Below are positions 1 through 44,106 of a stretch of DNA of 44,106 nt, in pieces. The stretch is from an uncultured Gammaproteobacteria bacterium (GTDB taxonomy: Bacteria; Patescibacteriota; Patescibacteriia; UBA9934). The DNA lies in the NCBI GenBank assembly GCA_964499655.1, contig CAZCLT010000001.1, positions 1,647 through 45,752 of the forward strand, read 5' to 3'. The notes under the pieces are model-generated. The model searched no databases, had not been told where the DNA came from, and was given only the letters and a program-made list of their open reading frames with translations. Each line of letters starts with the position of its first letter. The first letter of the stretch is position 1. The position numbers and the translations under genes were made by a program.

Positions 1-1323
1 GGCCTCGAAAAACGCTGGCACCTCTTCGATCGGTCGGCGAACCACATCGGCGATTGATTGGCCGGCGATCGTAAAGAACAAAACTTCCGGCCGCAAACGC
101 GCGCCCAAACAAGCCGGGCAAAGCATGGTGCGCATGTACGTTTCGAGCTCTTTGCGAACGTAGTCGCTTTCGGTCTCACGGTATTTCGCATCGAGCAAAC
201 CGAGCACGCCTGGAAAAATTACCTCGCCCATCGGGGTTTGATATTTCTTATCGCCCGTACCGTTCAAAATGATCTCGAGCTTAGCTTTGGGGATTTTCTC
301 AATCGGCGTGCGCAAATCAAACTTCTGCTCGCGACCAACTGCTTCGAGCAAAGTCATGTACCAGGACTGATTGCCGGCAATACGGCTCCAGGGTTTCACG
401 GCGCCCTCAGCAATGGCCAAGCGCGGATTGGGAATCACTAGCTCAGGTTCCAGCACCAGCTTAATTCCCAAACCGGTACAGTCCGGACAGGCGCCGACAA
501 GTGAGTTGAACGAAAATAATCGCGGCTCAGGTTTGGGAATGCTCATTCCACCCGAAAGATGATAACCCCGAACCAGCTCTTCCTCATCACCAGTATCGTC
601 GCGGTACATGAGCAAGCGATCATTGCCCAAATCGAGCGCTTTCTCGAGGGTGGCCGTGAGCTGCTCCGGAGTCCACGGGTGGCCCAATTCCAGTCGCCCA
701 GCCACAATTTCAATGGTGTGCTCTTTAGTCTTTTGCTTTTTCATGGCGATAGCTTCCTCCAAATCCATGACCACGCCATCAAAACGCACTTCATCAAAAT
801 TCGCACTCTGCGCCGCCACCAGCACGTGCTGATGTTCGCCTTTTTGATTTTGGACCATCGGAATAAACAAAATCACTTCCCCTTTGGCCGCTGCGGCTGT
901 GACTTGCTGTAAAATTTCCGCGGTCGAGCGCTCCACAATCGGTTCGCCGGTTTGCGGGTCGTGCGGTGTGGCCACCCGAGCAAAGAGCACGCGCAAAAAA
1001 TCGTAAATCTCCGTCACCGTACCCACCGTCGAGCGTGGATTGTGCGACGAAGATTTCTGATCGATGGCGACCGTCGGCGATAAGCCGTCGATGGCATCAA
1101 CATCAGGCTTGTCTTGCAGTTCTAAAAATTGACGGGCGTAACTGGAAAGCGATTCCATGTAGCGCCGCTGACCTTCGGCGTAAATGGTATCGAAAGCGAG
1201 CGAAGATTTACCAGAACCAGACAGACCGGTGAACACCACCAGCTGATCCTTCGGAATTTCCACCGAAACGTTTTTTAAGTTGTGAACTCGTGCCCCGCGG
1301 ACCGAGAGAAATTCGTTTTTCAT
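1..1323 (-). CDS. uvrA: Excinuclease ABC subunit A (UvrA), N-terminal 441 codons; the gene continues past the window edge
   Basis: Absent from the supplied ORF track because it has no stop inside the window. My minus-strand translation from ATG 1323-1321 reads MKNEFLSVRGARVHNLKNVSVEIPKDQLVVFTGLSGSGKSSLAFDTIYAEGQRRYMESLSSYARQFL.... This contains the Walker A GLSGSGKSS and the typical UvrA N-terminus. The frame stays open to position 1. Confidence 0.9.
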   Translation of the reverse strand, partial: MKNEFLSVRGARVHNLKNVSVEIPKDQLVVFTGLSGSGKSSLAFDTIYAEGQRRYMESLSSYARQFLELQDKPDVDAIDGLSPTVAIDQKSSSHNPRSTVGTVTEIYDFLRVLFARVATPHDPQTGEPIVERSTAEILQQVTAAAAKGEVILFIPMVQNQKGEHQHVLVAAQSANFDEVRFDGVVMDLEEAIAMKKQKTKEHTIEIVAGRLELGHPWTPEQLTATLEKALDLGNDRLLMYRDDTGDEEELVRGYHLSGGMSIPKPEPRLFSFNSLVGACPDCTGLGIKLVLEPELVIPNPRLAIAEGAVKPWSRIAGNQSWYMTLLEAVGREQKFDLRTPIEKIPKAKLEIILNGTGDKKYQTPMGEVIFPGVLGLLDAKYRETESDYVRKELETYMRTMLCPACLGARLRPEVLFFTIAGQSIADVVRRPIEEVPAFFEA

Positions 1324-1417
1324 CGCGCGGACGATAGCACCGAATTCTCAAAATGACAAGACCCACATCTGGCAACTGAATAAAAGCTCCAGCTACGAGG
1401 CGCGGGTGGCAGGCAAG

Positions 1418-1440
1418 GAAACGTACTAGAACGTACGTTG
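1418..1440. promoter_or_regulatory. Possible LexA/SOS-type operator upstream of uvrA
   Basis: GAACGTACGTTG (1429-1440) resembles the Gram-positive-type GAAC-N4-GTTC box with one mismatch. AACGTAC repeats at 1420-1426 and 1430-1436. The site lies about 100 nt upstream of the uvrA ATG. Confidence 0.2.
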
Positions 1441-1492
1441 ACGATGCCTGACAGGACCCGCAACAAAGTAGATGGAGAATTTTATTCGGTTG

Positions 1493-3088
1493 CTACCAAG
1501 TTGGATTACAATCAGTTTCTGCCCCATATTTATCCTTGCACTCCATGATACCGTAGTAAGAATCGTTATTGGAACAATTAGCCACCGCCGAATCGGAAGC
1601 GGCGTATACCAGAGCAGCGGCGGCAATACACGGTCCGGTAGCTAGACCCATCGACGCTAAAGCAGCAGTTCCACAAAATGTCAGCAGGGCCGTACCAGTC
1701 AACATTTCTTTTTCAATAGTGAAGACCTGACAACTGCCGCCAGGTGGCGCTAACCCACACGGATCAGCTTCGCAAACCGTGTTGAGCAACGGGAAGGCTT
1801 CGCTAGTTTGTAAATCATCAACTTCGTTGTTGTAAATCAGACTATTCCCAGCCAACTTGGCCCAGACGTTGTCATACATGCGACAACCCATGCTGTCGCC
1901 AGCATAGGCGTCAGACAACAACAAGACACAATCCAAATTCGTGCTGTCCGAATTCGCAGGATAAACCAACTCAGCGCAGGAATCACCCACCGTGACTTCA
2001 GTCAGCGCGGTATCGTAAAACTCGCAGTAATAATGATTGGCATCGGTTGGGAACGGATCGGTGTAAAGTAAATTACCGCAGGTTGTCCGCGTCGGTGGCG
2101 GTGCATCAGGATTGGGCTGATAATCAATTAAAGCATCGTTATAAGAATCGCTACAGCTAACGCAAGCATAGCCGCCCGGCGCCGAAGCCACGCTCATGCA
2201 AGTAGCGACACCATCACTACAAGTTGAGTAAATGCACGATTGACCGGCGGTGATCGTTGACCCAGCCGCCGCTGAATCTTCAGGAATCGAAGCGACGACA
2301 CCGGTATTGCCACAAGTCGTGTCGGCACCAGTTTGCGTGATGATGACCCCAGCCGCGGCCATCGTTTCGCAAGTCGAATTAGGATCAAGGTAAACCGTTT
2401 GACGAATCTGCGGCGTGCGTAATTTATTCAGCGTTACCAAATCCGGGTCGATCAAATTCAAAATGGCGTAAGTGAACATCAATAAAATCATGCCGATGAC
2501 CGCGTTCTTAATGCGCTCCTTCGCTTTGGTAATTTTACCGCCATCGCCACGGGCCAAAGCATATTGCAAACCACCGATCATGATCATCACAATAGCTACA
2601 AGCGCGGCCGCCGGAATCAACCAGTTGTAAACCACGTTGATGTAGGTTGGAAAATCAGCTGCCTCCGTCATGTCCGTATTAGTGGTCAAATCACGAATCG
2701 CCACGCCCAAAGTGACCGGTGGCTGGGGCGCGTAACAGAAACCCTCACCAGGAATACACGATGTCTTCTGACCGCCCCAATCATATTCTAGTCCCGCGGT
2801 GTCTAGAGCCGACGAAACCTGAGTCGTGCATTCGTAGCTCGTCCAACACAACTGATTATTTTCCGGCCGTGAAGTTTCTTGCGTGTCGGTGTAACAGCCA
2901 AGCAAAGAATCACCGCTCTCTTTGCAACTGGTCTGGCAAGCCGCGACCGTTTCCTTAGAACCAATTTCCACTGCCCCGCCAGTTGTTCGGCAAAAACAGT
3001 CACAAGCCGTGCTGGTTGATGTTTGGGCCCAAACCGCCGACGGAACCAACAGTAAAACAAATGAAAAAATAATAACCAGACGTTTCAT
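1493..3088 (-). CDS. Large secreted Cys-rich protein with a central TrbC/VirB2-like (T4SS-pilin-type) two-TM module
   Basis: Signal peptide MKRLVIIFSFVLLLVPSAVWA and 30 Cys by my count. The core VYNWLIPAAALVAIVMIMIGG...AKERIKNAVIGMILLMFTYAILNLI resembles the T4SS-pilin domain seen in CPR proteins. There is a further C-terminal hydrophobic segment. I moved the start from the track's 3106 to ATG 3088, which has a TACAAT box 8 nt upstream. Confidence 0.6.
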   Translation of the reverse strand: MKRLVIIFSFVLLLVPSAVWAQTSTSTACDCFCRTTGGAVEIGSKETVAACQTSCKESGDSLLGCYTDTQETSRPENNQLCWTSYECTTQVSSALDTAGLEYDWGGQKTSCIPGEGFCYAPQPPVTLGVAIRDLTTNTDMTEAADFPTYINVVYNWLIPAAALVAIVMIMIGGLQYALARGDGGKITKAKERIKNAVIGMILLMFTYAILNLIDPDLVTLNKLRTPQIRQTVYLDPNSTCETMAAAGVIITQTGADTTCGNTGVVASIPEDSAAAGSTITAGQSCIYSTCSDGVATCMSVASAPGGYACVSCSDSYNDALIDYQPNPDAPPPTRTTCGNLLYTDPFPTDANHYYCEFYDTALTEVTVGDSCAELVYPANSDSTNLDCVLLLSDAYAGDSMGCRMYDNVWAKLAGNSLIYNNEVDDLQTSEAFPLLNTVCEADPCGLAPPGGSCQVFTIEKEMLTGTALLTFCGTAALASMGLATGPCIAAAALVYAASDSAVANCSNNDSYYGIMECKDKYGAETDCNPTW

Positions 3089-3096
3089 ACGCAGAT

Positions 3097-3102
3097 ATTG
3101 TA
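3097..3102 (-). promoter_or_regulatory. -10 box (TACAAT) 8 nt upstream of the Cys-rich protein ATG; leaderless-type
   Basis: Reverse complement of 3089-3102 is TACAATATCTGCGT followed by ATG. No SD. Confidence 0.4.
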
Positions 3103-3119
3103 TCATCGTGCTATGATGA

Positions 3120-3148
3120 TTGACGAACAGTCCGCCTTTTGATAGCCT
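3120..3148 (+). promoter_or_regulatory. Candidate promoter of secG (TTGACG-17-TAGCCT)
   Basis: TTGACG 3120-3125, 17-nt spacer, TAGCCT 3143-3148. The ATG follows 9 nt later with no SD. Confidence 0.4.
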
Positions 3149-3157
3149 AGTGCCACT

Positions 3158-3373
3158 ATGATTTTGAACATCGTTCAGTTGATTTTAGCTGGTTTACTCA
3201 GCGCGATGGTCCTATTACAAGCCCGTGGAGCGGGTTTAGGCTCAGCTTTTGGCGGCAGTGGTAACGTCTTCCGTACCCGCCGCGGTTTAGAAAAAAAATT
3301 ACAGGTCGGCACCGTTGTTATCGCTATTCTTTTCTTCGGGACCGCGCTAGCGAACGTTTTATTTGATTTGTAA
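3158..3373 (+). CDS. secG: Preprotein translocase subunit SecG
   Basis: 71 aa with two TM segments and the Gly-rich loop LLQARGAGLGSAFGGSGNVFRTRRG typical of SecG. Its stop overlaps the next start (TAATG). Confidence 0.8.
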   Translation: MILNIVQLILAGLLSAMVLLQARGAGLGSAFGGSGNVFRTRRGLEKKLQVGTVVIAILFFGTALANVLFDL

Positions 3374-5184
3374 TGTCGATCAAAAACAAATTTTCAAAAT
3401 TCTTCGGCCCTGGTCGCGCGAAACGCGCCGACTCGTCTCTTGCCGTCTCGCAGGTAATGTCCGCGCGTAAAATGCGCAAATTGCCGACGATCACCCAGCT
3501 ACGCCACTTACCAGAACTGCTTTCGCCGATTGAAAAAAAGATCGCCTTGGTCGGTCTTGGCTTACTCTTAATCGGAGCCGTACTACTTGGTACCCGGTTA
3601 TGGAACGCTGGTCGCAACATTCTGCCCGACGTTGGCGGTGAATACACCGAAGGCTTGGTCGGCGCGCCACAATTAATCAACCCGATCTATGCCATTAGTT
3701 CAGACGTGGACATGGATTTAGAACGGTTGATCTTTAGCGGCCTAATGAAATACGACCCAGCTCAAGGCCTAATCACTGATTTGGCGGAGAGTTACCAAAT
3801 TTCGGATGATCACAAAATTTATACTTTCACTCTGCGCGAAGACGCCCGTTGGCAAGACGGTTCCCCGGTTCTAGCCAGCGATGTCCTATTCACGATCAGC
3901 GCAATTCAAAACCGCGAGTACCGTTCGCCGTTGTTCGTGAGCTGGAGCGGCGTGCAAGCCGAACAGATCGATGATCGAACAATTCGCTTTACTTTATCCG
4001 AACCGTTCGCGCCTTTCCTCTCGCTCAACACAGTTGGTCTGTTGCCAGCGCATATTTGGCAAGATGTTAATCCAGCCAACGCTCAGCTAACCGAGCTCAA
4101 TAAAAAGCCAATTGGTTCTGGCCCATACGAATTCGAAAAACTCGCCAAAGACGCTAAAGGAACCATCAAATCTTACACTCTAAAGCGAAATGCCGATTAT
4201 TACGGCGGCACTGCCTACATCGAACGCCTGCACTTCAAATTCTACGGCGACAATAACGAAGCTTTAGTTGCGCTTAAAAACCGCCAAGTGGAAGGTTTGG
4301 GATTTGTGCCACTCGACGAAACTACTTCGCTGAGCCACGACCGTGATTTACAGATCATCTACCCGTCATTGCCCCAGTACACAGCCATTTTCTTCAATTC
4401 CAAACGCCAACCAAACCTCACTGACGCGCTAGTGCGTGAAGCTTTGACTTTGGCCACGGACAAAAACACTATCATCCAAAAAGCACTTTACGGACACGGC
4501 CAACCGATTAACTCATTCATTTTGCCAGGCGCGATTGGTTACTACCCAGAAATAAAAACAATCAATTTTGATTTAGCTGGCGCTCAAGCCAAATTAGACG
4601 CGGCCGGCTGGACAGTGCCTGAGGGTGGCACCATCCGCAAAAAGGGAGAGGCTTCACTCTCTTTAGAATTAGTGACTTTAGATGCTTCAGAATTGGTAGC
4701 CGCGGCCAATGAACTGCGATCGCAGTGGGCACAGGCCGGCGTGGAACTAAACGTCAAAATTGTACCAGCTGCCCAATTCCAAAACGAAATTCTAAAAAAT
4801 CGATCGTACGATTTAGTACTTTCGGGCGAACTTTACGGCATCGATACCGATCCCTACGCCTTCTGGCATTCTTCGCAGGCTACCTACCCCGGACTCAACC
4901 TGGCGCAATACGCCAATCGCAAATCCGATGAAGCGATTGAGAAGGCTCGCTCAACCACCAACACCGATGAACGCGCCACGGCCTACAAAGAACTGCAAGA
5001 TCAGGTTGGTGAATCGCTTTCGGCTATCTTCCTCTATCAACCAAACTATTCGTACGTCATTACCAAAAAGGTACAGAACGTGAACATCACACAGGTTGTG
5101 GTGCCGGCCGACCGTTTCGCTAATGTGAACACTTGGTACCTGAAGACTAAAAAAGTGTTCAAAACCTCAGAAACCGCCCAGTAA
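3373..5184 (+). CDS. ABC transporter substrate-binding protein, family 5 (peptide/nickel type), membrane-anchored
   Basis: 603 aa with an N-terminal TM anchor. The body resembles OppA/DppA-type SBPs (YTFTLREDARWQDGSPV..., GSGPYEF). Confidence 0.75.
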   Translation: MSIKNKFSKFFGPGRAKRADSSLAVSQVMSARKMRKLPTITQLRHLPELLSPIEKKIALVGLGLLLIGAVLLGTRLWNAGRNILPDVGGEYTEGLVGAPQLINPIYAISSDVDMDLERLIFSGLMKYDPAQGLITDLAESYQISDDHKIYTFTLREDARWQDGSPVLASDVLFTISAIQNREYRSPLFVSWSGVQAEQIDDRTIRFTLSEPFAPFLSLNTVGLLPAHIWQDVNPANAQLTELNKKPIGSGPYEFEKLAKDAKGTIKSYTLKRNADYYGGTAYIERLHFKFYGDNNEALVALKNRQVEGLGFVPLDETTSLSHDRDLQIIYPSLPQYTAIFFNSKRQPNLTDALVREALTLATDKNTIIQKALYGHGQPINSFILPGAIGYYPEIKTINFDLAGAQAKLDAAGWTVPEGGTIRKKGEASLSLELVTLDASELVAAANELRSQWAQAGVELNVKIVPAAQFQNEILKNRSYDLVLSGELYGIDTDPYAFWHSSQATYPGLNLAQYANRKSDEAIEKARSTTNTDERATAYKELQDQVGESLSAIFLYQPNYSYVITKKVQNVNITQVVVPADRFANVNTWYLKTKKVFKTSETAQ

Positions 5185-5213
5185 TTGACGGTTAGGCCCA
5201 GAAATGCTATTCT
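5185..5213 (+). promoter_or_regulatory. Candidate promoter for tRNA-Leu (TTGACG-17-TATTCT)
   Basis: TTGACG 5185-5190, 17-nt spacer, TATTCT 5208-5213, about 36 nt before the tRNA 5' end. Confidence 0.3.
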
Positions 5214-5249
5214 TCGGCCAATTGAAAGGCGACAAACTTGGGTATATTT

Positions 5250-5334
5250 GGGCAAGTGGCGGAATTGGTATACGCGTACGTCTCAGAAGCGTATGTCGAA
5301 AGACTTGAGGGTTCGAGTCCCTCCTTGCCCACCA
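5250..5334 (+). tRNA. tRNA-Leu (anticodon CAG), type II with long variable arm and encoded CCA
   Basis: Folded by hand. Acceptor GGGCAAG/CTTGCCC. Anticodon stem TACGT/GCGTA with loop CTCAGAA. Variable arm GTC-GAAA-GAC. T arm GAGGG-TTCGAGT-CCCTC. Discriminator A plus CCA. Confidence 0.92.
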
Positions 5335-5514
5335 CCGAGCTTAGCTCGGTTGTTCCAAGAAGACCAAAGCTAAGCTTTGGTAAGACAACAATGCAGAATA
5401 GCTGAGCGAGGTGACAGGCCAGCTGAGCTGGTCCAGAGATGACGAATCGATTTTTCTTGAATTAATTTCGAGGCACTACGATTATCCATCTCAGTTAAGT
5501 AATTTTTTGTTTTT

Positions 5515-7293
5515 ATGGTAGAGAAAAAACCGTTTAAGCGACCAGCTCCTGGTCGCCGTCCGTTCTTTAAGAAACCCGGCGCTCCTGCTGGCGCCCCGAT
5601 GCCCGTCAAATCAACGACCGTACTCGGCCCGGCCGATGATTGTGTTCGCGTCATCGTGCTCGGTGGCTTGGAGGAAGTTGGTCGCAACTGCACGCTGATC
5701 GAATACAAGAACGACATCATCATCGTAGACTTGGGTTTGCAGTTCCCAGACGAAGACATGCCCGGCGTGGATTACATCATCCCGAACATGACTTACCTCA
5801 AAGGTAAGGAAAAAAATGTTCGTGGCGTGATTATTACTCACGGCCACTATGATCACATCGGCGCTATTCCGCACACCGTGCCGTACATTGGCAATCCCCC
5901 AGTTTACGCACTACCCGTGGCCGCTGGGATCATCAAAAAGCGTCAGGATGATTTTCGCAGCGCGCACGTGAACGTGAAGGTGATCACCATCGATTCCGAG
6001 TTGCAACTCGGCGCCTTTAAAGTTCATTTCTTCCACATCAACCACAACATCCCCGATTCGGCCGGCATCATTATCGAAACGCCGCACGGCACTATTTGCC
6101 ACACCGGTGACTGGAAGTTTGATTATCACCCAGTGGGCGCCAAACCAGCTGATTTGCACAAAATCGCTCGCGTTGGTGAAAAAGGCGTCACCTTGCTGAT
6201 GGGCGACTCAACGAACGCTGATCGCCATGGTCATCAAACGTCGGAGGCGGTGATCGGTGAAGAGCTGAAAAACGTTTTGGAAAAGGCACCAGGACGCGTA
6301 ATCATCGGGACTTTCGCTTCCCTGCTTTCACGCGTCAAACAAATTCTGGAAATCTCGGAAATGCTTGGCCGCAAAGTGGCGCTCGATGGCTATTCGATGA
6401 AAACCAACGTCGAAATCGCCAAAGAGCTAGGCTTCATTCACATCAGCCCCAAATCTTTAATCCCGATTGAATCGGTCAACGAATATCCAGACAACAAAGT
6501 CACGATTGTCTGTACTGGTGCTCAGGGTGAAAAGCAGGCGGCGCTCAATCGCATTGCCACCGATGATCACCGCTCAGTGCGTGTAAAACGCGGCGATACC
6601 GTGATTTTCTCGAGCTCGGTCATTCCAGGCAACGAAGCTTCGGTGCAACGCCTGAAGGATATTTTCTACCGCAAACGCGCCAAAGTAATCCACAAAGACA
6701 TCATGGATGTGCACGCCGGTGGTCATGCCAAAAAGGAAGATATCAAGCTGATGCTCACTCTCTTCAAGCCAAAATTCTACATGCCGATTGAAGGCAACCA
6801 CTTCTTACTGCGTGAAAACGCGGAAGTGGCCTACTCGATGGGCTGGAACGAAAGCAACACTTTCGTGGCTGATAACGGCCAGGTGGTGGAACTACGAAAT
6901 GGCGTGGCGAAACTGACCGAAACTAAAGTCCTGACCGACTACGTCTTCGTTGACGGTCTCGGCGTGGGCGATGTTTCGCAGGTGGTGCTGCGCGATCGCG
7001 TGGCTTTGGCTGATGACGGTATCGTCGTGGTGATCACTCAAGTGGAAAAGAAAACTGGCAAGCTTTACGGCGAGCCAGATGTCGTGAGTCGCGGCTTTGT
7101 GCAGATGCGCGACAACAAGGAATTGATGACTGAAACTCGCGCCTTGATCGCCAAAATCGTCGTCGGCCATGATCTGTCCACGCCGGTTGATCCGGAGACG
7201 ATCAAAGCCGCCATCCGCGACGAAGTCGGTAAACTCCTCTTCAAAAAGACGGAGCGACGCCCAATGGTTCTGCCAGTGTTGATGGAAGTCTAA
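5515..7293 (+). CDS. rnj: Ribonuclease J (metallo-beta-lactamase / beta-CASP family)
   Basis: 592 aa with HGHYDHIGAIP (the HxHxDH motif) and beta-CASP-like middle and C-terminal domains. There is a basic N-terminal extension. Confidence 0.88.
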   Translation: MVEKKPFKRPAPGRRPFFKKPGAPAGAPMPVKSTTVLGPADDCVRVIVLGGLEEVGRNCTLIEYKNDIIIVDLGLQFPDEDMPGVDYIIPNMTYLKGKEKNVRGVIITHGHYDHIGAIPHTVPYIGNPPVYALPVAAGIIKKRQDDFRSAHVNVKVITIDSELQLGAFKVHFFHINHNIPDSAGIIIETPHGTICHTGDWKFDYHPVGAKPADLHKIARVGEKGVTLLMGDSTNADRHGHQTSEAVIGEELKNVLEKAPGRVIIGTFASLLSRVKQILEISEMLGRKVALDGYSMKTNVEIAKELGFIHISPKSLIPIESVNEYPDNKVTIVCTGAQGEKQAALNRIATDDHRSVRVKRGDTVIFSSSVIPGNEASVQRLKDIFYRKRAKVIHKDIMDVHAGGHAKKEDIKLMLTLFKPKFYMPIEGNHFLLRENAEVAYSMGWNESNTFVADNGQVVELRNGVAKLTETKVLTDYVFVDGLGVGDVSQVVLRDRVALADDGIVVVITQVEKKTGKLYGEPDVVSRGFVQMRDNKELMTETRALIAKIVVGHDLSTPVDPETIKAAIRDEVGKLLFKKTERRPMVLPVLMEV

Positions 7294-7306
7294 TTACCAA
7301 ACAAAC

Positions 7307-7333
7307 ACGAGGGACAAAATCCCTCGTTTTGTT
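7307..7333 (+). terminator. Intrinsic terminator after rnj
   Basis: ACGAGGGA-caaaa-TCCCTCGT followed by TTTTGTT. Confidence 0.8.
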
Positions 7334-7338
7334 ATACT
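7330..7338 (+). promoter_or_regulatory. Extended -10 (TGtTATACT) 7 nt upstream of the trpS ATG; leaderless-type
   Basis: TATACT at 7333-7338, ATG at 7346, no SD between them. Confidence 0.45.
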
Positions 7339-7345
7339 GACGGAT

Positions 7346-8326
7346 ATGCGTGTTTTAACCGGCATCCAACCTACTAACATCCTGCACCTCGGCAACTTGT
7401 TCGGCGCGCTTAAGCCAGCTGTGGCTATGCAAGGCGAGCATGAATTGCACATGATGATCGCTGATTATCATGCGATTACCGTGCCGCAGGATCCAGACAC
7501 ACTCCACGACAACATTTTGTTCGTCGCGGCCGCTTATTTGGCCGCCGGCATTGATCCGAAAAAGACGATCATTTTCCAGCAGTCGCAAGTGCCGGCCCAC
7601 ACCGAACTGGCCTGGATCATGCAGACGCAAACCCGGATCGGCGAAGCGGAGCGAATGACCCAGTTCAAGGATAAATCCGGTGGCAAAGCCGAAAAAGTTT
7701 CCGTTGGCTTGTTCACCTACCCAATGCTGATGGCCGCGGATATTTTACTTTACGATACCCAAGCCGTACCGGTGGGCGCCGACCAGAAACAACACGTCGA
7801 ATTAACTCGCGATCTAGCCGAACGCTTCAACAAAGAATACGGTGCCACCTTCACCCTGCCCGAGCCGCTGATTAGAGCGCATGGCGCCCGAATCAAATCG
7901 CTAACCGAGCCGGAAAAAAAGATGAGCAAGAGCTCGCCCAATGCCAAAAGCTATCTTTCAATCATGGACGACGCTGATCTGATTGCCAAGAAAATTCGCT
8001 CAGCCGTAACCGATTCCGAGCCGGGCATTACCGTGGATGATCGTCGCGAGGGACTCAAAAATCTGTTGACCTTGATGAGTCTGGTCACTGGCGAAACCCT
8101 GCCAGATATCGCCGCTCGGTACGCTACTGGCGGCATGAAAAACCTCAAAGACGATTTGGCTGAAGCGGTAATCATTTACCTCAAACCGCTCCAAGCCGAA
8201 ATCACCGGTTGGCTCGAAAATCAGGCCGAACTCAAGGAAATCATCAAAATCGGCTCTGGGGCCGCCGCCGAAATTGCCGACGCTAAAATGGCCCTAATCC
8301 GCTCTAGAATCGGGGTTAAAATCTAG
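7346..8326 (+). CDS. trpS: Tryptophan--tRNA ligase
   Basis: 326 aa. N-terminus GIQPTNILHLGNLFGA (HIGH-type), KMSKS present, class Ic length. Confidence 0.92.
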   Translation: MRVLTGIQPTNILHLGNLFGALKPAVAMQGEHELHMMIADYHAITVPQDPDTLHDNILFVAAAYLAAGIDPKKTIIFQQSQVPAHTELAWIMQTQTRIGEAERMTQFKDKSGGKAEKVSVGLFTYPMLMAADILLYDTQAVPVGADQKQHVELTRDLAERFNKEYGATFTLPEPLIRAHGARIKSLTEPEKKMSKSSPNAKSYLSIMDDADLIAKKIRSAVTDSEPGITVDDRREGLKNLLTLMSLVTGETLPDIAARYATGGMKNLKDDLAEAVIIYLKPLQAEITGWLENQAELKEIIKIGSGAAAEIADAKMALIRSRIGVKI

Positions 8327-8332
8327 TTTGCA

Positions 8333-8361
8333 TTGACATAATTGAAAAAGTCACATACTAT
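8333..8361 (+). promoter_or_regulatory. Near-consensus sigma70-type promoter (TTGACA-17-TACTAT) driving the high-GC cassette
   Basis: TTGACA 8333-8338, exactly 17 nt of spacer, TACTAT 8356-8361. The composition shifts to high G+C at 8362. Confidence 0.5.
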
Positions 8362-8440
8362 CCCGGCGTCACCCACTTTGGGGCGACCGGCAATTTTGCC
8401 GTCCTGTTCAACAGTCCGCAGTCCTGATCGGAGTCCACCA

Positions 8441-9325
8441 GTGTCCCTTTCGTCCGAAACCGCAATCCGCCCCGCCACCACCACCTCGTCCGCCACCGGT
8501 CGTCCCCCGACCACGGACTCCTCGCCCGGCTACAAGCCCGAGGTCAACGCCGCGCTCATGCGGCGCCGCGACAAGCTCGTCGAGATCATCCGCAACGACC
8601 TCAAGGAATGCTCGTCCCGGTCCATCCAGGGTAGCCTCTACCTGCTGCTCATCGCGGTCACCATGCGCTTCACCAACACCCTCAAGCGCCTGGCCGAGTT
8701 CCGCGACCTGTACGGCCTGATCAAGGGCTGCGAGATCGACAGCGTCAAGAAGTTCGCCACGGCCCTGCCGACGGACGTGACGCTCGACGAGGTGATCGAC
8801 GACGACACCAAGTCGGCCATCGAGCTGGCCAAGATGCTCGGCAAGGTCGCCCAGCTGCGCTCCCTGGTCGCGAAGACCGACGCGGGCAACCTCGAGTTCT
8901 ACGACCGGCTCCGGGGCGAGATCGAAGCGGGCAAGATCAACTCCTTCGGGGCGCTCTGCGACCGGCTGCCGACGTTCATCGTCGACCTGGACGACGACAT
9001 GCGCCGCGCCCGCAACCACTTCCGCGATGAGCGCGATGCCCAACGCACCGTGATCATCAACTTCCAGACCAAGGCGAACGCCGACGTGAAGCAGGACATC
9101 AGCTTCACCACCTTCGGCACCGTCAAGAACGCCATCCTGCGCGTGCTGCGTCAGATGATCGGTGACTTCGCCGAGCCGGCGCTGATCCCCGCCTGGCAGC
9201 AGCTGCGCAAGAAGTGCAACAACAACGAGTACACCAGCATCGGCTCCTTCCTCGCCGACGTGCCCGAGCAGTTGCGCCACAAGGCCAACCAGCTGACCGC
9301 CGCGCCGCCGATGGACAACAAGTAG
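8441..9325 (+). CDS. Orphan protein (294 aa) encoded in compositionally foreign, G/C-ending codons; function unknown
   Basis: The GTG start at 8441 follows GGAG (8430-8433) by 7 nt. The G/C third-position bias begins at this codon and is absent from 8342-8440, so the track's TTG start at 8342 is unlikely. The protein has an N-terminal S/T/P-rich tail and then a predicted helical body. I recognise no motif. Confidence 0.6.
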   Translation: MSLSSETAIRPATTTSSATGRPPTTDSSPGYKPEVNAALMRRRDKLVEIIRNDLKECSSRSIQGSLYLLLIAVTMRFTNTLKRLAEFRDLYGLIKGCEIDSVKKFATALPTDVTLDEVIDDDTKSAIELAKMLGKVAQLRSLVAKTDAGNLEFYDRLRGEIEAGKINSFGALCDRLPTFIVDLDDDMRRARNHFRDERDAQRTVIINFQTKANADVKQDISFTTFGTVKNAILRVLRQMIGDFAEPALIPAWQQLRKKCNNNEYTSIGSFLADVPEQLRHKANQLTAAPPMDNK

Positions 9326-9334
9326 CGCCTCTTT

Positions 9335-9380
9335 CCCCTGTCCTCCACCGTAACCTGGTGGCCACGGGGGCTCTTTTTTT
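9335..9380 (+). terminator. Intrinsic terminator of the high-GC cassette
   Basis: CCCCTGT...CCACC-gtaacct-GGTGG...ACGGGGG forms an interrupted hairpin, followed by CTCTTTTTTT. Confidence 0.6.
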
Positions 9381-9391
9381 ATCAATCACGA

Positions 9392-9420
9392 TTGACATTT
9401 CAGTGATTTTTTGTTAATAT
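9392..9420 (+). promoter_or_regulatory. Promoter of rnpB (TTGACA-17-TAATAT)
   Basis: TTGACA 9392-9397, 17-nt spacer, TAATAT 9415-9420. The RNase P RNA P1 helix starts about 10 nt downstream. Confidence 0.6.
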
Positions 9421-9430
9421 GCCCACGCTT

Positions 9431-9822
9431 AGAAAACTAGATGACTGCTGGATATTAGCCTTTACGGGTGGGTATTCAGAGGAAAGTCCGAACACCCTTG
9501 AGCCAGCAATGGCTCATGACAAAGAACATCGCTAACGGCGATCGAGTGATATCTATAAACTTAGGGAAAGTGCCACAGAGACAATACTAGTTCTCCGTCT
9601 CTCGAGAATGGAGAATGAAAAGTGAAAAGTGTCGCGGTGTCCGTAGCCAGCTCAGCTGGCACCGGGCTACGCGGCTCGCTCCATGGCAACATGGAAGCGT
9701 GGTAAACCCGTTCTGGTGCAAGAGCAAATTTGGTAGCTCGCATGAGTCGGCTAGCAATAGCCGAACTAGAGAGATAGTCGTCACCTCGCAAGAGGATACA
9801 AAATTCGGCTTACCGGTTTTCT
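9431..9822 (+). ncRNA. rnpB: RNase P RNA, bacterial type A
   Basis: Universal motifs are present: GAGGAAAGTCCG (9479-9490), GGGAAAGTGCCACAGAGA, GGTAAACCC and ACAAAATTCGGCTTAC (9798-9813). P1 pairs AGAAAAC (9431-9437) with GTTTTCT (9816-9822). Confidence 0.88.
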
Positions 9823-9829
9823 GAGCAAC

Positions 9830-9860
9830 AAAAAATTCGTCCCTGCGACGAGTTTTTTGT
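9830..9860 (+). terminator. Intrinsic terminator after rnpB
   Basis: AAAAAATTCGTC-cctgc-GACGAGTTTTTT hairpin with a T-run. Confidence 0.75.
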
Positions 9861-9866
9861 TATACT
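9858..9866 (+). promoter_or_regulatory. Extended -10 (TGtTATACT) 8 nt upstream of ATG 9875; leaderless-type
   Basis: TATACT at 9861-9866 and ATG at 9875. The track's TTG start at 9857 lies inside this promoter. Confidence 0.45.
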
Positions 9867-9874
9867 GGCGCCAT

Positions 9875-11275
9875 ATGAAACGGGCTGATTTATTTTTTGC
9901 TGGACTTTTGGTGCCATTGGATTATTTAACACTGTTGGGAGCAGCGGCCGCGGCGTATGGCCTACGCTTTTCACCGTTTTTCAAGAACTTGCGAGCGATC
10001 ATTTTTGATCTCAACTTTGACGATTACATGCAAACCGTGGCCTTGGCTGCACTGGTTTGGTTACTGATTTTTGCCTTGTCTGGCCTGTACGCCTTCCGCC
10101 CCCACCGCTTAGCCGTGGAGATCACCCGTATCATCTTGGCCTGTTCCACTGGCATCGCGGCGATACTTGCCATTGCCTTCTTCTCGCGCGAACTGTTCGA
10201 ATCGCGTTTCATCTTATTGGCCGTTTGGGTGCTGACGATTGTCTTCGTGACCATCGAGCGCCTACTGGTTCGCGGGCTACAACGTTCACTGCGCCAGTTC
10301 GGCTATGGCCTGAAGCACGTGGTGATTATCGGCAAAACCGATGCCGGCAATACCCTGCACAATTACTTTGAAAAAAATCCTCGCCACGGTTTTGCCATGG
10401 CTGGCCACTTCGCGCACTTTAACGAAGACATTGCCAAAAGCATCCTGAGCCTCAAGAAAAAAGATCGCGCTGACCTGTTGGTCTTTGCCAACCCTAACGC
10501 CGAAATCAAAGAAATTAAGGAAGCGAAAACTTTTACCGACATTGAACATCTTTCGTTCTTCTACTCGGCGGAAATCTTCCCAGCCGCCGGCGTTCAGCCG
10601 ATTATTCACACTCTGGCTGGCCAACCAGTGATCGAAGTGCCCAAAACACCGCTGGACGGTTGGGGCGCGATTTATAAACGCCTGTTCGATATTGTCGGCT
10701 CGCTCTTCTTGATCATTCTGTCGTCACCGATCCAGCTCTTAACGGCCATCGCCCTATTCATCGAACAACCCGGCAACGTCTTCTTCTTCCATGAACGCGT
10801 GGGCCAGGGCGGACAAAAATATCAGCACCTAAAGTTCCGATCGATGGTTCGCGATGCTCATAAATTCCGATTTGACCCTGAATTTCTCAAGCAGTACGGC
10901 AATGAACGCCAAGGCGGACCGCTTTTCAAATTGGCACATGATCCACGCATCACCAAAGTCGGCGCCTTGATTCGTAAGCTCTCCATCGATGAAATTCCCG
11001 AGTTCTACATGGTACTCGTCGGCCGGATGAGTCTGGTCGGTCCGCGCCCGCATTTGCCTGGCGAGGTGGCTAATTATCTGCCCGATCAACGCCGCGTGCT
11101 CACCATCAAACCCGGCATCACCGGCATGGCCCAAGTTTCCGGCCGCGCCGATCTAACGTTCGACGAAGAAGTCCGGCTCGACATGTTCTACATCGAAAAC
11201 TGGAACCCCTGGCTCGACATCGTGATTCTACTCAAAACCCCGTTGGTCGTGTTCTTCAAAAAAGGTGCCTACTAA
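9875..11275 (+). CDS. Polyprenyl-phosphate glycosyl-1-phosphate transferase (bacterial sugar transferase, WbaP/CpsE-like)
   Basis: N-terminal TM bundle. The C-terminal domain reads KRLFDIVGSLFLIILSSPI...HLKFRSM...PLFKLAHDPRITKVGALIRKLSIDEIPEF...MSLVGPRP. Confidence 0.85.
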   Translation: MKRADLFFAGLLVPLDYLTLLGAAAAAYGLRFSPFFKNLRAIIFDLNFDDYMQTVALAALVWLLIFALSGLYAFRPHRLAVEITRIILACSTGIAAILAIAFFSRELFESRFILLAVWVLTIVFVTIERLLVRGLQRSLRQFGYGLKHVVIIGKTDAGNTLHNYFEKNPRHGFAMAGHFAHFNEDIAKSILSLKKKDRADLLVFANPNAEIKEIKEAKTFTDIEHLSFFYSAEIFPAAGVQPIIHTLAGQPVIEVPKTPLDGWGAIYKRLFDIVGSLFLIILSSPIQLLTAIALFIEQPGNVFFFHERVGQGGQKYQHLKFRSMVRDAHKFRFDPEFLKQYGNERQGGPLFKLAHDPRITKVGALIRKLSIDEIPEFYMVLVGRMSLVGPRPHLPGEVANYLPDQRRVLTIKPGITGMAQVSGRADLTFDEEVRLDMFYIENWNPWLDIVILLKTPLVVFFKKGAY

Positions 11276-11290
11276 TACGCCTCCCCCTGC

Positions 11291-11310
11291 CCCCTCCATA
11301 AATGGAGGGG
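11291..11310. repeat. GC-rich palindromic element (CCCCTCCA-taaa-TGGAGGGG), intergenic copy
   Basis: Perfect 8-bp stem with a 4-nt loop, 16 nt after the stop. No T-run. Related copies lie at 13175-13194 and 13225-13244. Confidence 0.6.
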
Positions 11311-11356
11311 AGTTCGAGATTGCCAAAACAGCTAAAATAAGATAATTTCAGGGGAC

Positions 11357-12469
11357 ATGAAAGTTGCTCTGGTCCATGACCACCTGACCCAATCCGGAGG
11401 CGCCGAGCGCGTACTGGAAGCTTTGCAATCGCTCTATCCGAACGCCCCGACGTTTACTTTGCTTTACGACAAAAAAGCCATGACCGAGTTCAACCACCGG
11501 GACATTCGGCCATCTTTTTTGCAGAAATTTCCTTTGTCCCTTTCTCGCCCTCGCTGGTACTTGCCGCTGATGCCCACAGCCACCGAAAGCCATGATCTAT
11601 CGGGATACGACGTGATCATCTCGAGTTCCAGCGCTTTCTCTAAAGGCATTATTCCGCCAACTGATGCGATTCATCTCTGCTACTGCCACACGCCGACCAG
11701 ATATCTTTGGAGCGACACGCACAGCTATGTGGAAGAAATCTCAGCGCCCGGTTTTATCAAAAAATTACTCCCGCCGCTCCTCTCACGCCTGCGTCTGTGG
11801 GACAAACTGGCCGCTGATCGCGTTGACCATTTCATCGCTAACTCAGAAACGGTCGCGCGACGCATCAGTAAATATTATCGCCGAGAAAGTGATGTGATTT
11901 ACCCACCGGTCGACATCGATCACTTTTCGATTTCTGATAAACCGAAAGAATTTTATTTGATTGGTGGTCGGCTAGTTCCCTACAAGCGCTACGACGTGGT
12001 CGTGGAAGCCTTCAACAAGCTTGGATTACCACTCGTCGTTTTTGGCAGTGGCCCGCAAGAGAAAAAATTACGCGCGATGGCTCGACCGAACGTCAAATTC
12101 GTTGGCCGCGTTTCTAACGAAGAACGGGCGCGACTTTTTTCCGAAGCAATCGCTTTCATTCATCCGCAAGAAGAAGATTTCGGCATCACACCTGTGGAAG
12201 CGATGGCGGCCGGCACGCCGGTCATTGCCCTGCGCCAAGGTGGCGCTATTGAGACGGTCATTGATGGCGTGACGGGCGTACTTTTTGATGAGCAATCCTG
12301 GCAAGAAATTGCTAACACGGTGTTACATTTTGATCGAACCAAGTTTGATTCCCAAGTGATCAGAAAGCACGCACAGCAATTCTCGCTTCAGAATTTCCAC
12401 CAAAAAATCAGCGAATATGTTAACAAAAAATGGGAAATTCAACGTCGAAAAATAATTGGTCAGTTGTAA
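11357..12469 (+). CDS. Glycosyltransferase, GT4 family
   Basis: 370 aa. MKVALVHDHLTQSGGAERV at the N-terminus and the C-terminal EDFGITPVEAMAAGTPVIA...GGAIETVIDGVTG (EX7E-type motif). Confidence 0.8.
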   Translation: MKVALVHDHLTQSGGAERVLEALQSLYPNAPTFTLLYDKKAMTEFNHRDIRPSFLQKFPLSLSRPRWYLPLMPTATESHDLSGYDVIISSSSAFSKGIIPPTDAIHLCYCHTPTRYLWSDTHSYVEEISAPGFIKKLLPPLLSRLRLWDKLAADRVDHFIANSETVARRISKYYRRESDVIYPPVDIDHFSISDKPKEFYLIGGRLVPYKRYDVVVEAFNKLGLPLVVFGSGPQEKKLRAMARPNVKFVGRVSNEERARLFSEAIAFIHPQEEDFGITPVEAMAAGTPVIALRQGGAIETVIDGVTGVLFDEQSWQEIANTVLHFDRTKFDSQVIRKHAQQFSLQNFHQKISEYVNKKWEIQRRKIIGQL

Positions 12470-12470
12470 T

Positions 12471-13691
12471 GTGGAAATCGGGATCGACATCCGACACCTG
12501 GCAACGGCGAGCCCTTCTGGGGTCGGTCTGTATACGATTGCGGTGATTGAGGCGATGGCGAAATTGGCGCCAACCGATAATTTTTGGTTGTTCGCCGCCG
12601 GTACGGAATCGACGATGGACCGATTGCCGGAGTTCAAGTCAGACAACATTCGAGTGGTAAAAAAGAATTGGCCGAATAAAATTTTGTCGTTGGGTTTATT
12701 ATCTGGACGAATTACGCTCGAAGACCTGATGCCCGTTAAACTTGATGCCTGGTGGTTTCCCAATTTGAACATCATCAACACCAAACTTCCCTACTTGATC
12801 ACAGCCCACGACCTATCGTTCAAGTTTTTTCCGAAATTCCTGACCGTCAAGACTAAGTCTTGGCACAAAGTTGTCGCGCCAACCAAACTTTATACCAACG
12901 CAAAAAAAATTCTCGCCGTTTCGCAAAGCACCAAGCGCGATCTGATGTTTTCGATGAACCTACCCTCTGATCAAATCGCCGTCACGCCGCTCGGTTACGA
13001 TCCCATCACTTACCAACCCCGCCGCCAGCCGAGTGACGGTCAATTCCGAGCAGCGCATGGAATAAACTTCCCATACTTTTTGTCGCTGTGCACGCTCGAG
13101 CCGCGAAAAAATTTAATTTCGGTCGTCGAGGGTTACACAACTTGGCGCCAACACCTCAAAAGCGCCCCCTCCGTCTCCCCCATAAATGGGGGAGTGTTTC
13201 CCGAATTAACTAATTCAAGATCCACCCCTCCAGACATGGAGGGGCCGGGGGAGGCTCCCCATCTCGTGATCGCTGGCGGCGTCGGCTGGAAATCTGGTGC
13301 CTTGCATCGAGCAATCCAATCTTCGTATTTCCGTGATCAAATCCACCTCACCGGTTACGTACCCGAAAAGCACAAAGGAGCCCTGTACCGAGGTGCTAGC
13401 GCCTTCATCTTCCCCTCGTTTTACGAAGGTTTTGGCCTGCCGGTGCTAGAAGCAATGGCTTGCGGCACACCCGTAATCGCCTCGTTTACCAGTTCTCTGC
13501 CCGAAATCGTCGGCCAGGCCGGCCTGCTCGTGGACCCCTACCGCCCGAGCGACATTACTCAGGCCTTAACCCTCGTGAGCGACCCTCAAACCGCTGAACT
13601 CCTACGCTCAAGAGGGCTCGAACAAGCCAAAAATTTCTCCTGGACTAAAACCGCCCAGTTAACCCTCGAAGCCGTGCGCCAAATGTGCTAA
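12471..13691 (+). CDS. Glycosyltransferase, GT4 family, carrying an in-frame palindromic insertion
   Basis: GTG 12471 gives MEIGIDIRHL, typical of GT4. The track's TTG start at 12456 overlaps the previous gene. C-terminal motif FPSFYEGFGLPVLEAMACGTPVIAS. Confidence 0.75.
   Translation: MEIGIDIRHLATASPSGVGLYTIAVIEAMAKLAPTDNFWLFAAGTESTMDRLPEFKSDNIRVVKKNWPNKILSLGLLSGRITLEDLMPVKLDAWWFPNLNIINTKLPYLITAHDLSFKFFPKFLTVKTKSWHKVVAPTKLYTNAKKILAVSQSTKRDLMFSMNLPSDQIAVTPLGYDPITYQPRRQPSDGQFRAAHGINFPYFLSLCTLEPRKNLISVVEGYTTWRQHLKSAPSVSPINGGVFPELTNSRSTPPDMEGPGEAPHLVIAGGVGWKSGALHRAIQSSYFRDQIHLTGYVPEKHKGALYRGASAFIFPSFYEGFGLPVLEAMACGTPVIASFTSSLPEIVGQAGLLVDPYRPSDITQALTLVSDPQTAELLRSRGLEQAKNFSWTKTAQLTLEAVRQMC
13165..13262. 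repeat. Cluster of GC-rich palindromes embedded in frame in the GT4 gene
   Basis: CTCCCCCA-taaa-TGGGGGAG (13175-13194), CCCCTCCA-gaca-TGGAGGGG (13225-13244) and GGGGAGgCTCCCC (13248-13260). Together they are translated as SAPSVSPINGGVFPELTNSRSTPPDMEGPGEAP. Confidence 0.65.
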
Positions 13692-13700
13692 AATAGGCGC

Positions 13701-14831
13701 ATGAGAATCGGCATCGATGCTAGATTTTATGGTCCCCGAGTGGGGGGTGGAGGCATAGGTCGCTATGTCGCTGAATTAGTGACCAATTTGCAATTGCTCG
13801 ACCACGAAAACGAGTACGTTCTCTTCCTCAAAAAGGAAAATTTTCACGAGTGCGTGATCACCAATCACCGCTTTGAAAAACGCCTAGTCGATGTTCACTG
13901 GTACACGCTGGCCGAACAGCGCCAAATGCCTGGCGAAATCAAACGGGCCCGGGTCGATTTCATGCACTACCCGCACTGGAACATCCCGATCTTTTCCCGG
14001 GTGCCGTTCATGGTCACCATCCACGATTTAATCCTGCTCGAAGACCCGCAGTCCGCCCGTTCGACCACCCGCGGTGCTCTGATTCACGGCTTCAAGTACG
14101 CTGGCTTCCGTACGGTGCTCGAAAGCGCTGTCCACCGCTCAAAGCACATCATCTCGGTCTCAAACTACACCAAGGAATCCATCTTACGTCACTTCGGTAT
14201 CAAGGAATCAAAAATTTCTGTTATTCCCAATGGCGTTAATCCGCCAATCAATGTCCGCGATGTGAGCCTGACCGATTTGGGCGTTTACGAACCGTACTTC
14301 CTGTACGTCGGTAACGCCTACCCACACAAAAATTTGGAGATGATGCTCCACACCTTTGCTCGCTACTTGGAAAATCACCCACACACCCAGCTGGTGCTGG
14401 CTGGTCGCCGCGACGTCTTTTCCCATCGATTGGAGCGCGAAGCTAATGAAATTGGTTTGCCAATCGGTGCAATTCGTTTTATCGATCTACCAACCGACAA
14501 CGAACTCTCCGAACTTTACCGTCACGCCAACCTGTTCATTTTCCCCTCCCGTCTAGAAGGCTTTGGCATTCCGCCATTAGAAGCGATGAGCTACGGAACG
14601 GCCGTGGCCGCGGCTCAGGCCTCTTCGCTGCCTGAAATCCTAGCCGATGGCGCCAGTTGGTTTGCGCCAGATGATACCGAAGCGCTAGAAACGATCATGA
14701 CTCAAGCTACTGACGATTTACCAAGCCTACAGCCTAAGCGCGACCACGGATTGAAAATCGCGAGCGAATTTAGCTGGCCGAATGCCGCGCGAAAAACTCT
14801 CGAACTCTACAATCGCTTCCCCACCCTTTAA
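13701..14831 (+). CDS. Glycosyltransferase, GT4 family
   Basis: 376 aa. MRIGIDARFYG... at the N-terminus and the C-terminal FPSRLEGFGIPPLEAMSYGTAVAAA. Confidence 0.8.
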   Translation: MRIGIDARFYGPRVGGGGIGRYVAELVTNLQLLDHENEYVLFLKKENFHECVITNHRFEKRLVDVHWYTLAEQRQMPGEIKRARVDFMHYPHWNIPIFSRVPFMVTIHDLILLEDPQSARSTTRGALIHGFKYAGFRTVLESAVHRSKHIISVSNYTKESILRHFGIKESKISVIPNGVNPPINVRDVSLTDLGVYEPYFLYVGNAYPHKNLEMMLHTFARYLENHPHTQLVLAGRRDVFSHRLEREANEIGLPIGAIRFIDLPTDNELSELYRHANLFIFPSRLEGFGIPPLEAMSYGTAVAAAQASSLPEILADGASWFAPDDTEALETIMTQATDDLPSLQPKRDHGLKIASEFSWPNAARKTLELYNRFPTL

Positions 14832-14834
14832 CGC

Positions 14835-17396
14835 ATGTCCGACCTCAACAAAAAACCTAAGACCATAAAAATCTCAGCTAAGCCGGGACAACTTTCGCCT
14901 TACATTATCCATTTGAGCAAGAACCCAGCCGTAGGGGCGGGGTCTGTGACCCGCCCGGTGGATTCGACCGATCCCGTCGAAGAATTAAAACGAAATTTAT
15001 TCATCGATCCTGATCTAATGCTCGATGAGACCGATGCCGAGGAAACCCATGACGGCCTGGAGGTTGATTTTAATGATCTAGTAGCGCAGTTGCGCGAGCC
15101 CGATACCCAGGTCGGTAACGTTGACGTAGGGGCGAGGTCTGTGACCCGCCCTGTGATCGAGAACCGAGAAATGTCCGTCCCTTCCCCGATCCACGAACTG
15201 ATCGAGATGGACATCGACGCGAATGCTTTAATAGAAGACGAAGTTGAAGCTATCGCCGAGGAAATTCATGAAGAAATTGAAACGCCCGAGGAACCTAAAC
15301 AAATTCTCACCTTCTCCCCCGAAGAATTACCATCTACCGACGAACTCCCCGAGCCCGAGCCAGAATTTACCCCAACGCCCCATCATCACTTCCGTTCCAT
15401 TCTCGCCTTTGTGGCCGTATCACTGCTACTCGTGATGCCGCTGCATGCCATGCAGGGTCTGGGCAGTGCCAGCACGATGAAAGCCGATATTACCGATGCC
15501 GGCCAGCGAGCGATCGATAACTTAACGCGTGGCGCTTCGGCGCTTTCTGATAACCGTTTTGATCTGGCCGGCTCCAACTTCACCCGAGCCACCAACGATT
15601 TCAAAGACGCGCAAGAATCTCTGAGCGGCCTACAGGGCACCATCGCTTCGCTAGTTTCGATCATCCCGCAAACTGATCGTACCTACGACAGCGTCCGTGG
15701 CCTAGTGACGGCCGGCAGCGAACTATCTGAGGCCGCCAATCTTTTCTCGCAAGCAGCTGGCGAAGTCTCGGGTGAATCAGCCACCAATATCGTCACTAAG
15801 CTGAGCGTTTTACGCGCTTATATTGAAAAAGCGGAACCACATGTGACTCTGGCAGCTAACGCGCTAGAAAAAGTTGATCCCAGCGTGATGCCGAACGATT
15901 ACGTCGATCAAGTCACCAACCTAAAGAGCAAAACACCTTCACTGGCCACGGCGCTTCAGGAATTCATCACTTTTTCTGATACGCTCAAAACCATCCTCGG
16001 CGAAAATCGAAAAATGCGCTATTTAGTCGCCTTCCAAAACAATACCGAACTACGCGCCACCGGTGGTTTTGTTGGTAGCTTTGCGCAAATCGATATCTTG
16101 AACGGCGAAATCGTCGAAATCGATATTCCAGAAGGTGGCAGTTACGATGTGCAAGGCCAGCTCTCCGCTTTTGTGGCCCCGCCCCAACCGATCACCCTAG
16201 TTAACCCGCGCTGGGAATTTCACGATGCTAACTGGTTCCCGAATTTTCCAACTTCGGCTAGCAAAATGATGTGGTTCTATGAAAAATCCGGTGGGCCAAC
16301 CGTGGACGGCGTGATCGCTATCAATGCCACGCTGATGCCAGATCTGTTGGCGATTTTAGGTGATGTCGAAATGCCAGAATACGGCAAAACTATCGATAGC
16401 GAAAATTTCTTGTTCGAAACACAAAAAATTGTTGAGTTTGAATACAAGGATTTGGTTAAAACTGATCTCGGTCGAAAAGAAGACGCACCGAAACAGTTCA
16501 TTGGCGATTTGGCGCCCAAGCTACTCGAGAAACTTCAGGAAGCTGATATGCCGACCCTTCTGGCAGTACTCGATTGCCTAGGTACCGGCTTGCAAGAAAA
16601 AGACGTTCAGTTTTACTTCGACAACAATACGCTTGAAGCCCAGATGGAAACGCTTGGCTGGTCAGGTTCGGTCGTGGAAACGACCGGAGACTATTTAATG
16701 ATCGTTGATACAAACTTGGGTGGCGGTAAAACCGACACGGTTATTACCCAGAACGTTGATGTTCAGGTTGATGTCGCTGCGGATGGTTCGGTCACCAATA
16801 CCGTAACTATTACCAAAGAACATCGTGGACTCAAAACCGCGCTTTTTGAAGGCGCCAACAACGTCGATTACATTCGCCTGTACGTACCAGCTGGTTCAGA
16901 ATTCCTGGGTGGTAGCGGTTTTGAAGCACCGCCGCTAAGCGCCTACGACGAAACAGATTTAGATCTCACTTTCGATGAAGATTTAAGCTTAGTGATGAGC
17001 AACGAAAAGAAAGATCCGGGCACGGGTACTGATATTTGGGATGAAAGCGGCAAAACAGTTTTCGGTAACTGGATTCAGACCGCGCCTGGAGAAACGCAAA
17101 CCATTGTCATTACCTACCGCCTACCTTGGAAAATCGTGTCCGACGATCCTTCAACCGGGCTGATCGCTGCCGCTAAAGCTCGCCTGGGTTTTAAAGATTT
17201 ACAAACCTACACCATGTTTGTTCAGAAGCAATCAGGCGTTAATACGCGACAAACTAACGTCAGTCTGAACTTGCCGGGTAACCGTAAACTGATCTGGGGG
17301 TCGCAAGATGGCGATACGCAAGCCAACGAAATCGCGGTCAGTAACCGCACCGATTCGTTCCTCCGATTCCTGATCGAAAAATTACCGGAAGAATAA
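14835..17396 (+). CDS. DUF4012-type envelope protein with an acidic, disordered N-terminal tail and one TM segment
   Basis: 853 aa. RYLVAFQNNTELRATGGFVGSFAQIDILNGEI matches the DUF4012 signature as I remember it. TM segment ILAFVAVSLLLVMPL. Confidence 0.65.
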   Translation: MSDLNKKPKTIKISAKPGQLSPYIIHLSKNPAVGAGSVTRPVDSTDPVEELKRNLFIDPDLMLDETDAEETHDGLEVDFNDLVAQLREPDTQVGNVDVGARSVTRPVIENREMSVPSPIHELIEMDIDANALIEDEVEAIAEEIHEEIETPEEPKQILTFSPEELPSTDELPEPEPEFTPTPHHHFRSILAFVAVSLLLVMPLHAMQGLGSASTMKADITDAGQRAIDNLTRGASALSDNRFDLAGSNFTRATNDFKDAQESLSGLQGTIASLVSIIPQTDRTYDSVRGLVTAGSELSEAANLFSQAAGEVSGESATNIVTKLSVLRAYIEKAEPHVTLAANALEKVDPSVMPNDYVDQVTNLKSKTPSLATALQEFITFSDTLKTILGENRKMRYLVAFQNNTELRATGGFVGSFAQIDILNGEIVEIDIPEGGSYDVQGQLSAFVAPPQPITLVNPRWEFHDANWFPNFPTSASKMMWFYEKSGGPTVDGVIAINATLMPDLLAILGDVEMPEYGKTIDSENFLFETQKIVEFEYKDLVKTDLGRKEDAPKQFIGDLAPKLLEKLQEADMPTLLAVLDCLGTGLQEKDVQFYFDNNTLEAQMETLGWSGSVVETTGDYLMIVDTNLGGGKTDTVITQNVDVQVDVAADGSVTNTVTITKEHRGLKTALFEGANNVDYIRLYVPAGSEFLGGSGFEAPPLSAYDETDLDLTFDEDLSLVMSNEKKDPGTGTDIWDESGKTVFGNWIQTAPGETQTIVITYRLPWKIVSDDPSTGLIAAAKARLGFKDLQTYTMFVQKQSGVNTRQTNVSLNLPGNRKLIWGSQDGDTQANEIAVSNRTDSFLRFLIEKLPEE
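14931..14956. repeat. REP-like hairpin element GTAGGGGCGGGGTCTGTGACCCGCCC, copy 1 (in CDS)
   Basis: Stem GGGCGGG/CCCGCCC. Translated as VGAGSVTRP. Confidence 0.7.
15126..15151. repeat. REP-like hairpin element GTAGGGGCGAGGTCTGTGACCCGCCC, copy 2 (in CDS)
   Basis: 25 of 26 nt identical to copy 1 and 195 nt (65 codons) downstream of it. Translated as VGARSVTRP. Confidence 0.7.
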
Positions 17397-17398
17397 AT

Positions 17399-19348
17399 AT
17401 GACCGAACACGAACACCCCAAGCACCACCCGAAACACGTTCCAGGTTCAGAACCCCATCCCGCTTCCCCTTCGAAAGGGGAAGAGTCGCCGCATGTAAAA
17501 ATTCAAAAGCATCATGCTTCGCGTACCCATGCGCACACCGAGACGGGACTCGAGAAGGATGAAGAACAAGCGATCGAAACCGGACTACACGCCATTTACG
17601 GCGAAGATAAAACGGATTTCACTAAAATTGAACGCCCACGCAATTTCATTACTCAACTTCTGCTCACGCTGGTAATCGTGCTCTCGGTGTTAGCTGGCAC
17701 GGCCTGGGGTGGTTATTTCGTTTATCAAAAATATTTTGCCCCGGCGAGTTCGGAAACTTTCACCGTCAACATTAAAGCACCGGAACAAATCAAAAGCGGT
17801 GAACGATTAGCGATCACCATTCATTACTCCAACCCCACCAGTGTACCGCTGGCCCAATTAACCATCGACGCTCGCCTACCAACTGGCTTTATTGTAGAAA
17901 CTAGCAACCCGCTAGCTGGCAATCTAGCTAAACCCACTTGGGATATTGGCTATTTAAACGCTGGTAGCGATGGCGAAATCACACTCGAAGGAATCTGGAT
18001 TGCGACTGTGCCCTCCACTACCCCACTACAAGTCTTTGCCAATTTCCGACCAGCTAATTTTAATTCTGATTTTCAAGCCGTGGAAACCGTTTCCGTCACC
18101 AGCTTACAAACTGTGCTGGAATCCACTTTCAGCGGATCTGAAGAAGCCACGCCTGGCGAAGCCCAGGAATATCTACTAACGATCCAAAACACTGGCAGCG
18201 AAACGGTGAAAGATGTCATCGCTGAAATTAAATTACCAATCGGTTTCTATTTGGATAAAAGCGCACCAGAACTGGCGGCCGCGAGCGAGCCGGTCTGGAC
18301 CATCGCCAGCCTAGAACCTGGCGCCAAATCAGAAATCAAACTAACTGGTTCTTTCGCCGCCGATGTCACCGGCTTCCAATATTTTGATGCGACGATCAGC
18401 TTGAAAGATGGTAACGATCAGTTAACACAAACAACGGCTCAAACTTTTACCGATGTAAAAGGTAGCACTGTTTCGTTACAATTGGTGGCTGCCGGCAGTA
18501 GCACAGATTCAGCTCTGTTCCTGGGTGATAACCTGCGCGTTTCGCTGGCCTATGAAAATACCAGCGAAGAACCGATGAATGATGTCGCCATTTTGCTCGA
18601 TTTCTCTTCCGAGAAGACCTTTCCGATTGATTGGAAAACCGCCAATCTCGCCGGCGGAAAACTGACTAAAGATGGCGTGCTCTGGAGCGCTGAAACGATC
18701 GGTGAAGTGCCGGCGCACGAAAAGAAAATCTTGAGTTTAGATTTTCCTATCGTGGCCACCATGACCGAAGCGTTCGGTGACCGCTTCACGCTCACGGCGC
18801 TCGCGAACGTCGGTAATCTTTCTGTCCGTTCCACCCCGATCACCATCTCCATTAACTCCAACGCCACGCTCGCCACCGAAGTGCGCTATTTCACGGCTGA
18901 TGGCGCGCCACTCGGCGCTGGCCCCATCCCACCGATGGTTGGCGAAAGCACCACTTACCGCGTGTACTGGACGGTTAGCAACAGCCTGCACAACCTGGAA
19001 AATATGACTGTGACGGCTATTTTGCCACCACACGCCACTTGGAACAATCAAACAACAACCGATCTAGGGACCGTGGCTTATAAAGATATTTCCGGTGAGG
19101 TGGTTTGGACTTTATCGGCGCTGCCAGAAGACGTACAAAGCGTCAGCGCCAACTTCGCCATCAGCATTACGCCAAAAACAGAAGATGTCGGAAAATTCGT
19201 CAAACTAATCTCGGGCTCTAATTTCAAAGTCACCGATAGCTTCACTAAGGCGCTGATCGAACAAACTGGCGAAAGCCTGGACACCGAGCTCCCCACCGAC
19301 GTGTTTGCCAGCGGCAAAGGCGCCGTGGTTGAGGCGCCAGCACCGTAA
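17399..19348 (+). CDS. Membrane-anchored surface protein with repeated beta-sandwich-like (DUF11/CARDB-like) modules and a His-rich N-terminus
   Basis: 649 aa. N-terminus MTEHEHPKHHPKH...HHASRTHAHTE, TM LLLTLVIVLSVLAGTAWGGYF, then repeated modules of about 100 aa. The family assignment is tentative. Confidence 0.45.
   Translation: MTEHEHPKHHPKHVPGSEPHPASPSKGEESPHVKIQKHHASRTHAHTETGLEKDEEQAIETGLHAIYGEDKTDFTKIERPRNFITQLLLTLVIVLSVLAGTAWGGYFVYQKYFAPASSETFTVNIKAPEQIKSGERLAITIHYSNPTSVPLAQLTIDARLPTGFIVETSNPLAGNLAKPTWDIGYLNAGSDGEITLEGIWIATVPSTTPLQVFANFRPANFNSDFQAVETVSVTSLQTVLESTFSGSEEATPGEAQEYLLTIQNTGSETVKDVIAEIKLPIGFYLDKSAPELAAASEPVWTIASLEPGAKSEIKLTGSFAADVTGFQYFDATISLKDGNDQLTQTTAQTFTDVKGSTVSLQLVAAGSSTDSALFLGDNLRVSLAYENTSEEPMNDVAILLDFSSEKTFPIDWKTANLAGGKLTKDGVLWSAETIGEVPAHEKKILSLDFPIVATMTEAFGDRFTLTALANVGNLSVRSTPITISINSNATLATEVRYFTADGAPLGAGPIPPMVGESTTYRVYWTVSNSLHNLENMTVTAILPPHATWNNQTTTDLGTVAYKDISGEVVWTLSALPEDVQSVSANFAISITPKTEDVGKFVKLISGSNFKVTDSFTKALIEQTGESLDTELPTDVFASGKGAVVEAPAP
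17463..17483. repeat. GC-rich palindrome CTTCCCCTT-cga-AAGGGGAAG inside a CDS
   Basis: 9-bp stem. Translated as ASPSKGEES within the His-rich tail. Confidence 0.55.
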
Positions 19349-19350
19349 CA

Positions 19351-19396
19351 AAAAATGCATTAACTAACCGATCGGTCAGTTAATGCATTTTTGTTT
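19351..19396. terminator. Bidirectional intrinsic terminator between convergent genes
   Basis: AAAAATGCATTAACT-(13 nt)-AGTTAATGCATTTTT, with an A-run on one side and a T-run on the other. Confidence 0.85.
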
Positions 19397-19400
19397 GAGG

Positions 19401-20342
19401 CTATTTCCGCCGTAAATTTTTCATCATTCGATACAAGCCGTACCAAGTGTGGCGAAGTGGCAGATCGATGGTGCCGGGCATGGAATAAACTAGGCCACCG
19501 AAGCCGAGTTTGTATCGAGTAATGCCAGCCCAGGGGTGATCGGCGGGAGCGTCGGCGGGAGCGATGCCCCAGAAGTCGAAGGCTTTCAGGCCAACGGCGA
19601 TCGCATCGGTCATCAAGAAGACGTGCAAGGCGTACTGGGCCATCACATCGCGGTGCAAGTTACTGGTCGCGCCGTGCAGATAAGTCCGCACGCCGTTAAA
19701 ATCGACGATAATATTCGCGGTGATTGGTCGATCTTCAAAATAAGCCAGGGGTAATTTAGCTGTTGCCTCACCAGCCTGGAGCGACTCGAGCATCTGGTGA
19801 TAATATTTTTCGTGGTGGGCCGAGAAATTATCGCGCGCGGCCGTTTGCTCCATTAGGCGCATAAAATCCGGAAACGCCTCCAGGCCAACAAACTTACACA
19901 CCACACCTTTCTTCTGTGCCAGCCGAAAATTGTAGCGAGTTTTGGATTTGAAATTGGCGATCAGCTTCTCTTCACCAACAGTTAAATCAACCATCACCGT
20001 GTGCGCCGGCTGTACATCGTGCACCTTCATGAACCGCGTCTCTTGGGTGGGTTCACACCGTAAAAACACGGCTGACGGCAGTACTTCACGAACTCGCTCC
20101 ACCAGCGTATCGGCCTGGCCGTAACCCAGTGGACCCTTCGGGATGTACCAATACGATTGACCAAGCGGCAGTGGCATCAAAATCGCTTGGGCTACCGCTT
20201 CCGCATCCGTCCCCGGAACATGTACCCGTTCGACCGTTCGGCCAACATTTTTTTGAAATTCTCCCCACTCCCAGGACTGCAAAAACGCCCCAAACGGCGG
20301 CGCGTATTCGCGAACTAGGTTGTTCCAGGTTTGGGAGTTCAT
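19401..20342 (-). CDS. FemAB-family peptidoglycan bridge aminoacyltransferase (FemX-like)
   Basis: 313 aa. FLQSWEWGEFQ and YLHGATSN-type motifs and the typical length. A TAGAAT box lies 9 nt upstream of the ATG. Confidence 0.7.
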   Translation of the reverse strand: MNSQTWNNLVREYAPPFGAFLQSWEWGEFQKNVGRTVERVHVPGTDAEAVAQAILMPLPLGQSYWYIPKGPLGYGQADTLVERVREVLPSAVFLRCEPTQETRFMKVHDVQPAHTVMVDLTVGEEKLIANFKSKTRYNFRLAQKKGVVCKFVGLEAFPDFMRLMEQTAARDNFSAHHEKYYHQMLESLQAGEATAKLPLAYFEDRPITANIIVDFNGVRTYLHGATSNLHRDVMAQYALHVFLMTDAIAVGLKAFDFWGIAPADAPADHPWAGITRYKLGFGGLVYSMPGTIDLPLRHTWYGLYRMMKNLRRK

Positions 20343-20425
20343 TACGATTTTATTCTACTGGATAGCCGGCTGGAATACAAAAAGCAAAACTTAAAAAATG
20401 GACAAAGAGCAAAGCACAAAAAATT

Positions 20426-21001
20426 TTAGACCATCACCGAAAGACGGGAACCGCAGAACGAACCCGAATTGTCAGGCTCGAACCCGTCGAGAAGCGCCTG
20501 CCGGCCGTCCGCGCTCCAGTAGGCGCACGGAACACCGCCAGAGATCTTAAACCAAGCACCGGTTAGAAACGCCAGGCTATCCTCGCCGTTCTGATAATCG
20601 TCTAATGTTTTACCGGTTTCCTGTAGGTGGTAAATGAACGCCGAAATCCAATCTTCTGGTGTCATTCCGGATTCGCCAGGTAATTGTTGTGCTAGGTATT
20701 CATTAGAACTCTTGCCGGCTTCAGTCTCTGGTCGTGGTGACTTCTTGCCATCGGTTTTGCCTTCACCTGCTCGGGGAATACTACGGATACCGCGAGTCTT
20801 ACGGTCGGATTGTAGTAATTCGATGCGCCAACCGGTCAGTGGGTCAGTGGCATTTCGTTGGGCCTCAAGGATCTGGGCTTTGGTGAGGCCTTGATGTTTA
20901 GATTGGTCTTTATCAAAAGCTTTGACGCCGTAGACTAAATCACCTTTCACGTCGGCGCTGTTGTAGCCATCCCAGTGATATTCAGGTTGGCTCTCGTCCA
21001 A
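20426..21001 (-). CDS. Hypothetical protein; possibly the 3' part of a frameshifted gene
   Basis: The only start is TTG with no SD. Its frame stays open and protein-like up to the stop of the upstream ORF. Confidence 0.4.
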   Translation of the reverse strand: MDESQPEYHWDGYNSADVKGDLVYGVKAFDKDQSKHQGLTKAQILEAQRNATDPLTGWRIELLQSDRKTRGIRSIPRAGEGKTDGKKSPRPETEAGKSSNEYLAQQLPGESGMTPEDWISAFIYHLQETGKTLDDYQNGEDSLAFLTGAWFKISGGVPCAYWSADGRQALLDGFEPDNSGSFCGSRLSVMV

Positions 21002-21066
21002 TTCAAAATCCGGATGCTTCTTCTTGTGGTCGAGTAATGTTTTCTTGAGCCCCTCGATCTGGCGAT

Positions 21067-21501
21067 TTAGACTGGGACGATAAGAATTTTGGTGAAGCTC
21101 TGTTCGGCTTTGATGGCGAGCTCGGCCTGGCGCTCGATGAGACAGGCCGCGATGTCTTCGACGGAGGGATACGGGTACTCGTGGCCGTCGATGCCGCGGA
21201 TGAATTCGATACCGGTTTCTTTATTCATCTCTAAAAGACCCTGAGCTTTTAGGCTGGCTTTTTGTTTTTTGTGTTGTTCAGAAAGCGAGTAAGTAATTTC
21301 TAATTGCTCGCGCGGAGAGAATTCGTGAGCCTCTGGGTCGGGTGGGACTAATGGGTCATATTCGTCGGGAGGGGGCGAGCCGAGGATTTCCCGCATGGCC
21401 GCTTCTTGTTCTTTACCTAAAATTTTGCCAACCAATTCGGCGTTGTCTTTAGAGCGATGCTTGGGTGGTTCGAAAGGGTTTTCGAGCGAGCTGAAAGGCA
21501 T
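21067..21501 (-). CDS. Hypothetical protein (144 aa)
   Basis: The ATG directly follows the ruvA stop. No recognisable motif. Confidence 0.45.
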   Translation of the reverse strand: MPFSSLENPFEPPKHRSKDNAELVGKILGKEQEAAMREILGSPPPDEYDPLVPPDPEAHEFSPREQLEITYSLSEQHKKQKASLKAQGLLEMNKETGIEFIRGIDGHEYPYPSVEDIAACLIERQAELAIKAEQSFTKILIVPV

Positions 21502-21502
21502 A

Positions 21503-22048
21503 TCAACGTGATAATTGTTTCAAGGCGGCGCGGATGCGGTCTTCAGTTGATTCGGCGACGACATCGCGGAGGACGTCGGCCACGTCACGACGGGCGTAGC
21601 CGAGGCCAACCAACGCATCGATCGCCTCTTCGTCGACTGAATTGGGTTCATCAGACTCAGTGACGAGTACGCCTTTGAGCTCTAGAATAATTTTTTGCGC
21701 CGTCTTTTTGCCCACGCCAGGAATGCCGGTTAAGAAATCAACATCACCGGCCAGGATTTTTTCGATCACGCTATCATGCGCCGCGTTGCTCAAAATCTTG
21801 GCCGCCAGCTTAGGGCCAACGCCGTTAACTTCGATCATCGTCTCGAAGAGCTCCAACGCTTCCAGGCTAGCGAAGCCGTACAACTCACGACGATCTTCGC
21901 GCACCAAATCAAAGGTGTAAATGGCAAGCGACTGACCAATTTGCCCATCAAAACCCACGCTATAAACCTTATAGCCAACGCCTCCTACCTTAAGGATTAG
22001 CCAGTCAGGACGCCGCGCAATCACTTCGCCCTCTAGGTAACCGATCAT
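21503..22048 (-). CDS. ruvA: Holliday junction branch-migration complex subunit RuvA
   Basis: MIGYLEGEVIARRPDWLILKVGGVGYKVY at the N-terminus, HhH motifs (GVGPKLA, IPGVGKKTAQKI) and 181 aa. Confidence 0.88.
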   Translation of the reverse strand: MIGYLEGEVIARRPDWLILKVGGVGYKVYSVGFDGQIGQSLAIYTFDLVREDRRELYGFASLEALELFETMIEVNGVGPKLAAKILSNAAHDSVIEKILAGDVDFLTGIPGVGKKTAQKIILELKGVLVTESDEPNSVDEEAIDALVGLGYARRDVADVLRDVVAESTEDRIRAALKQLSR

Positions 22049-23277
22049 AGAACCCCATTTTCCCAGGTAAGCCGCGCTTCGTCAAAGAGGCGTTGGGCTT
22101 TAGTGAGGCGTTTTTGAAGTTCTTTGTTTTGCAGATTATTGGGTACGGAAAGCGACGGATCCTTTACCAGTTCTTCTAGCGCCTCAACGATCTCCTTACG
22201 GCCACGACCAAATGGCACCTTTAAAATTTTAAAAACTTCGTCGGAAGAAAGGCCGGCCGCTTTGAGCAGATTCTTGAATTCCCTCTTCTGCGCCAAGCGA
22301 ACTTCTTCACGGCGTTTCGCGCGACGTGCCGGGGCCGCCAATTCTTCACTGCGCCAAAAGTTAAAGATGGCCGTCAGATCGACAGCAAACCGACCGTACT
22401 GCTGGGACAACGAACCAACCGCCGAATCTAAAAAGACGCAGGCCAATAAAACGTCCATGGCTTCGTTCGCGTCGAGCTTGGCCTTGGTGGCTCGAGCGAT
22501 GAGTAGCTCGAACTTGGCCACATCAGGCCCCGTCTTGAAGAATTCGAGCACGTCGATGTGATTCTCCATCGCGAAAGCGAGCATTTCGCCATCTCGCGGC
22601 TCGAGCTTAAGGTGCTGTTCGATGGCCGTCCGCGCCGATCGGAATTCAGGACGAAGCGCGGCCCGGGCGTGCCCGAAGTAATGTGTTTCAATACCGTATG
22701 TTTTGAAAAATTCAGCGAGTAGTTCCCCACCAGCCAAATCGGAATGACTGAGCTCAAATGCTCGATACAATTTCAAATACAATGCTTGCTCGGCCGCGCT
22801 AGCCGTCACCGAGAGACGGCGCTTGTGCTGAGCAAAGCCTTCCATCGCGCCTTTAGAGTTACTCGCCGCATCGAAAGCGATCAAAGTTGGTTTAGCGATG
22901 TCGTGGAGCAAGGCGAAGGCTTGAAGCGTGGCCGCATTAGCCCGAATCGTCTCTTCTAGTTTGATGATTTCTTCACGCCAGTAGCGCTCGCCGACTAACT
23001 CGTCAATGGCCAACAAACTTTGGCCATCGAGTACAGCAAATAACCCTCCCAGGATCCGCTCCACATGAAAACGCACGAAAATACCCTCACAATGCCAGGG
23101 TGCCGACTGTGGACAATGGTCTAATTTCTGAAGTTCGGGCGCTAATTTTTGAGCCTCAACCAGCGCCTCCCGAGCTTGATTCTGTCGCTCTGCCGTCAAA
23201 ACGTCTTCATCCAGCCAACGTAAAAAAACCTTCGATTCCCCTTTGTTTTTAAAGATTTGGCCTCCATTTCCCCACAT
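22045..23277 (-). CDS. HD-domain protein (metal-dependent phosphohydrolase superfamily), function unknown
   Basis: H...LLHDIAKP motif. I placed the start at ATG 23277 (MWGNGGQIF...). The track's start at 23388 is a GTG that reads through a promoter-like region. Confidence 0.5.
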   Translation of the reverse strand: MWGNGGQIFKNKGESKVFLRWLDEDVLTAERQNQAREALVEAQKLAPELQKLDHCPQSAPWHCEGIFVRFHVERILGGLFAVLDGQSLLAIDELVGERYWREEIIKLEETIRANAATLQAFALLHDIAKPTLIAFDAASNSKGAMEGFAQHKRRLSVTASAAEQALYLKLYRAFELSHSDLAGGELLAEFFKTYGIETHYFGHARAALRPEFRSARTAIEQHLKLEPRDGEMLAFAMENHIDVLEFFKTGPDVAKFELLIARATKAKLDANEAMDVLLACVFLDSAVGSLSQQYGRFAVDLTAIFNFWRSEELAAPARRAKRREEVRLAQKREFKNLLKAAGLSSDEVFKILKVPFGRGRKEIVEALEELVKDPSLSVPNNLQNKELQKRLTKAQRLFDEARLTWENGVL

Positions 23278-23292
23278 ATTGTTAACTAGCAA

Positions 23293-23321
23293 TTGACAGA
23301 AATATACTTTTCTGCTATATT
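23293..23321 (+). promoter_or_regulatory. Near-consensus promoter TTGACA-17-TATATT on the plus strand
   Basis: TTGACA 23293-23298, 17-nt spacer, TATATT 23316-23321. No plus-strand CDS follows. Confidence 0.45.
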
Positions 23322-23327
23322 GACCGT

Positions 23328-23612
23328 CTGTAAGAGTTCCTTCCAACCCGGAGTATCGGCCATGGGCGGCGGATAATCTAGCGATCACCTAAAGGGGACA
23401 AAACGCCTATGTCGGCGCCCCATAAATCTGCGATCGAGCGAACAAGAAGCTTTGATCCATCGATCGTACGATAACCATCGACCAACCCGGTCGGTGCACT
23501 GCCCCGAAGCAAGAAAGATGCCAACTTCTACTCCGACTACAGGATATACCACCTGAACTACCCGTTCACCTTGACCGGTCCCTAGAGCGCCCTCGCTCTT
23601 GGCACCGGTCTC
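23328..23612 (+). ncRNA. Candidate unannotated RNA of about 285 nt (orphan transcription unit); class unknown
   Basis: It is bracketed by the promoter above and a plus-oriented intrinsic terminator. The longest plus-strand ATG ORF is 21 codons. The segment contains several local hairpins. Confidence 0.35.
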
Positions 23613-23622
23613 ATTTTATTTT
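23573..23622 (+). terminator. Intrinsic terminator, plus-strand oriented
   Basis: Outer stem GACCGGT/ACCGGTC and inner stem AGAGCG-ccct-CGCTCT, followed by TCATTTTATTTT. On the minus strand no T-run follows the hairpin. Confidence 0.6.
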
Positions 23623-24359
23623 AGGGGCTTCGAGCAATTCCAAGCGGCGTTAAAGAGAACGGTAAATGTGTCGGCAAAAACTTTATTTTCAATAATCACC
23701 ACTTCGATGTCGCCAAGCAGATTGACGAAAGCAATGTGGTTTTTGTAAATCCAAATGTTACCCTCAAAGTCACCAAATGCCTGATCGAGCTGACGTAGCT
23801 CAGCTTGAGGATTTGGATTTTTGACCGTCCCTCTGACTAAAGATTTTAGTTTTAGATTCTTAAACCCTTCAATTTTTCGTAGTTCTAAAATCAACTTTTC
23901 TTCCAAAAAATTATAAACCACGTCTAAGTTAGAAACCTCTAAAATCTCGTTGGTCTTAACCGAACCGACATCACGGAACAAAGCGCGCACGCCTTCTTCG
24001 CCAGTGTAAAAACGAACTCGGGGATGCACACCGCCTTTCATCACTCGCAGTTCCGGCAGCATACGATCCAATGAGCCGAGCTGAATCTTCATGCGCTCCA
24101 TGCGGCCATGGAAATAATCCTCCAGCTTCTCCGGATCTTCAGCACTGAAGACGGTTTTCTTACCTTTTTCAAAAGTGCTCACCAATCCTTTTTCTTGCAA
24201 ATGGCTGATGATTTCGTAAGCAGCCGTGCGACTGATTTCAGCACGCTTGGCCACGTTTTGCACGCTCTCGGGCCCGAGTTCGAGCATCGCCAAATAAACA
24301 CGCGCTTCAGTTTCCGAAAGACCAAGTTCAATAAGTGTCTTTTTGATATTTAGGGACAT
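23616..24359 (-). CDS. TrmB-family transcriptional regulator
   Basis: N-terminal wHTH LGLSETEARVYLAMLELGPESVQNVAKRAEISRTAAYEIISHLQEKGLV. 247 aa. Confidence 0.75.
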   Translation of the reverse strand: MSLNIKKTLIELGLSETEARVYLAMLELGPESVQNVAKRAEISRTAAYEIISHLQEKGLVSTFEKGKKTVFSAEDPEKLEDYFHGRMERMKIQLGSLDRMLPELRVMKGGVHPRVRFYTGEEGVRALFRDVGSVKTNEILEVSNLDVVYNFLEEKLILELRKIEGFKNLKLKSLVRGTVKNPNPQAELRQLDQAFGDFEGNIWIYKNHIAFVNLLGDIEVVIIENKVFADTFTVLFNAAWNCSKPLK

Positions 24360-24370
24360 AGTTGGAAAAT

Positions 24371-24395
24371 TAGCTTGTAGGAAGTAGCTTGTAGG
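24371..24395. promoter_or_regulatory. Direct repeat TAGCTTGTAGG-aag-TAGCTTGTAGG upstream of the TrmB-family gene; candidate operator
   Basis: Two perfect 11-mers at 24371-24381 and 24385-24395, 12-36 nt upstream of the ATG at 24359. Confidence 0.4.
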
Positions 24396-24411
24396 TTATA
24401 AATTACCCACA

Positions 24412-25239
24412 CTATACAATTAATTTCAGCACTTCGTCGAGCGCTGGCAGTGGTCGATCAACCGTGGCCAGCATTCCCCAGCATCGATCCTGACCAAAAG
24501 TGAACCCGCCGAAGTGATCGAAGAGTGCTTTGGCTTGGTCGCAATCCTGCACGTAAACCCGGCGCTGGCCCTGAAAGATAATTAAAGTCGGTGGTCCGTC
24601 CGGAAACTCACGAGCGACGATAAAGGAAAGGGCTTCGCGAATACTCATCATGTCGTCTTCAAGTTTGATGATCACGATTCCGTCCCGCTCTTCTCGCGCT
24701 CGCCACGCCACTTCGGCATCGATTTCTTCTTGCGCGAATTTCTCAGCGTCGAGCGCTTGAGCCAAAGCACGGTAGCCAGCAATCCCCCGTTCAATATTTT
24801 CCTGGCTCCAGCCCTCCTTTTTCAATTCCCAAATAAAACCCCGATCAATCAAACCAACCGCGTTCACGGTGATCGGATCAAAGCCGAGCTTCTCCACGGC
24901 CGCATCATCGAGCGCGAATAATTCTCGAAACTGTTCGAGACTGCTTTTGACTTTCATGCGATCCAAATCATCGTAACGATGATGATCGATGATCACCACT
25001 TCGAACCCCTGAACCCGCAACATCTCTTCTTCCACCTCGCCTGGGATTTCCACGATCACCACTCGCTTCACCTCAGGGTCGGCCTTCATCACTCGGTAAA
25101 GCAAATTTGGCTCACGTGATAATTTCGCGCCGTGAGGTTGATCAGAAATCACCGTCGGCAAGCCGATAGCTTGCGCCAGATACTGAATGATCAGTGATTC
25201 TTCGTCGTTCTTTCGGCAAACTAGGCCGGTGTTCATCAT
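24412..25239 (-). CDS. Hypothetical protein (275 aa)
   Basis: Long ORF directly downstream of ileS. Contains an IIDHH string, but I cannot assign it to the DHH family with confidence. Confidence 0.45.
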   Translation of the reverse strand: MMNTGLVCRKNDEESLIIQYLAQAIGLPTVISDQPHGAKLSREPNLLYRVMKADPEVKRVVIVEIPGEVEEEMLRVQGFEVVIIDHHRYDDLDRMKVKSSLEQFRELFALDDAAVEKLGFDPITVNAVGLIDRGFIWELKKEGWSQENIERGIAGYRALAQALDAEKFAQEEIDAEVAWRAREERDGIVIIKLEDDMMSIREALSFIVAREFPDGPPTLIIFQGQRRVYVQDCDQAKALFDHFGGFTFGQDRCWGMLATVDRPLPALDEVLKLIV

Positions 25240-25242
25240 ATT

Positions 25243-28116
25243 TTAAAACCCAACCCAACACTCTTGCTCGCTCGCCCGGACCTCGGCAGAGTGCTTTACT
25301 TCGTCGTCGCGGATAAAATCGATGGAAGCTGAAAGCGTGGCTTCTTTGATCGTCGGCGCGTGTTCTTCGAACATCGCTTTGACTTGATCCGACGCTGACC
25401 AAATTTTGAGCGCGATGCGATCTTCGATAGTGAGCCCGGAATCTTTGCGGAGTTGATTAACCTTGCGGATCACCTCACGTGCCAAACCTTCACGAATCAA
25501 CTCAGGAGTCAGCGTGATGTCGAGTTCGACTTTGAGCTCCCCTTTTTCGACCGTAGCCGATTTGACGTTGACCTCATCCAGAATCACCGCCAGATATTCA
25601 GGTGAGATATCACCGCTTGGCGTCCAAATAGTCATCGAACCAAGTGCCTGTTTGATAGCTCGGCCACCCGCTTCGCGTTGATCGAGTACGCGGCTGACGA
25701 TGGCGCGCGCTTCGCCCATTTTTTCGAGCACGTTAGCATCGACAGCACCGGCTTCAGGCCAATCTTCCAAGTGAACCGAAAGACGATCGGCCTTGCCGAG
25801 GAAAGCGCCGCTGATTTCTTGATAAATCACCTCGGCCAACATCGGCATAAACGGCGCCAACATTTTGGCGAAAGTATTGAGCACGGTTCGAAGAGTCGCA
25901 ATGGCTTCGGGGTCGGATTTGATTCGATCTCGAGATCGTCGCAAATACCAAGTCGACAAATCAGTGACGAACGATTGCAAAGTTCGCGCGGCCAAAGACA
26001 GTTCGTAGCCTTCCATCTGTTTGGTTTCTTCGGCCAGCGTTTCGTTAAGGCGCGATAAAATCCAAACGTCGAGAACATGCTCGCCACTTGGCGTACGACC
26101 ATCGTCATTTTCGCGGTACAACGAGTAGAACGAAAGGACGTTACGTAAAATGTTGATGAAGTTGCGGCTGACTTCGATCACGCCGGATTCAGCAAAGCGC
26201 AAATTCTCGGCACGCACGACTGGGCTGGTCATCAAATAGTAGCGAACCGCGTCGGCGCCGTACTTGCCCATCACCTCCATCGGGTCGGGGTAATTATTCA
26301 GGCGCTTGCTCATCTTCTTGCCATCTTCGGCCAGCACAATGCCGTTGACAATCACGTTCTTAAAGGCCGGCATGCCAAACAAAGCGTTGGAAAGAACGTG
26401 CAGAGTGTAGAACCAGCCGCGGGTTTGATCCTGACCCTCGGCGATAAACTCAGCCGGAAAACCCGCATCAAAATCTTCCTGGTTTTCGAACGGATAATGC
26501 ACCTGAGCGTAGGGCATGGAACCAGATTCGAACCAACAGTCCAAAACTTCGGGCACGCGGTGAAATTCCTTGCCGCCCCGCTTCAAAACGATCTTGTCCA
26601 TCACTTGCTTGTGCAAATTTTCCACTTTCTCGCCTGACAGATCTTCCAATTCCTGCTTGGAACCGACGCAAATTATTTCGCCATCATCGGCTCGCCAAAT
26701 CGGCAGCGGCGTGCCCCAAAAACGCGAACGGGAAATCGCCCAATCGTGCACCCCTTCCAGCCATTTACCAAAACGACCTTCCTTAATGTGCTCCGGTACC
26801 CAGTTGATTTCCTTGTTGGTTAAAACTAACTTCTCTTTAATATCTTCCACCTTTACAAACCAACTCGAGGTGGCGTAATTCAATAACGGGGTGTCACAGC
26901 GCCAGCAGTGCGGATAGCTGTGAGTAATTTTTTCTTTGCCGAACAACCGACCGTCGTGCGCGATAGCTCGGAGAATCTCGACGTCCACGCCACTACGATC
27001 TTCTTTGGATTTGACCATTACGTCCTTCACCTTGTAACCGGCGGCCGCGAGCGGATCGGCGACTTCGGGCACAAACTGGCCGTTCATTTTTACGTGGATG
27101 ATCGGTTCAACATCTTCCTTGTGACCGACCAAACGATCATCTTCGCCAAAGCCCGGCGCGATGTGCACCACGCCCGTACCGTCATCGGTGGTCACGAAAT
27201 CGGCCGCGACGACGCGGAAGGCGTTAGGGTGATCTTTAAAGAACGGGAATAGTGGTTCGTAAGTGGAACCAACCAGTTCAGAGCCGAGAATTTTTGACTT
27301 GATCGTGAATTCCTTGCCCTTGAAGACTACGGCGACGAGTTTTTCGGCCACGACGTAATCAGCCCCCTCAAACTCCACGACGGCATACTCAAGATCGCCC
27401 TTCACGGCGAGCAGTACGTTGCCCGGCAACGTCCAGGGCGTGGTGGTCCAGGCGATCATCTTAGCGCCAGCGAGCGGTCCGGACAGCAATGGGAAATTTA
27501 CGAACACCGAAATGTCTGTGACGTCGGCGTAACCCTGGTTCACCTCGAAGTTAGAAAGTACCGTCTCGCAACGTGGGCAGATGTGCATCGATTTGTAGCC
27601 CTCGTAAATCATCTCTTTCTCCCAGAGTGATTTGAACACCCACCACACCGATTCCATGAACGGCAGATCCATCGTCTTGTAGGCGCGGTCCATATCGACC
27701 CAGCGGCCCAAACGATTGATCACCTTTTTCCATTCCTCCGCGTACGTCAAAACTATTTCGTGACAGGAATTGTTGAATTGCTCGATCCTGAACTTCTCGA
27801 TGTCTTGGCGGGATTTCAAATCAAACTTTTTCTCGACGATGTTTTCGATCGGCAAACCGTGGCAATCCCAGCCCCAGGTGCGCTCGACTCTAAAACCCTT
27901 CATCGTCCAAAAACGTGGCACCGCATCCTTCATCACGCTGGCGACAATGTGCCCGTAGTGCGGCAATCCAGTGGCAAACGGCGGGCCATCATAGAAAACG
28001 TACGGTTTGCCCTTGGGTCGAGCTTCGACCGACTTTTGGAAACATTGGTGTTCATCCCAGTAGCGCAAAACGTCGAGCTCGGTGCTGGCGTGTGACTTTT
28101 GGTGTTCATCTGGCAT
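25243..28116 (-). CDS. ileS: Isoleucine--tRNA ligase (type 2)
   Basis: 957 aa with PPFATGLPHYGHIV (HIGH), GWDCHGLPIE and KMSKRL (KMSKS). Confidence 0.9.
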   Translation of the reverse strand: MPDEHQKSHASTELDVLRYWDEHQCFQKSVEARPKGKPYVFYDGPPFATGLPHYGHIVASVMKDAVPRFWTMKGFRVERTWGWDCHGLPIENIVEKKFDLKSRQDIEKFRIEQFNNSCHEIVLTYAEEWKKVINRLGRWVDMDRAYKTMDLPFMESVWWVFKSLWEKEMIYEGYKSMHICPRCETVLSNFEVNQGYADVTDISVFVNFPLLSGPLAGAKMIAWTTTPWTLPGNVLLAVKGDLEYAVVEFEGADYVVAEKLVAVVFKGKEFTIKSKILGSELVGSTYEPLFPFFKDHPNAFRVVAADFVTTDDGTGVVHIAPGFGEDDRLVGHKEDVEPIIHVKMNGQFVPEVADPLAAAGYKVKDVMVKSKEDRSGVDVEILRAIAHDGRLFGKEKITHSYPHCWRCDTPLLNYATSSWFVKVEDIKEKLVLTNKEINWVPEHIKEGRFGKWLEGVHDWAISRSRFWGTPLPIWRADDGEIICVGSKQELEDLSGEKVENLHKQVMDKIVLKRGGKEFHRVPEVLDCWFESGSMPYAQVHYPFENQEDFDAGFPAEFIAEGQDQTRGWFYTLHVLSNALFGMPAFKNVIVNGIVLAEDGKKMSKRLNNYPDPMEVMGKYGADAVRYYLMTSPVVRAENLRFAESGVIEVSRNFINILRNVLSFYSLYRENDDGRTPSGEHVLDVWILSRLNETLAEETKQMEGYELSLAARTLQSFVTDLSTWYLRRSRDRIKSDPEAIATLRTVLNTFAKMLAPFMPMLAEVIYQEISGAFLGKADRLSVHLEDWPEAGAVDANVLEKMGEARAIVSRVLDQREAGGRAIKQALGSMTIWTPSGDISPEYLAVILDEVNVKSATVEKGELKVELDITLTPELIREGLAREVIRKVNQLRKDSGLTIEDRIALKIWSASDQVKAMFEEHAPTIKEATLSASIDFIRDDEVKHSAEVRASEQECWVGF

Positions 28117-28125
28117 AATGGGCCC

Positions 28126-28131
28126 AGTTTA
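28126..28131 (-). promoter_or_regulatory. -10 box (TAAACT) 9 nt upstream of the ileS ATG; leaderless-type
   Basis: Minus strand reads GATAAACTgggcccattATG. Confidence 0.35.
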
Positions 28132-28150
28132 TCAGCCCAGGAGCCGAAAA

Positions 28151-28648
28151 TCAAGCCGCTAAACGCCTCTTCTGCCCTTGTTTTCCTGGCAGTGGGGCGA
28201 TCTCGGCGTTAAATACGGCCATCGATCCACCTTCGGACTCAGGTCGATCATCAGTCCATGTTGAATCCCAGTGGAAAATATTATCGCCGGTTGACTCCGC
28301 CCATTTAATTAAGGATGGATTTTCGGTGATCAGACTGTAACGCACGGCTTGGCCAAGGCTGTTCGCTTTGGTATCCATCAGTTTTTTAGCCGCTGTGTAG
28401 AGCAAGGTAGTCTCATTGGGTAGGTGATCTTCGGGTCTGTCGGTTTCCAGTACGGCCAGATAGGACTGATCGCGCAGATCATAACTCAACGTCAAAACCT
28501 TTGAACCATAATTCAACAGATATTTGATTTTCGATCGCTTCTTCTCCGGTTGAATCGTGACTTCGGCCAAAATATCGGCCACAATTTTCTCGGGCGATGT
28601 CTCAATAGGTTCGGCCCTTTCCAGACCGCGACGTAATTCCATGATCAT
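28151..28648 (-). CDS. Hypothetical protein (165 aa)
   Basis: ORF with a TACAAT box 9 nt upstream of the ATG. No recognisable motif. Confidence 0.45.
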   Translation of the reverse strand: MIMELRRGLERAEPIETSPEKIVADILAEVTIQPEKKRSKIKYLLNYGSKVLTLSYDLRDQSYLAVLETDRPEDHLPNETTLLYTAAKKLMDTKANSLGQAVRYSLITENPSLIKWAESTGDNIFHWDSTWTDDRPESEGGSMAVFNAEIAPLPGKQGQKRRLAA

Positions 28649-28657
28649 AGTGCTTAT

Positions 28658-28667
28658 ATTGTATACT
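28658..28667. promoter_or_regulatory. Overlapping divergent -10 boxes
   Basis: ATTGTATACT reads TATACT (28662-28667) on the plus strand and TACAAT (28658-28663) on the minus strand. The two ATGs lie 7 nt and 9 nt away. Confidence 0.4.
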
Positions 28668-28674
28668 AATCGAT

Positions 28675-29184
28675 ATGGAAAACGGTGATCAACTGGTGAA
28701 AATACTAAATGACCAGGGCGAAATGATTGGCGCCAAGCCCAGGCGCGAGGTTGATAAACAACACGATATTTTGCACTGTGCCGATGTGCTGGTGATCCAA
28801 AATGGTCGATTGTTACTCAGCCGGATTCCAGACACGACACTTTATGGCGGTACACTCGGCACCTCGGCCGCCAGCATGGTGCGGGATAATGAGACGCCAG
28901 AGCAGGCAGCGATTCGAGCTCTGCAAAAAGAGCTGAACGTCACCGTTTCCGAAGTCACTCTACTCGGCGAAAAATTCTATGCCTTTCCCGACGGCGTGAA
29001 GCGACTCAAGACGTCATTCGTGATCACCCACCCCGACACCATCACTCCCAACCCAGCGGACGTCTCCGAACTCGTCGCCTTCGATCGCGCGCAAATCGAA
29101 TCACAATTATCTACCAATCCCAATCTCTTCGCGCCAACTTTTCAGGCGCTGTGGCAAGAATATCAAACGCAACTGCCGATTTAA
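28675..29184 (+). CDS. NUDIX-family hydrolase (IDI-like), tentative
   Basis: 169 aa with the degenerate Nudix-box-like segment ETPEQAAIRALQKELNV. Confidence 0.5.
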   Translation: MENGDQLVKILNDQGEMIGAKPRREVDKQHDILHCADVLVIQNGRLLLSRIPDTTLYGGTLGTSAASMVRDNETPEQAAIRALQKELNVTVSEVTLLGEKFYAFPDGVKRLKTSFVITHPDTITPNPADVSELVAFDRAQIESQLSTNPNLFAPTFQALWQEYQTQLPI

Positions 29185-30074
29185 CCCGTGACCAACAGCC
29201 ACACGCCGAAGAGGATAACGCAAAAGAGCGTCCCTTTTTTGATCATGTTACGACGATCGATTTCTTCTTTGAAGAAGGTTGGGAAACGGGCGTGCAACAT
29301 TTTAGCGGCGATCAAAAGTATCATCGGTTGGAGTGAATCCATGGTCGTGACGGCGGTTAGCGGCGCCATGGTCAGCGCCAATTTGCTGGTCGAAGTGGCG
29401 ATAAATGTAAAAAATTCCTCGAGGGCGAACAATGGAATTGATAGGCGAAAAGTCGACCAACCACCAATGATAGTTTTTCGATGCTTGGCTGAGATCAGAA
29501 GACCCAGTGGGATCAAAAAAGCAAAAACTGATTGTCCGGCCATGGCGGTGCCCCAATTCATGCCGTGTTCAAATGAATACTTAAACACCAAACCTTCCAC
29601 CGTAATCACCGCTGAAGCGATGATCATGTAAAAAATCGAACGATTGAACTTCATCTTTTTTGGTTCGAAGCTGAGAGCGGCGCTGGAAAGGATCACGAGA
29701 AAGAAGCCAACGTACTGTGAAAGATGTAACACTTCGCCAACGAAAAGGAAGGCCAAGAGTGGCGTAAACAGGCGAGTAATATCGAATAGAGCGATGACGA
29801 TCGAAGTATCACCTTCTTGTAGCGCTCGGTAATAAGGATACAGGTAAGAAAAATTGGTTACACCGAGTACGAAGACTAAAAGCAAGGTTGACCAACCCGA
29901 CCACTGCGGCGGATCGAGCAGGATAATTACCGGCAAGAAAACCAAATTAAACATCGACGCATAGAACAACAGCATCACCGGATTGGGCAATCGGCGATTA
30001 ACGAAGAAGTTATCAACTAGGTTGGCGGCCGAGTAAGCGATCGGGGCGATGAGCGCCGGTAAAAGCCAATTCAT
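29181..30074 (-). CDS. EamA/DMT-superfamily transporter
   Basis: 297 aa with about 10 hydrophobic helices in two repeats. A TATAAT box lies 9 nt upstream of the ATG. Confidence 0.65.
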   Translation of the reverse strand: MNWLLPALIAPIAYSAANLVDNFFVNRRLPNPVMLLFYASMFNLVFLPVIILLDPPQWSGWSTLLLVFVLGVTNFSYLYPYYRALQEGDTSIVIALFDITRLFTPLLAFLFVGEVLHLSQYVGFFLVILSSAALSFEPKKMKFNRSIFYMIIASAVITVEGLVFKYSFEHGMNWGTAMAGQSVFAFLIPLGLLISAKHRKTIIGGWSTFRLSIPLFALEEFFTFIATSTSKLALTMAPLTAVTTMDSLQPMILLIAAKMLHARFPTFFKEEIDRRNMIKKGTLFCVILFGVWLLVTG

Positions 30075-30092
30075 AACCGTTTCATTATAACC

Positions 30093-30131
30093 GATGTACT
30101 CTGATTACATCGGATGTAGTCAGACTACATC
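30093..30131. promoter_or_regulatory. Two adjacent palindromic operator candidates, GATGTA-N7-TACATC twice
   Basis: Sites at 30093-30111 and 30113-30131, with centres 20 bp apart. They lie between the divergent -10 boxes at 30084-30089 (minus strand) and 30153-30158 (plus strand). Confidence 0.5.
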
Positions 30132-30152
30132 GTCGTAAAATAATGGGCGAGG

Positions 30153-30158
30153 TATAAT
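30153..30158 (+). promoter_or_regulatory. -10 box (TATAAT) 7 nt upstream of ATG 30166; leaderless-type
   Basis: GGTATAATccgaagcATG. Confidence 0.45.
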
Positions 30159-30165
30159 CCGAAGC

Positions 30166-31269
30166 ATGAAACCAACGATTTACATTGGAGCTGACCACGC
30201 CGGGTTTGATTTGAAGGCTAGCCTAAAGGAACATCTGGCGCATCAAGGTTTTATTGTTGAAGATCTTGGGGCGCACGAATTGAATCCAACCGATGATTAC
30301 CCGCAGTACGCCGGCGCCGTGGCCGAAGCGGTGCGCAATCATCCGGGGTCATTGGGGGTTTTGGCCTGCGGGAATGCTGAGGGCGTATGCATTGCGGCCA
30401 ACAAGTTTGATGAAATTCGAGCCGGGGTTGGATATTCCGTCGAAGCCAGCCAGACGATGCGTAACGACGATAACGCCAACGTGATCTGCCTGCCCGGCCG
30501 AGTGAAGACGCAGGACGATCCGCTGAAAGTGCTCGACGCCTTCGTGGCCACCCCCTTTTCTGGTGCCGCCCGCCATGTTCGCCGGCTCGAACAGGTCGCA
30601 GCCATCGAAGAGCGTCAGTCGGGTCAGATCTCTGTCGTCCCAGCCGTGCTGGTGGAATCAAAAGCCGAGTTCATCGCCAAAATCAACGATTCAGAACTGC
30701 GTGCCGTAGCTAAGCTATGGCAAGTTGATGTGTTAGACGGCTCGATGTTTGATCGCACTTCGTGGTTCGATGCGGAAGAGATCGCTTTAATGCCGCTACT
30801 GCCTCAGATCGAGCTCCACTTGATGGTCGAAAATCCTCTGCCGATCATTGAAACTTGGCAAAAGTCCACCCCAACATTACAACGGGCCATCATCCACGCC
30901 GAAATAGCACGCCCAATCGGCGCCGTGTTGCAACGGATCCGTGAAATGAAACTCGAAGCCGGGTTGGCCATCAATCCAGAAACTTCTCTCGACGCAATCG
31001 AGGGTCACGCCTCCGAAATCCAAGTCTTGCTGGTGATGGGCGTGCATCCTGGAGCGTCGGGCCGGCCGTTTGGCGGCGAAGCCATTCTTGCAAAGATTCG
31101 CCAAGCGAAAAAGCGTTTCCCTAACCTCAGAATCGCCGTCGACGGCGGTATCACGTTAGCCAATGCCCCCGAAATCATTAGTGCTGGCGCCGATCAGCTC
31201 TGCGTCGCCTCGGCACTTTGGGAAACATCGGAGCGTGCGAGCGTGTATCAGAAACTTGCGAGTCTCTAA
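30166..31269 (+). CDS. Fusion of ribose-5-phosphate isomerase B and a ribulose-phosphate 3-epimerase-like barrel
   Basis: The N-terminal ~150 aa (MKPTIYIGADHAGFDLK...VLACGNAEGVCIAANK) are RpiB/LacAB-like. The C-terminal ~210 aa carry Rpe-like strings (VDVLDG, HLMVENP, AGLAINPET, VMGVHPGASG, IAVDGGI). Confidence 0.7.
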   Translation: MKPTIYIGADHAGFDLKASLKEHLAHQGFIVEDLGAHELNPTDDYPQYAGAVAEAVRNHPGSLGVLACGNAEGVCIAANKFDEIRAGVGYSVEASQTMRNDDNANVICLPGRVKTQDDPLKVLDAFVATPFSGAARHVRRLEQVAAIEERQSGQISVVPAVLVESKAEFIAKINDSELRAVAKLWQVDVLDGSMFDRTSWFDAEEIALMPLLPQIELHLMVENPLPIIETWQKSTPTLQRAIIHAEIARPIGAVLQRIREMKLEAGLAINPETSLDAIEGHASEIQVLLVMGVHPGASGRPFGGEAILAKIRQAKKRFPNLRIAVDGGITLANAPEIISAGADQLCVASALWETSERASVYQKLASL

Positions 31270-31309
31270 TTGTATGGTAAAATAATGTTAATTAAATCTT
31301 TCTTAAACT

Positions 31310-32125
31310 ATGACTACGTCTTCCACGTTGACCAAAGTTTCCATCGGAGTCGTGCTAGTCGGTTTGCTCCTAGGCGTCGGTGCCTTCTTATTTGCCCCCA
31401 AAGCTCAGGCGCTTACCGCCTTGGCCGATGTGGACAGCGGCGATCTATTCCGTGGCGAATCTTATTCCTCGGTTTACTACATGGGCGCCGATGGTTTGCG
31501 CTATGTCTTTACCACCGATAAATCTTTCTTCACCTGGTACGCTAACTTCAACGATGTAAAATGGATTGCCGATAGCGATCTAGCCAAAATTCAGATCGGT
31601 GGCAACGTCACTTACAAGCCAGGGGTCAAAATGATCAAAATCAACACTGATCCACGCACTTACGCTGTTTCTGCTGGCGGTACTTTGCGCCACGTCTCCA
31701 GCGAAGCAGTGGCCATCAGCCTGTACGGCACCAACTGGAACACCAAAATCGATGACGTGATCGATGGTTTCTTTACCAACTACACCGTTGGCGAACCGAT
31801 CGTCGTGGCTACTGAATTCGACCTGTCCGCCGAAACATCAGCCGCTGTTTCCATTAACGCTGACAAAGGTTTACAGGAACCAGAAGACATCGAAGTCCTG
31901 TCCGGTGGTTACGAACCAATCGATGTGACGGTCGATGCGGGCATGAGCGTGCGCTTCACCAATAATGACGACGCCGTGCACACTGTAACCGCCGACGATC
32001 TCTCCTGGGGTTCAGGCACCATGCAGCCAGGCGGTTCGTACATCAAAACTTTCAACGAAGCTGGTACCTACACCTTCTTCGATAGTTACGACAGCAGCAA
32101 CACCGGTGCCATCTACGTAGAGTAG
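31310..32125 (+). CDS. Membrane-anchored or secreted protein with a C-terminal cupredoxin-like fold lacking Cu ligands
   Basis: N-terminal TM. The C-terminus reads DVTVDAGMSVRFTNNDDAVHTVTADD...GTYTFFDSYDSSNTGAIYVE and lacks the Cys/Met ligands. Confidence 0.45.
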   Translation: MTTSSTLTKVSIGVVLVGLLLGVGAFLFAPKAQALTALADVDSGDLFRGESYSSVYYMGADGLRYVFTTDKSFFTWYANFNDVKWIADSDLAKIQIGGNVTYKPGVKMIKINTDPRTYAVSAGGTLRHVSSEAVAISLYGTNWNTKIDDVIDGFFTNYTVGEPIVVATEFDLSAETSAAVSINADKGLQEPEDIEVLSGGYEPIDVTVDAGMSVRFTNNDDAVHTVTADDLSWGSGTMQPGGSYIKTFNEAGTYTFFDSYDSSNTGAIYVE

Positions 32126-32139
32126 AACCGTGCGCGAAG

Positions 32140-32178
32140 AGATCGGACTGGCCTGCGGGTCAGTTCGATCTTTTTTTG
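32140..32178 (+). terminator. Intrinsic terminator
   Basis: AGATCGGACTG-(10 nt)-CAGTTCGATCT followed by TTTTTTT. Confidence 0.85.
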
Positions 32179-32185
32179 TTATAAT
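32178..32185 (+). promoter_or_regulatory. Extended -10 (TGtTATAAT) 10 nt upstream of ATG 32196
   Basis: TATAAT at 32180-32185. The track's start at 32130 lies upstream of the terminator and is rejected. Confidence 0.45.
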
Positions 32186-32195
32186 CGATTTAACT

Positions 32196-33077
32196 ATGCC
32201 CGAGGTACGAGCAATTCCAGAGCTGACGGAAAAGAAACTTCTTTGGTTGGAAGAAAAAGCGAACGTCATTCGCCAAGATATTTTGAAGATGCTCACTAAA
32301 GCTGGCTCTGGTCACTCGGCCGGACCGCTGGGCATGGCCGATATTTTCACGGCGCTTTATTTCCACGTCCTTGAGCATAATCCAAAAAAGCCCAACTGGG
32401 CTGATCGTGATCGCCTACTTCTTTCCAACGGTCACATCTGTCCGGTCCGTTACGTCACCATGGCCCACGCCGGTTACATCAAGATGGAAGAGCTGAATAC
32501 GCTGCGCCAGTTCGGCTCACGCTTACAAGGTCACCCAGAAATCGCCTGGTTACCGGCCATGGAAAACACCTCCGGACCACTCGGCGACGGCAACCCACAA
32601 GCCGTGGGCCTGGCCTACGTGGGCAAGCTCGAAAAGAAACCGTGGCACGTGTACTGCGTAATGAGCGACGGCGAACTCGAAGCAGGCATCACCTGGGAAG
32701 CGGCGCTCTTTGCCAGTAAGCATCATCTGCACAATCTCACTTGGATTATCGACCGCAACAACATCCAGATCGATGGCTATACCGAGGATGTGATGCCATT
32801 GGAACCGCTGCGCGATAAATTCGAAGCCTTCGGATTCGAGGTGATCGACATCGACGGCCACAACATCCGAGAATTTGTCGACGCCTGCAACTACGCCAAA
32901 GCCTACTGGGACAAGCCGACGGTGATTCTCGCCCACACCATTCCGGGCAAAGGCGTGTCCTTCATGGAGTTTGAACCCAAGTGGCACGGCATACCGCCCA
33001 AAGACAAAGACGAACTCAATCTGGCGCTCAAAGAACTGCGCACACTGGGCGGAAAAATAATTTCAGAAAGTGAATAA
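32196..33077 (+). CDS. Transketolase, N-terminal (TPP-binding) subunit of a split enzyme
   Basis: GHSAGPLGMADIFTALYF..., SNGHICP, GPLGDGNPQAVGLA and DGELEAG. 293 aa. Confidence 0.85.
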   Translation: MPEVRAIPELTEKKLLWLEEKANVIRQDILKMLTKAGSGHSAGPLGMADIFTALYFHVLEHNPKKPNWADRDRLLLSNGHICPVRYVTMAHAGYIKMEELNTLRQFGSRLQGHPEIAWLPAMENTSGPLGDGNPQAVGLAYVGKLEKKPWHVYCVMSDGELEAGITWEAALFASKHHLHNLTWIIDRNNIQIDGYTEDVMPLEPLRDKFEAFGFEVIDIDGHNIREFVDACNYAKAYWDKPTVILAHTIPGKGVSFMEFEPKWHGIPPKDKDELNLALKELRTLGGKIISESE

Positions 33078-33084
33078 TATCAAT

Positions 33085-34005
33085 ATGAACAAGAAACAAA
33101 TCATCATCGCCATCGCTGCCGTGATCGTGCTCGCTATCGGGATCGCCTTTTCCCGCAATAGTTTTTATCCAATGATGAGCTGGTCGACGGGATCAGTTGG
33201 CTCAGGCGTCGCCGGTTCACCGCCGATGATGGGTTCGTTTGATGGCTTCGATCGCGCCGAATCGGCGCCGGCTGAGTTTCCAGTTAAATCGAGTGATTCC
33301 ATCGTCATTCAAAACGGCTCCCAAGCTGATGTAGGGCAGTTCATCATCAAACGCGGCGAAATCTCCATGCGCGTGACCGATGCTAACGACGCGACCACGA
33401 AAATCTCCGATTTAGCTACTGGTTTTGGCGGCAGCATCCTGACCAAATCACTCAACAAGGATATAAACGACCAGCTTTCGGGCTACATCACCATTCAAGT
33501 CGCGGCCGACAAATTTGACCCGGCCTTTTCTGGCGTGAAAGCCTTGGGGACGGAAGTCACTTCGGAGAGCGTCAGCGCTGAAGACGTGACTGAGCAAGTA
33601 ATCGATATTGAAGTCCGGCTCAAAAACGCCCGTGCTGAAGAACAGAGCTACTTAGCCGTGCTCGCCAAAGCCGAAACCGTGGAAGATATTCTGGCCGTCC
33701 AACAGTATCTGTACCAAGTGCGTCAAACCATCGAACAGTTGGAAGCCCAACAGAAATATCTCTCAACGCAAACCACGTATTCGGTCATCACCGTCTTCAT
33801 TACCGAAGAAACCGTCGTTAAAATCGGCGGTCAAGAATTCCGCCCATGGCAAGCGGCCGTGGACGCGGTACAAATGGTCATTAGTGGCTTCCAGGCCTTT
33901 ATCATCGCTTTGATTCAGGTGCTGATCATCGGTGTCGCTATCTTGATTCCGGCCAGTCTGATCTACCTGATCGCCCGCGCTCTGTACCGCAAGTTCAAAA
34001 AATAA
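33085..34005 (+). CDS. DUF4349-like membrane protein with a coiled-coil segment
   Basis: N- and C-terminal TM segments. The central part reads SAEDVTEQVIDIEVRLKNARAEEQSYLAVLAKAETVEDILAVQQYL. Confidence 0.55.
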   Translation: MNKKQIIIAIAAVIVLAIGIAFSRNSFYPMMSWSTGSVGSGVAGSPPMMGSFDGFDRAESAPAEFPVKSSDSIVIQNGSQADVGQFIIKRGEISMRVTDANDATTKISDLATGFGGSILTKSLNKDINDQLSGYITIQVAADKFDPAFSGVKALGTEVTSESVSAEDVTEQVIDIEVRLKNARAEEQSYLAVLAKAETVEDILAVQQYLYQVRQTIEQLEAQQKYLSTQTTYSVITVFITEETVVKIGGQEFRPWQAAVDAVQMVISGFQAFIIALIQVLIIGVAILIPASLIYLIARALYRKFKK

Positions 34006-34007
34006 TT

Positions 34008-35000
34008 ATGGCCAAGGTGGCAAAAATCCATCCGTCCTGGAAAAATCCAGCGGCACTCAAACAGATTCCCACTCGCGATGGCTATGGCGAAGGGCTTGTT
34101 GAGGCCGGGCAGAAAGATCCAAACGTGATGGTGCTTTGCGCCGATCTGTCCGAATCCACCCGCTCACTGCTCTTCAAGCAAACCTTTCCAGATCGTTATG
34201 TTCAGCTCGGTGTCTCTGAGCAGTCGATGGCCGCGCTGGCCGCGGGTATGACGCTGGCCGGCAAAACTGTCTTCATCTCCAGCTACGCCTGCTTCTCCCC
34301 CGGTCGCAACTGGGAACAAATCCGCACCACCATCTGCTTGCAGAAAGCCAACGTCAAAATTGCCGGCGCGCATGCCGGCGTCTCCGTTGGCCCAGACGGC
34401 GCCACGCACCAGATGGTTGAAGACATCGCCATCATGCGGGTACTGCCGGAGATGAAAGTGCTGGTGCCGTGCGATGCGATTGAAACGCGTAAAGCGACGA
34501 TTGCTGCTGCCGCCATGCCTGGCCCGGTCTACGTTCGCTTTGCCCGTGAAAAATCGCCGGTCTTCACCACCACAACCACACCCTTCAAAATTGGCCAGGC
34601 GCAAATTTTCCGCGAAGGCAAAGACGTGGCAATTATCGGCTGTGGACCATTGGTTTACGAATGCCTGATGGCTGCCGAAGAGTTGGCTAAACTCGGAATT
34701 CAAGCCCGAGTGATCAATAACGTCTCGGTGAAACCAATGGATGAGGCGACGATCATCGCGGCCGCGCACGATTGCGGCGCCATTGTCACGGTCGAGGAAG
34801 CGCAAGCGGCCGGCGGTATGGGCAGCGCTGTTTGTGAATTACTCAGCGAGACCCTCCCCGTCCCGATTGAACGCGTGGGCATGCAAGATCGCTTCGGCGA
34901 ATCGGGCCAACCGCGCGAACTCCTCGAACACTTCGGCCTAACGGCGCCAGGGATCATCAAAGCAGTAAAAAGAGTACTCAAAAAGAAAAGACAGGCCTAA
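34008..35000 (+). CDS. Transketolase, C-terminal (pyrimidine-binding) subunit
   Basis: RDGYGEGL..., QLGVSEQSMAALAAGM and GATHQMVEDIAIMRVLP. 330 aa. Confidence 0.85.
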   Translation: MAKVAKIHPSWKNPAALKQIPTRDGYGEGLVEAGQKDPNVMVLCADLSESTRSLLFKQTFPDRYVQLGVSEQSMAALAAGMTLAGKTVFISSYACFSPGRNWEQIRTTICLQKANVKIAGAHAGVSVGPDGATHQMVEDIAIMRVLPEMKVLVPCDAIETRKATIAAAAMPGPVYVRFAREKSPVFTTTTTPFKIGQAQIFREGKDVAIIGCGPLVYECLMAAEELAKLGIQARVINNVSVKPMDEATIIAAAHDCGAIVTVEEAQAAGGMGSAVCELLSETLPVPIERVGMQDRFGESGQPRELLEHFGLTAPGIIKAVKRVLKKKRQA

Positions 35001-35014
35001 AGCCTGTCTTTTTG
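34986..35014 (+). terminator. Intrinsic terminator whose loop contains the tkt stop codon
   Basis: AAGACAGGC-ctaaa-GCCTGTCTT followed by TTTG. Confidence 0.8.
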
Positions 35015-35064
35015 CGCTCCTGGCTGGCGAATATCAAGCTTTTGCGCTATGCTGAGCCAACTTT

Positions 35065-35808
35065 ATGGATATTACCGAAATGACCGAACCGGGTGAGATT
35101 CGCATCAACAAATACATGGCTGAACAAGGAATTTGTTCACGCCGGGAAGCTGATCGCCTGATTAAGGCTGGTTTGGTGAAAATCAACGGTGTTAAGGCTA
35201 CTTTGGGCAGCAAAGTCGGGCCAGCCGACCAAGTGACCGTTAAAGGCAAAGGCCTCGGCCACGAACAACCCAAACCACTGTACATCGCCTTTCACAAGCC
35301 GGTCGGCATCATCTCTACCGGCGACAAGAAGGCTATCAACAACGTTTACGAATACTTAAAAATCAAAGACCGAGTTTTCCACGTGGGCCGCCTAGATGTG
35401 GCTTCTTCTGGTTTGATGCTCTTTACCAACGATGGCGACGCCGCCTACAAAATCATGCGCGCCGAAGCTAATCACGAAAAGGAATACGTTGTCTCCATCG
35501 ATAAATCGCTCAGCGACGAAGCGCTAGAGCAGCTGCGCACCGGAATCGTGATCATGGGCCGTAAAACCAAACCAGCTAAAGTCACCAAAATCGATGACAA
35601 AACTTTCAACATTATTTTGACCGAAGGCCGCAATCGCCAAATTCGCCGCATGTGCGAAGAGCTACACTTCACCGTCAAAACTTTGAAGCGCGTCCGCGTG
35701 ATGAACGTGACACTCGGCAAACTACCGGTGGGACAATGGCGAGAGCTCACCGATGATGAACGTACCACCCTACTCGCAACGTTGAACCCAACCCCAACCG
35801 ACAAATAA
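35065..35808 (+). CDS. Pseudouridine synthase, RsuA/RluB family (S4 domain plus catalytic domain)
   Basis: RINKYMAEQGICSRREADRLIKAGLVKING and HVGRLDVASSGLMLFTNDG. Confidence 0.8.
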   Translation: MDITEMTEPGEIRINKYMAEQGICSRREADRLIKAGLVKINGVKATLGSKVGPADQVTVKGKGLGHEQPKPLYIAFHKPVGIISTGDKKAINNVYEYLKIKDRVFHVGRLDVASSGLMLFTNDGDAAYKIMRAEANHEKEYVVSIDKSLSDEALEQLRTGIVIMGRKTKPAKVTKIDDKTFNIILTEGRNRQIRRMCEELHFTVKTLKRVRVMNVTLGKLPVGQWRELTDDERTTLLATLNPTPTDK

Positions 35809-35811
35809 ATT

Positions 35812-36342
35812 ATGGACCCAGTGACCATCGCCATCCTCATCGCCCTCCCCTTTCTGATCACCTTTGCTTGGGGCGGTATCTCGGCGGCGCCGTGGGTTCC
35901 AACGTTAAAGCGCGATCGTGATCATCTCCTGCAAAATTTAGATTTCAAACCCGGTCAAATCATTTATGATCTGGGTTGCGGCGACGGCTCGGTGCTGTTT
36001 GCTATCGCCAAACGTCAGCCGGCCATCAAAGCGATCGGCCTGGAAGTTTCTCTGTTTCCCTTCTTCATCGCCTTGATCCGAAAATACCTTGGCGGCTACA
36101 AGAACGTCAGCCTCCGTTTTCAAAATCTATTCAAAGCACCCATCAGTGAAGCCGATGTGGTCTTCGCTTTTTTGTTGCCCAAAAGTTACCCACGTTTGAT
36201 CGCTAAATTCGCCAAAGAGTTACGCCCCGAGGCAATGGTGATCGTTGAAGCCTGGCCGCTACCCAACATCAAACCTGAAAAAACCTTAACATCCGAAGGC
36301 CTTTTGCCTATCTACCTGTATTCCGGAAGCCAATTCAAGTAA
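35812..36342 (+). CDS. Class I SAM-dependent methyltransferase with an N-terminal TM segment
   Basis: Motif I IYDLGCGDGSVLFAIA. 176 aa. Confidence 0.6.
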   Translation: MDPVTIAILIALPFLITFAWGGISAAPWVPTLKRDRDHLLQNLDFKPGQIIYDLGCGDGSVLFAIAKRQPAIKAIGLEVSLFPFFIALIRKYLGGYKNVSLRFQNLFKAPISEADVVFAFLLPKSYPRLIAKFAKELRPEAMVIVEAWPLPNIKPEKTLTSEGLLPIYLYSGSQFK

Positions 36343-36353
36343 AATAGGTGGGT

Positions 36354-37328
36354 ATGTATAATATTTTGACCATCGGCGACATCAAACTCGATACTTTCAT
36401 TGTCATCCCTGAAGCCAGCGTGATGTGCAAATTGCAAATGCCCGCTTGCCAACTGTGTCTGGACTACGGCAAAAAAATTCCCGTCGAAGACATCAGTTCG
36501 CAAATTGCCGGCACGGCCAGCAACGTGGCCATTGGCATTGCCAAGATGGATCGCATCAGCGCCATTTATAGTGTGATGGGCGTGGACGGCACCAACACTT
36601 TGGCGATTGAATTTTTGACCAAAAATAACGTGGTCACCAAACACATTAAAGCGCAAAAAGGTCACCCGAGCAGTTTTGCCGCCGTGCTCAATTACAAAGG
36701 TGAAACCACTCAGCTGGTTTCCCACAGCAACATGCAATATCGCCTGCCCAAACAGTTGCCAGAAACCGAATGGATGCATATTTCTGAGCTCGGCGATGAT
36801 TATGAAAAGCTTTACGCGGAAGTTGCGCGAGTCAGCGCCAAACGAGAAATTTTAATAAGCTTTAACCCGGGCGTAGTTCAGCTCACAGATAAAAGACCAG
36901 AGCTCTTTTCTTTACTCAAAGCCACGACGGTTCTTTTCCTGAACATGAGTGAAGCTAAATTGCTCACTTCGACAAAAGACGAAATCGAAATTCACCACCT
37001 CATTACCAAAATTAAAGCGCTGGGTCCTCAGTTCGTCGTTATTACCGATGGTAAGAACGGCGCCTACGCCTATGACGGTCTGCAGCTCGATTATACTCCG
37101 GCCTTCCCGGCTAAATTTGTAGAGGCGACCGGGGCCGGCGATGCCTTTTCAACCGGTTTTCTTGGCGCTTTGATGCACGGCCGCGGCCATGATGAAGCGT
37201 TGCGTTGGGGGTCAGTCAATGCCGCTTCGGTGATTGCTCACGTTGGACCAACTCGCGGCTTGCTCACCCACACGGAAATCAAAAAGCGCCTCAAAGCTCG
37301 ACCAAGTTATAAAACCAAAGAAATGTAG
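36354..37328 (+). CDS. PfkB-family carbohydrate kinase
   Basis: MYNILTIGDIKLD at the N-terminus and the C-terminal GAGDAFSTGFLGAL. TAAAAT lies 8 nt upstream of ATG 36354. The track's GTG start at 36348 remains possible. Confidence 0.75.
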   Translation: MYNILTIGDIKLDTFIVIPEASVMCKLQMPACQLCLDYGKKIPVEDISSQIAGTASNVAIGIAKMDRISAIYSVMGVDGTNTLAIEFLTKNNVVTKHIKAQKGHPSSFAAVLNYKGETTQLVSHSNMQYRLPKQLPETEWMHISELGDDYEKLYAEVARVSAKREILISFNPGVVQLTDKRPELFSLLKATTVLFLNMSEAKLLTSTKDEIEIHHLITKIKALGPQFVVITDGKNGAYAYDGLQLDYTPAFPAKFVEATGAGDAFSTGFLGALMHGRGHDEALRWGSVNAASVIAHVGPTRGLLTHTEIKKRLKARPSYKTKEM

Positions 37329-37329
37329 T

Positions 37330-38142
37330 ATGGAGCGTTTGTTTATCTTGCCGTTTGATCATCGTTCAACGTTCGTTAAAGAGTTACTCGGGGCCAGCTA
37401 TCCGCCAAACGCCAAAATCGCCAAACAGGTTACCGCCCTCAAGGGCATCGTTTTTGAAGGTTTCCTGAAGGCCCGGAAGCTGGCGAAGAACCCAAATGAA
37501 CTAGCCATCCTCATCGATGAAGAATTCGGCGGTGGGATCATCACCACGGCGCAGAAGACCGGGTTGCACTTCGCTCTCTCGGTCGAAAAGAGTGGTCAGC
37601 CGATCTTCACTTTCGAATACGGCGAACAATTCGGCGATCACCTCCTGAAAATCAAACCAACCTTTGCCAAAGCGCTAGTTCGGTACGATGTCCGTAAAGT
37701 TGCCGACAATAAAATTCAAAACAAACGATTAAAAACGCTTTCCAGTTTCTGCCGAAAAAATAAACTCGGTTTGATGGTCGAAATTCTGACCGACGGCAAG
37801 GTCGGCAAGGCCAAACAGATCGAGACGACCATGAAGGAGATGATCGCCGCTGGCATCCGCCCGACGATTTGGAAAGTGGAAGGGCTCGACACGGTGGCCG
37901 ATTGGAAAAAGATTCGCAAACTCACCACGGCCATGATCATCGTGCTCGGTCGGGGTGAATCGAAAAAGTTTGTGCAGAATTGGATGGCGGTCGCTTCGAA
38001 GAGCGGACAAGTGAACGGCTTTGCCATCGGACGAACCATCTTCTACCGGCCACTTCAAGACTATCTAAAGAAAAAACTTACCCGAGCTCAAGCCGTCGAA
38101 CAAATTTGTAAAAACTATCTAGCCTTCGTGAAGGCTTGGTAA
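37330..38142 (+). CDS. DUF2090-like protein (aldolase-type barrel often linked to sugar kinases), tentative
   Basis: MERLFILPFDHRSTF.... It lies between two PfkB kinase genes. The ATG at 37330 follows the previous stop, so the track's start at 37234 is rejected. Confidence 0.45.
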   Translation: MERLFILPFDHRSTFVKELLGASYPPNAKIAKQVTALKGIVFEGFLKARKLAKNPNELAILIDEEFGGGIITTAQKTGLHFALSVEKSGQPIFTFEYGEQFGDHLLKIKPTFAKALVRYDVRKVADNKIQNKRLKTLSSFCRKNKLGLMVEILTDGKVGKAKQIETTMKEMIAAGIRPTIWKVEGLDTVADWKKIRKLTTAMIIVLGRGESKKFVQNWMAVASKSGQVNGFAIGRTIFYRPLQDYLKKKLTRAQAVEQICKNYLAFVKAW

Positions 38143-38148
38143 GAAAGC

Positions 38149-38180
38149 ACCGTCCGGACCTCACCGGGCGGTATTTTTGT
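38149..38180 (+). terminator. Intrinsic terminator
   Basis: ACCGTCCGG-acctca-CCGGGCGGT followed by ATTTTTGT. Confidence 0.7.
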
Positions 38181-38186
38181 AGTCTG

Positions 38187-38195
38187 TGATAAAAT
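38187..38195 (+). promoter_or_regulatory. Extended -10 (TGaTAAAAT) 8 nt upstream of ATG 38204
   Basis: TAAAAT at 38190-38195. The track's GTG start at 38186 lies inside this box. Confidence 0.4.
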
Positions 38196-38203
38196 GCTCA
38201 TAT

Positions 38204-39178
38204 ATGTTCGATGTAATCTCTATCGGTTCAGCCACGCGCGATGCCTTTTTGATCTCCAAGGAGTTTCGCTTTATTCGCTCGGACGAGTTCCCGACAGGCG
38301 TAGGCGAGTGCGTTTCTTTTGGCAGTAAGATCGAGCTGGATAAGTTGGTTTTGACAACCGGGGGTGGGGCCACGAACTCGGCCACGACGTTTGCACGATT
38401 GGGACTCAAATCGGCGATCATCACCAAGCTCGGCGATGACTCTTCGGGTGGTGAAGTGTTGGCACAACTTAAGGCTGATCAAGTAGATGCTTCGATGGTA
38501 CGGACGGTTAAAGGCGGAGAAACGGCTTACAGTTCGATCCTCACCGCGGAAAACGGCGAACGATCAATCCTGGTTAATCGCGGCGTGGCCAAAACTTTTA
38601 CGGACACCGACATCCCTTGGAAAAAACTCAAAACCAAATGGATTTATCTCACCTCGCTGGGCGGTAATTACGCCCTGGCGCTCAAAATCGCCAAACAAGC
38701 CAAAGCTCATGGCGCCAAAATCTTTTATAACCCCGGTTACGAAGAAGTGAAGCGCGGATTGAAGGCTTTCGAGCCGATCCGCAAGCAGATCGACGTACTT
38801 TCGCTGAACCTGGAAGAAGCTCAGCGCTTGACCGGCCTGGAAACCAGGGACATCAAGACGCTCGCCCATAAAATAGCCGGCCCTGGAATGACTCTGCTGC
38901 TCACGGATGGGCAAAACGGCGCCTATGGAATCAGTGGCGACGAAACCTGGTTCATTCGACCACGCGCCGTCAAAGTAGTTTCGCGTACCGGCGCTGGCGA
39001 TGCTTTTGGGTCGGGCGTGGTGGCTGGATTAATAAGTGGCTGGAGTTTGCCGGACGCGATGCGCCTAGGACTGCAAAATGCTGAATCTGTGATAAAATAT
39101 TATGGAGCCAAGCGAGGAATTTTATCAAAACTGCCCACGCCCACCAGTTTAAAGAAAATTAACGTCCGTAAAATTTAA
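38204..39178 (+). CDS. PfkB-family carbohydrate kinase (second copy)
   Basis: MFDVISIGSATRD at the N-terminus and the C-terminal GAGDAFGSGVVAGL. Confidence 0.75.
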   Translation: MFDVISIGSATRDAFLISKEFRFIRSDEFPTGVGECVSFGSKIELDKLVLTTGGGATNSATTFARLGLKSAIITKLGDDSSGGEVLAQLKADQVDASMVRTVKGGETAYSSILTAENGERSILVNRGVAKTFTDTDIPWKKLKTKWIYLTSLGGNYALALKIAKQAKAHGAKIFYNPGYEEVKRGLKAFEPIRKQIDVLSLNLEEAQRLTGLETRDIKTLAHKIAGPGMTLLLTDGQNGAYGISGDETWFIRPRAVKVVSRTGAGDAFGSGVVAGLISGWSLPDAMRLGLQNAESVIKYYGAKRGILSKLPTPTSLKKINVRKI

Positions 39179-39179
39179 T

Positions 39180-39473
39180 ATGTCGACCAAAAACGAACCC
39201 TGCTGCGGCGAACATGCCCAACCAATTCCCACCAAAGGCCACCCACACGCCATGCATTTTGTGATGCTTTTGGCTGGTATGGGACTAATTTATTCCGTAG
39301 CCGGCGTTATTTTGCTAACCAAGATTTCTAATGCCCAAGCGGCGGTCACGGCGCCAGTTGTCGCATCCGCAACAGCCCCTACCGCGCCGCCCACACCAGT
39401 CATCGTACCAAATCACACCACCACTAGCGTGGAAGTGAAATCACCGACCGTCACATCTGTCGAAGTGAAATAG
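39180..39473 (+). CDS. Small membrane protein (97 aa) with a Cys/His-rich N-terminus and a TSVEVK repeat at the C-terminus
   Basis: One TM (FVMLLAGMGLIYSVAGVILL). Tightly packed between neighbouring genes. Confidence 0.45.
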   Translation: MSTKNEPCCGEHAQPIPTKGHPHAMHFVMLLAGMGLIYSVAGVILLTKISNAQAAVTAPVVASATAPTAPPTPVIVPNHTTTSVEVKSPTVTSVEVK

Positions 39474-39474
39474 T

Positions 39475-40464
39475 ATGACCAAAATTTTCGTGACGCGAGC
39501 TATTCCGGATGAAGGACTCAAACTGCTCAAAAAACGAAAAGGGTTAAAGCTAGAAATTTTCGATCAGGACCGTCCCATGAAACGGACGGAATTAATGCAG
39601 CGCGTCAAAGGTGTTGATGTGCTGCTTTCTATTTTGACGGACAAAATCGATGCTAGCGTGATGGACAGTGCCGGCCCGAGCCTGAAAATGATCGCCAATT
39701 ATGCCGTGGGCTTTGATAACATCGATCTGAAAGCCGCGGCTGACCGTGGAATCGTCGTGACCAATACCCCGGGCGAAGAAATTAGCGAAGCCGTGGCCGA
39801 ACATACCGTGGCCATGATCTTTGCCCTGGCGCACCGGATCGTAGAGACCGACAAATTCACTCGCGCCGGCAAGTATCACGGCTGGGGCCCAATGCTGTTA
39901 CTCGGCACTGACGTAAAAGGCACAACCATCGGCCTCATTGGCACTGGTCGGATCGGTTCACTAGTGGCCCAGCGACTCTTTGATGGCTTCGGAATCAAAA
40001 TTATCTATACGGATGTTAAACGTAATCCAGAATTCGAGAATCGGTTCAAAGCCAAGTATCGCACTAAAGAACAGCTACTCAAAGAAGCGGATTTCGTCAG
40101 CCTGCATGTGCCGCTACTACCATCGACCCGGCATTTGATCGGTGCCAAAGAAATCAAACTGATGAAAAAGTCGGCCTTCATCATCAACACTTCGCGCGGT
40201 CCGATCATCGATGAAATCGCGCTCACCAAAGCGCTGGCTCGAGGAGCCATTGCCGGCGCCGGGCTCGACGTCTACGAATGCGAGCCGTTCATTGATTGCA
40301 ATCCAAAAGATCAGTACACGCTACGATCGCTAGCCAACACCGTGCTCACCCCCCACACGGCTTCGGCCACCTGGGGCGCCCGGCAAGCCATGAGTCGCGT
40401 AGCCGCCAAAAACATTTTGGCCTTCATCGATGGCAAACGGCCACCCAATCAAGTGAAGAGCTAA
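39475..40464 (+). CDS. D-isomer-specific 2-hydroxyacid dehydrogenase (glyoxylate/hydroxypyruvate reductase-like)
   Basis: GLIGTGRIGSLVAQRL (NAD fold) with the catalytic-region strings NTSRGPIID and TPHTASAT. Confidence 0.8.
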   Translation: MTKIFVTRAIPDEGLKLLKKRKGLKLEIFDQDRPMKRTELMQRVKGVDVLLSILTDKIDASVMDSAGPSLKMIANYAVGFDNIDLKAAADRGIVVTNTPGEEISEAVAEHTVAMIFALAHRIVETDKFTRAGKYHGWGPMLLLGTDVKGTTIGLIGTGRIGSLVAQRLFDGFGIKIIYTDVKRNPEFENRFKAKYRTKEQLLKEADFVSLHVPLLPSTRHLIGAKEIKLMKKSAFIINTSRGPIIDEIALTKALARGAIAGAGLDVYECEPFIDCNPKDQYTLRSLANTVLTPHTASATWGARQAMSRVAAKNILAFIDGKRPPNQVKS

Positions 40465-40471
40465 AACAAAA

Positions 40472-40498
40472 ATCCTCGACTCTACGTCGGGGATTTTT
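40472..40498 (+). terminator. Intrinsic terminator
   Basis: ATCCTCGAC-tctac-GTCGGGGAT followed by TTTT. It abuts the tRNA-Ala 3' end on the opposite strand. Confidence 0.7.
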
Positions 40499-40573
40499 GG
40501 TGGACCCTGTCGGGCTCGAACCGACTGCCTCCGCCTTGCAAAGGCGGCGCTCTACCAGATGAGCTAAGGGCCC
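40498..40573 (-). tRNA. tRNA-Ala (anticodon UGC) with G3:U70 and encoded CCA
   Basis: The reverse complement is GGGCCCTTAGCTCATCTGGTAGAGCGCCGCCTTTGCAAGGCGGAGGCAGTCGGTTCGAGCCCGACAGGGTCCACCA. It forms a cloverleaf when folded by hand. Confidence 0.92.
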
Positions 40574-40592
40574 TTAAGTTGCGATGGGATGG

Positions 40593-40598
40593 TACAAT
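40593..40598 (+). promoter_or_regulatory. -10 box (TACAAT) 8 nt upstream of ATG 40607
   Basis: GGTACAATacagccatATG. The track's start at 40589 lies inside the promoter. Confidence 0.4.
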
Positions 40599-40606
40599 AC
40601 AGCCAT

Positions 40607-42007
40607 ATGAAACGCAAATTATTGTTGGCTGGGATCGCTACCTCTATTGGCCTGTTAGCCCTGCCACATCTCACCCTGGCTCACCACTTGGCTAACGACG
40701 ACCTAGAAGTCCGCTTGATTGATTCGGCTGGACAAAGCACAACTTTACTTAGCCCGTTTGATGTGAAGTACCGTGGCGATGGCTCGATCGCGACCGGTGA
40801 TCTTGGGATGGACGGTACCGCGGAAATTGTCGTCGGTACTGGCCACGGTCTGGAACCAAAAGTTAAAATCTATCGCCAGGACGGCTCGCTCATCTCTGAA
40901 TTCCTCGCCTACGAATCCACGCTCGATAGTGGCGTGAATGTAACACTATGTGATCTGACCGGTGACGGTGTGAACGAAATTGTCACGGCGCCGAAATATC
41001 GTGGCGCACCACTGGTAAAAGTCTTTGCCACCGATGGTTCGGTGATTCACTCCGGCTTCTATGCTTATAGTGAATCTTTCCGTGGTGGTGTCAGTATTGC
41101 TTGCGGTGATCTGAACGGCGATGGAGAAAATGAAATCGTCACCGGTGCTGGTATTAGTGGCGGCCCGCACATCAAAACATTTAACAGTGCCGGTACGCAA
41201 CTCAACGAAACGTTCACTGGCTCGGCGAGTGAAAACATGGGCGTGAACGTAGCCGTTGGTGATTTAGACAATGATGATCAATTCGAAATCATCGCCACGC
41301 GCGCGGGGATCGGTGACCCAACCATCACAACCTTCGAAATCAAAAACGGAAAAATTACCTTCGTCGGATCGTTGCCAGGCCCCGCCAATTACACCAATGG
41401 CCTACAAGTGTTGGCTGCTGATGTTGATGGTGACGGTGAAGATGAAATCGGAATCACGACCAACGGCCAGACCACGCCAACGATCACTTTTTACGAAACC
41501 ACCGGCGGTATTGCTCGCGAAATTAAACCAGACGCCAGCGATACTGTTTCCGGAATCACCGCCACCTCACTGCTTAAAGATGGCCAAATCCAGCTGATTT
41601 CCATGATTACGGCCCCGCTGACCGAAAATCAACCTAGCCAGTACATCGAAGTCGATGTCAGCGAACAAACACTCTACGCCTACGAAAATTCAGCACTAGT
41701 TAAATCACACCTGGTCTCTACCGGCTCGTATAGCTTCCCCACGCCCTACGCCACAACCACCATCAGTCGAAAATTATTATGGCATGATTATTCTTGGAGC
41801 TACGGCGCCGGCAATCCCAATAATTATTCGTTACCCAACGTGCAATACAATGTGCAGTTTCGTCCGCACATGTATTTGCACTCAGCTTACTGGCACAATA
41901 ATTTTGGTCACCGCATGAGTCACGGATGTATCAATCAATCTCTCGCTGACTCTGGTTGGATTTTCAACTGGGCAACCACTAGCACTGTTGTTACCGTACA
42001 AGAGTAA
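40607..42007 (+). CDS. Secreted FG-GAP/VCBS-repeat protein fused to a C-terminal L,D-transpeptidase (YkuD) domain
   Basis: Signal peptide MKRKLLLAGIATSIGLLALPHLTLA. Repeated GDLxGDGxxEIV units. C-terminus HSAYWHNNFGHRMSHGCIN (His...SHGC catalytic motif). Confidence 0.75.
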   Translation: MKRKLLLAGIATSIGLLALPHLTLAHHLANDDLEVRLIDSAGQSTTLLSPFDVKYRGDGSIATGDLGMDGTAEIVVGTGHGLEPKVKIYRQDGSLISEFLAYESTLDSGVNVTLCDLTGDGVNEIVTAPKYRGAPLVKVFATDGSVIHSGFYAYSESFRGGVSIACGDLNGDGENEIVTGAGISGGPHIKTFNSAGTQLNETFTGSASENMGVNVAVGDLDNDDQFEIIATRAGIGDPTITTFEIKNGKITFVGSLPGPANYTNGLQVLAADVDGDGEDEIGITTNGQTTPTITFYETTGGIAREIKPDASDTVSGITATSLLKDGQIQLISMITAPLTENQPSQYIEVDVSEQTLYAYENSALVKSHLVSTGSYSFPTPYATTTISRKLLWHDYSWSYGAGNPNNYSLPNVQYNVQFRPHMYLHSAYWHNNFGHRMSHGCINQSLADSGWIFNWATTSTVVTVQE

Positions 42008-42073
42008 ATATTTTCTCTTGTTGATAACTTTCTTGCAAAATATTTTCACGCGAAGCAATTACATGTATACTTT

Positions 42074-42129
42074 TATATAACGTTACAAATTATTCTTCGA
42101 AATATTTATTTCGAGTGTAACGATATATA
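42074..42129 (+). promoter_or_regulatory. Long imperfect AT-rich inverted repeat upstream of the small basic ORF
   Basis: TATATAACGTTACA (42074-42087) pairs with TGTAACGATATATA (42116-42129) with one mismatch. It encloses an inner stem CTTCGAAAT/ATTTCGAG. Confidence 0.4.
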
Positions 42130-42155
42130 AAAAGAAAGGGGGTGGATTAATCATT

Positions 42156-42269
42156 ATGCCAGCCAAGAAACGCAAAGTCGCCAAGAAGGCGAAACGACCA
42201 GCGAAGCGAAAAGTCGCTAAGCGAAAGGCCGCTCCTAAGAAGCGCAAAGCCGCTAAGAAGCGCGCTTAA
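42156..42269 (+). CDS. Small ultra-basic Lys/Arg/Ala-rich protein (37 aa)
   Basis: Below the length cutoff of the ORF track. Sequence MPAKKRKVAKKAKRPAKRKVAKRKAAPKKRKAAKKRA. A strong SD (AAAGGGGGTGGA) lies upstream and a strong terminator follows the stop. Confidence 0.45.
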   Translation: MPAKKRKVAKKAKRPAKRKVAKRKAAPKKRKAAKKRA

Positions 42270-42277
42270 TTACTTAG

Positions 42278-42318
42278 AAAAAATACTCTGCGAGAATTCG
42301 ACAGAGTATTTTTTTTAT
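42278..42318. terminator. Bidirectional intrinsic terminator
   Basis: AAAAAATACTCTG-(11 nt)-CAGAGTATTTTTT, between the small ORF (plus strand) and the EndoQ-like gene (minus strand). Confidence 0.85.
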
Positions 42319-43556
42319 TACACAAGTTTTTTATCGTCGAAGATTTTGACTTTGCCAAATACTCCGTCGTAACCTGGGCGAATATGCATTTCGCCAGCCC
42401 GGACCCGACGAAGTGCTTCGGCCACCGTCTCACCCGCTGCCGCCCTAACGTCTTCGATCGAAGAATCGAGTAAAATGTGGAATTCATTGCCGATTTGTTC
42501 GATCATCTGATCGTACATGCCCTGAACCTTCTTGCTAGCTGGTGAGGCCACGCCGTAGGCTTCGGCGAGAATTTGATCAAGTGGCACGATCGATTTATAT
42601 GGCACGTGGTCAGCTGGCAGTTCGTGAACATCGCGATCGGCTAGATCGGCCACGCGCGACATCACACCCACAGTCAATAGTTTCTGACACTTGGGACAAC
42701 GTCCACCGAGCTTCTTCGTTTGCTCGGGCGCGCACCAAAATTGGCAGGGCGCGTGACCATCTTGATGATACTTCCCTTCTTCGGGATAGAATTCAATCGT
42801 GTAGGCGAAGCGTGAAATGTCGCGCTCTTTGAAAATACGCACAAACTCATCAAACGAAAGTTCGCTCTCGGGAATTTCGAAGACGTTCGCCTCACGACCA
42901 AAGTTACGCGGACTGTGCGCGTCAGAATTCGAGATCAACATGATGTTGTCGAGAGCGGAGAGCGCACGATTCATCAGCGGATCACTACTCAGCCCGGTTT
43001 CGATGGCGTAAATGTACGGCGTCATCTCGCCGAAACATTCTTCAAGACTGTTGAATCCAGATTTGGAACCGAAAACGGAAAACCACGGCGTCCAAGCATG
43101 TGCTGGAATCAAAATAAATCGATCATCGATCGCTTTGAGTCGTTTATACAATTCCTCTGAGTCTAGTCCCAAGATCGGGCGGCCATCAGCTTTGATGTTA
43201 AAGCCATTTTCGACCAGCCAAGTATTCAGTTTTCCGACTGCTTCGATCGATGGCGCTAAAATAATATTATGAACTCGACGCGTCTGCCCGCCACGTTTGT
43301 AAATCTGTGAAACTTCGGTGGTGAGAATATAGCGCATTTCGCCATATAAACCCGAGCGTAATTTGTAGAGCCCGGGTTCGGCTTCGATAAGCTGACTCTG
43401 AATTTCTGCGAACCACTTGGGGTGGGTAAAATCAGCCGTGCCCAGAACATTGACGCCTTTTTTCTGGCACCACTTGGCATTATTCTCGAGCGTTAACTCC
43501 TTGGAACAGGCGCGAGAGTACGATGAGTGGAGGTGAAAATCAGCGATGATCCTCAT
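42318..43556 (-). CDS. PHP-domain endonuclease Q-like protein (TIGR00375-type)
   Basis: MRIIADFHLHSSYSRACSK..., AHAWTPWFSVFGSKSGFNSLEECFG, SNSDAHSP and the Zn-ribbon-like CAPE...CPKCQ. Confidence 0.65.
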   Translation of the reverse strand: MRIIADFHLHSSYSRACSKELTLENNAKWCQKKGVNVLGTADFTHPKWFAEIQSQLIEAEPGLYKLRSGLYGEMRYILTTEVSQIYKRGGQTRRVHNIILAPSIEAVGKLNTWLVENGFNIKADGRPILGLDSEELYKRLKAIDDRFILIPAHAWTPWFSVFGSKSGFNSLEECFGEMTPYIYAIETGLSSDPLMNRALSALDNIMLISNSDAHSPRNFGREANVFEIPESELSFDEFVRIFKERDISRFAYTIEFYPEEGKYHQDGHAPCQFWCAPEQTKKLGGRCPKCQKLLTVGVMSRVADLADRDVHELPADHVPYKSIVPLDQILAEAYGVASPASKKVQGMYDQMIEQIGNEFHILLDSSIEDVRAAAGETVAEALRRVRAGEMHIRPGYDGVFGKVKIFDDKKLV

Positions 43557-44049
43557 AAGTCACCAGATGACGACCTAAAAGCGCGATCGCCGTGGTCCAA
43601 AAAATAAATTGACCAACCGAGGCGTCACGAACAACCGTCGATTGAAACAAACTGTACGCACCAGCGAACAACAGCAACATCGAGATGACGGCGGCGAGTT
43701 TTTTAGCGCGAGAATCTTGTCGCGTGCGCGCAAAGCCGGTCACGCAGAGCGCCGACGCAACGTGAAGAGGCACGACGGAAGCGCCGACGAGCGATGCGAC
43801 GAAGAATCGGATCGCCGATCGCAACCGTTCACGCGTCGAATCCATCAGACCGGTGAATGAACGAGAGAATACCCGGACACCGGCGGTTAAAATTACCAGC
43901 AAGATGAGTAACCAAAACCACTTCGTCACATCGCTGGTCATCACGCGCAGTCCCCGAGCGCCGATCAACGAATCAAGAAAACGTCCAAGCGAATAAGCCA
44001 GCAAAAGTTGCTCCAGACCGCCATAAAATCCAACCAAAAACAGCGACAA
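43540..44049 (-). CDS. Hypothetical integral membrane protein
   Basis: 169 aa with 4-5 hydrophobic segments. TTG start. Overlaps the downstream gene by 17 nt. Confidence 0.4.
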   Translation of the reverse strand: MSLFLVGFYGGLEQLLLAYSLGRFLDSLIGARGLRVMTSDVTKWFWLLILLVILTAGVRVFSRSFTGLMDSTRERLRSAIRFFVASLVGASVVPLHVASALCVTGFARTRQDSRAKKLAAVISMLLLFAGAYSLFQSTVVRDASVGQFIFWTTAIALLGRHLVTYEDHR

Positions 44050-44106
44050 GGTCGCCGGTTTGGACGCAGACCACAGTTTTTTAATATCCGCTCACAATTC
44101 AAGAAA

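Follow-up and report, generated by a model that had tools for sequence, protein, structure and literature searches.

The stretch of DNA analysed here (the window, 44,106 nt, whose numbering is used throughout) belongs to Candidatus Uhrbacteria (Patescibacteria/CPR) and carries, in the slot between trpS and rnpB, a gene whose composition departs abruptly from that of its surroundings. The slot is bounded on the left by trpS, encoding tryptophanyl-tRNA synthetase (7346–8326; Pfam PF00579 tRNA-synt_1b, 1.3e-70), and on the right by the promoter and RNase P RNA of rnpB (9392–9828; promoter scan 9392–9420, Rfam RF00010 with 166.9 bits for 9429–9828), and all features described below lie, like these, on the + strand unless stated otherwise. 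The sharp break from 8361/8362 to about 9380 reported in the initial annotation was confirmed, with a G+C content of 0.647 across 8362–9380 vs 0.509 (50.9%) in the rest of the window. In a 400-nt scan G+C exceeded 0.60 solely in bins 8401–8800 (0.650) and 8801–9200 (0.655), the remaining 108 bins ranging from 0.38 to 0.578. The codon positions of the open reading frame (ORF) beginning at GTG 8441 have GC1/GC2/GC3 values of 0.58/0.42/0.956, compared with a mean GC3 of 0.576 (sd 0.042, maximum 0.644) in the 36 other genes of the window (z = 9.1), so that the discontinuity is evident in GC3 as well. A/T-ending codons number 13 of 294, exactly the sum of the five among the first 39 codons and the eight thereafter that had been tallied before, and are scarce for every amino acid; A3 and T3 are depleted equally, which led to rejection of an adenine-specific (DGR-like) decay. 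The coding strand is C-rich (C3 0.61 vs G3 0.35; skew -0.02 to -0.30), and A/T runs of four or more are absent across its 885 nt, compared with 69 per kb (minimum 31.7) in other genes. The flanking trpS is resident-like in composition (GC3 0.626), and neither it nor the sugar-transferase gene shows a GC3 gradient towards the slot.

The G+C-rich tract has the same extent as the predicted transcription unit, its onset lying no more than 7 nt from the -10 box and its end at the terminator. A sigma-70-type promoter (8333–8361) matching the consensus at 10/12 scanned positions comprises TTGACA (8333–8338), a 17-nt A/T-rich spacer and TACTAT (8356–8361); both boxes are kept in six related lineages (L007, L002, L009, L089, L095, L096), while the spacer varies among lineages yet remains A/T-rich (G+C 0.24–0.47). 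It is followed by a conserved G+C-rich discriminator, CCCGGC (8362–8367), which separates the -10 box from the presumed start of transcription and whose CCCG does not vary in any orthologous leader. Beyond the leader hairpins described below, the 5' untranslated region (UTR) has a variable part (8402–8429) that is not enriched in G+C (0.33–0.54 across lineages) and differs in both length and sequence. The Shine-Dalgarno GGAG (8430–8433), read from the sequence 7 nt 5' of the start codon, is kept in all orthologues together with its spacing, and the start is GTG or TTG. The coding sequence of 294 codons (8441–9325) begins with GTG and ends with a TAG stop at 9323–9325. Downstream of it lies an intrinsic terminator (9335–9380), a two-tier hairpin (9335–9370; -19.7 kcal/mol, z = -3.3) followed by U7 (T7, 9374–9380), an architecture common to L002, L007, L008 and L089 in which inner-stem sequences differ while pairing is retained. 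Promoter, GGAG, GTG, 294-codon ORF and terminator were thus all found where the initial annotation had placed them, and these predicted signals support a self-contained monocistronic expression unit. Its description there as a 'self-contained, compositionally foreign gene cassette' therefore holds for the self-contained unit and the sharp break, but 'foreign' has to be dropped in view of its vertical inheritance and identical position in relatives.

The leader element (8368–8401) is predicted to fold into two hairpins, hairpin 1 at 8368–8387 (GUC-A-CCC / GGG-C-GAC) and hairpin 2 at 8388–8401 (CGGCA / UGCCG), with a folding energy of -15.5 kcal/mol (z = -2.7). Judging from promoter spacing alone, transcription would start at about 8368, so that the hairpins would form the very 5' end of the mRNA. 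Conservation of the leader exceeds that of the coding sequence (six lineages). Stem-arm changes in L008, L009 and L095 are C-to-U transitions keeping G.U pairs, while L002 has mispairs, and no two-sided compensatory changes were seen in the leader stems. Rfam covariance models returned nothing relevant for 8300–9420 even at E <= 10, the element occurs once in the window, and a leader-pattern scan of metagenome contigs gave just three chance matches, all in high-G+C contigs. Stem-loops at the 5' terminus act as stabilisers in the leaders of E. coli ompA and of B. subtilis aprE and ermC. The slot leader resembles these in placing a conserved hairpin at the inferred first transcript nucleotide, in a host encoding RNase J; unlike a true relative it shares neither sequence nor an Rfam family with them, and its stabilising role is presumptive.

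The AlphaFold2 model of the 294-residue product (mean pLDDT 82, 15 helices) predicts an all-helical protein with a disordered N-terminal tail. This tail (residues 1–30, 8441–8530; pLDDT <50) is rich in Ser, Thr, Pro and Ala, and its motif TG(R/Q)P(P/M)TTD is kept in L002, L007, L008, L095 and L096 when translations are extended to the shared GTG/TTG start. The product is a cytoplasmic-looking, lineage-restricted protein whose Ser/Thr/Pro-rich tail precedes three predicted helical modules, all of which close with the pattern phi-x-S-phi-x-x-F-phi-x-x-L-P: IDSVKKFATALP (motif 1, residues 99–110, 8735–8770), INSFGALCDRLP (motif 2, residues 166–177, 8936–8971) and YTSIGSFLADVP (motif 3, residues 264–275, 9230–9265), motif 2 comprising invariant columns of alignment A1. 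The pattern, which was defined post hoc, occurs in 2–3 copies per orthologue vs about 0.01 expected from shuffled sequences. Motif 2 adjoins NLEFYDRL, the most conserved block of the protein, and hhalign aligns the motif-2 stretch to the slot proteins of the more distant lineages L013, L010 and L012. In agreement with the initial annotation, which had recognised no motif in the product, nothing rose above noise in Pfam, PHROGs, PADLOC or NCBIfam. Among PDB sequences the best match had E = 0.075, and Foldseek with the whole model gave best E values of 0.9 (PDB) and 0.57 (BFVD) at a TM of about 0.2, with nothing <0.5. Neither a hydrophobic signal sequence nor a lipobox is seen at the N-terminus in sequence and model, and public records of the gene read solely 'hypothetical protein'.

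The gene occupies the trpS-rnpB slot in at least eight independent assemblies of diverged relatives, with protein identities of 33–67%, and every carrier seen has a genome of 43–51% G+C. The unit, from promoter through leader and ORF to terminator, occupies the trpS-rnpB interval in L001, L002–L006, L007, L089 and L095, which come from different samples, while the slot context is partial in L008, L009 and L096. The order trpS, ORF, rnpB, sugar transferase is found in L002–L006, L089, L095 and L001; trpS is followed by the ORF in L007, its end by leader and ORF in L096, and in L009 it is followed by promoter, leader and the first ORF codons. Rfam places rnpB 3' of the slot in L001, L002, L010–L014 and L017, and it is readable in L089. 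Reading frame and length of the ORF are retained in the window, L007, L002, L008 and L089, and the position of the compositional switch agrees to the base among all lineages. At the strain level L001 is identical to the window, and L002–L006 differ at one base. Specifically, the Logan assembly of run SRR12113420 (L001, 3019 nt) equals window positions 7706–10724 with 0 mismatches, so that both junctions are independently reproduced and the suggestion of an assembly artefact falls away; an engineered cassette is contradicted by the presence of the same unit, at natural levels of divergence, in independent assemblies. The known relatives in public protein collections (4+3) all sit in the slot wherever their context is visible, and the synteny comparison that had been proposed in order to find trpS-rnpB intervals lacking the cassette found it present in every such relative. 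Outside the slot, a search of 5.8 billion clustered proteins and a profile search of 1.84 billion representatives found no relatives, and there were none in GTDB genomes, IMG/VR, GenBank phages or PLSDB plasmids, nor in a scan of genome contigs with peptide patterns of the ORF; a protein search from the most divergent member, P0006, matched itself alone. The high-GC donor previously envisaged thus has no representative in the protein, genome, viral, phage and plasmid collections searched, and neither has a mobile reservoir. Neighbours of the slot gene are housekeeping or cell-envelope genes, with an RNase J gene two genes upstream. No integrase or other mobility gene was found among the ORFs scanned (window 1493–33077), no reverse transcriptase among the neighbours scanned and no bounding repeats around the slot; the 44-kb window contains 2 tRNA genes.

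Inheritance of the gene is apparently vertical. Identity to the window declines in parallel for trpS (93, 89 and 81%) and the ORF (67, 58 and 33%) in L007, L002 and L089, respectively, and quartet site patterns favour the same tree at 49 sites vs 24 and 26 for the alternatives, a combination which, with the fixed gene order of the slot, points to descent in place. Throughout this descent GC3 has stood at 0.86–0.96 in every orthologue vs 0.45–0.65 in the genes flanking them, and vs 0.40–0.65 where at least eight lineages are compared. The time involved is considerable, since a dS of 1.36–1.8 in flanking genes shows their silent sites to be saturated, and the S/W class of their four-fold positions has become random (lambda 2.1 to infinity). 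Four-fold C<->G turnover in the ORF (0.34–0.47) is at least as high as in the flanks (0.29–0.31), and C<->G changes make up 50–72 of the roughly 71–108 third-position differences per ORF pair, yet GC4 stays at 0.92–0.94, where a two-state calculation on four-fold values gives neutral decay to about 0.78 since the split of the window lineage from L002 and to flank level since the L089 split. Silent-site G/C has therefore been held for longer than the flanks needed to randomise theirs, and is actively maintained, not the scar of a transfer. The very recent high-GC transfer considered in the initial annotation is contradicted by these same observations. Moreover, the free interchange of C and G at four-fold sites indicates that the constraint concerns composition and singles out no codon or tRNA. 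The protein itself evolves 5–8 times faster than its neighbours (dN 0.29–0.51 for ORF orthologues vs 0.05–0.09 for flanking genes), with change nearly equal at codon positions 1, 2 and 3. The slot gene is thus a long-maintained oddity, and neither recently imported nor artificial DNA. A compositional outlier normally signals recent horizontal transfer, a rule that misleads here, where an old outlier keeps its synteny and is passed down vertically, with about 95% of its silent sites actively held at G/C in genomes of 43–51% G+C.

Further insight into how the slot evolves comes from a sister clade (L012, L093, L094), whose slot protein is related to the window family by position and weakly by sequence (hhalign probability 5%). 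RNase J and trpS are 100% identical among these strains, with four-fold differences of 0–0.2%. Their slot gene (GC3 0.92–0.93), in contrast, is only 81–84% identical between L094 and L012/L093, and 98% identical over shared residues between L012 and L093, the latter being without one copy of a 156-nt repeat. The L012/L094 divergence is confined to a block of about 480 nt extending from 18 nt into the leader to mid-gene, beyond which the 3' halves are identical, and the differences comprise all substitution types. Judged by this pattern, recombination has made the sister-clade slot gene a mosaic among strains whose flanks do not differ. Within the window clade a clustering test of conflicting sites gave p = 0.02–0.54. 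L095 has lost the first module in frame and has in addition a tandem paralogue (L095 positions 4065–4310), which is preceded by a promoter of its own, resembles the C-terminal module (motif 3) and matches the L089 protein with a tblastn E value of 1.6e-9, while no second or silent copy of the slot gene is found in the 44-kb window. In the distant Uhrbacteria L010–L013 (genomes of 44–51% G+C) the slot holds a single G+C-rich orphan gene (GC3 0.73–0.93), preceded by a TTGACA promoter in 4/4 cases and with a terminator readable in L011 and L012; hhalign relates those of L013 and L010 to the window family with probabilities of 53% and 28%, respectively, plus the shared motif. Elsewhere slot content varies and is G+C-rich in most distant lineages, including a 2.7-kb island in L014 and, in L016, genes for a bpMoxR ATPase (GC3 0.82) and for a protein with weak resemblance to vWA (GC3 0.71), the genome itself having a GC3 of 0.52.

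The best reading of these data is a resident hypervariable locus whose G+C content is upheld either by a recombination-linked bias, as may be the case for vls of Borrelia, or by selection on the mRNA. The first of these is tentatively preferred, with somewhat less than an even chance of being right: a resident, vertically inherited Uhrbacteria unit that serves as a diversification locus, its G/C kept by recombination-linked bias. A consensus sigma-70 promoter would drive a monocistronic mRNA that begins directly with the two conserved hairpins and ends at the strong intrinsic terminator. Divergent alleles or modules would be swapped repeatedly by segmental recombination, and GC-biased repair of heteroduplex mismatches could then hold silent sites at G/C; alternatively, G+C-rich DNA may itself be the favoured recombination substrate. 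A precedent is offered by the vls cassettes, which have 49.1% G+C vs 28.6% for the chromosome in all Lyme Borrelia, a feature linked to gene conversion and from which strong pressure to keep vls G+C was inferred by the authors (PMC11499132). Like vls of Borrelia burgdorferi sensu lato, the slot gene is hypervariable with G+C far above that of the genome in all related lineages, may undergo segmental replacement behind a constant promoter and 5' end (in the sister clade, the L012/L094 mosaic starting 18 nt into the leader), and appears to preserve helical structure despite sequence turnover. Unlike vls, it has no silent-cassette array in the 44-kb window (the extra L095 paralogue having its own promoter), its coding strand is C-rich with weak skew where vls is G-rich with a skew of about +0.5, its G+C excess is concentrated at third codon positions, its product has no signal peptide or lipobox and does not resemble a surface antigen, and its host, in contrast to the vertebrate pathogen Borrelia, is a CPR bacterium of the environment with a free-living or episymbiotic way of life. 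A second parallel is bacterial GC-biased gene conversion, since GC3 is higher in those bacterial genes that recombine (Lassalle et al. 2015, PMC4450053); here too a gene for which recombination is indicated has a raised GC3, brought about by G/C-ending codons that are not optimal and mimicking selection (PMC4450053). However, a GC3 excess of +0.35 to +0.5 in one gene with knife-edge boundaries is seemingly far beyond reported cases, and the bias is in our case presumptive.

Several observations count against the diversification reading besides the size of this excess. The mosaic was seen in a sister clade whose slot gene is only weakly related to that of the window, the missing silent copies and signal peptide set the locus apart from vls, and a purely regional DNA-level bias is opposed by the lack of any spill-over, as seen in the flat GC3 of the flanks, the A/T-rich spacers and a UTR of 33–54% G+C. 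A bolder form of the proposal, unlikely as a whole but not far-fetched, is that of a dedicated CPR diversification locus, in which a fixed-slot 'expression-site' gene would be continually rebuilt by segmental recombination with DNA taken up from relatives or with unlinked copies elsewhere in the genome, and G/C silent sites would themselves contribute to the process, either as a recombination-proficient substrate or as the footprint of very strong biased conversion. No such programmed diversification system is known from the CPR radiation, and this one, if true, would be an intracellular non-pathogen counterpart of antigenic variation and by far the strongest recombination-linked G+C enrichment known in bacteria. 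Rapid mosaic evolution leads us to guess at a role in conflict or recognition, for instance in phage or partner-cell interaction.

Selection at the mRNA level, for a G+C-rich, long-lived transcript resistant to RNases (J, Y, E or toxin-type), is unlikely but carries substantial weight; the encoded protein would then be needed in quantity or under RNA-degrading stress. With S at nearly all third positions the transcript has no A/U tract above 3 nt, and this, combined with the hairpin at its 5' terminus and the strong one at its 3' end, would give it its long life. It would account for the match between the G+C-rich tract and the transcription unit, the unconstrained promoter spacers next to it being A/T-rich, for leader hairpins at the inferred +1 that outconserve the coding sequence and change in L008, L009 and L095 in ways that fit RNA and not DNA pairing (G.U), for the lack of long A/T runs, for a constraint on composition that leaves C and G freely interchangeable, and for a minimum free energy (MFE) of -341 kcal/mol for the ORF mRNA vs -262 +/- 9 when recoded to resident codon usage; the RNase J gene two genes upstream would also fit. 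Against this, the mRNA shows no excess structure over synonymous-codon shuffles keeping GC3 (z = -0.4, -0.8), the variable 5' UTR segment lacks G+C enrichment, and the G+C-rich unrelated slot genes of L014 and L016 and the strain-level mosaics are left unexplained. Avoidance of A/T runs is unspecific as well: 80 were observed in the ORF vs 127 expected (0/2000 shuffles; ratio 0.63, compared with 1.00 in resident genes), but the ratio is 0.74 in high-G+C genomes. To our knowledge, there is no documented bacterial precedent for recoding of a whole gene to G/C for mRNA stability. Control at the codon level is very improbable. It would confine translation to a subset of G34/C34 isoacceptors, as a regulatory device or in order to remain translatable when U34 tRNAs are depleted, and would be the mirror image of the Streptomyces TTA/bldA system. 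While the concentration of the bias at coding third positions, its absence from the variable UTR and the rarity of A/T-ending codons for all amino acids agree with such control, C- and G-ending synonyms, which are read by different tRNAs, swap freely, so that no codon or tRNA is preferred, and the bias is equal in genomes of 43% and 51% G+C, where tRNA pools should differ.

Repeated replacement of the slot content from high-G+C donors, such as high-G+C Uhrbacteria, is quite improbable, and yet has some points in its favour. The GC1, GC2 and GC3 of the ORF (0.58–0.68, 0.39–0.48 and 0.86–0.96) are like those of housekeeping genes of L015, an Uhrbacterium with 64% G+C (0.63–0.64, 0.37–0.39 and 0.91–0.93), slot content differs among distant lineages while being mostly G+C-rich, as in L016 and L014, and segment replacement is directly visible between L094 and L012. 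Such a hot spot is, however, at odds with the lack of any ORF relative beyond the slot in the collections searched, with carriers all of 43–51% G+C, with ORF divergence that tracks that of trpS, with a conserved resident-type promoter and leader and a switch at the same base in every lineage, and with the lack of flanking repeats and, among the ORFs scanned (1493–33077), of mobility genes. The origins offered by the initial annotation, namely one very recent transfer, a cassette that was engineered or recoded, and a chimera of assembly, would explain the raw compositional break and the complete set of expression signals alone, and are hardly credible given that an independent assembly reproduces the junctions to the base and given a common site in at least eight natural, diverged lineages with saturated flanks. 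Dual coding is equally hard to credit. It would have an antisense ORF of 325 codons (8408–9385, minus strand) impose S on sense third positions, and this frame is indeed open across the gene in the window, L007 and L002; an open antisense frame nevertheless follows automatically from avoidance of TTA, CTA and TCA codons, and one or two antisense stops interrupt it in L008, L089, L010, L011 and L012. Furthermore, antisense dN/dS (0.70–0.91) is not below that of the sense frame, a consensus scan found no antisense promoter, and the sense protein is folded confidently by AlphaFold2.

Compositionally atypical islets acquired horizontally have reportedly been interpreted by Lawrence and Ochman within a framework of amelioration. 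The slot is like such islets in its sharp, gene-sized break in G+C and codon usage and as a variable slot between conserved core genes, but differs in that the gene is not patchy, every relative seen having it at this site, in that no donor, mobility genes or flanking repeats were found, and in that its composition is unameliorated despite the saturation of silent sites in the flanks. From other orphan genes of CPR/Patescibacteria, with which it shares the lack of homologues outside a narrow clade and of any domain or fold match, it is distinguished by a maintained codon anomaly, a leader that outconserves the coding sequence and a fixed slot; the literature on codon-usage outliers in CPR yielded nothing relevant. 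The codon anomaly marks out, in an uncultured CPR lineage, a hypervariable orphan gene that has a conserved leader and is predicted to be strongly expressed. It also provides a natural test case for the forces that raise G+C in bacteria, whether these act through selection at the RNA or DNA level or through biased gene conversion, with the advantages of a single gene, sharp boundaries, unaffected neighbours as internal controls and several lineages as replicates. A number of narrower candidates were tried and rejected. The target of a diversity-generating retroelement is not indicated, with L012/L094 differences of all types, no repeat of the gene in the window and no reverse transcriptase in the neighbours scanned. 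Specific RNA structure in the coding region was set aside, as the MFE is not below that of synonymous-codon shuffles, and so was A/T-run avoidance as a direct target of selection, as ordinary genes of natively high-G+C genomes behave alike. An argument that the amino-acid composition is too 'mid-GC' for a high-G+C donor was withdrawn, since L015, at 64% G+C, has the same GC1 and GC2.

The G+C-rich gene in the slot between trpS and rnpB is a real, natural and old feature and not a foreign cassette; it is a resident, fast-evolving orphan gene of Uhrbacteria, and probably a hypervariable one. The compositional break pointed out in the initial annotation is genuine, G+C content being 64.7% within window positions 8362–9380 vs 50.9% in the remaining window. 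A 400-nt scan exceeds 0.60 G+C in only two bins, both inside the ORF (108 other bins, 0.38–0.578), and the GC3 of the ORF is 0.956, as against 0.576 ± 0.042 (maximum 0.644) for 36 other window genes (z = 9.1). Between the GTG at 8441 and the stop codon at 9323–9325, 13 of 294 sense codons end in A or T, exactly the earlier tally of 5 + 8, and every listed element of the expression unit is present in the sequence: a TTGACA-17-TACTAT promoter (promoter scan, 8333–8361, + strand), a GGAG Shine-Dalgarno sequence (8430–8433) 7 nt ahead of the GTG start, the 294-codon ORF, and a terminator consisting of a two-tier hairpin (9335–9370) followed by seven T residues. The terminator architecture is kept between lineages, with inner-stem sequences that differ yet still pair. 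The unit is closely flanked by trpS (7346–8326) on the left and the RNase P RNA gene rnpB (9429–9828) on the right, with 6 and 11 nt to spare, respectively. Its leader of ~73 nt with a Shine-Dalgarno sequence contrasts with trpS and the sugar-transferase gene, which seem leaderless (7311–7348 and 9861–9877), their ATG lying 7–8 nt past a TATACT −10 box placed directly after an upstream terminator. At the other compositional extreme, the lowest-G+C patches of the window are 23601–24400 (0.405) and 42001–42400 (0.38), the former spanning a TrmB-family regulator gene (23616–24359) with the lowest GC3 (0.474) among the 36 compared genes.

Among GTDB genomes, the nearest trpS genes are those of Candidatus Uhrbacteria and other Patescibacteria, and the window represents an unremarkable stretch of CPR chromosome, encoding RNase J, tRNA synthetases, glycosyltransferases, DUF4012, FemAB, RuvA, pentose-phosphate enzymes and a T4SS-pilin-domain protein, with no mobility genes found among the window genes scanned. 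The pilin-domain protein (537 aa, 1493–3106, minus strand; PF18895, 1.3e-11), encoded upstream of an SBP_bac_5 solute-binding protein, may be relevant to cell–cell contact or DNA exchange in the CPR host. Four members of the ORF family turned up among 5.8 billion clustered proteins, and profile searching of 1.84 billion representatives brought three more to light. All members with visible context lie directly 3' of trpS with the same promoter and leader ahead. The L008 contig displays only the −10 box and leader before its ORF, and the incomplete L009 contig runs from trpS through promoter and leader into the first ORF codons. On sufficiently long contigs (L001, L002–L006, L089, L095) the ORF sits between trpS and either rnpB or the sugar-transferase gene. 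Because this arrangement recurs in other assemblies, and because L001, a Logan assembly of run SRR12113420, is identical across window 7706–10724, the earlier suggestions of an assembly artefact or engineered construct are excluded. The source metagenomes are SRR12113420, SRR29054604, SRR35367116, SRR22388314, SRR22387838 and JGI 3300045421. Two of the loci, L009 (CAYPRR010000124.1; trpS 87% identical to the window, same leader) and L014 (CAYHFQ010000012.1), derive from MAGs named 'uncultured Gammaproteobacteria bacterium' yet show Uhrbacteria-type RNase J/trpS/rnpB synteny, and their source bins are probably mislabelled or contaminated.

The G/C bias is of long standing and is kept up. GC3 is 0.86–0.96 in all orthologues and 0.45–0.65 in their flanking genes. 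Along the series L007, L002 and L089, trpS (93, 89 and 81%) and the ORF (67, 58 and 33%) lose identity to the window together, and quartet site patterns back the same branching (49 sites vs 24 and 26), which indicates vertical co-divergence of a resident gene with trpS; the 'foreign' label was thus not borne out. Between the window and L002 the flanks are saturated at silent sites (dS of 1.36 in trpS and 1.8 in the GT4 gene), and in three flanking genes the G/C vs A/T state of four-fold positions is nearly randomised (lambda 2.1 for this pair, infinite for the window and L089). Where both sequences have G or C at an ORF four-fold site, the two disagree (C vs G) at a frequency of 0.34–0.47, compared with 0.29–0.31 in the flanks, and C↔G exchange accounts for 50–72 third-position ORF differences per pair. 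Despite turnover equal to or above that of the flanks, GC4 of the ORF is still 0.92–0.94, where a two-state neutral-decay calculation from four-fold values predicts ~0.78 since the window/L002 split and flank values since the L089 split. The silent sites of the ORF have turned over for as long as those of its neighbours, with A/T kept from accumulating; an ongoing force is therefore required, and the 'very recent transfer' proposed initially is rejected. Silent-site G/C is thus actively maintained.

The slot retains its character in more distant Uhrbacteria. Each of four loci (L010–L013; trpS identity 64–69%, genomes of 44–51% G+C) has a single G+C-rich orphan gene in the trpS–rnpB interval (GC3 0.73–0.93), with its own TTGACA promoter in all four and a terminator read in L011 and L012. 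Profile comparison with the window family gave weak similarity (probability 53% for L013 and 28% for L010). Since a trpS identity of 81% already corresponds to an ORF identity of 33%, orthologues this remote could no longer be recognised, so that the simplest, though not proven, reading is that of the same gene diverged past recognition. Elsewhere the contents differ: the slot of L014 holds a 2.7-kb G+C-rich island, that of L017 (33% G+C) a small unrelated ORF, and in L016 (a 48% G+C Uhrbacterium) trpS is followed by a G+C-rich gene pair (L016:5017–7694) encoding a bpMoxR AAA+ ATPase (PF20030, 7.5e-29, GC3 0.82) and a weakly vWA-like protein (VWA_CoxE, E = 0.072, below threshold; GC3 0.71), with no rnpB found in the 9-kb locus. 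bpMoxR is part of MoxR–vWA conflict-type systems. Genomic G+C in the clade spans 33–64%, from L017 to L015 (MGDT01000004.1), the latter with housekeeping GC3 of 0.91–0.93, GC1 of 0.64 and GC2 of 0.38, and thus high-G+C relatives exist whose native codon style matches that of the ORF.

Hypervariability is seen directly in three sister-clade MAGs, compared over L012:4982–6180, L093:3826–4900 and L094:4850–5965. RNase J and trpS are identical among them, with 0–0.2% of four-fold sites differing, yet their slot gene (GC3 0.92–0.93) differs, the L094 protein being 81–84% identical to those of L012 and L093. A block of ~480 nt in L094, beginning 18 nt into the leader and ending mid-gene, has diverged by ~25–30%, past which the 3' half of the gene is identical to L012/L093; L012 contains two near-identical tandem copies of ~180 nt, and L093 is without one 156-nt internal repeat copy. 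These differences amount to the replacement of a segment by a divergent, G+C-rich allele together with repeat-number change, and they arise at a rate that greatly exceeds flank point mutation.

Several possible causes of the G/C bias can be set aside. An antisense overlapping gene is rejected, its frame being broken in five lineages, as are a specific mRNA structure (z = −0.4 and −0.8 vs synonymous shuffles) and, from codon third-position data, adenine-specific decay. Free interchange of C- and G-ending codons makes selection on particular tRNAs or codons unlikely. The ORF does avoid A/T runs more than its codon usage predicts, but so do ordinary genes from genomes with natively high G+C, and this avoidance therefore does not discriminate between causes. 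Recurrent import has no visible reservoir in protein, genome, viral, phage and plasmid searches, and would leave unexplained why the compositional switch occupies one and the same base, downstream of a resident promoter that is conserved.

Two explanations, not mutually exclusive, remain in closer balance. The slightly favoured one is linked to recombination, which could act through biased conversion or through selection for a G+C-rich substrate. The mosaics and module changes speak in its favour, unrelated slot contents are also G+C-rich, and two precedents exist: vls stays at 49% G+C within a 28.6% genome (PMC11499132), and GC3 is higher in recombining bacterial genes (PMC4450053). Of these, vls is the one partial precedent for the compositional behaviour, from which the ORF differs in several defining respects. 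Against recombination, the elevated G+C does not spill over into the flanks, the variable promoter spacer or the variable UTR, and the size of the effect seems beyond known precedent. The explanation ranked just below it is selection on the mRNA, which would account for the coincidence of the G+C tract with the transcription unit and for its conserved terminal hairpins. A/U tracts of at least 4 nt number zero in the ORF vs 69 per kb elsewhere, and the native transcript gains 79 kcal/mol of predicted folding energy over a version recoded with resident codon usage; however, the variable UTR is of intermediate G+C, and we know of no precedent for such selection.

The protein product, its fold and the leader are all undescribed. 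In agreement with the initial impression of a product devoid of recognisable motifs, searches against Pfam, PHROGs, PADLOC, NCBIfam and PDB sequences gave no match, nor did Foldseek in PDB (best E 0.9) or BFVD (best E 0.57). The AlphaFold2 model (pLDDT 82, from only four input sequences) consists of 15 helices and a disordered tail at residues 1–30. Among orthologues dN is 0.29–0.51 vs 0.05–0.09 in the flanks, with near-equal change at the three codon positions, although scaling to flank dS (ratio ~0.25) reveals moderate constraint. A repeated module ends in φ-x-S-φ-x-x-F-φ-x-x-L-P, a pattern defined post hoc upon inspection of the data; the window protein has three occurrences (IDSVKKFATALP, INSFGALCDRLP and YTSIGSFLADVP), and the pattern is also present in all orthologues and the L010 and L013 slot proteins. 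Each module is reminiscent of a helix, Leu-Pro turn, basic helix arrangement. Module number varies, the L095 ORF (L095:3305–4322) having lost the first helical module in-frame and being followed 3' by a second, single-module paralogue of 110 aa with its own TTGACT-17-TATTAT promoter and terminator. From evolutionary tempo and mosaicism, we would guess that the protein takes part in some process of conflict or recognition.

The 34 nt following the discriminator (GTCACCCACTTTGGGGCGAC CGGCAATTTTGCCG) are conserved above the coding sequence, marking the leader as a conserved element. It occurs once in the window, has no match in Rfam, and folds as a pair of small hairpins (−15.5 kcal/mol, z = −2.7). 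Substitutions within the stem arms are mostly C-to-T transitions that keep G·U pairs (L008, L009, L095), and L002 contains mispairs in hairpin 1; this is compatible with RNA pairing, two-sided covariation being absent. If transcription starts ~7 nt past the −10 box, hairpin 1 would begin at +1, the typical placement of 5' stabilisers. The 3' end of trpS (8266–8279, CGCCGAAATTGCCG) is 86% complementary to hairpin 2 (8388–8401, CGGCAATTTTGCCG), probably by chance, since hairpin 2 is palindromic.

Follow-up and report, generated by a model that had tools for sequence, protein, structure and literature searches.

How does a single bacterial gene come to end almost all of its codons in G or C when the genes around it do not? 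The question is raised by gene X, which lies in the window analysed here (the whole stretch of DNA, 44,106 nt). An earlier note had taken its product for a "recoded protein", one in which codon choice disagrees with amino-acid composition, with an ordinary horizontally transferred gene as the fallback. The slot that X occupies runs in the order trpS – X – RNase P RNA.

7346 to 8326, forward strand: trpS (tryptophanyl-tRNA synthetase), the upstream anchor and neutral-rate control, GC3 0.63
8441 to 9325, forward strand: coding sequence of X, 885 nt, 294 aa, GTG start, TAG stop
9429 to 9828, forward strand: RNase P RNA gene (rnpB), the downstream anchor, Rfam RF00010, 166.9 bits

Base composition sets X apart at third positions. 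Its G+C content is 0.652, with GC1 0.583, GC2 0.417 and GC3 0.956, giving a strong three-base periodicity (GC3 0.96 against GC2 0.42). The codon counts of the earlier note are exact: Lys is AAG in 19/19 cases, Asn AAC in 14/14, Ile ATC in 19/19, Phe TTC in 12/12 and Tyr TAC in 5/5, so that all 69 codons of these five families end in G or C, with a joint probability of ~3e-22 under host codon frequencies. The rule extends to Cys (4/4 TGC) and His (2/2 CAC). Since the 36 other genes of the window have a GC3 of 0.575 ± 0.042 (maximum 0.64), X stands ~9 SD away from them, and the G-ending share of Lys, Glu and Gln codons is 0.91 in X against 0.31 ± 0.09 (maximum 0.44) in host genes. The disagreement of codon choice with amino-acid composition is likewise confirmed, as GC1 and GC2 are 0.58 and 0.42 in X and 0.56 ± 0.04 and 0.40 ± 0.04 in the host. 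Frequencies of Lys, Asn, Ile and Phe are host-like, and only Arg and Asp are enriched.

The majority codons of the host include AAA, GAA, CAA and GAT, and X prefers the opposite: its bias runs against the host majority in Lys, Glu, Gln and Asp and with it in NNY codons, Ala, Gly, Arg and Thr. This majority is that of the 36 window genes, none of which encodes a ribosomal protein, and the optimal codons of highly expressed genes may differ. Neither ribosomal-protein nor elongation-factor genes were found in the 44 kb window, and its supported tRNA genes are Leu(CAG) and Ala(UGC) only. The A/T-ending codons that X tolerates are mostly GGT, CGT, GAA and GAT, with none in Ile, Phe or Tyr, and for Leu every X lineage uses CTN and avoids TTG. 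An antisense open reading frame of 325 aa (8408-9385) lies over X, and dual coding was considered and rejected: with a GC1 of 0.92 the frame would yield a protein of about ten amino acids, neither a promoter nor a ribosome-binding site was found for it, and it is an automatic shadow of X, which lacks TTA, CTA and TCA codons.

The bias is shared by relatives. Six natural homologues with 32-66 % identity, five of them complete and one known from its first codons only, occupy the same trpS – X – rnpB slot in independent Candidatus Uhrbacteria metagenomes. Homologues of 66, 58, 53 and 32 % identity share the trpS – X – rnpB/sugar-transferase context, and the promoter, leader and GTG or TTG start are common to the homologues, as is the terminator where the contig extends that far. 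The five complete homologues have a GC3 of 0.86-0.96 against 0.45-0.65 in neighbouring genes, and the genomes carrying X have 41-51 % GC. An identical 3,019-bp contig occurs in another assembly (SRR12113420), the diverged homologues (GC3 0.86-0.94) come from JGI and SRA assemblies, and the X-bearing contigs compared for polymorphism are identical or one base apart. Pfam tRNA-synt_1b is found in the homologous trpS loci, and rnpB is the downstream anchor of the slot in L001, L008, L010-L014 and L017 too.

The host belongs to Candidatus Uhrbacteria, of the candidate phyla radiation, and the closest relatives of its TrpS are Uhrbacteria MAGs. Word-indexed searches and an exhaustive HMM search delimit a family of seven members (P0001-P0007) plus the L010 protein. 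No homologue outside the Uhrbacteria lineage was found among 1.84 billion representative proteins, and pattern scans with the X profile gave no match in GTDB genomes, metagenome contigs or viral contigs. X does not look like the normal product of a high-GC genome, as the earlier note had held: its GC1 and GC2 are host-like, and the protein search gave no homologue outside the lineage. In more distant Uhrbacteria the slot holds a G+C-enriched open reading frame with a GC3 0.25-0.51 above that of trpS, and two such frames are remote X homologues (hhalign: 73-82 % probability, E about 1e-5). Across genomes that span 0.41 to 0.64, the slot frame keeps a G+C content of 0.59-0.67; in the high-GC relative L098 this content is no higher than that of the genome. 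GC1 and GC2 are raised in some lineages (0.68/0.48 in L089, 0.66/0.50 in L010).

Several observations concern the surroundings of the slot. Downstream of trpS, L016 carries a 4-kb G+C-rich island with an AAA-ATPase-like open reading frame, the slot of L014 is 2.7 kb long and G+C-rich, and L015, L095 and L098 are known high-GC Uhrbacteria. No repeats or mobility genes were found flanking X. A diversity-generating retroelement was rejected: no part of the slot is repeated elsewhere in the window, and the 30 larger window ORFs, to which the scan was confined, contain no Pfam match to a reverse transcriptase. Our literature search on expression in Uhrbacteria or codon usage in these phyla returned nothing relevant.

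Comparison with trpS separates the protein from its synonymous sites. TrpS identities of 93, 89 and 81 % accompany X identities of 65, 57 and 32 %, which shows co-divergence, and the X protein evolves about five times faster than TrpS in dN (0.29-0.39 for X, 0.05-0.09 for trpS). The synonymous rates are reversed, with a dS of 1.25-1.36 for trpS and 0.32-0.46 for X. When six host genes of the window are set against their L001 counterparts, where sites are nearly saturated, 33 % of two-fold sites differ for Lys, Glu and Gln (n=320) and 41 % for NNY codons (n=611), whereas 1/19 and 2/41 differ in X (3/60 in total). Neutral decay from a start at 100 % G/C would by now have left 0.42 and 0.72, and X retains 0.95-1.0. 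Four-fold sites of X do change, almost exclusively between C and G, and third-position composition is near-constant over the lineages (C 0.53-0.61, G 0.32-0.40), whatever the composition of the host. Because X co-diverges with trpS and its two-fold sites are almost frozen while those of the host approach saturation, the pattern is a natural one, with synonymous sites held at G/C by long-term selection.

The bias is not confined to single codons. The longest A/T run in the coding sequence of X is 3 nt, nearly all 3-nt runs are absent as well, and runs of at least 4 nt are missing from 4/5 homologues. Pooled, 1 such run is observed against 14.6 ± 3.1 expected from synonymous-codon permutation (P < 5e-4). 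An A/T-ending codon followed by an A/T-starting one is depleted in the X family (odds ratio 0.38, P = 5e-6), whereas host genes show an odds ratio of 1.2 and run ratios of 0.91-1.15, that is, no avoidance of A/T runs. The tolerated A/T-ending codons sit where A/T tracts cannot form, and the avoidance is context-dependent across codon boundaries. On present data it fits a DNA-level reason as well as an RNA-level one.

The transcription unit around X is marked by putative signals on both sides of the gene.

8333 to 8361, forward strand: sigma-70-type promoter of X, TTGACA, a 17 nt spacer and TACTAT, then G+C-rich CCCGGCG
8368 to 8440, forward strand: 5′ leader of X, with hairpin 1, hairpin 2 and the Shine-Dalgarno sequence
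8368 to 8387, forward strand: leader hairpin 1, GTCACCC...GGGGCGAC, at or beside the predicted 5′ end of the transcript
8388 to 8401, forward strand: leader hairpin 2, CGGCA...TGCCG
8430 to 8433, forward strand: Shine-Dalgarno GGAG, 7 nt upstream of the GTG of X
9335 to 9380, forward strand: intrinsic terminator of X, a nested G+C-rich hairpin followed by a T-run
9392 to 9420: promoter of rnpB itself

The X promoter matches 10/12 consensus positions, and the whole 44 kb window holds four such sites. Its -35 box, spacing and TA(C/T)TATCCCG are kept in L001, L006, L009 and L089, while in the L007 contig, which opens at the -10 box, only TACTATCCCG is seen. Judged from the promoter match alone, X is probably strongly transcribed. 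The leader, counted from a transcript start predicted from sequence, is conserved far above the synonymous sites of trpS, with invariant stems and variable loops in the window, L001, L006, L007, L009 and L089, and its motif is unique to the X locus among all loci compared. The terminator, which a simple scanner missed because the stem is interrupted, is kept in L001, L006, L007 and L089, where base changes in the stem compensate one another. X thus carries the set of elements typical of stabilised mRNAs (a 5′ hairpin where the transcript is predicted to begin, a strong Shine-Dalgarno sequence, a 3′ hairpin), kept wherever the contigs of relatives cover it. The GC-rich segment has sharp limits, at the -10 box and at the terminator, and GC is normal in the 3′ end of trpS.

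No Rfam family matches the leader or the coding region of X. A structured or dual-function RNA was considered and rejected: RNAalifold returns an unfavourable covariation term (+16 kcal/mol) and retains the leader hairpins and the terminator alone. Within the coding region, structure is neither conserved nor unusually stable (MFE z = -0.6 against synonymous permutations), so any RNA-level argument there is one of composition and tract avoidance alone.

The protein itself matches its description in the earlier note. The N-terminus rich in Ser, Thr and Pro is predicted to be disordered (pLDDT < 50 for residues 1-30), the rest is modelled as all-helical (AlphaFold2 mean pLDDT 81.9), and the segments VDLDDDM and KKCNNNEY are both present.

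8441 to 8536, forward strand: N-terminal S/T/P-rich disordered tail, beginning MSLS, with the conserved motif TGRPPTTD

The DNA encoding the tail is C-rich and G-poor. Tail and GTG or TTG start are kept in L001, L006, L007, L009 and L089, and the annotated ATG start of L001 probably lies too far downstream. The product is predicted to be soluble, mildly basic and all-helical, with a weak three-fold internal repeat of segments ending G-x-I-x-S-h-x-x-F-x-x-x-L-P (hhalign E 0.009-0.13). Sequence and profile searches in Pfam, PHROGs, NCBIfam, PADLOC and PDB gave nothing significant; matches to Rtt106_N and HTH_73 were weak, far below threshold, and were discarded. Foldseek with the model reached best E-values of 0.9 (PDB) and 0.57 (BFVD). 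X is probably an important gene with a new fold, restricted to one lineage and, by prediction, strongly transcribed, and its protein may interact with a host or partner organism.

Three readings would place the origin of the composition outside selection on X. Uniform G/C-ending codons on a moderate-GC amino-acid composition give the first impression of a synthetic codon-optimised insert or an assembly chimera, but the same junctions occur in independent assemblies of different samples, and an identical gene together with diverged homologues in the same slot, carrying the same bias at 32-66 % identity, refutes engineering; the chance of such an origin is practically nil. What survives of the "recoded protein" is the decoupling of codon choice from amino-acid composition, and natural homologues dispose of the engineered origin. 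Transfer from a donor of high GC, be it an actinobacterial host, a high-GC Uhrbacterium or a G+C-rich mobile element, with incomplete amelioration or repeated re-introduction, would fit a GC3 that resembles actinobacteria, the other G+C-rich DNA downstream of trpS in L016 and L014 and the existence of high-GC Uhrbacteria. However, only synonymous positions are shifted, GC1 and GC2 being host-like rather than donor-like, and two-fold sites lie far above the G/C share expected after decay. The 1.84e9 representative proteins, GTDB genomes and viral contigs hold no homologue beyond the clade, co-divergence with the host extends to synteny, promoter, leader and terminator, neither repeats nor mobility genes lie beside X, and the L098 slot frame does not exceed its own genome. 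This reading is largely refuted and highly improbable; the fallback of an ordinary transferred gene finds no support either, as X co-diverges with trpS and its synonymous sites stay G/C. GC-biased gene conversion has been proposed in bacteria (PMC4450053) and would make X a recombination hotspot, exchanged between strains, in which heteroduplex mismatch repair drives third positions to G/C. Fast evolution of X between the conserved homology arms trpS and rnpB agrees with this, as do the neutral C/G interchange, expected of a process that senses only strong versus weak pairs, and the raised GC1 and GC2 of L089 and L010. Such a process is nevertheless blind to neighbouring bases, whereas avoidance of A/T runs depends on context (1 against 14.6), and the boundaries are sharp, with normal GC in the adjoining trpS end. 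X identities follow TrpS identities with no sign of exchange in the four lineages comparable. Reported effects of bacterial gene conversion amount to a few per cent of GC3, and the effect on X is far larger. We consider it very unlikely.

Two further readings do invoke selection. Selection against A/T tracts in DNA, which can create spurious -10 or antisense promoters and intragenic terminators or attract AT-seeking nucleoid proteins and AT-targeting mobile elements, accords with a tract absence that is a context-dependent property of both strands, with the avoidance of TTG and with the sharply bounded GC-rich block. Yet barring all A/T runs of at least 3-4 nt exceeds what is needed to avoid -10 hexamers and T-runs, and the same hazards apply to all window genes while X alone shows avoidance. 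The GC-rich block also has the same extent as the transcribed region with its leader, an indication in favour of the transcript; the DNA-level reading is improbable. Translational selection, under which X would be among the most translated genes and G/C-ending codons the fastest, most accurate or optimal in binding energy, draws on the near-consensus promoter, the strong Shine-Dalgarno sequence and C-ending NNY codons, which are generally cognate. Its apparent strength in X (ln odds ratio about 2.8) is within the range of the most biased genes in fast-growing species. X tolerates A/T endings chiefly in GGN, CGN and GAN codons and in no Ile, Phe or Tyr codon, as expected from the Grosjean-Fiers energy rule, and this gradient counts against an mRNA-level reading. 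X nevertheless goes against the majority codons of the host in Lys, Glu, Gln and Asp, on an axis along which host genes do not vary, as measured on Lys, Glu and Gln; at its four-fold sites C and G replace each other freely; its codon usage is constant though third-position composition varies widely among hosts; and avoidance of A/T runs across codons is not predicted by per-codon tRNA adaptation. Conserved residues carry no stronger bias in an Akashi-type test of low power (odds ratio 1.33, p = 0.34), the start is not ATG and the protein evolves fast. Translational selection is an unlikely account of X.

The reading that we favour, and believe about as strongly as we doubt, is that X is native to its lineage, an orphan gene whose nucleotide sequence is under selection, likely for a message that is free of A/U tracts, RNase-resistant and high-yielding. 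That X is natural, syntenic and co-diverging with trpS, with constrained synonymous sites and A/T tracts avoided in context, is observed; that the selected trait is mRNA stability or expression we infer, as we do the role of the protein. X would be a vertically inherited protein-coding gene, transcribed as a separate unit from its place between trpS and rnpB, and its extreme G/C-ending codons would reflect neither a donor genome nor design, but purifying selection on the nucleotides of that unit. This selection would purge A/T from every synonymous position, most strongly where A/T already fills the first two codon positions. The resulting transcript would combine a near-consensus promoter, 5′ hairpins, a strong Shine-Dalgarno sequence, an A/U-tract-free coding region and a nested terminator hairpin. 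Cleavage by RNase Y and RNase E falls in A/U-rich single-stranded regions, and bacterial mRNAs gain stability from 5′-terminal stem-loops and strong Shine-Dalgarno sequences (PMC3997798; bioRxiv 10.1101/2023.03.12.532304; PMC5737220). An mRNA of this design would offer few entry sites to RNase Y/E-type endonucleases or the 5′ exonuclease RNase J, and we propose that it would therefore be long-lived and high-yielding. Other features also count against this account: the GTG or TTG start in all X lineages is odd for a gene of maximal output, the fold energy of the leader is unexceptional (z = +0.3, not more stable than shuffled sequence), and highly expressed proteins usually evolve slowly while X evolves fast.

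Known systems share parts of this pattern. Stabilised mRNAs (the E. coli ompA and papA leaders, the B. subtilis aprE leader, Stab-SD and hbs) have in common with X the 5′ hairpins, strong Shine-Dalgarno sequence and terminator hairpin, elements that guard against entry of RNase E and RNase J (review PMC3997798; hbs PMC5737220). While the known stabiliser is the leader, X, whose stability is predicted, also clears its 885-nt coding region of A/U tracts, by synonymous choices kept across a bacterial order. Genes under translational selection (ribosomal proteins, EF-Tu, glycolytic enzymes) likewise have a strong gene-specific bias, a low synonymous rate, C-ending NNY codons and a strong promoter, predicted for X, but X differs in a bias that opposes the host majority, ignores host composition, treats C and G as interchangeable and depends on cross-codon context, and in its fast-evolving protein and GTG or TTG start. 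Compositional genomic islands, recently transferred genes of atypical GC, resemble the sharply bounded block of X with its 0.65 GC in a genome of 0.51; X, by contrast, is one transcription unit, syntenic and co-diverging, atypical at synonymous sites only and showing no amelioration. Natural or artificial messages without ACA resist the MazF toxin endonuclease, and X would share the idea that synonymous choice removes nuclease sites so that one message survives when others are degraded, except that it lacks no single motif but all A/T tracts of at least 4 nt. Stable RNA genes (rRNA, tRNA, RNase P RNA) keep their G+C content constant as the genome varies, as the slot frame does, but X has codon periodicity, a conserved protein and no conserved RNA structure in its coding region.

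A bolder form of the favoured reading, which we regard as doubtful, is that base composition itself is selected, making X a "nuclease-proof" mRNA kept free of A/U tracts across Uhrbacteria independently of the tRNA pool and genome G+C. If true, the message would outlast A/U-specific RNases, whether those of the cell's own decay machinery in dormancy, of a toxin or of a host or partner, and would encode a fast-evolving interaction protein. Nothing supports the more exotic variant in which the message is decoded outside the producing cell, in a high-GC host.

X mimics synthetic codon optimisation or foreign DNA and yet is natural, and so represents a class of false positives for screening methods that set codon usage against amino-acid composition to detect engineered or transferred sequence. 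It has long been asked why bacterial G+C exceeds the mutational equilibrium, and the candidate causes are selection and biased gene conversion. X offers a natural experiment on this, a single unit at GC3 0.86-0.96 in genomes at 0.42-0.63, with sharp limits, C/G turnover and tract avoidance, and its features point to selection on sequence. To our knowledge, bacteria of the candidate phyla radiation are unculturable and most of their abundant proteins uncharacterised, and X, a lineage-restricted gene with no known relatives, is a lead into the biology of these uncultured bacteria.

The earlier note's codon counts for X, the orphan open reading frame at 8441-9325 (+; 294 aa, GTG start, TAG stop), were reproduced exactly: every Lys codon is AAG (19/19), every Asn AAC (14/14), every Ile ATC (19/19), every Phe TTC (12/12) and every Tyr TAC (5/5). 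Host codon frequencies would produce these five all-G/C families together with a probability of ~3e-22. The G+C fraction at third codon positions (GC3) is 0.956, ~9 SD from the 36 credible window genes (0.575 ± 0.042, maximum 0.64), and no other ORF of the window is near this value. Host genes prefer AAA (68%), GAA (73%), CAA (58%) and GAT (63%), whereas X uses AAG (100%), GAG (80%), CAG (90%) and GAC (92%); the G-ending share of Lys/Glu/Gln codons is 0.91 in X and 0.31 ± 0.09 in host genes, all ≤0.44. Yet the amino-acid composition of X is host-like, and its first- and second-position values (GC1 0.583, GC2 0.417) lie ≤0.5 SD from host means, so the mismatch between amino acids and codons that had been pointed out is real.

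The nearest TrpS relatives, from Uhrbacteria MAGs, indicate that the window derives from Candidatus Uhrbacteria (Patescibacteria, candidate phyla radiation), and its neighbourhood is typical (RNase J, TrpS, RNase P RNA, sugar transferase, three GT4 glycosyltransferases, DUF4012 and FemAB). X is its own transcription unit, flanked by trpS (7346-8326) and the RNase P RNA gene rnpB (9429-9828):

8333-8361: predicted promoter, TTGACA-17-TACTAT, among only four matches of at least 10/12 in 44 kb
8368-8440: leader with two hairpins, the first beginning at the predicted 5′ end
8430-8433: Shine-Dalgarno GGAG, 7 nt upstream of the GTG
8441-9325 (+): X coding sequence
9335-9380: terminator, a nested hairpin with a T-run

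A G+C-rich block extends from the -10 box to the terminator, and G+C is ordinary around it (trpS 3′ end 0.46-0.54, intergenic DNA 0.46, rnpB 0.49). Another of the four promoter matches, TTGACA-17-TAATAT, is predicted to serve rnpB itself (9392-9828; bacterial type A, 166.9 bits), and its TG extension and G+C-rich stretch past the -10 box resemble the X promoter architecture. The strongest match in the window, TTGACA-17-TATATT (11/12; 23293-23321, +), sits in the 5′ part of the minus-strand gene 22045-23388 and faces the 227-nt gap before 23616; a small plus-strand transcript may start there. ARAGORN also called a 90-nt 'tRNA-???' with a four-base anticodon (tgag) at 13530-13619 (-), inside the glycosyltransferase gene 12456-13691, which Rfam does not support at its gathering threshold and which is probably a false positive. 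A 537-aa protein with a type IV secretion system pilin domain (PF18895, E 1e-11), encoded at 1493-3106 (-) near an SBP_bac_5 solute-binding protein, is noteworthy in a putative episymbiont.

Word-indexed and exhaustive searches recovered only a handful of X relatives: an identical copy, proteins 66, 58, 53 and 32% identical, and two fragments. Their contigs derive from different JGI and SRA samples (SRR12113420 holds an identical 3,019-bp contig), and all those long enough keep the order trpS, X, rnpB, sugar transferase. Wherever the contigs reach, the relatives share the promoter, a leader with invariant stems and variable loops, the Shine-Dalgarno, a GTG/TTG start with 'MSLS', the S/T/P-rich tail with TGRPPTTD (diverged in L089, the most distant homologue) and a terminator with compensatory changes. 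Identity of X to the window declines in step with that of TrpS (65% and 93% in locus L006, 57% and 89% in L001, 32% and 81% in L089), and all full-length homologues have GC3 of 0.86-0.96 beside neighbours at 0.45-0.65. By these comparisons X is natural, syntenic and vertically inherited; a synthetic insert or assembly chimera is refuted by the independent samples, the shared synteny and signals, and the diverged homologues with the same bias.

Several relatives merit individual comment. In L001, the JGI call of family member P0003 probably starts too late (ATG at 2708): 81 nt before this ATG there is an in-frame GTG with the conserved GGAG, and the stretch between the two starts (2627-2707) encodes the TGRPPTTD tail. 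In L007 (1003-1150), a second X-type promoter, TTGACT-17-TACTATCCCGCC, takes the place of rnpB after the X terminator, and a new GTG ORF of ordinary GC3 (~0.56) comes next before the contig ends, which may reflect a duplicated promoter or local rearrangement. The two fragments, both from the exhaustive search, are P0007 (167 aa) and P0005 (172 aa). Within alignment A3, one sequence hits NCBIfam models of the oxaloacetate decarboxylase alpha subunit (E 3e-7). This is probably P0007, which is unlike the family in its C-terminal half, and if so suggests a chimeric or frameshifted contig. Finally, L009 and L014 have a clear Uhrbacteria-type trpS, X leader and rnpB context, yet their MAGs are labelled 'uncultured Gammaproteobacteria', probably a binning error.

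Between the window and L001, dN and dS are 0.086 and 1.36 for trpS and 0.39 and 0.46 for X; relative to trpS, X therefore changes ~5x faster in its protein and 3-4x slower at its synonymous sites. Across six host genes of these two genomes, 33% of Lys/Glu/Gln (n=320) and 41% of NNY (n=611) two-fold sites differ, a nearly saturated level. A gene that started at 100% G/C and evolved neutrally would by now have fallen to ~0.42 and ~0.72 at these sites, respectively, while X retains 0.95-1.0 in each lineage, and 1/19 and 2/41 of its sites differ. Four-fold sites of X do change (23-50%), nearly always C<->G. Third positions of X are alike in all lineages (C 0.53-0.61, G 0.32-0.40, A 0.02-0.06, T 0.03-0.08), unlike those of host genes, which vary widely. 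TTG Leu is avoided in every lineage, and therefore synonymous first positions are affected too. Overall, the G/C-ending bias is actively maintained; against neighbouring genes its log odds ratio is 1.8-2.9 among well-established members. A one-off import merely not yet ameliorated cannot yield such frozen two-fold sites and constant third positions, and ordinary horizontal transfer, the fallback of the earlier note, fails on these sites and on the co-divergence with TrpS.

Farther out, in Uhrbacteria-like loci whose TrpS is 58-69% identical to that of the window (genome G+C 0.41-0.51), the ORF following trpS is again G+C-enriched.

GC3 of the ORF following trpS, and of trpS, in distant loci
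L012: 0.93, trpS 0.42
L091: 0.88, trpS 0.52
L011: 0.81, trpS 0.44
L010: 0.79, trpS 0.54
L090: 0.77, trpS 0.36
L013: 0.73, trpS 0.40
L098 (high-GC relative): 0.76, trpS 0.84

rnpB lies downstream in all loci checked with Rfam (L010-L013). Profile alignments (hhalign probability 73-82%, E ~1e-5, colinear across ~135 columns) identify the L010 and L013 proteins as remote homologues of X; homology was not demonstrable for L011, L012, L090 and L091, as expected for a protein that changes so fast. The L098 ORF is not above its own genome in G+C, so the G+C of the slot ORF stays at 0.59-0.67 across genomes of 0.41-0.64. The L012 ORF (5127-6053; genome 41-44% GC) carries a near-perfect ~50-aa tandem duplication (KIFHMAIEIEMTLGDLIDFAHL...ADPGAS, present twice). 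Two Uhrbacteria MAGs have larger G+C-rich blocks downstream of trpS, ~4 kb in L016 (5017-8978; GC 0.56-0.64 vs 0.46-0.49 upstream) including a 481-aa AAA-ATPase-like ORF, and 2.7 kb in L014 (3093-5768; GC 0.63) that holds several ORFs, among them one for a membrane protein. This slot may be open to G+C-rich genes other than X as well.

The force that maintains the bias is narrowed down by several tests. In five pooled homologues, A/T-ending codons are nearly absent for Ile (0/86), Phe (0/58), Tyr (0/27), Lys (2/73) and Asn (2/52) and climb to 21-30% among Gly, Arg, Asp and Glu codons, so the first two bases of a codon influence how far an A/T ending is tolerated. A/T runs of at least 4 bases are missing from four of the five ~885-nt ORFs and occur once in the fifth; synonymous-codon permutation of the pooled set predicts 14.6 ± 3.1 (P < 5e-4), and for runs of at least 3, of which 17 are seen, 35.3 ± 4.2. 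After an A/T-ending codon, an A/T-starting one is less common (odds ratio 0.38, P = 5e-6), and the bias thus operates across codon boundaries; host genes lack this avoidance (odds ratio 1.2, run ratios 0.91-1.15). Such dependence across codons, together with independence from host composition, argues against pure tRNA adaptation; the bias also lies off the host's own codon-bias axis, and the interchangeability of C and G argues against a tRNA-specific optimum. Biased gene conversion, which would raise G+C, is argued against by the sharp block boundaries and the context-dependent A/T placement. An Akashi-type test for translational accuracy was non-significant (odds ratio 1.33, p = 0.34). A specific RNA structure is not supported: the coding region folds no more stably than synonymous-codon permutations (minimum free energy z = -0.6), the RNAalifold covariation term for five transcripts is unfavourable, with only leader and terminator helices retained, and no Rfam family matches. 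Most simply described, the X transcription unit is under selection against A/T tracts, and hence against A/T at all its free positions.

As a mechanism, we favour a hyper-stable, high-yield X message. The unit combines a near-consensus promoter, conserved 5′-terminal hairpins and a strong Shine-Dalgarno with a coding region that lacks A/U tracts and ends in a nested terminator hairpin. Decay by RNase Y and RNase E starts at A/U-rich single-stranded regions, and bacterial mRNAs gain stability from stem-loops at the 5′ end and from strong Shine-Dalgarno sequences (PMC3997798; bioRxiv 10.1101/2023.03.12.532304; PMC5737220), and an RNase J gene lies two genes upstream. Against such a message stand the start codon, conserved as non-ATG, the fast evolution of the protein and a leader of unremarkable stability, and A/T tracts may instead be avoided for a DNA-level reason.

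An AlphaFold2 model (pLDDT 81.9, pTM 0.53) predicts an all-helical protein behind a disordered 30-residue tail, in line with the helical remainder and low-complexity S/T/P N terminus proposed earlier. The protein (pI 6.5-9.4) has neither a transmembrane segment nor a classical signal peptide, matches no family or fold in any library searched, and contains three weak internal repeats, each ending G-x-I-x-S-h-x-x-F-x-x-x-L-P. The rapid change of its sequence and the way these bacteria live make a role in interactions with a partner or host plausible, if speculative.

The proposal of a recoded protein thus holds insofar as codon choice is driven independently of the protein, but not as engineering, given the natural, syntenic, diverged homologues. 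The searchable literature yielded no account of a similar case; the nearest known kinds are gene-specific selection at synonymous sites and mRNA stabilisation. X is a natural orphan gene limited to one lineage, and the constraint on its synonymous and tract-forming positions is unusually strong and long-lived.

Follow-up and report, generated by a model that had tools for sequence, protein, structure and literature searches.

A Probable RNA Gene with a Four-Codon Glycine Frame, One of a Proposed TrmB-Linked Group in Patescibacteria

Introduction

Small RNAs and genes with very short reading frames have been described in several systems. In the CRISPR-regulated CreTA modules of haloarchaea, the toxin is the RNA CreT, whose active part is an SD with a start codon and a very short frame; its rare Arg codons trap a scarce tRNA, and its expression arrests growth. 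Dual-function small RNAs such as RNAIII/hld, SgrS/SgrT and SR1/SR1P carry ORFs of 26–43 codons on conserved base-pairing bodies, while leader-peptide or ribosome-dependent attenuators include the trpL/hisL type, ermCL, the vmlR uORF and toiL. The 7-codon mccA is the gene for the microcin C precursor, and Rgg/SHP and RopB/SIP are peptide–regulator pairs. In lambda bar and engineered minigenes, an SD with an ORF of 2–6 codons releases peptidyl-tRNA and loads Pth (PMC2490762, PMC8708949), and this minigene literature provides the nearest mechanistic frame for the locus described here (PMC2490762, PMC8708949, PMC10192219).

The window analysed is a stretch of 44,106 nucleotides on contig C1 of a 0.89-Mb genome that is 96% complete. 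A gap flagged in it by an initial annotation has the look of an RNA gene in its own right, about 290 nt long, from an ultra-small (CPR, Uhrbacteria-type) bacterium, and we found no published description of such RNAs in the CPR literature. On balance, we consider it probable that this is an independent RNA gene of an uncatalogued, TrmB-linked group in Patescibacteria (CPR), with a translated Gly-rich mini-ORF of 3–6 codons as its core.

Like CreT, the unit at 23293–23623 is a small RNA with an SD and a tiny ORF, at 23350–23376, which is the feature common to CreT-type and bar-type minigene RNAs, and a nearby DNA-binding factor, which controls CreT transcription, may do the same here; unlike CreT, it uses common Gly codons, has no CRISPR-Cas context and is inherited vertically next to a TrmBL2-like gene. 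Minigenes of the bar type are phage-borne and their effect is set by the tRNA of the last sense codon, whereas in the TrmB-linked units Gly is enriched at all positions, the peptides are kept at the amino-acid level and the ORF here is part of a chromosomal, structured RNA some 290 nt long. With the dual-function small RNAs the unit shares a structured, stand-alone RNA with its own promoter and terminator and a small ORF, but the ORF has only four codons and the body is not conserved. As in attenuators, a short ORF near the 5′ end lies upstream of hairpins and an intrinsic terminator; however, no same-strand gene follows, and read-through would yield nothing but RNA antisense to the regulator gene. 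We identified no alternative antiterminator fold in the unit, and a leader-peptide attenuator was rejected, given that only the TrmB-like gene lies beyond the terminator, in antisense, that some 200 nt separate the ORF from the terminator and that pairing of the SD with distal sequence is at chance level. Finally, mccA, Rgg/SHP and RopB/SIP resemble it in being very short conserved coding sequences or peptide genes beside a transcription-factor gene, but no modifying or export genes lie near the present unit, and its peptides are shorter and mostly glycine.

Organization of the Locus

The gap extends from 23278 to 23615 between two minus-strand genes. The features that delimit the unit are as follows.

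22045–23277, minus strand: HD-like gene (Pfam HD below threshold, E 0.034), a neighbour outside the conserved module
23280–23298, unoriented: imperfect inverted repeat TGTTA-N9-TGACA, candidate operator, whose right arm is the −35 box
23293–23321, plus strand: sigma-70-type promoter TTGACA-17-TATATT with a TG extended −10, matching at 11 of 12 positions
23574–23623, plus strand: two-tier intrinsic terminator hairpin with T tract (−25.2 kcal/mol), overlapping the TrmB-like stop codon
23616–24359, minus strand: gene for a TrmB-family (TrmBL2-like) regulator of 247 aa (Pfam TrmB HTH, E 2.6e-17), the conserved convergent partner of the RNA unit

The likely start of the HD-like gene is ATG 23277, not GTG 23388, and the stop codon of the TrmB-family gene occupies 23616–18. 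The initial annotation described a gap of about 290 nt empty of ORFs; it does lack a long ORF, a TTG ORF of 34 codons on the plus strand and the previously listed 55-codon ORF on the minus strand (23552–23385) being present, but an SD with a four-codon frame at 23350–23376 had been missed.

The promoter, as had been proposed, is a near-consensus site, and it scores highest of all sites within 22000–25500; transcription would start near 23328. The 0.89-Mb genome has 28 copies of TTGACA-N14-TGnTAnnnT, compared with about 0.4 expected from the 11 fixed bases. The RNase P RNA match is preceded, at a distance of 38 nt, by one such copy, probably its own promoter, which marks the pattern as the strong-promoter class of this organism. 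In addition, among 36 promoters of such units, six have a palindrome TGTYA-N7-10-TGACA that overlaps the −35 box, against about 0.3 by chance; the six are the unit at 23280–23298, that of a same-genus relative and four loci of other families. The regulator may bind at this −35 palindrome. No operator motif was found that the RNA promoter has in common with the sequence upstream of the regulator gene itself, which carries a different direct repeat, CTACAAGCTA, present twice and conserved within the genus; the suggestion of control by the regulator therefore comes from two sources, linkage and the palindrome.

The outer arms of the terminator are GACCGGT (23574–80) and ACCGGTC (23605–11), with AGAGCG-CCCT-CGCTCT between them; after the hairpin comes TCATTTTATTTT (23612–23623), and its T tract overlaps the stop of the TrmB-family gene. 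The hairpin is present in both the minimum-energy and the centroid structures. On its minus-strand side it is followed by CAAGGTG, without a U tract, and the terminator therefore acts on the plus strand only, in agreement with the orientation first assigned to it. No minus-strand promoter-like site was found in 23278–23615.

Known RNA families do not account for the gap. At the gathering threshold, Rfam recognizes only RNase P RNA and two tRNAs in the whole window, and cmscan of 23150–23750 on both strands against Rfam 15 families (tmRNA, SRP, 6S, riboswitches, T-box, hammerhead) gave 0 matches at E ≤ 10, which bears out the earlier failure to match tmRNA, SRP RNA or riboswitches. A genome has one tmRNA, with tRNA-like ends and a tag ORF, and ARAGORN located that of this genome on another contig. 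For 6S RNA, a rod of about 180 nt whose 5′ and 3′ ends pair and which has a large central bubble, RF00013 matches neither here nor genome-wide and the fold is not rod-like, a very divergent 6S RNA being beyond the reach of sequence models. An accessible SD with an ORF is not a feature of 6S RNA. The SRP RNA models RF00169 and RF01854 likewise have no match here or anywhere in the genome. SRP RNA has a universally conserved domain IV (helix 8) motif, with which positional homologues lacking any conserved sequence from genus to genus, and absent at 12 of 30 family loci, are incompatible. At the same gathering threshold, the loci of 20 relatives gave only tRNAs, and their units matched no family.

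Leader and Four-Codon Frame

Downstream of the promoter, two elements on the plus strand make up the start of the transcript.

23337–23344, plus strand: leader motif GTTCCTTC, common to the 5′ leaders of translated genes in this genome
23350–23376, plus strand: SD GGAG(T), 8-nt spacer and mini-ORF ATG GGC GGC GGA TAA, read from the sequence as Met-Gly-Gly-Gly-stop

The leader motif lies about 20 nt past the inferred start. Of its eight promoter-proximal copies genome-wide, seven, including that at 23337–44, precede an SD with a start codon, and several protein genes of the same genome have the order leader motif, GGAGT and ATG immediately after their promoters. Given this layout, the 5′ end of the unit resembles an mRNA leader running into the four-codon frame.

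GGAG occupies 23350–53 (with the T, to 23354), ATG is at 23362 and TAA at 23374–76. The same peptide, MGGG, is encoded in two other loci with different Gly codons. Two features of this frame weaken the favoured reading: its SD is GGAG(T) only, and the unit has a single mini-ORF, several relatives having two. In the predicted fold the SD takes part in a 7-bp pairing, CGGAGUA/UACUCCG, which 37% of shuffles reach; as SDs are not masked beyond chance and show no trend across 13 units, long-range anti-SD pairing was rejected. GGC and GGA make up 44% and 12% of Gly codons in the genome, respectively, and single-copy tRNA-Gly genes are present for the GCC, UCC and CCC anticodons. CreT-like trapping of a rare tRNA was rejected because the codons are common, GGC alone being 44% of Gly codons. 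Beyond the TAA, the in-register frame stays open for 59 codons, from 23377 to TGA 23554–56.

Structure and Conservation of the RNA Body

The remainder of the transcript, up to the terminator, is divided as follows.

23394–23421, plus strand: hairpin GGGG-ACAAAA-CGCC-TATGTC-GGCG-CCCC, the sole block alignable with the same-genus relative
23422–23573, plus strand: fast-evolving structured body with several local hairpins, supported by folding z-scores

The hairpin, already pointed out in the initial annotation, has its arms at 23394–97 (GGGG) and 23418–21 (CCCC). In the same-genus relative (L003/L033), a 29-nt stretch over the 28-nt hairpin is 90% identical and contains one compensatory change from C-G to U-A, so that covariation is judged from a single relative with alignable sequence, 29 nt and one compensatory pair. 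The two species of the genus read through the hairpin in different frames, which places its conservation at the RNA or DNA level rather than in a protein. The hairpin is unique in the genome, and a REP-like repeat origin was rejected on account of this single copy.

Folding of the whole transcript gives z-scores of −3.6 (plus strand) and −2.4 (minus strand), which become −2.81 and +0.12, respectively, once the terminator is left out. For the bodies of 16 family units without their terminators, mean z-scores against dinucleotide shuffles are −3.9 in the sense of the RNA and −2.9 in the reverse sense. In the centroid fold, local hairpins follow one another in a row, and the shape is not rod-like. 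The direct repeat CCAACCCGG is present at 23344–52, as reported, and at 23482–90, its second copy beginning at 23482 and not at 23483. Taken with the promoter and terminator signals and the lack of a catalogued RNA family, the plus-only folding excess upholds the description of the gap as a self-contained plus-strand promoter-to-terminator unit.

At the sequence level the body is poorly kept. A blastn search of the gap against 60 relatives gave no match, no sequence is alignable between genera among the units, and a GGCC-CAAC-GGCC hairpin was found in three units and is not general. Metagenome scans with the TrmB-like protein and with the hairpin pattern found no close relatives. Conservation in relatives, on which the non-coding RNA proposal was to be judged, thus holds for position and for the mini-ORF but not for the sequence of the body.

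Linkage to the TrmB-Like Gene

Among 61 relatives, 52 have the HD-like gene. Where the TrmB-like gene lies upstream of it, a gap of 110–770 nt is usually present; in relatives without the TrmB-like gene there, the preceding gene abuts the HD-like gene and there is no gap. The possibility that the region is simply the 5′ UTR of the HD-like gene, raised at the outset as a refuting alternative, fails on this point, as the unit follows the TrmB-like gene and no gap exists when that gene is absent.

A search with the TrmB-like protein provided a family set of 30 orthologous loci. In 16 of the 30, a perfect TTGACA-17-(TGn)TAnnnT promoter lies 200–580 nt before the stop of the TrmB-like gene and is convergent with it; in 14 of these, a strong terminator is present as well, either at that stop or near it. 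Two further loci have weaker −10 boxes, bringing the unit to 18 of 30; its lack in the other 12 of 30 is a weak point for the reading favoured here. The unit is kept with a far neighbour other than the HD-like gene in L047, L049, L050, L055, L056, L058, L060 and L061, which shows that it travels with the regulator gene and not with the HD-like gene. Orthologues of the TrmB-like gene were found across family and class, and in many loci across the class the same type of unit is convergent with the TrmBL2-like gene and ends at its stop codon. The present unit shares this arrangement, with its own promoter and terminator and in convergence with the TrmB-like gene. By contrast with the term "orphan" first given to it, the unit is kept by position across family and class. 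No such unit was found beside the four TrmB-family paralogues elsewhere in the genome.

The AlphaFold model of the regulator has a pLDDT of 82, and its best fold match is TrmBL2 (E 4e-13), followed by TrmB. In this predicted model the C-terminal domain is similar to the PLD-type nucleases NucT and Nuc, and the modelled protein combines a winged helix with a coiled coil and a C-domain of the TrmBL2 type.

Mini-ORFs Across Relatives

A mini-ORF was taken as an SD followed by an ORF of 3–6 codons; counts for enrichment used ORFs of ≤5 codons and were set against 1000 dinucleotide shuffles. The 16 family units contain 25 SD–ATG pairs where 3.3 are expected, and 18 ORFs of ≤5 codons in 14 units where 0.47 are expected (maximum 4 in shuffles); on the reverse strand of the same units there are 0 ORFs of ≤5 codons with an SD. 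The remaining two of the 16 units have GTG AAC GGT TAA (L033) and MGN behind a weaker SD (L055). The former belongs to the same-genus relative, so that the peptide is not fixed even within the genus, which speaks against the favoured reading. These criteria were set after the pattern had been seen, the class-level loci being drawn afterwards, and among these orthologues from other families a mini-ORF lies on the convergent strand in 17 of 29 loci. In the pooled set of 59 loci, 33 have at least one mini-ORF, and 47 mini-ORFs are on the RNA strand compared with 4 on the opposite strand.

The peptides are rich in glycine, with 63 Gly among 137 non-Met residues (46%) against a GGN background of 5.6% (p 2e-41), and Gly is the last residue in 22 of 47 mini-ORFs (p 1e-15). 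The Gly codons are GGC (31), GGA (15), GGT (14) and GGG (3), and the stops are TAA (18), TAG (15) and TGA (14). MGGV occurs in four loci of three other genera of the family, where all four Val codons are used, always about 100–140 nt before the TrmB-like stop and just ahead of the terminator. Other recurrent peptides are MGGG and MNG (3 loci each, MGGG including 23362–76) and MGNG, MMGG and MDD (2 each), among which the copies of MGGG, MNG and MGNG differ by synonymous codons. Similarly, in the sister loci L060 and L061 the flanks diverge, but the first frame shows just two differences, GCG to GCC and TAA to TAG. Such a three-periodic pattern with free third positions fits selection through translation and not an untranslated RNA motif. 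Several relatives have a second mini-ORF, which ends 4–20 nt ahead of the terminator stem.

It can be seen that an SD with an ORF of 3–6 codons is the sole feature common to the units across genera, and the 23293–23623 unit has it. The initial label of a non-coding RNA with no credible ORF should accordingly give way, since the conserved feature appears, from the codon patterns, to be an SD with a Gly-rich ORF of 3–6 codons under codon-level selection. No conserved longer peptide or mid-size ORF (15–110 aa) was found on either strand of the gaps. The Cys-containing ORFs of 28–45 aa in some units with two mini-ORFs were set aside, as they are not homologous to each other. The in-register frame after the stop is the longest of the three in 16 of 49 mini-ORFs, which is the chance level, and the 59-codon open stretch in the present unit is probably due to chance.

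Alternative Explanations

Two other readings accept the RNA and give its frame no role. Convergent transcription could by itself be the function, the promoter blocking read-through into the HD-like gene and the RNA pairing with its mRNA in an excludon-like manner; the absence of a minus-strand promoter-like site in 23278–23615 and of a U tract on the minus-strand hairpin suits this, since the HD-like gene is then probably co-transcribed with the TrmB-like gene across the unit, and so does the invariably convergent position of the unit relative to the TrmB-like gene. Nevertheless, the unit is kept in the eight loci listed above (L047, L049, L050, L055, L056, L058, L060 and L061), although no same-strand gene follows the TrmB-like gene in them, and both the mini-ORF and its Gly bias are left unexplained, so we regard this explanation as unlikely. 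Interference can coexist with a translated mini-ORF as a local effect, and it is not general across relatives. We see even less probability in a structured non-coding small RNA acting by base pairing or protein binding, in which the SD and mini-ORF would be incidental or would stop stray ribosomes early. Such an RNA fits the body that folds better than shuffles on the plus strand only, the 28-nt hairpin kept with one compensatory pair in the same-genus relative and the lack of an Rfam match, as in a new family; but the SD–ATG pairs themselves are enriched 7–8 times (25 vs 3.3), not just early stops, Gly enrichment and recurring peptides with synonymous changes are unexpected for an untranslated motif, and the body sequence is not kept between genera. 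What survives of the non-coding proposal is an uncatalogued RNA gene, which does not seem to be purely non-coding.

The remaining readings concern a protein or peptide product. If the 3–4-residue peptide were a ligand of the adjacent TrmBL2-like protein, as in Rgg/SHP or RopB/SIP, one would expect the unit to be tightly linked to a single regulator orthologue, and its paralogues to lack it, as is the case; also expected would be conservation at the amino-acid level with lineage-specific variants, and a convergent regulator and peptide-gene geometry is known for some Rgg/SHP pairs. Against this, the peptides are mostly glycine and have no export or processing signal, and to our knowledge they are far shorter than any known signalling peptide; the C-terminal domain resembles ligand-less TrmBL2 and PLD-like folds, and regulators that are 78% identical within the genus face different peptides (MGGG vs (M)NG). 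We therefore hold such a ligand improbable. Hardly any weight is given to a decayed small-protein gene or stop-codon read-through. The frame open for 59 codons after the TAA has a counterpart in the same-genus relative, where an open in-register frame also follows the stop; yet across the mini-ORFs that frame is the longest no more often than by chance, the frame through the hairpin differs between the two species, there is no conserved longer peptide and the three stop codons are used about equally. Weakest of all is a type I toxin–antitoxin pair, put forward earlier as an alternative, with the 55-codon minus-strand ORF as toxin and the plus-strand RNA as antisense antitoxin. That ORF exists and the RNA is fully antisense to it, but the same-genus relative lacks a counterpart, its own antisense ORFs (33 and 43 aa) being unrelated, and no minus-strand peptide is conserved in any unit. 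The SD-like sequence nearest to the 55-codon ORF, AAGGTG, is 14 nt from the GTG, the ORF has no long hydrophobic segment, and the small similarity across species is equal in the translations of both strands, as it derives from the palindromic hairpin.

Proposed Mechanism

The reading that we favour has as its selected core a translated Gly-rich mini-ORF on a structured, fast-evolving, TrmBL2-linked RNA, and the sequence patterns suggest the following way of working. The strong sigma-70 promoter would fire convergently toward the TrmBL2-like gene, possibly gated by the TrmBL2-like regulator through the TGTTA-N9-TGACA repeat over the −35 box. The first ~35 nt appear to be built like the leaders of translated mRNAs, with the leader motif, an unsequestered GGAGT SD and AUG. 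A ribosome would make fMet-Gly-Gly-Gly and end at UAA about 48 nt from the 5′ end, the step that sequence comparison among relatives supports. The other ~240 nt would fold into local hairpins and end at the terminator over the regulator's stop codon. We take the translation of the tiny frame itself as the probable functional act.

As for the output of this act, the peptide or its peptidyl-tRNA is a reasonable possibility, falling somewhat short of an even chance. A ribosome held at the 5′ end, by which the RNA is stabilised, is rather unlikely to be the output, and a variable body acting by base pairing is less likely. A peptide of three glycines carries little binding information, which is a weak point for the favoured reading. 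Meanwhile, the transcript is fully antisense to the spacer between the TrmB-like and HD-like genes, and its transcription should for this reason have the local side effect of hindering read-through toward the HD-like gene.

A bolder reading, for which we see only a modest chance, is that Gly-rich frames of 3–5 codons, such as fMet-Gly-Gly-Gly here and fMet-Gly-Gly-Val in the four MGGV loci, are true genes, the smallest vertically conserved ones known. Their peptide or peptidyl-tRNA, made on a dedicated and highly expressed RNA, would form with the TrmBL2-like regulator a circuit peculiar to ultra-small CPR cells. Such a circuit could, for example, read out or brake translation or glycyl-tRNA status.

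Significance

Frames of 3–6 codons fall below the size that is annotated or sought as genes, and promoter-to-terminator gaps with "no ORF" in CPR genomes need to be checked for an SD and mini-ORF before they are labelled as non-coding RNA. If the favoured reading is true, the lower limit of conserved coding sequence would move from 7 codons (mccA) to 3–4, and these units would be chromosomal equivalents, occurring in nature, of the minigenes of phages and the laboratory and of the CreT RNA toxins. The question is thereby raised of whether translating a few codons may be a signal in itself. A lineage of ultra-small, host-dependent bacteria would then keep a strongly promoted RNA in which only a Gly-rich frame of 3–6 codons is conserved, always set against the end of one regulator gene.

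Searches for 6S and SRP RNA

With Rfam models, no 6S RNA and neither the small nor the large SRP RNA was found in the whole genome to which the window belongs, and 25 relatives belonging to the same order likewise gave no match for the small SRP RNA; control genomes were matched by these same searches. The absence of SRP RNA from the results means either that the SRP RNA of this lineage is too divergent for the models or that it was missed by the first-look filter.

Leader motifs of the RNA unit and elsewhere in the genome

The leader of the plus-strand promoter-to-terminator RNA unit carries a motif that recurs elsewhere in the genome, where a second group of leaders was also seen:

Window 23337-23344: leader motif GTTCCTTC, in the leader of the RNA unit
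Contigs C2, C4, C5, C8, C29, C38 and C43: GTTCCTTC in seven further promoter-proximal leaders
Contig C12, about 15678, minus strand: strong promoter and leader
Contig C53, about 1585, plus strand: strong promoter and leader
Contig C8, about 11810, plus strand: perhaps a third copy of the C12/C53 leader

In the eight leaders, the -10 box is followed after roughly 10-25 nt by GTTCCTTC, and in most a GGAGT or GAGGTG SD comes next. The genes behind several of them encode products with signal-peptide-like N-termini. GTTCCTTC may be a leader element common to all eight; UUCC is able to pair with GGAG. The C12 and C53 leaders are near-identical (AATTCTCCACAGTG...CCACG..TT..GCC...CCGTGGCCTTTCA), have no obvious start codon and may represent a paralogous sRNA pair.

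Variant units in relatives

Between the TrmB-like and HD-like genes of the relative G014 (loci L009/L044), two promoter-to-terminator units stand in tandem, the first without a mini-ORF (an SD-led frame of 3-6 codons) and the second with one encoding MSV. Runs of 8-9 C (CCCCCCCC) occur inside or just after the units of L035, L038 and L044, in three genomes of two genera, and could be slippage-prone tracts. In units with two mini-ORFs (L049, L050, L052, L058, L039), the stretch separating the two often holds an ORF of 28-45 codons that is preceded by an SD and contains one to four Cys; no homology was detectable among these Cys-containing ORFs.

Flanking TrmB-like and HD-like genes

Upstream of the TrmB-like regulator gene lies a further repeat:

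Window 24371-24395, read on the minus strand: direct repeat CTACAAGCTA, two copies

The same-genus relative L033 has it in nearly identical form between flanks that differ, and it is likely a promoter or operator serving the regulator gene; it is unlike the palindrome at the RNA promoter. The ATG of the HD-like gene (23277) is not preceded by an SD; the left arm of that palindrome is 3 nt away from it, and the -35 box of the RNA promoter 15 nt. The gap in front of this gene yielded no promoter on the minus strand. Transcription reading through from the TrmB-like gene, over the antisense of the RNA unit, is probably what the HD-like gene depends on for its expression.
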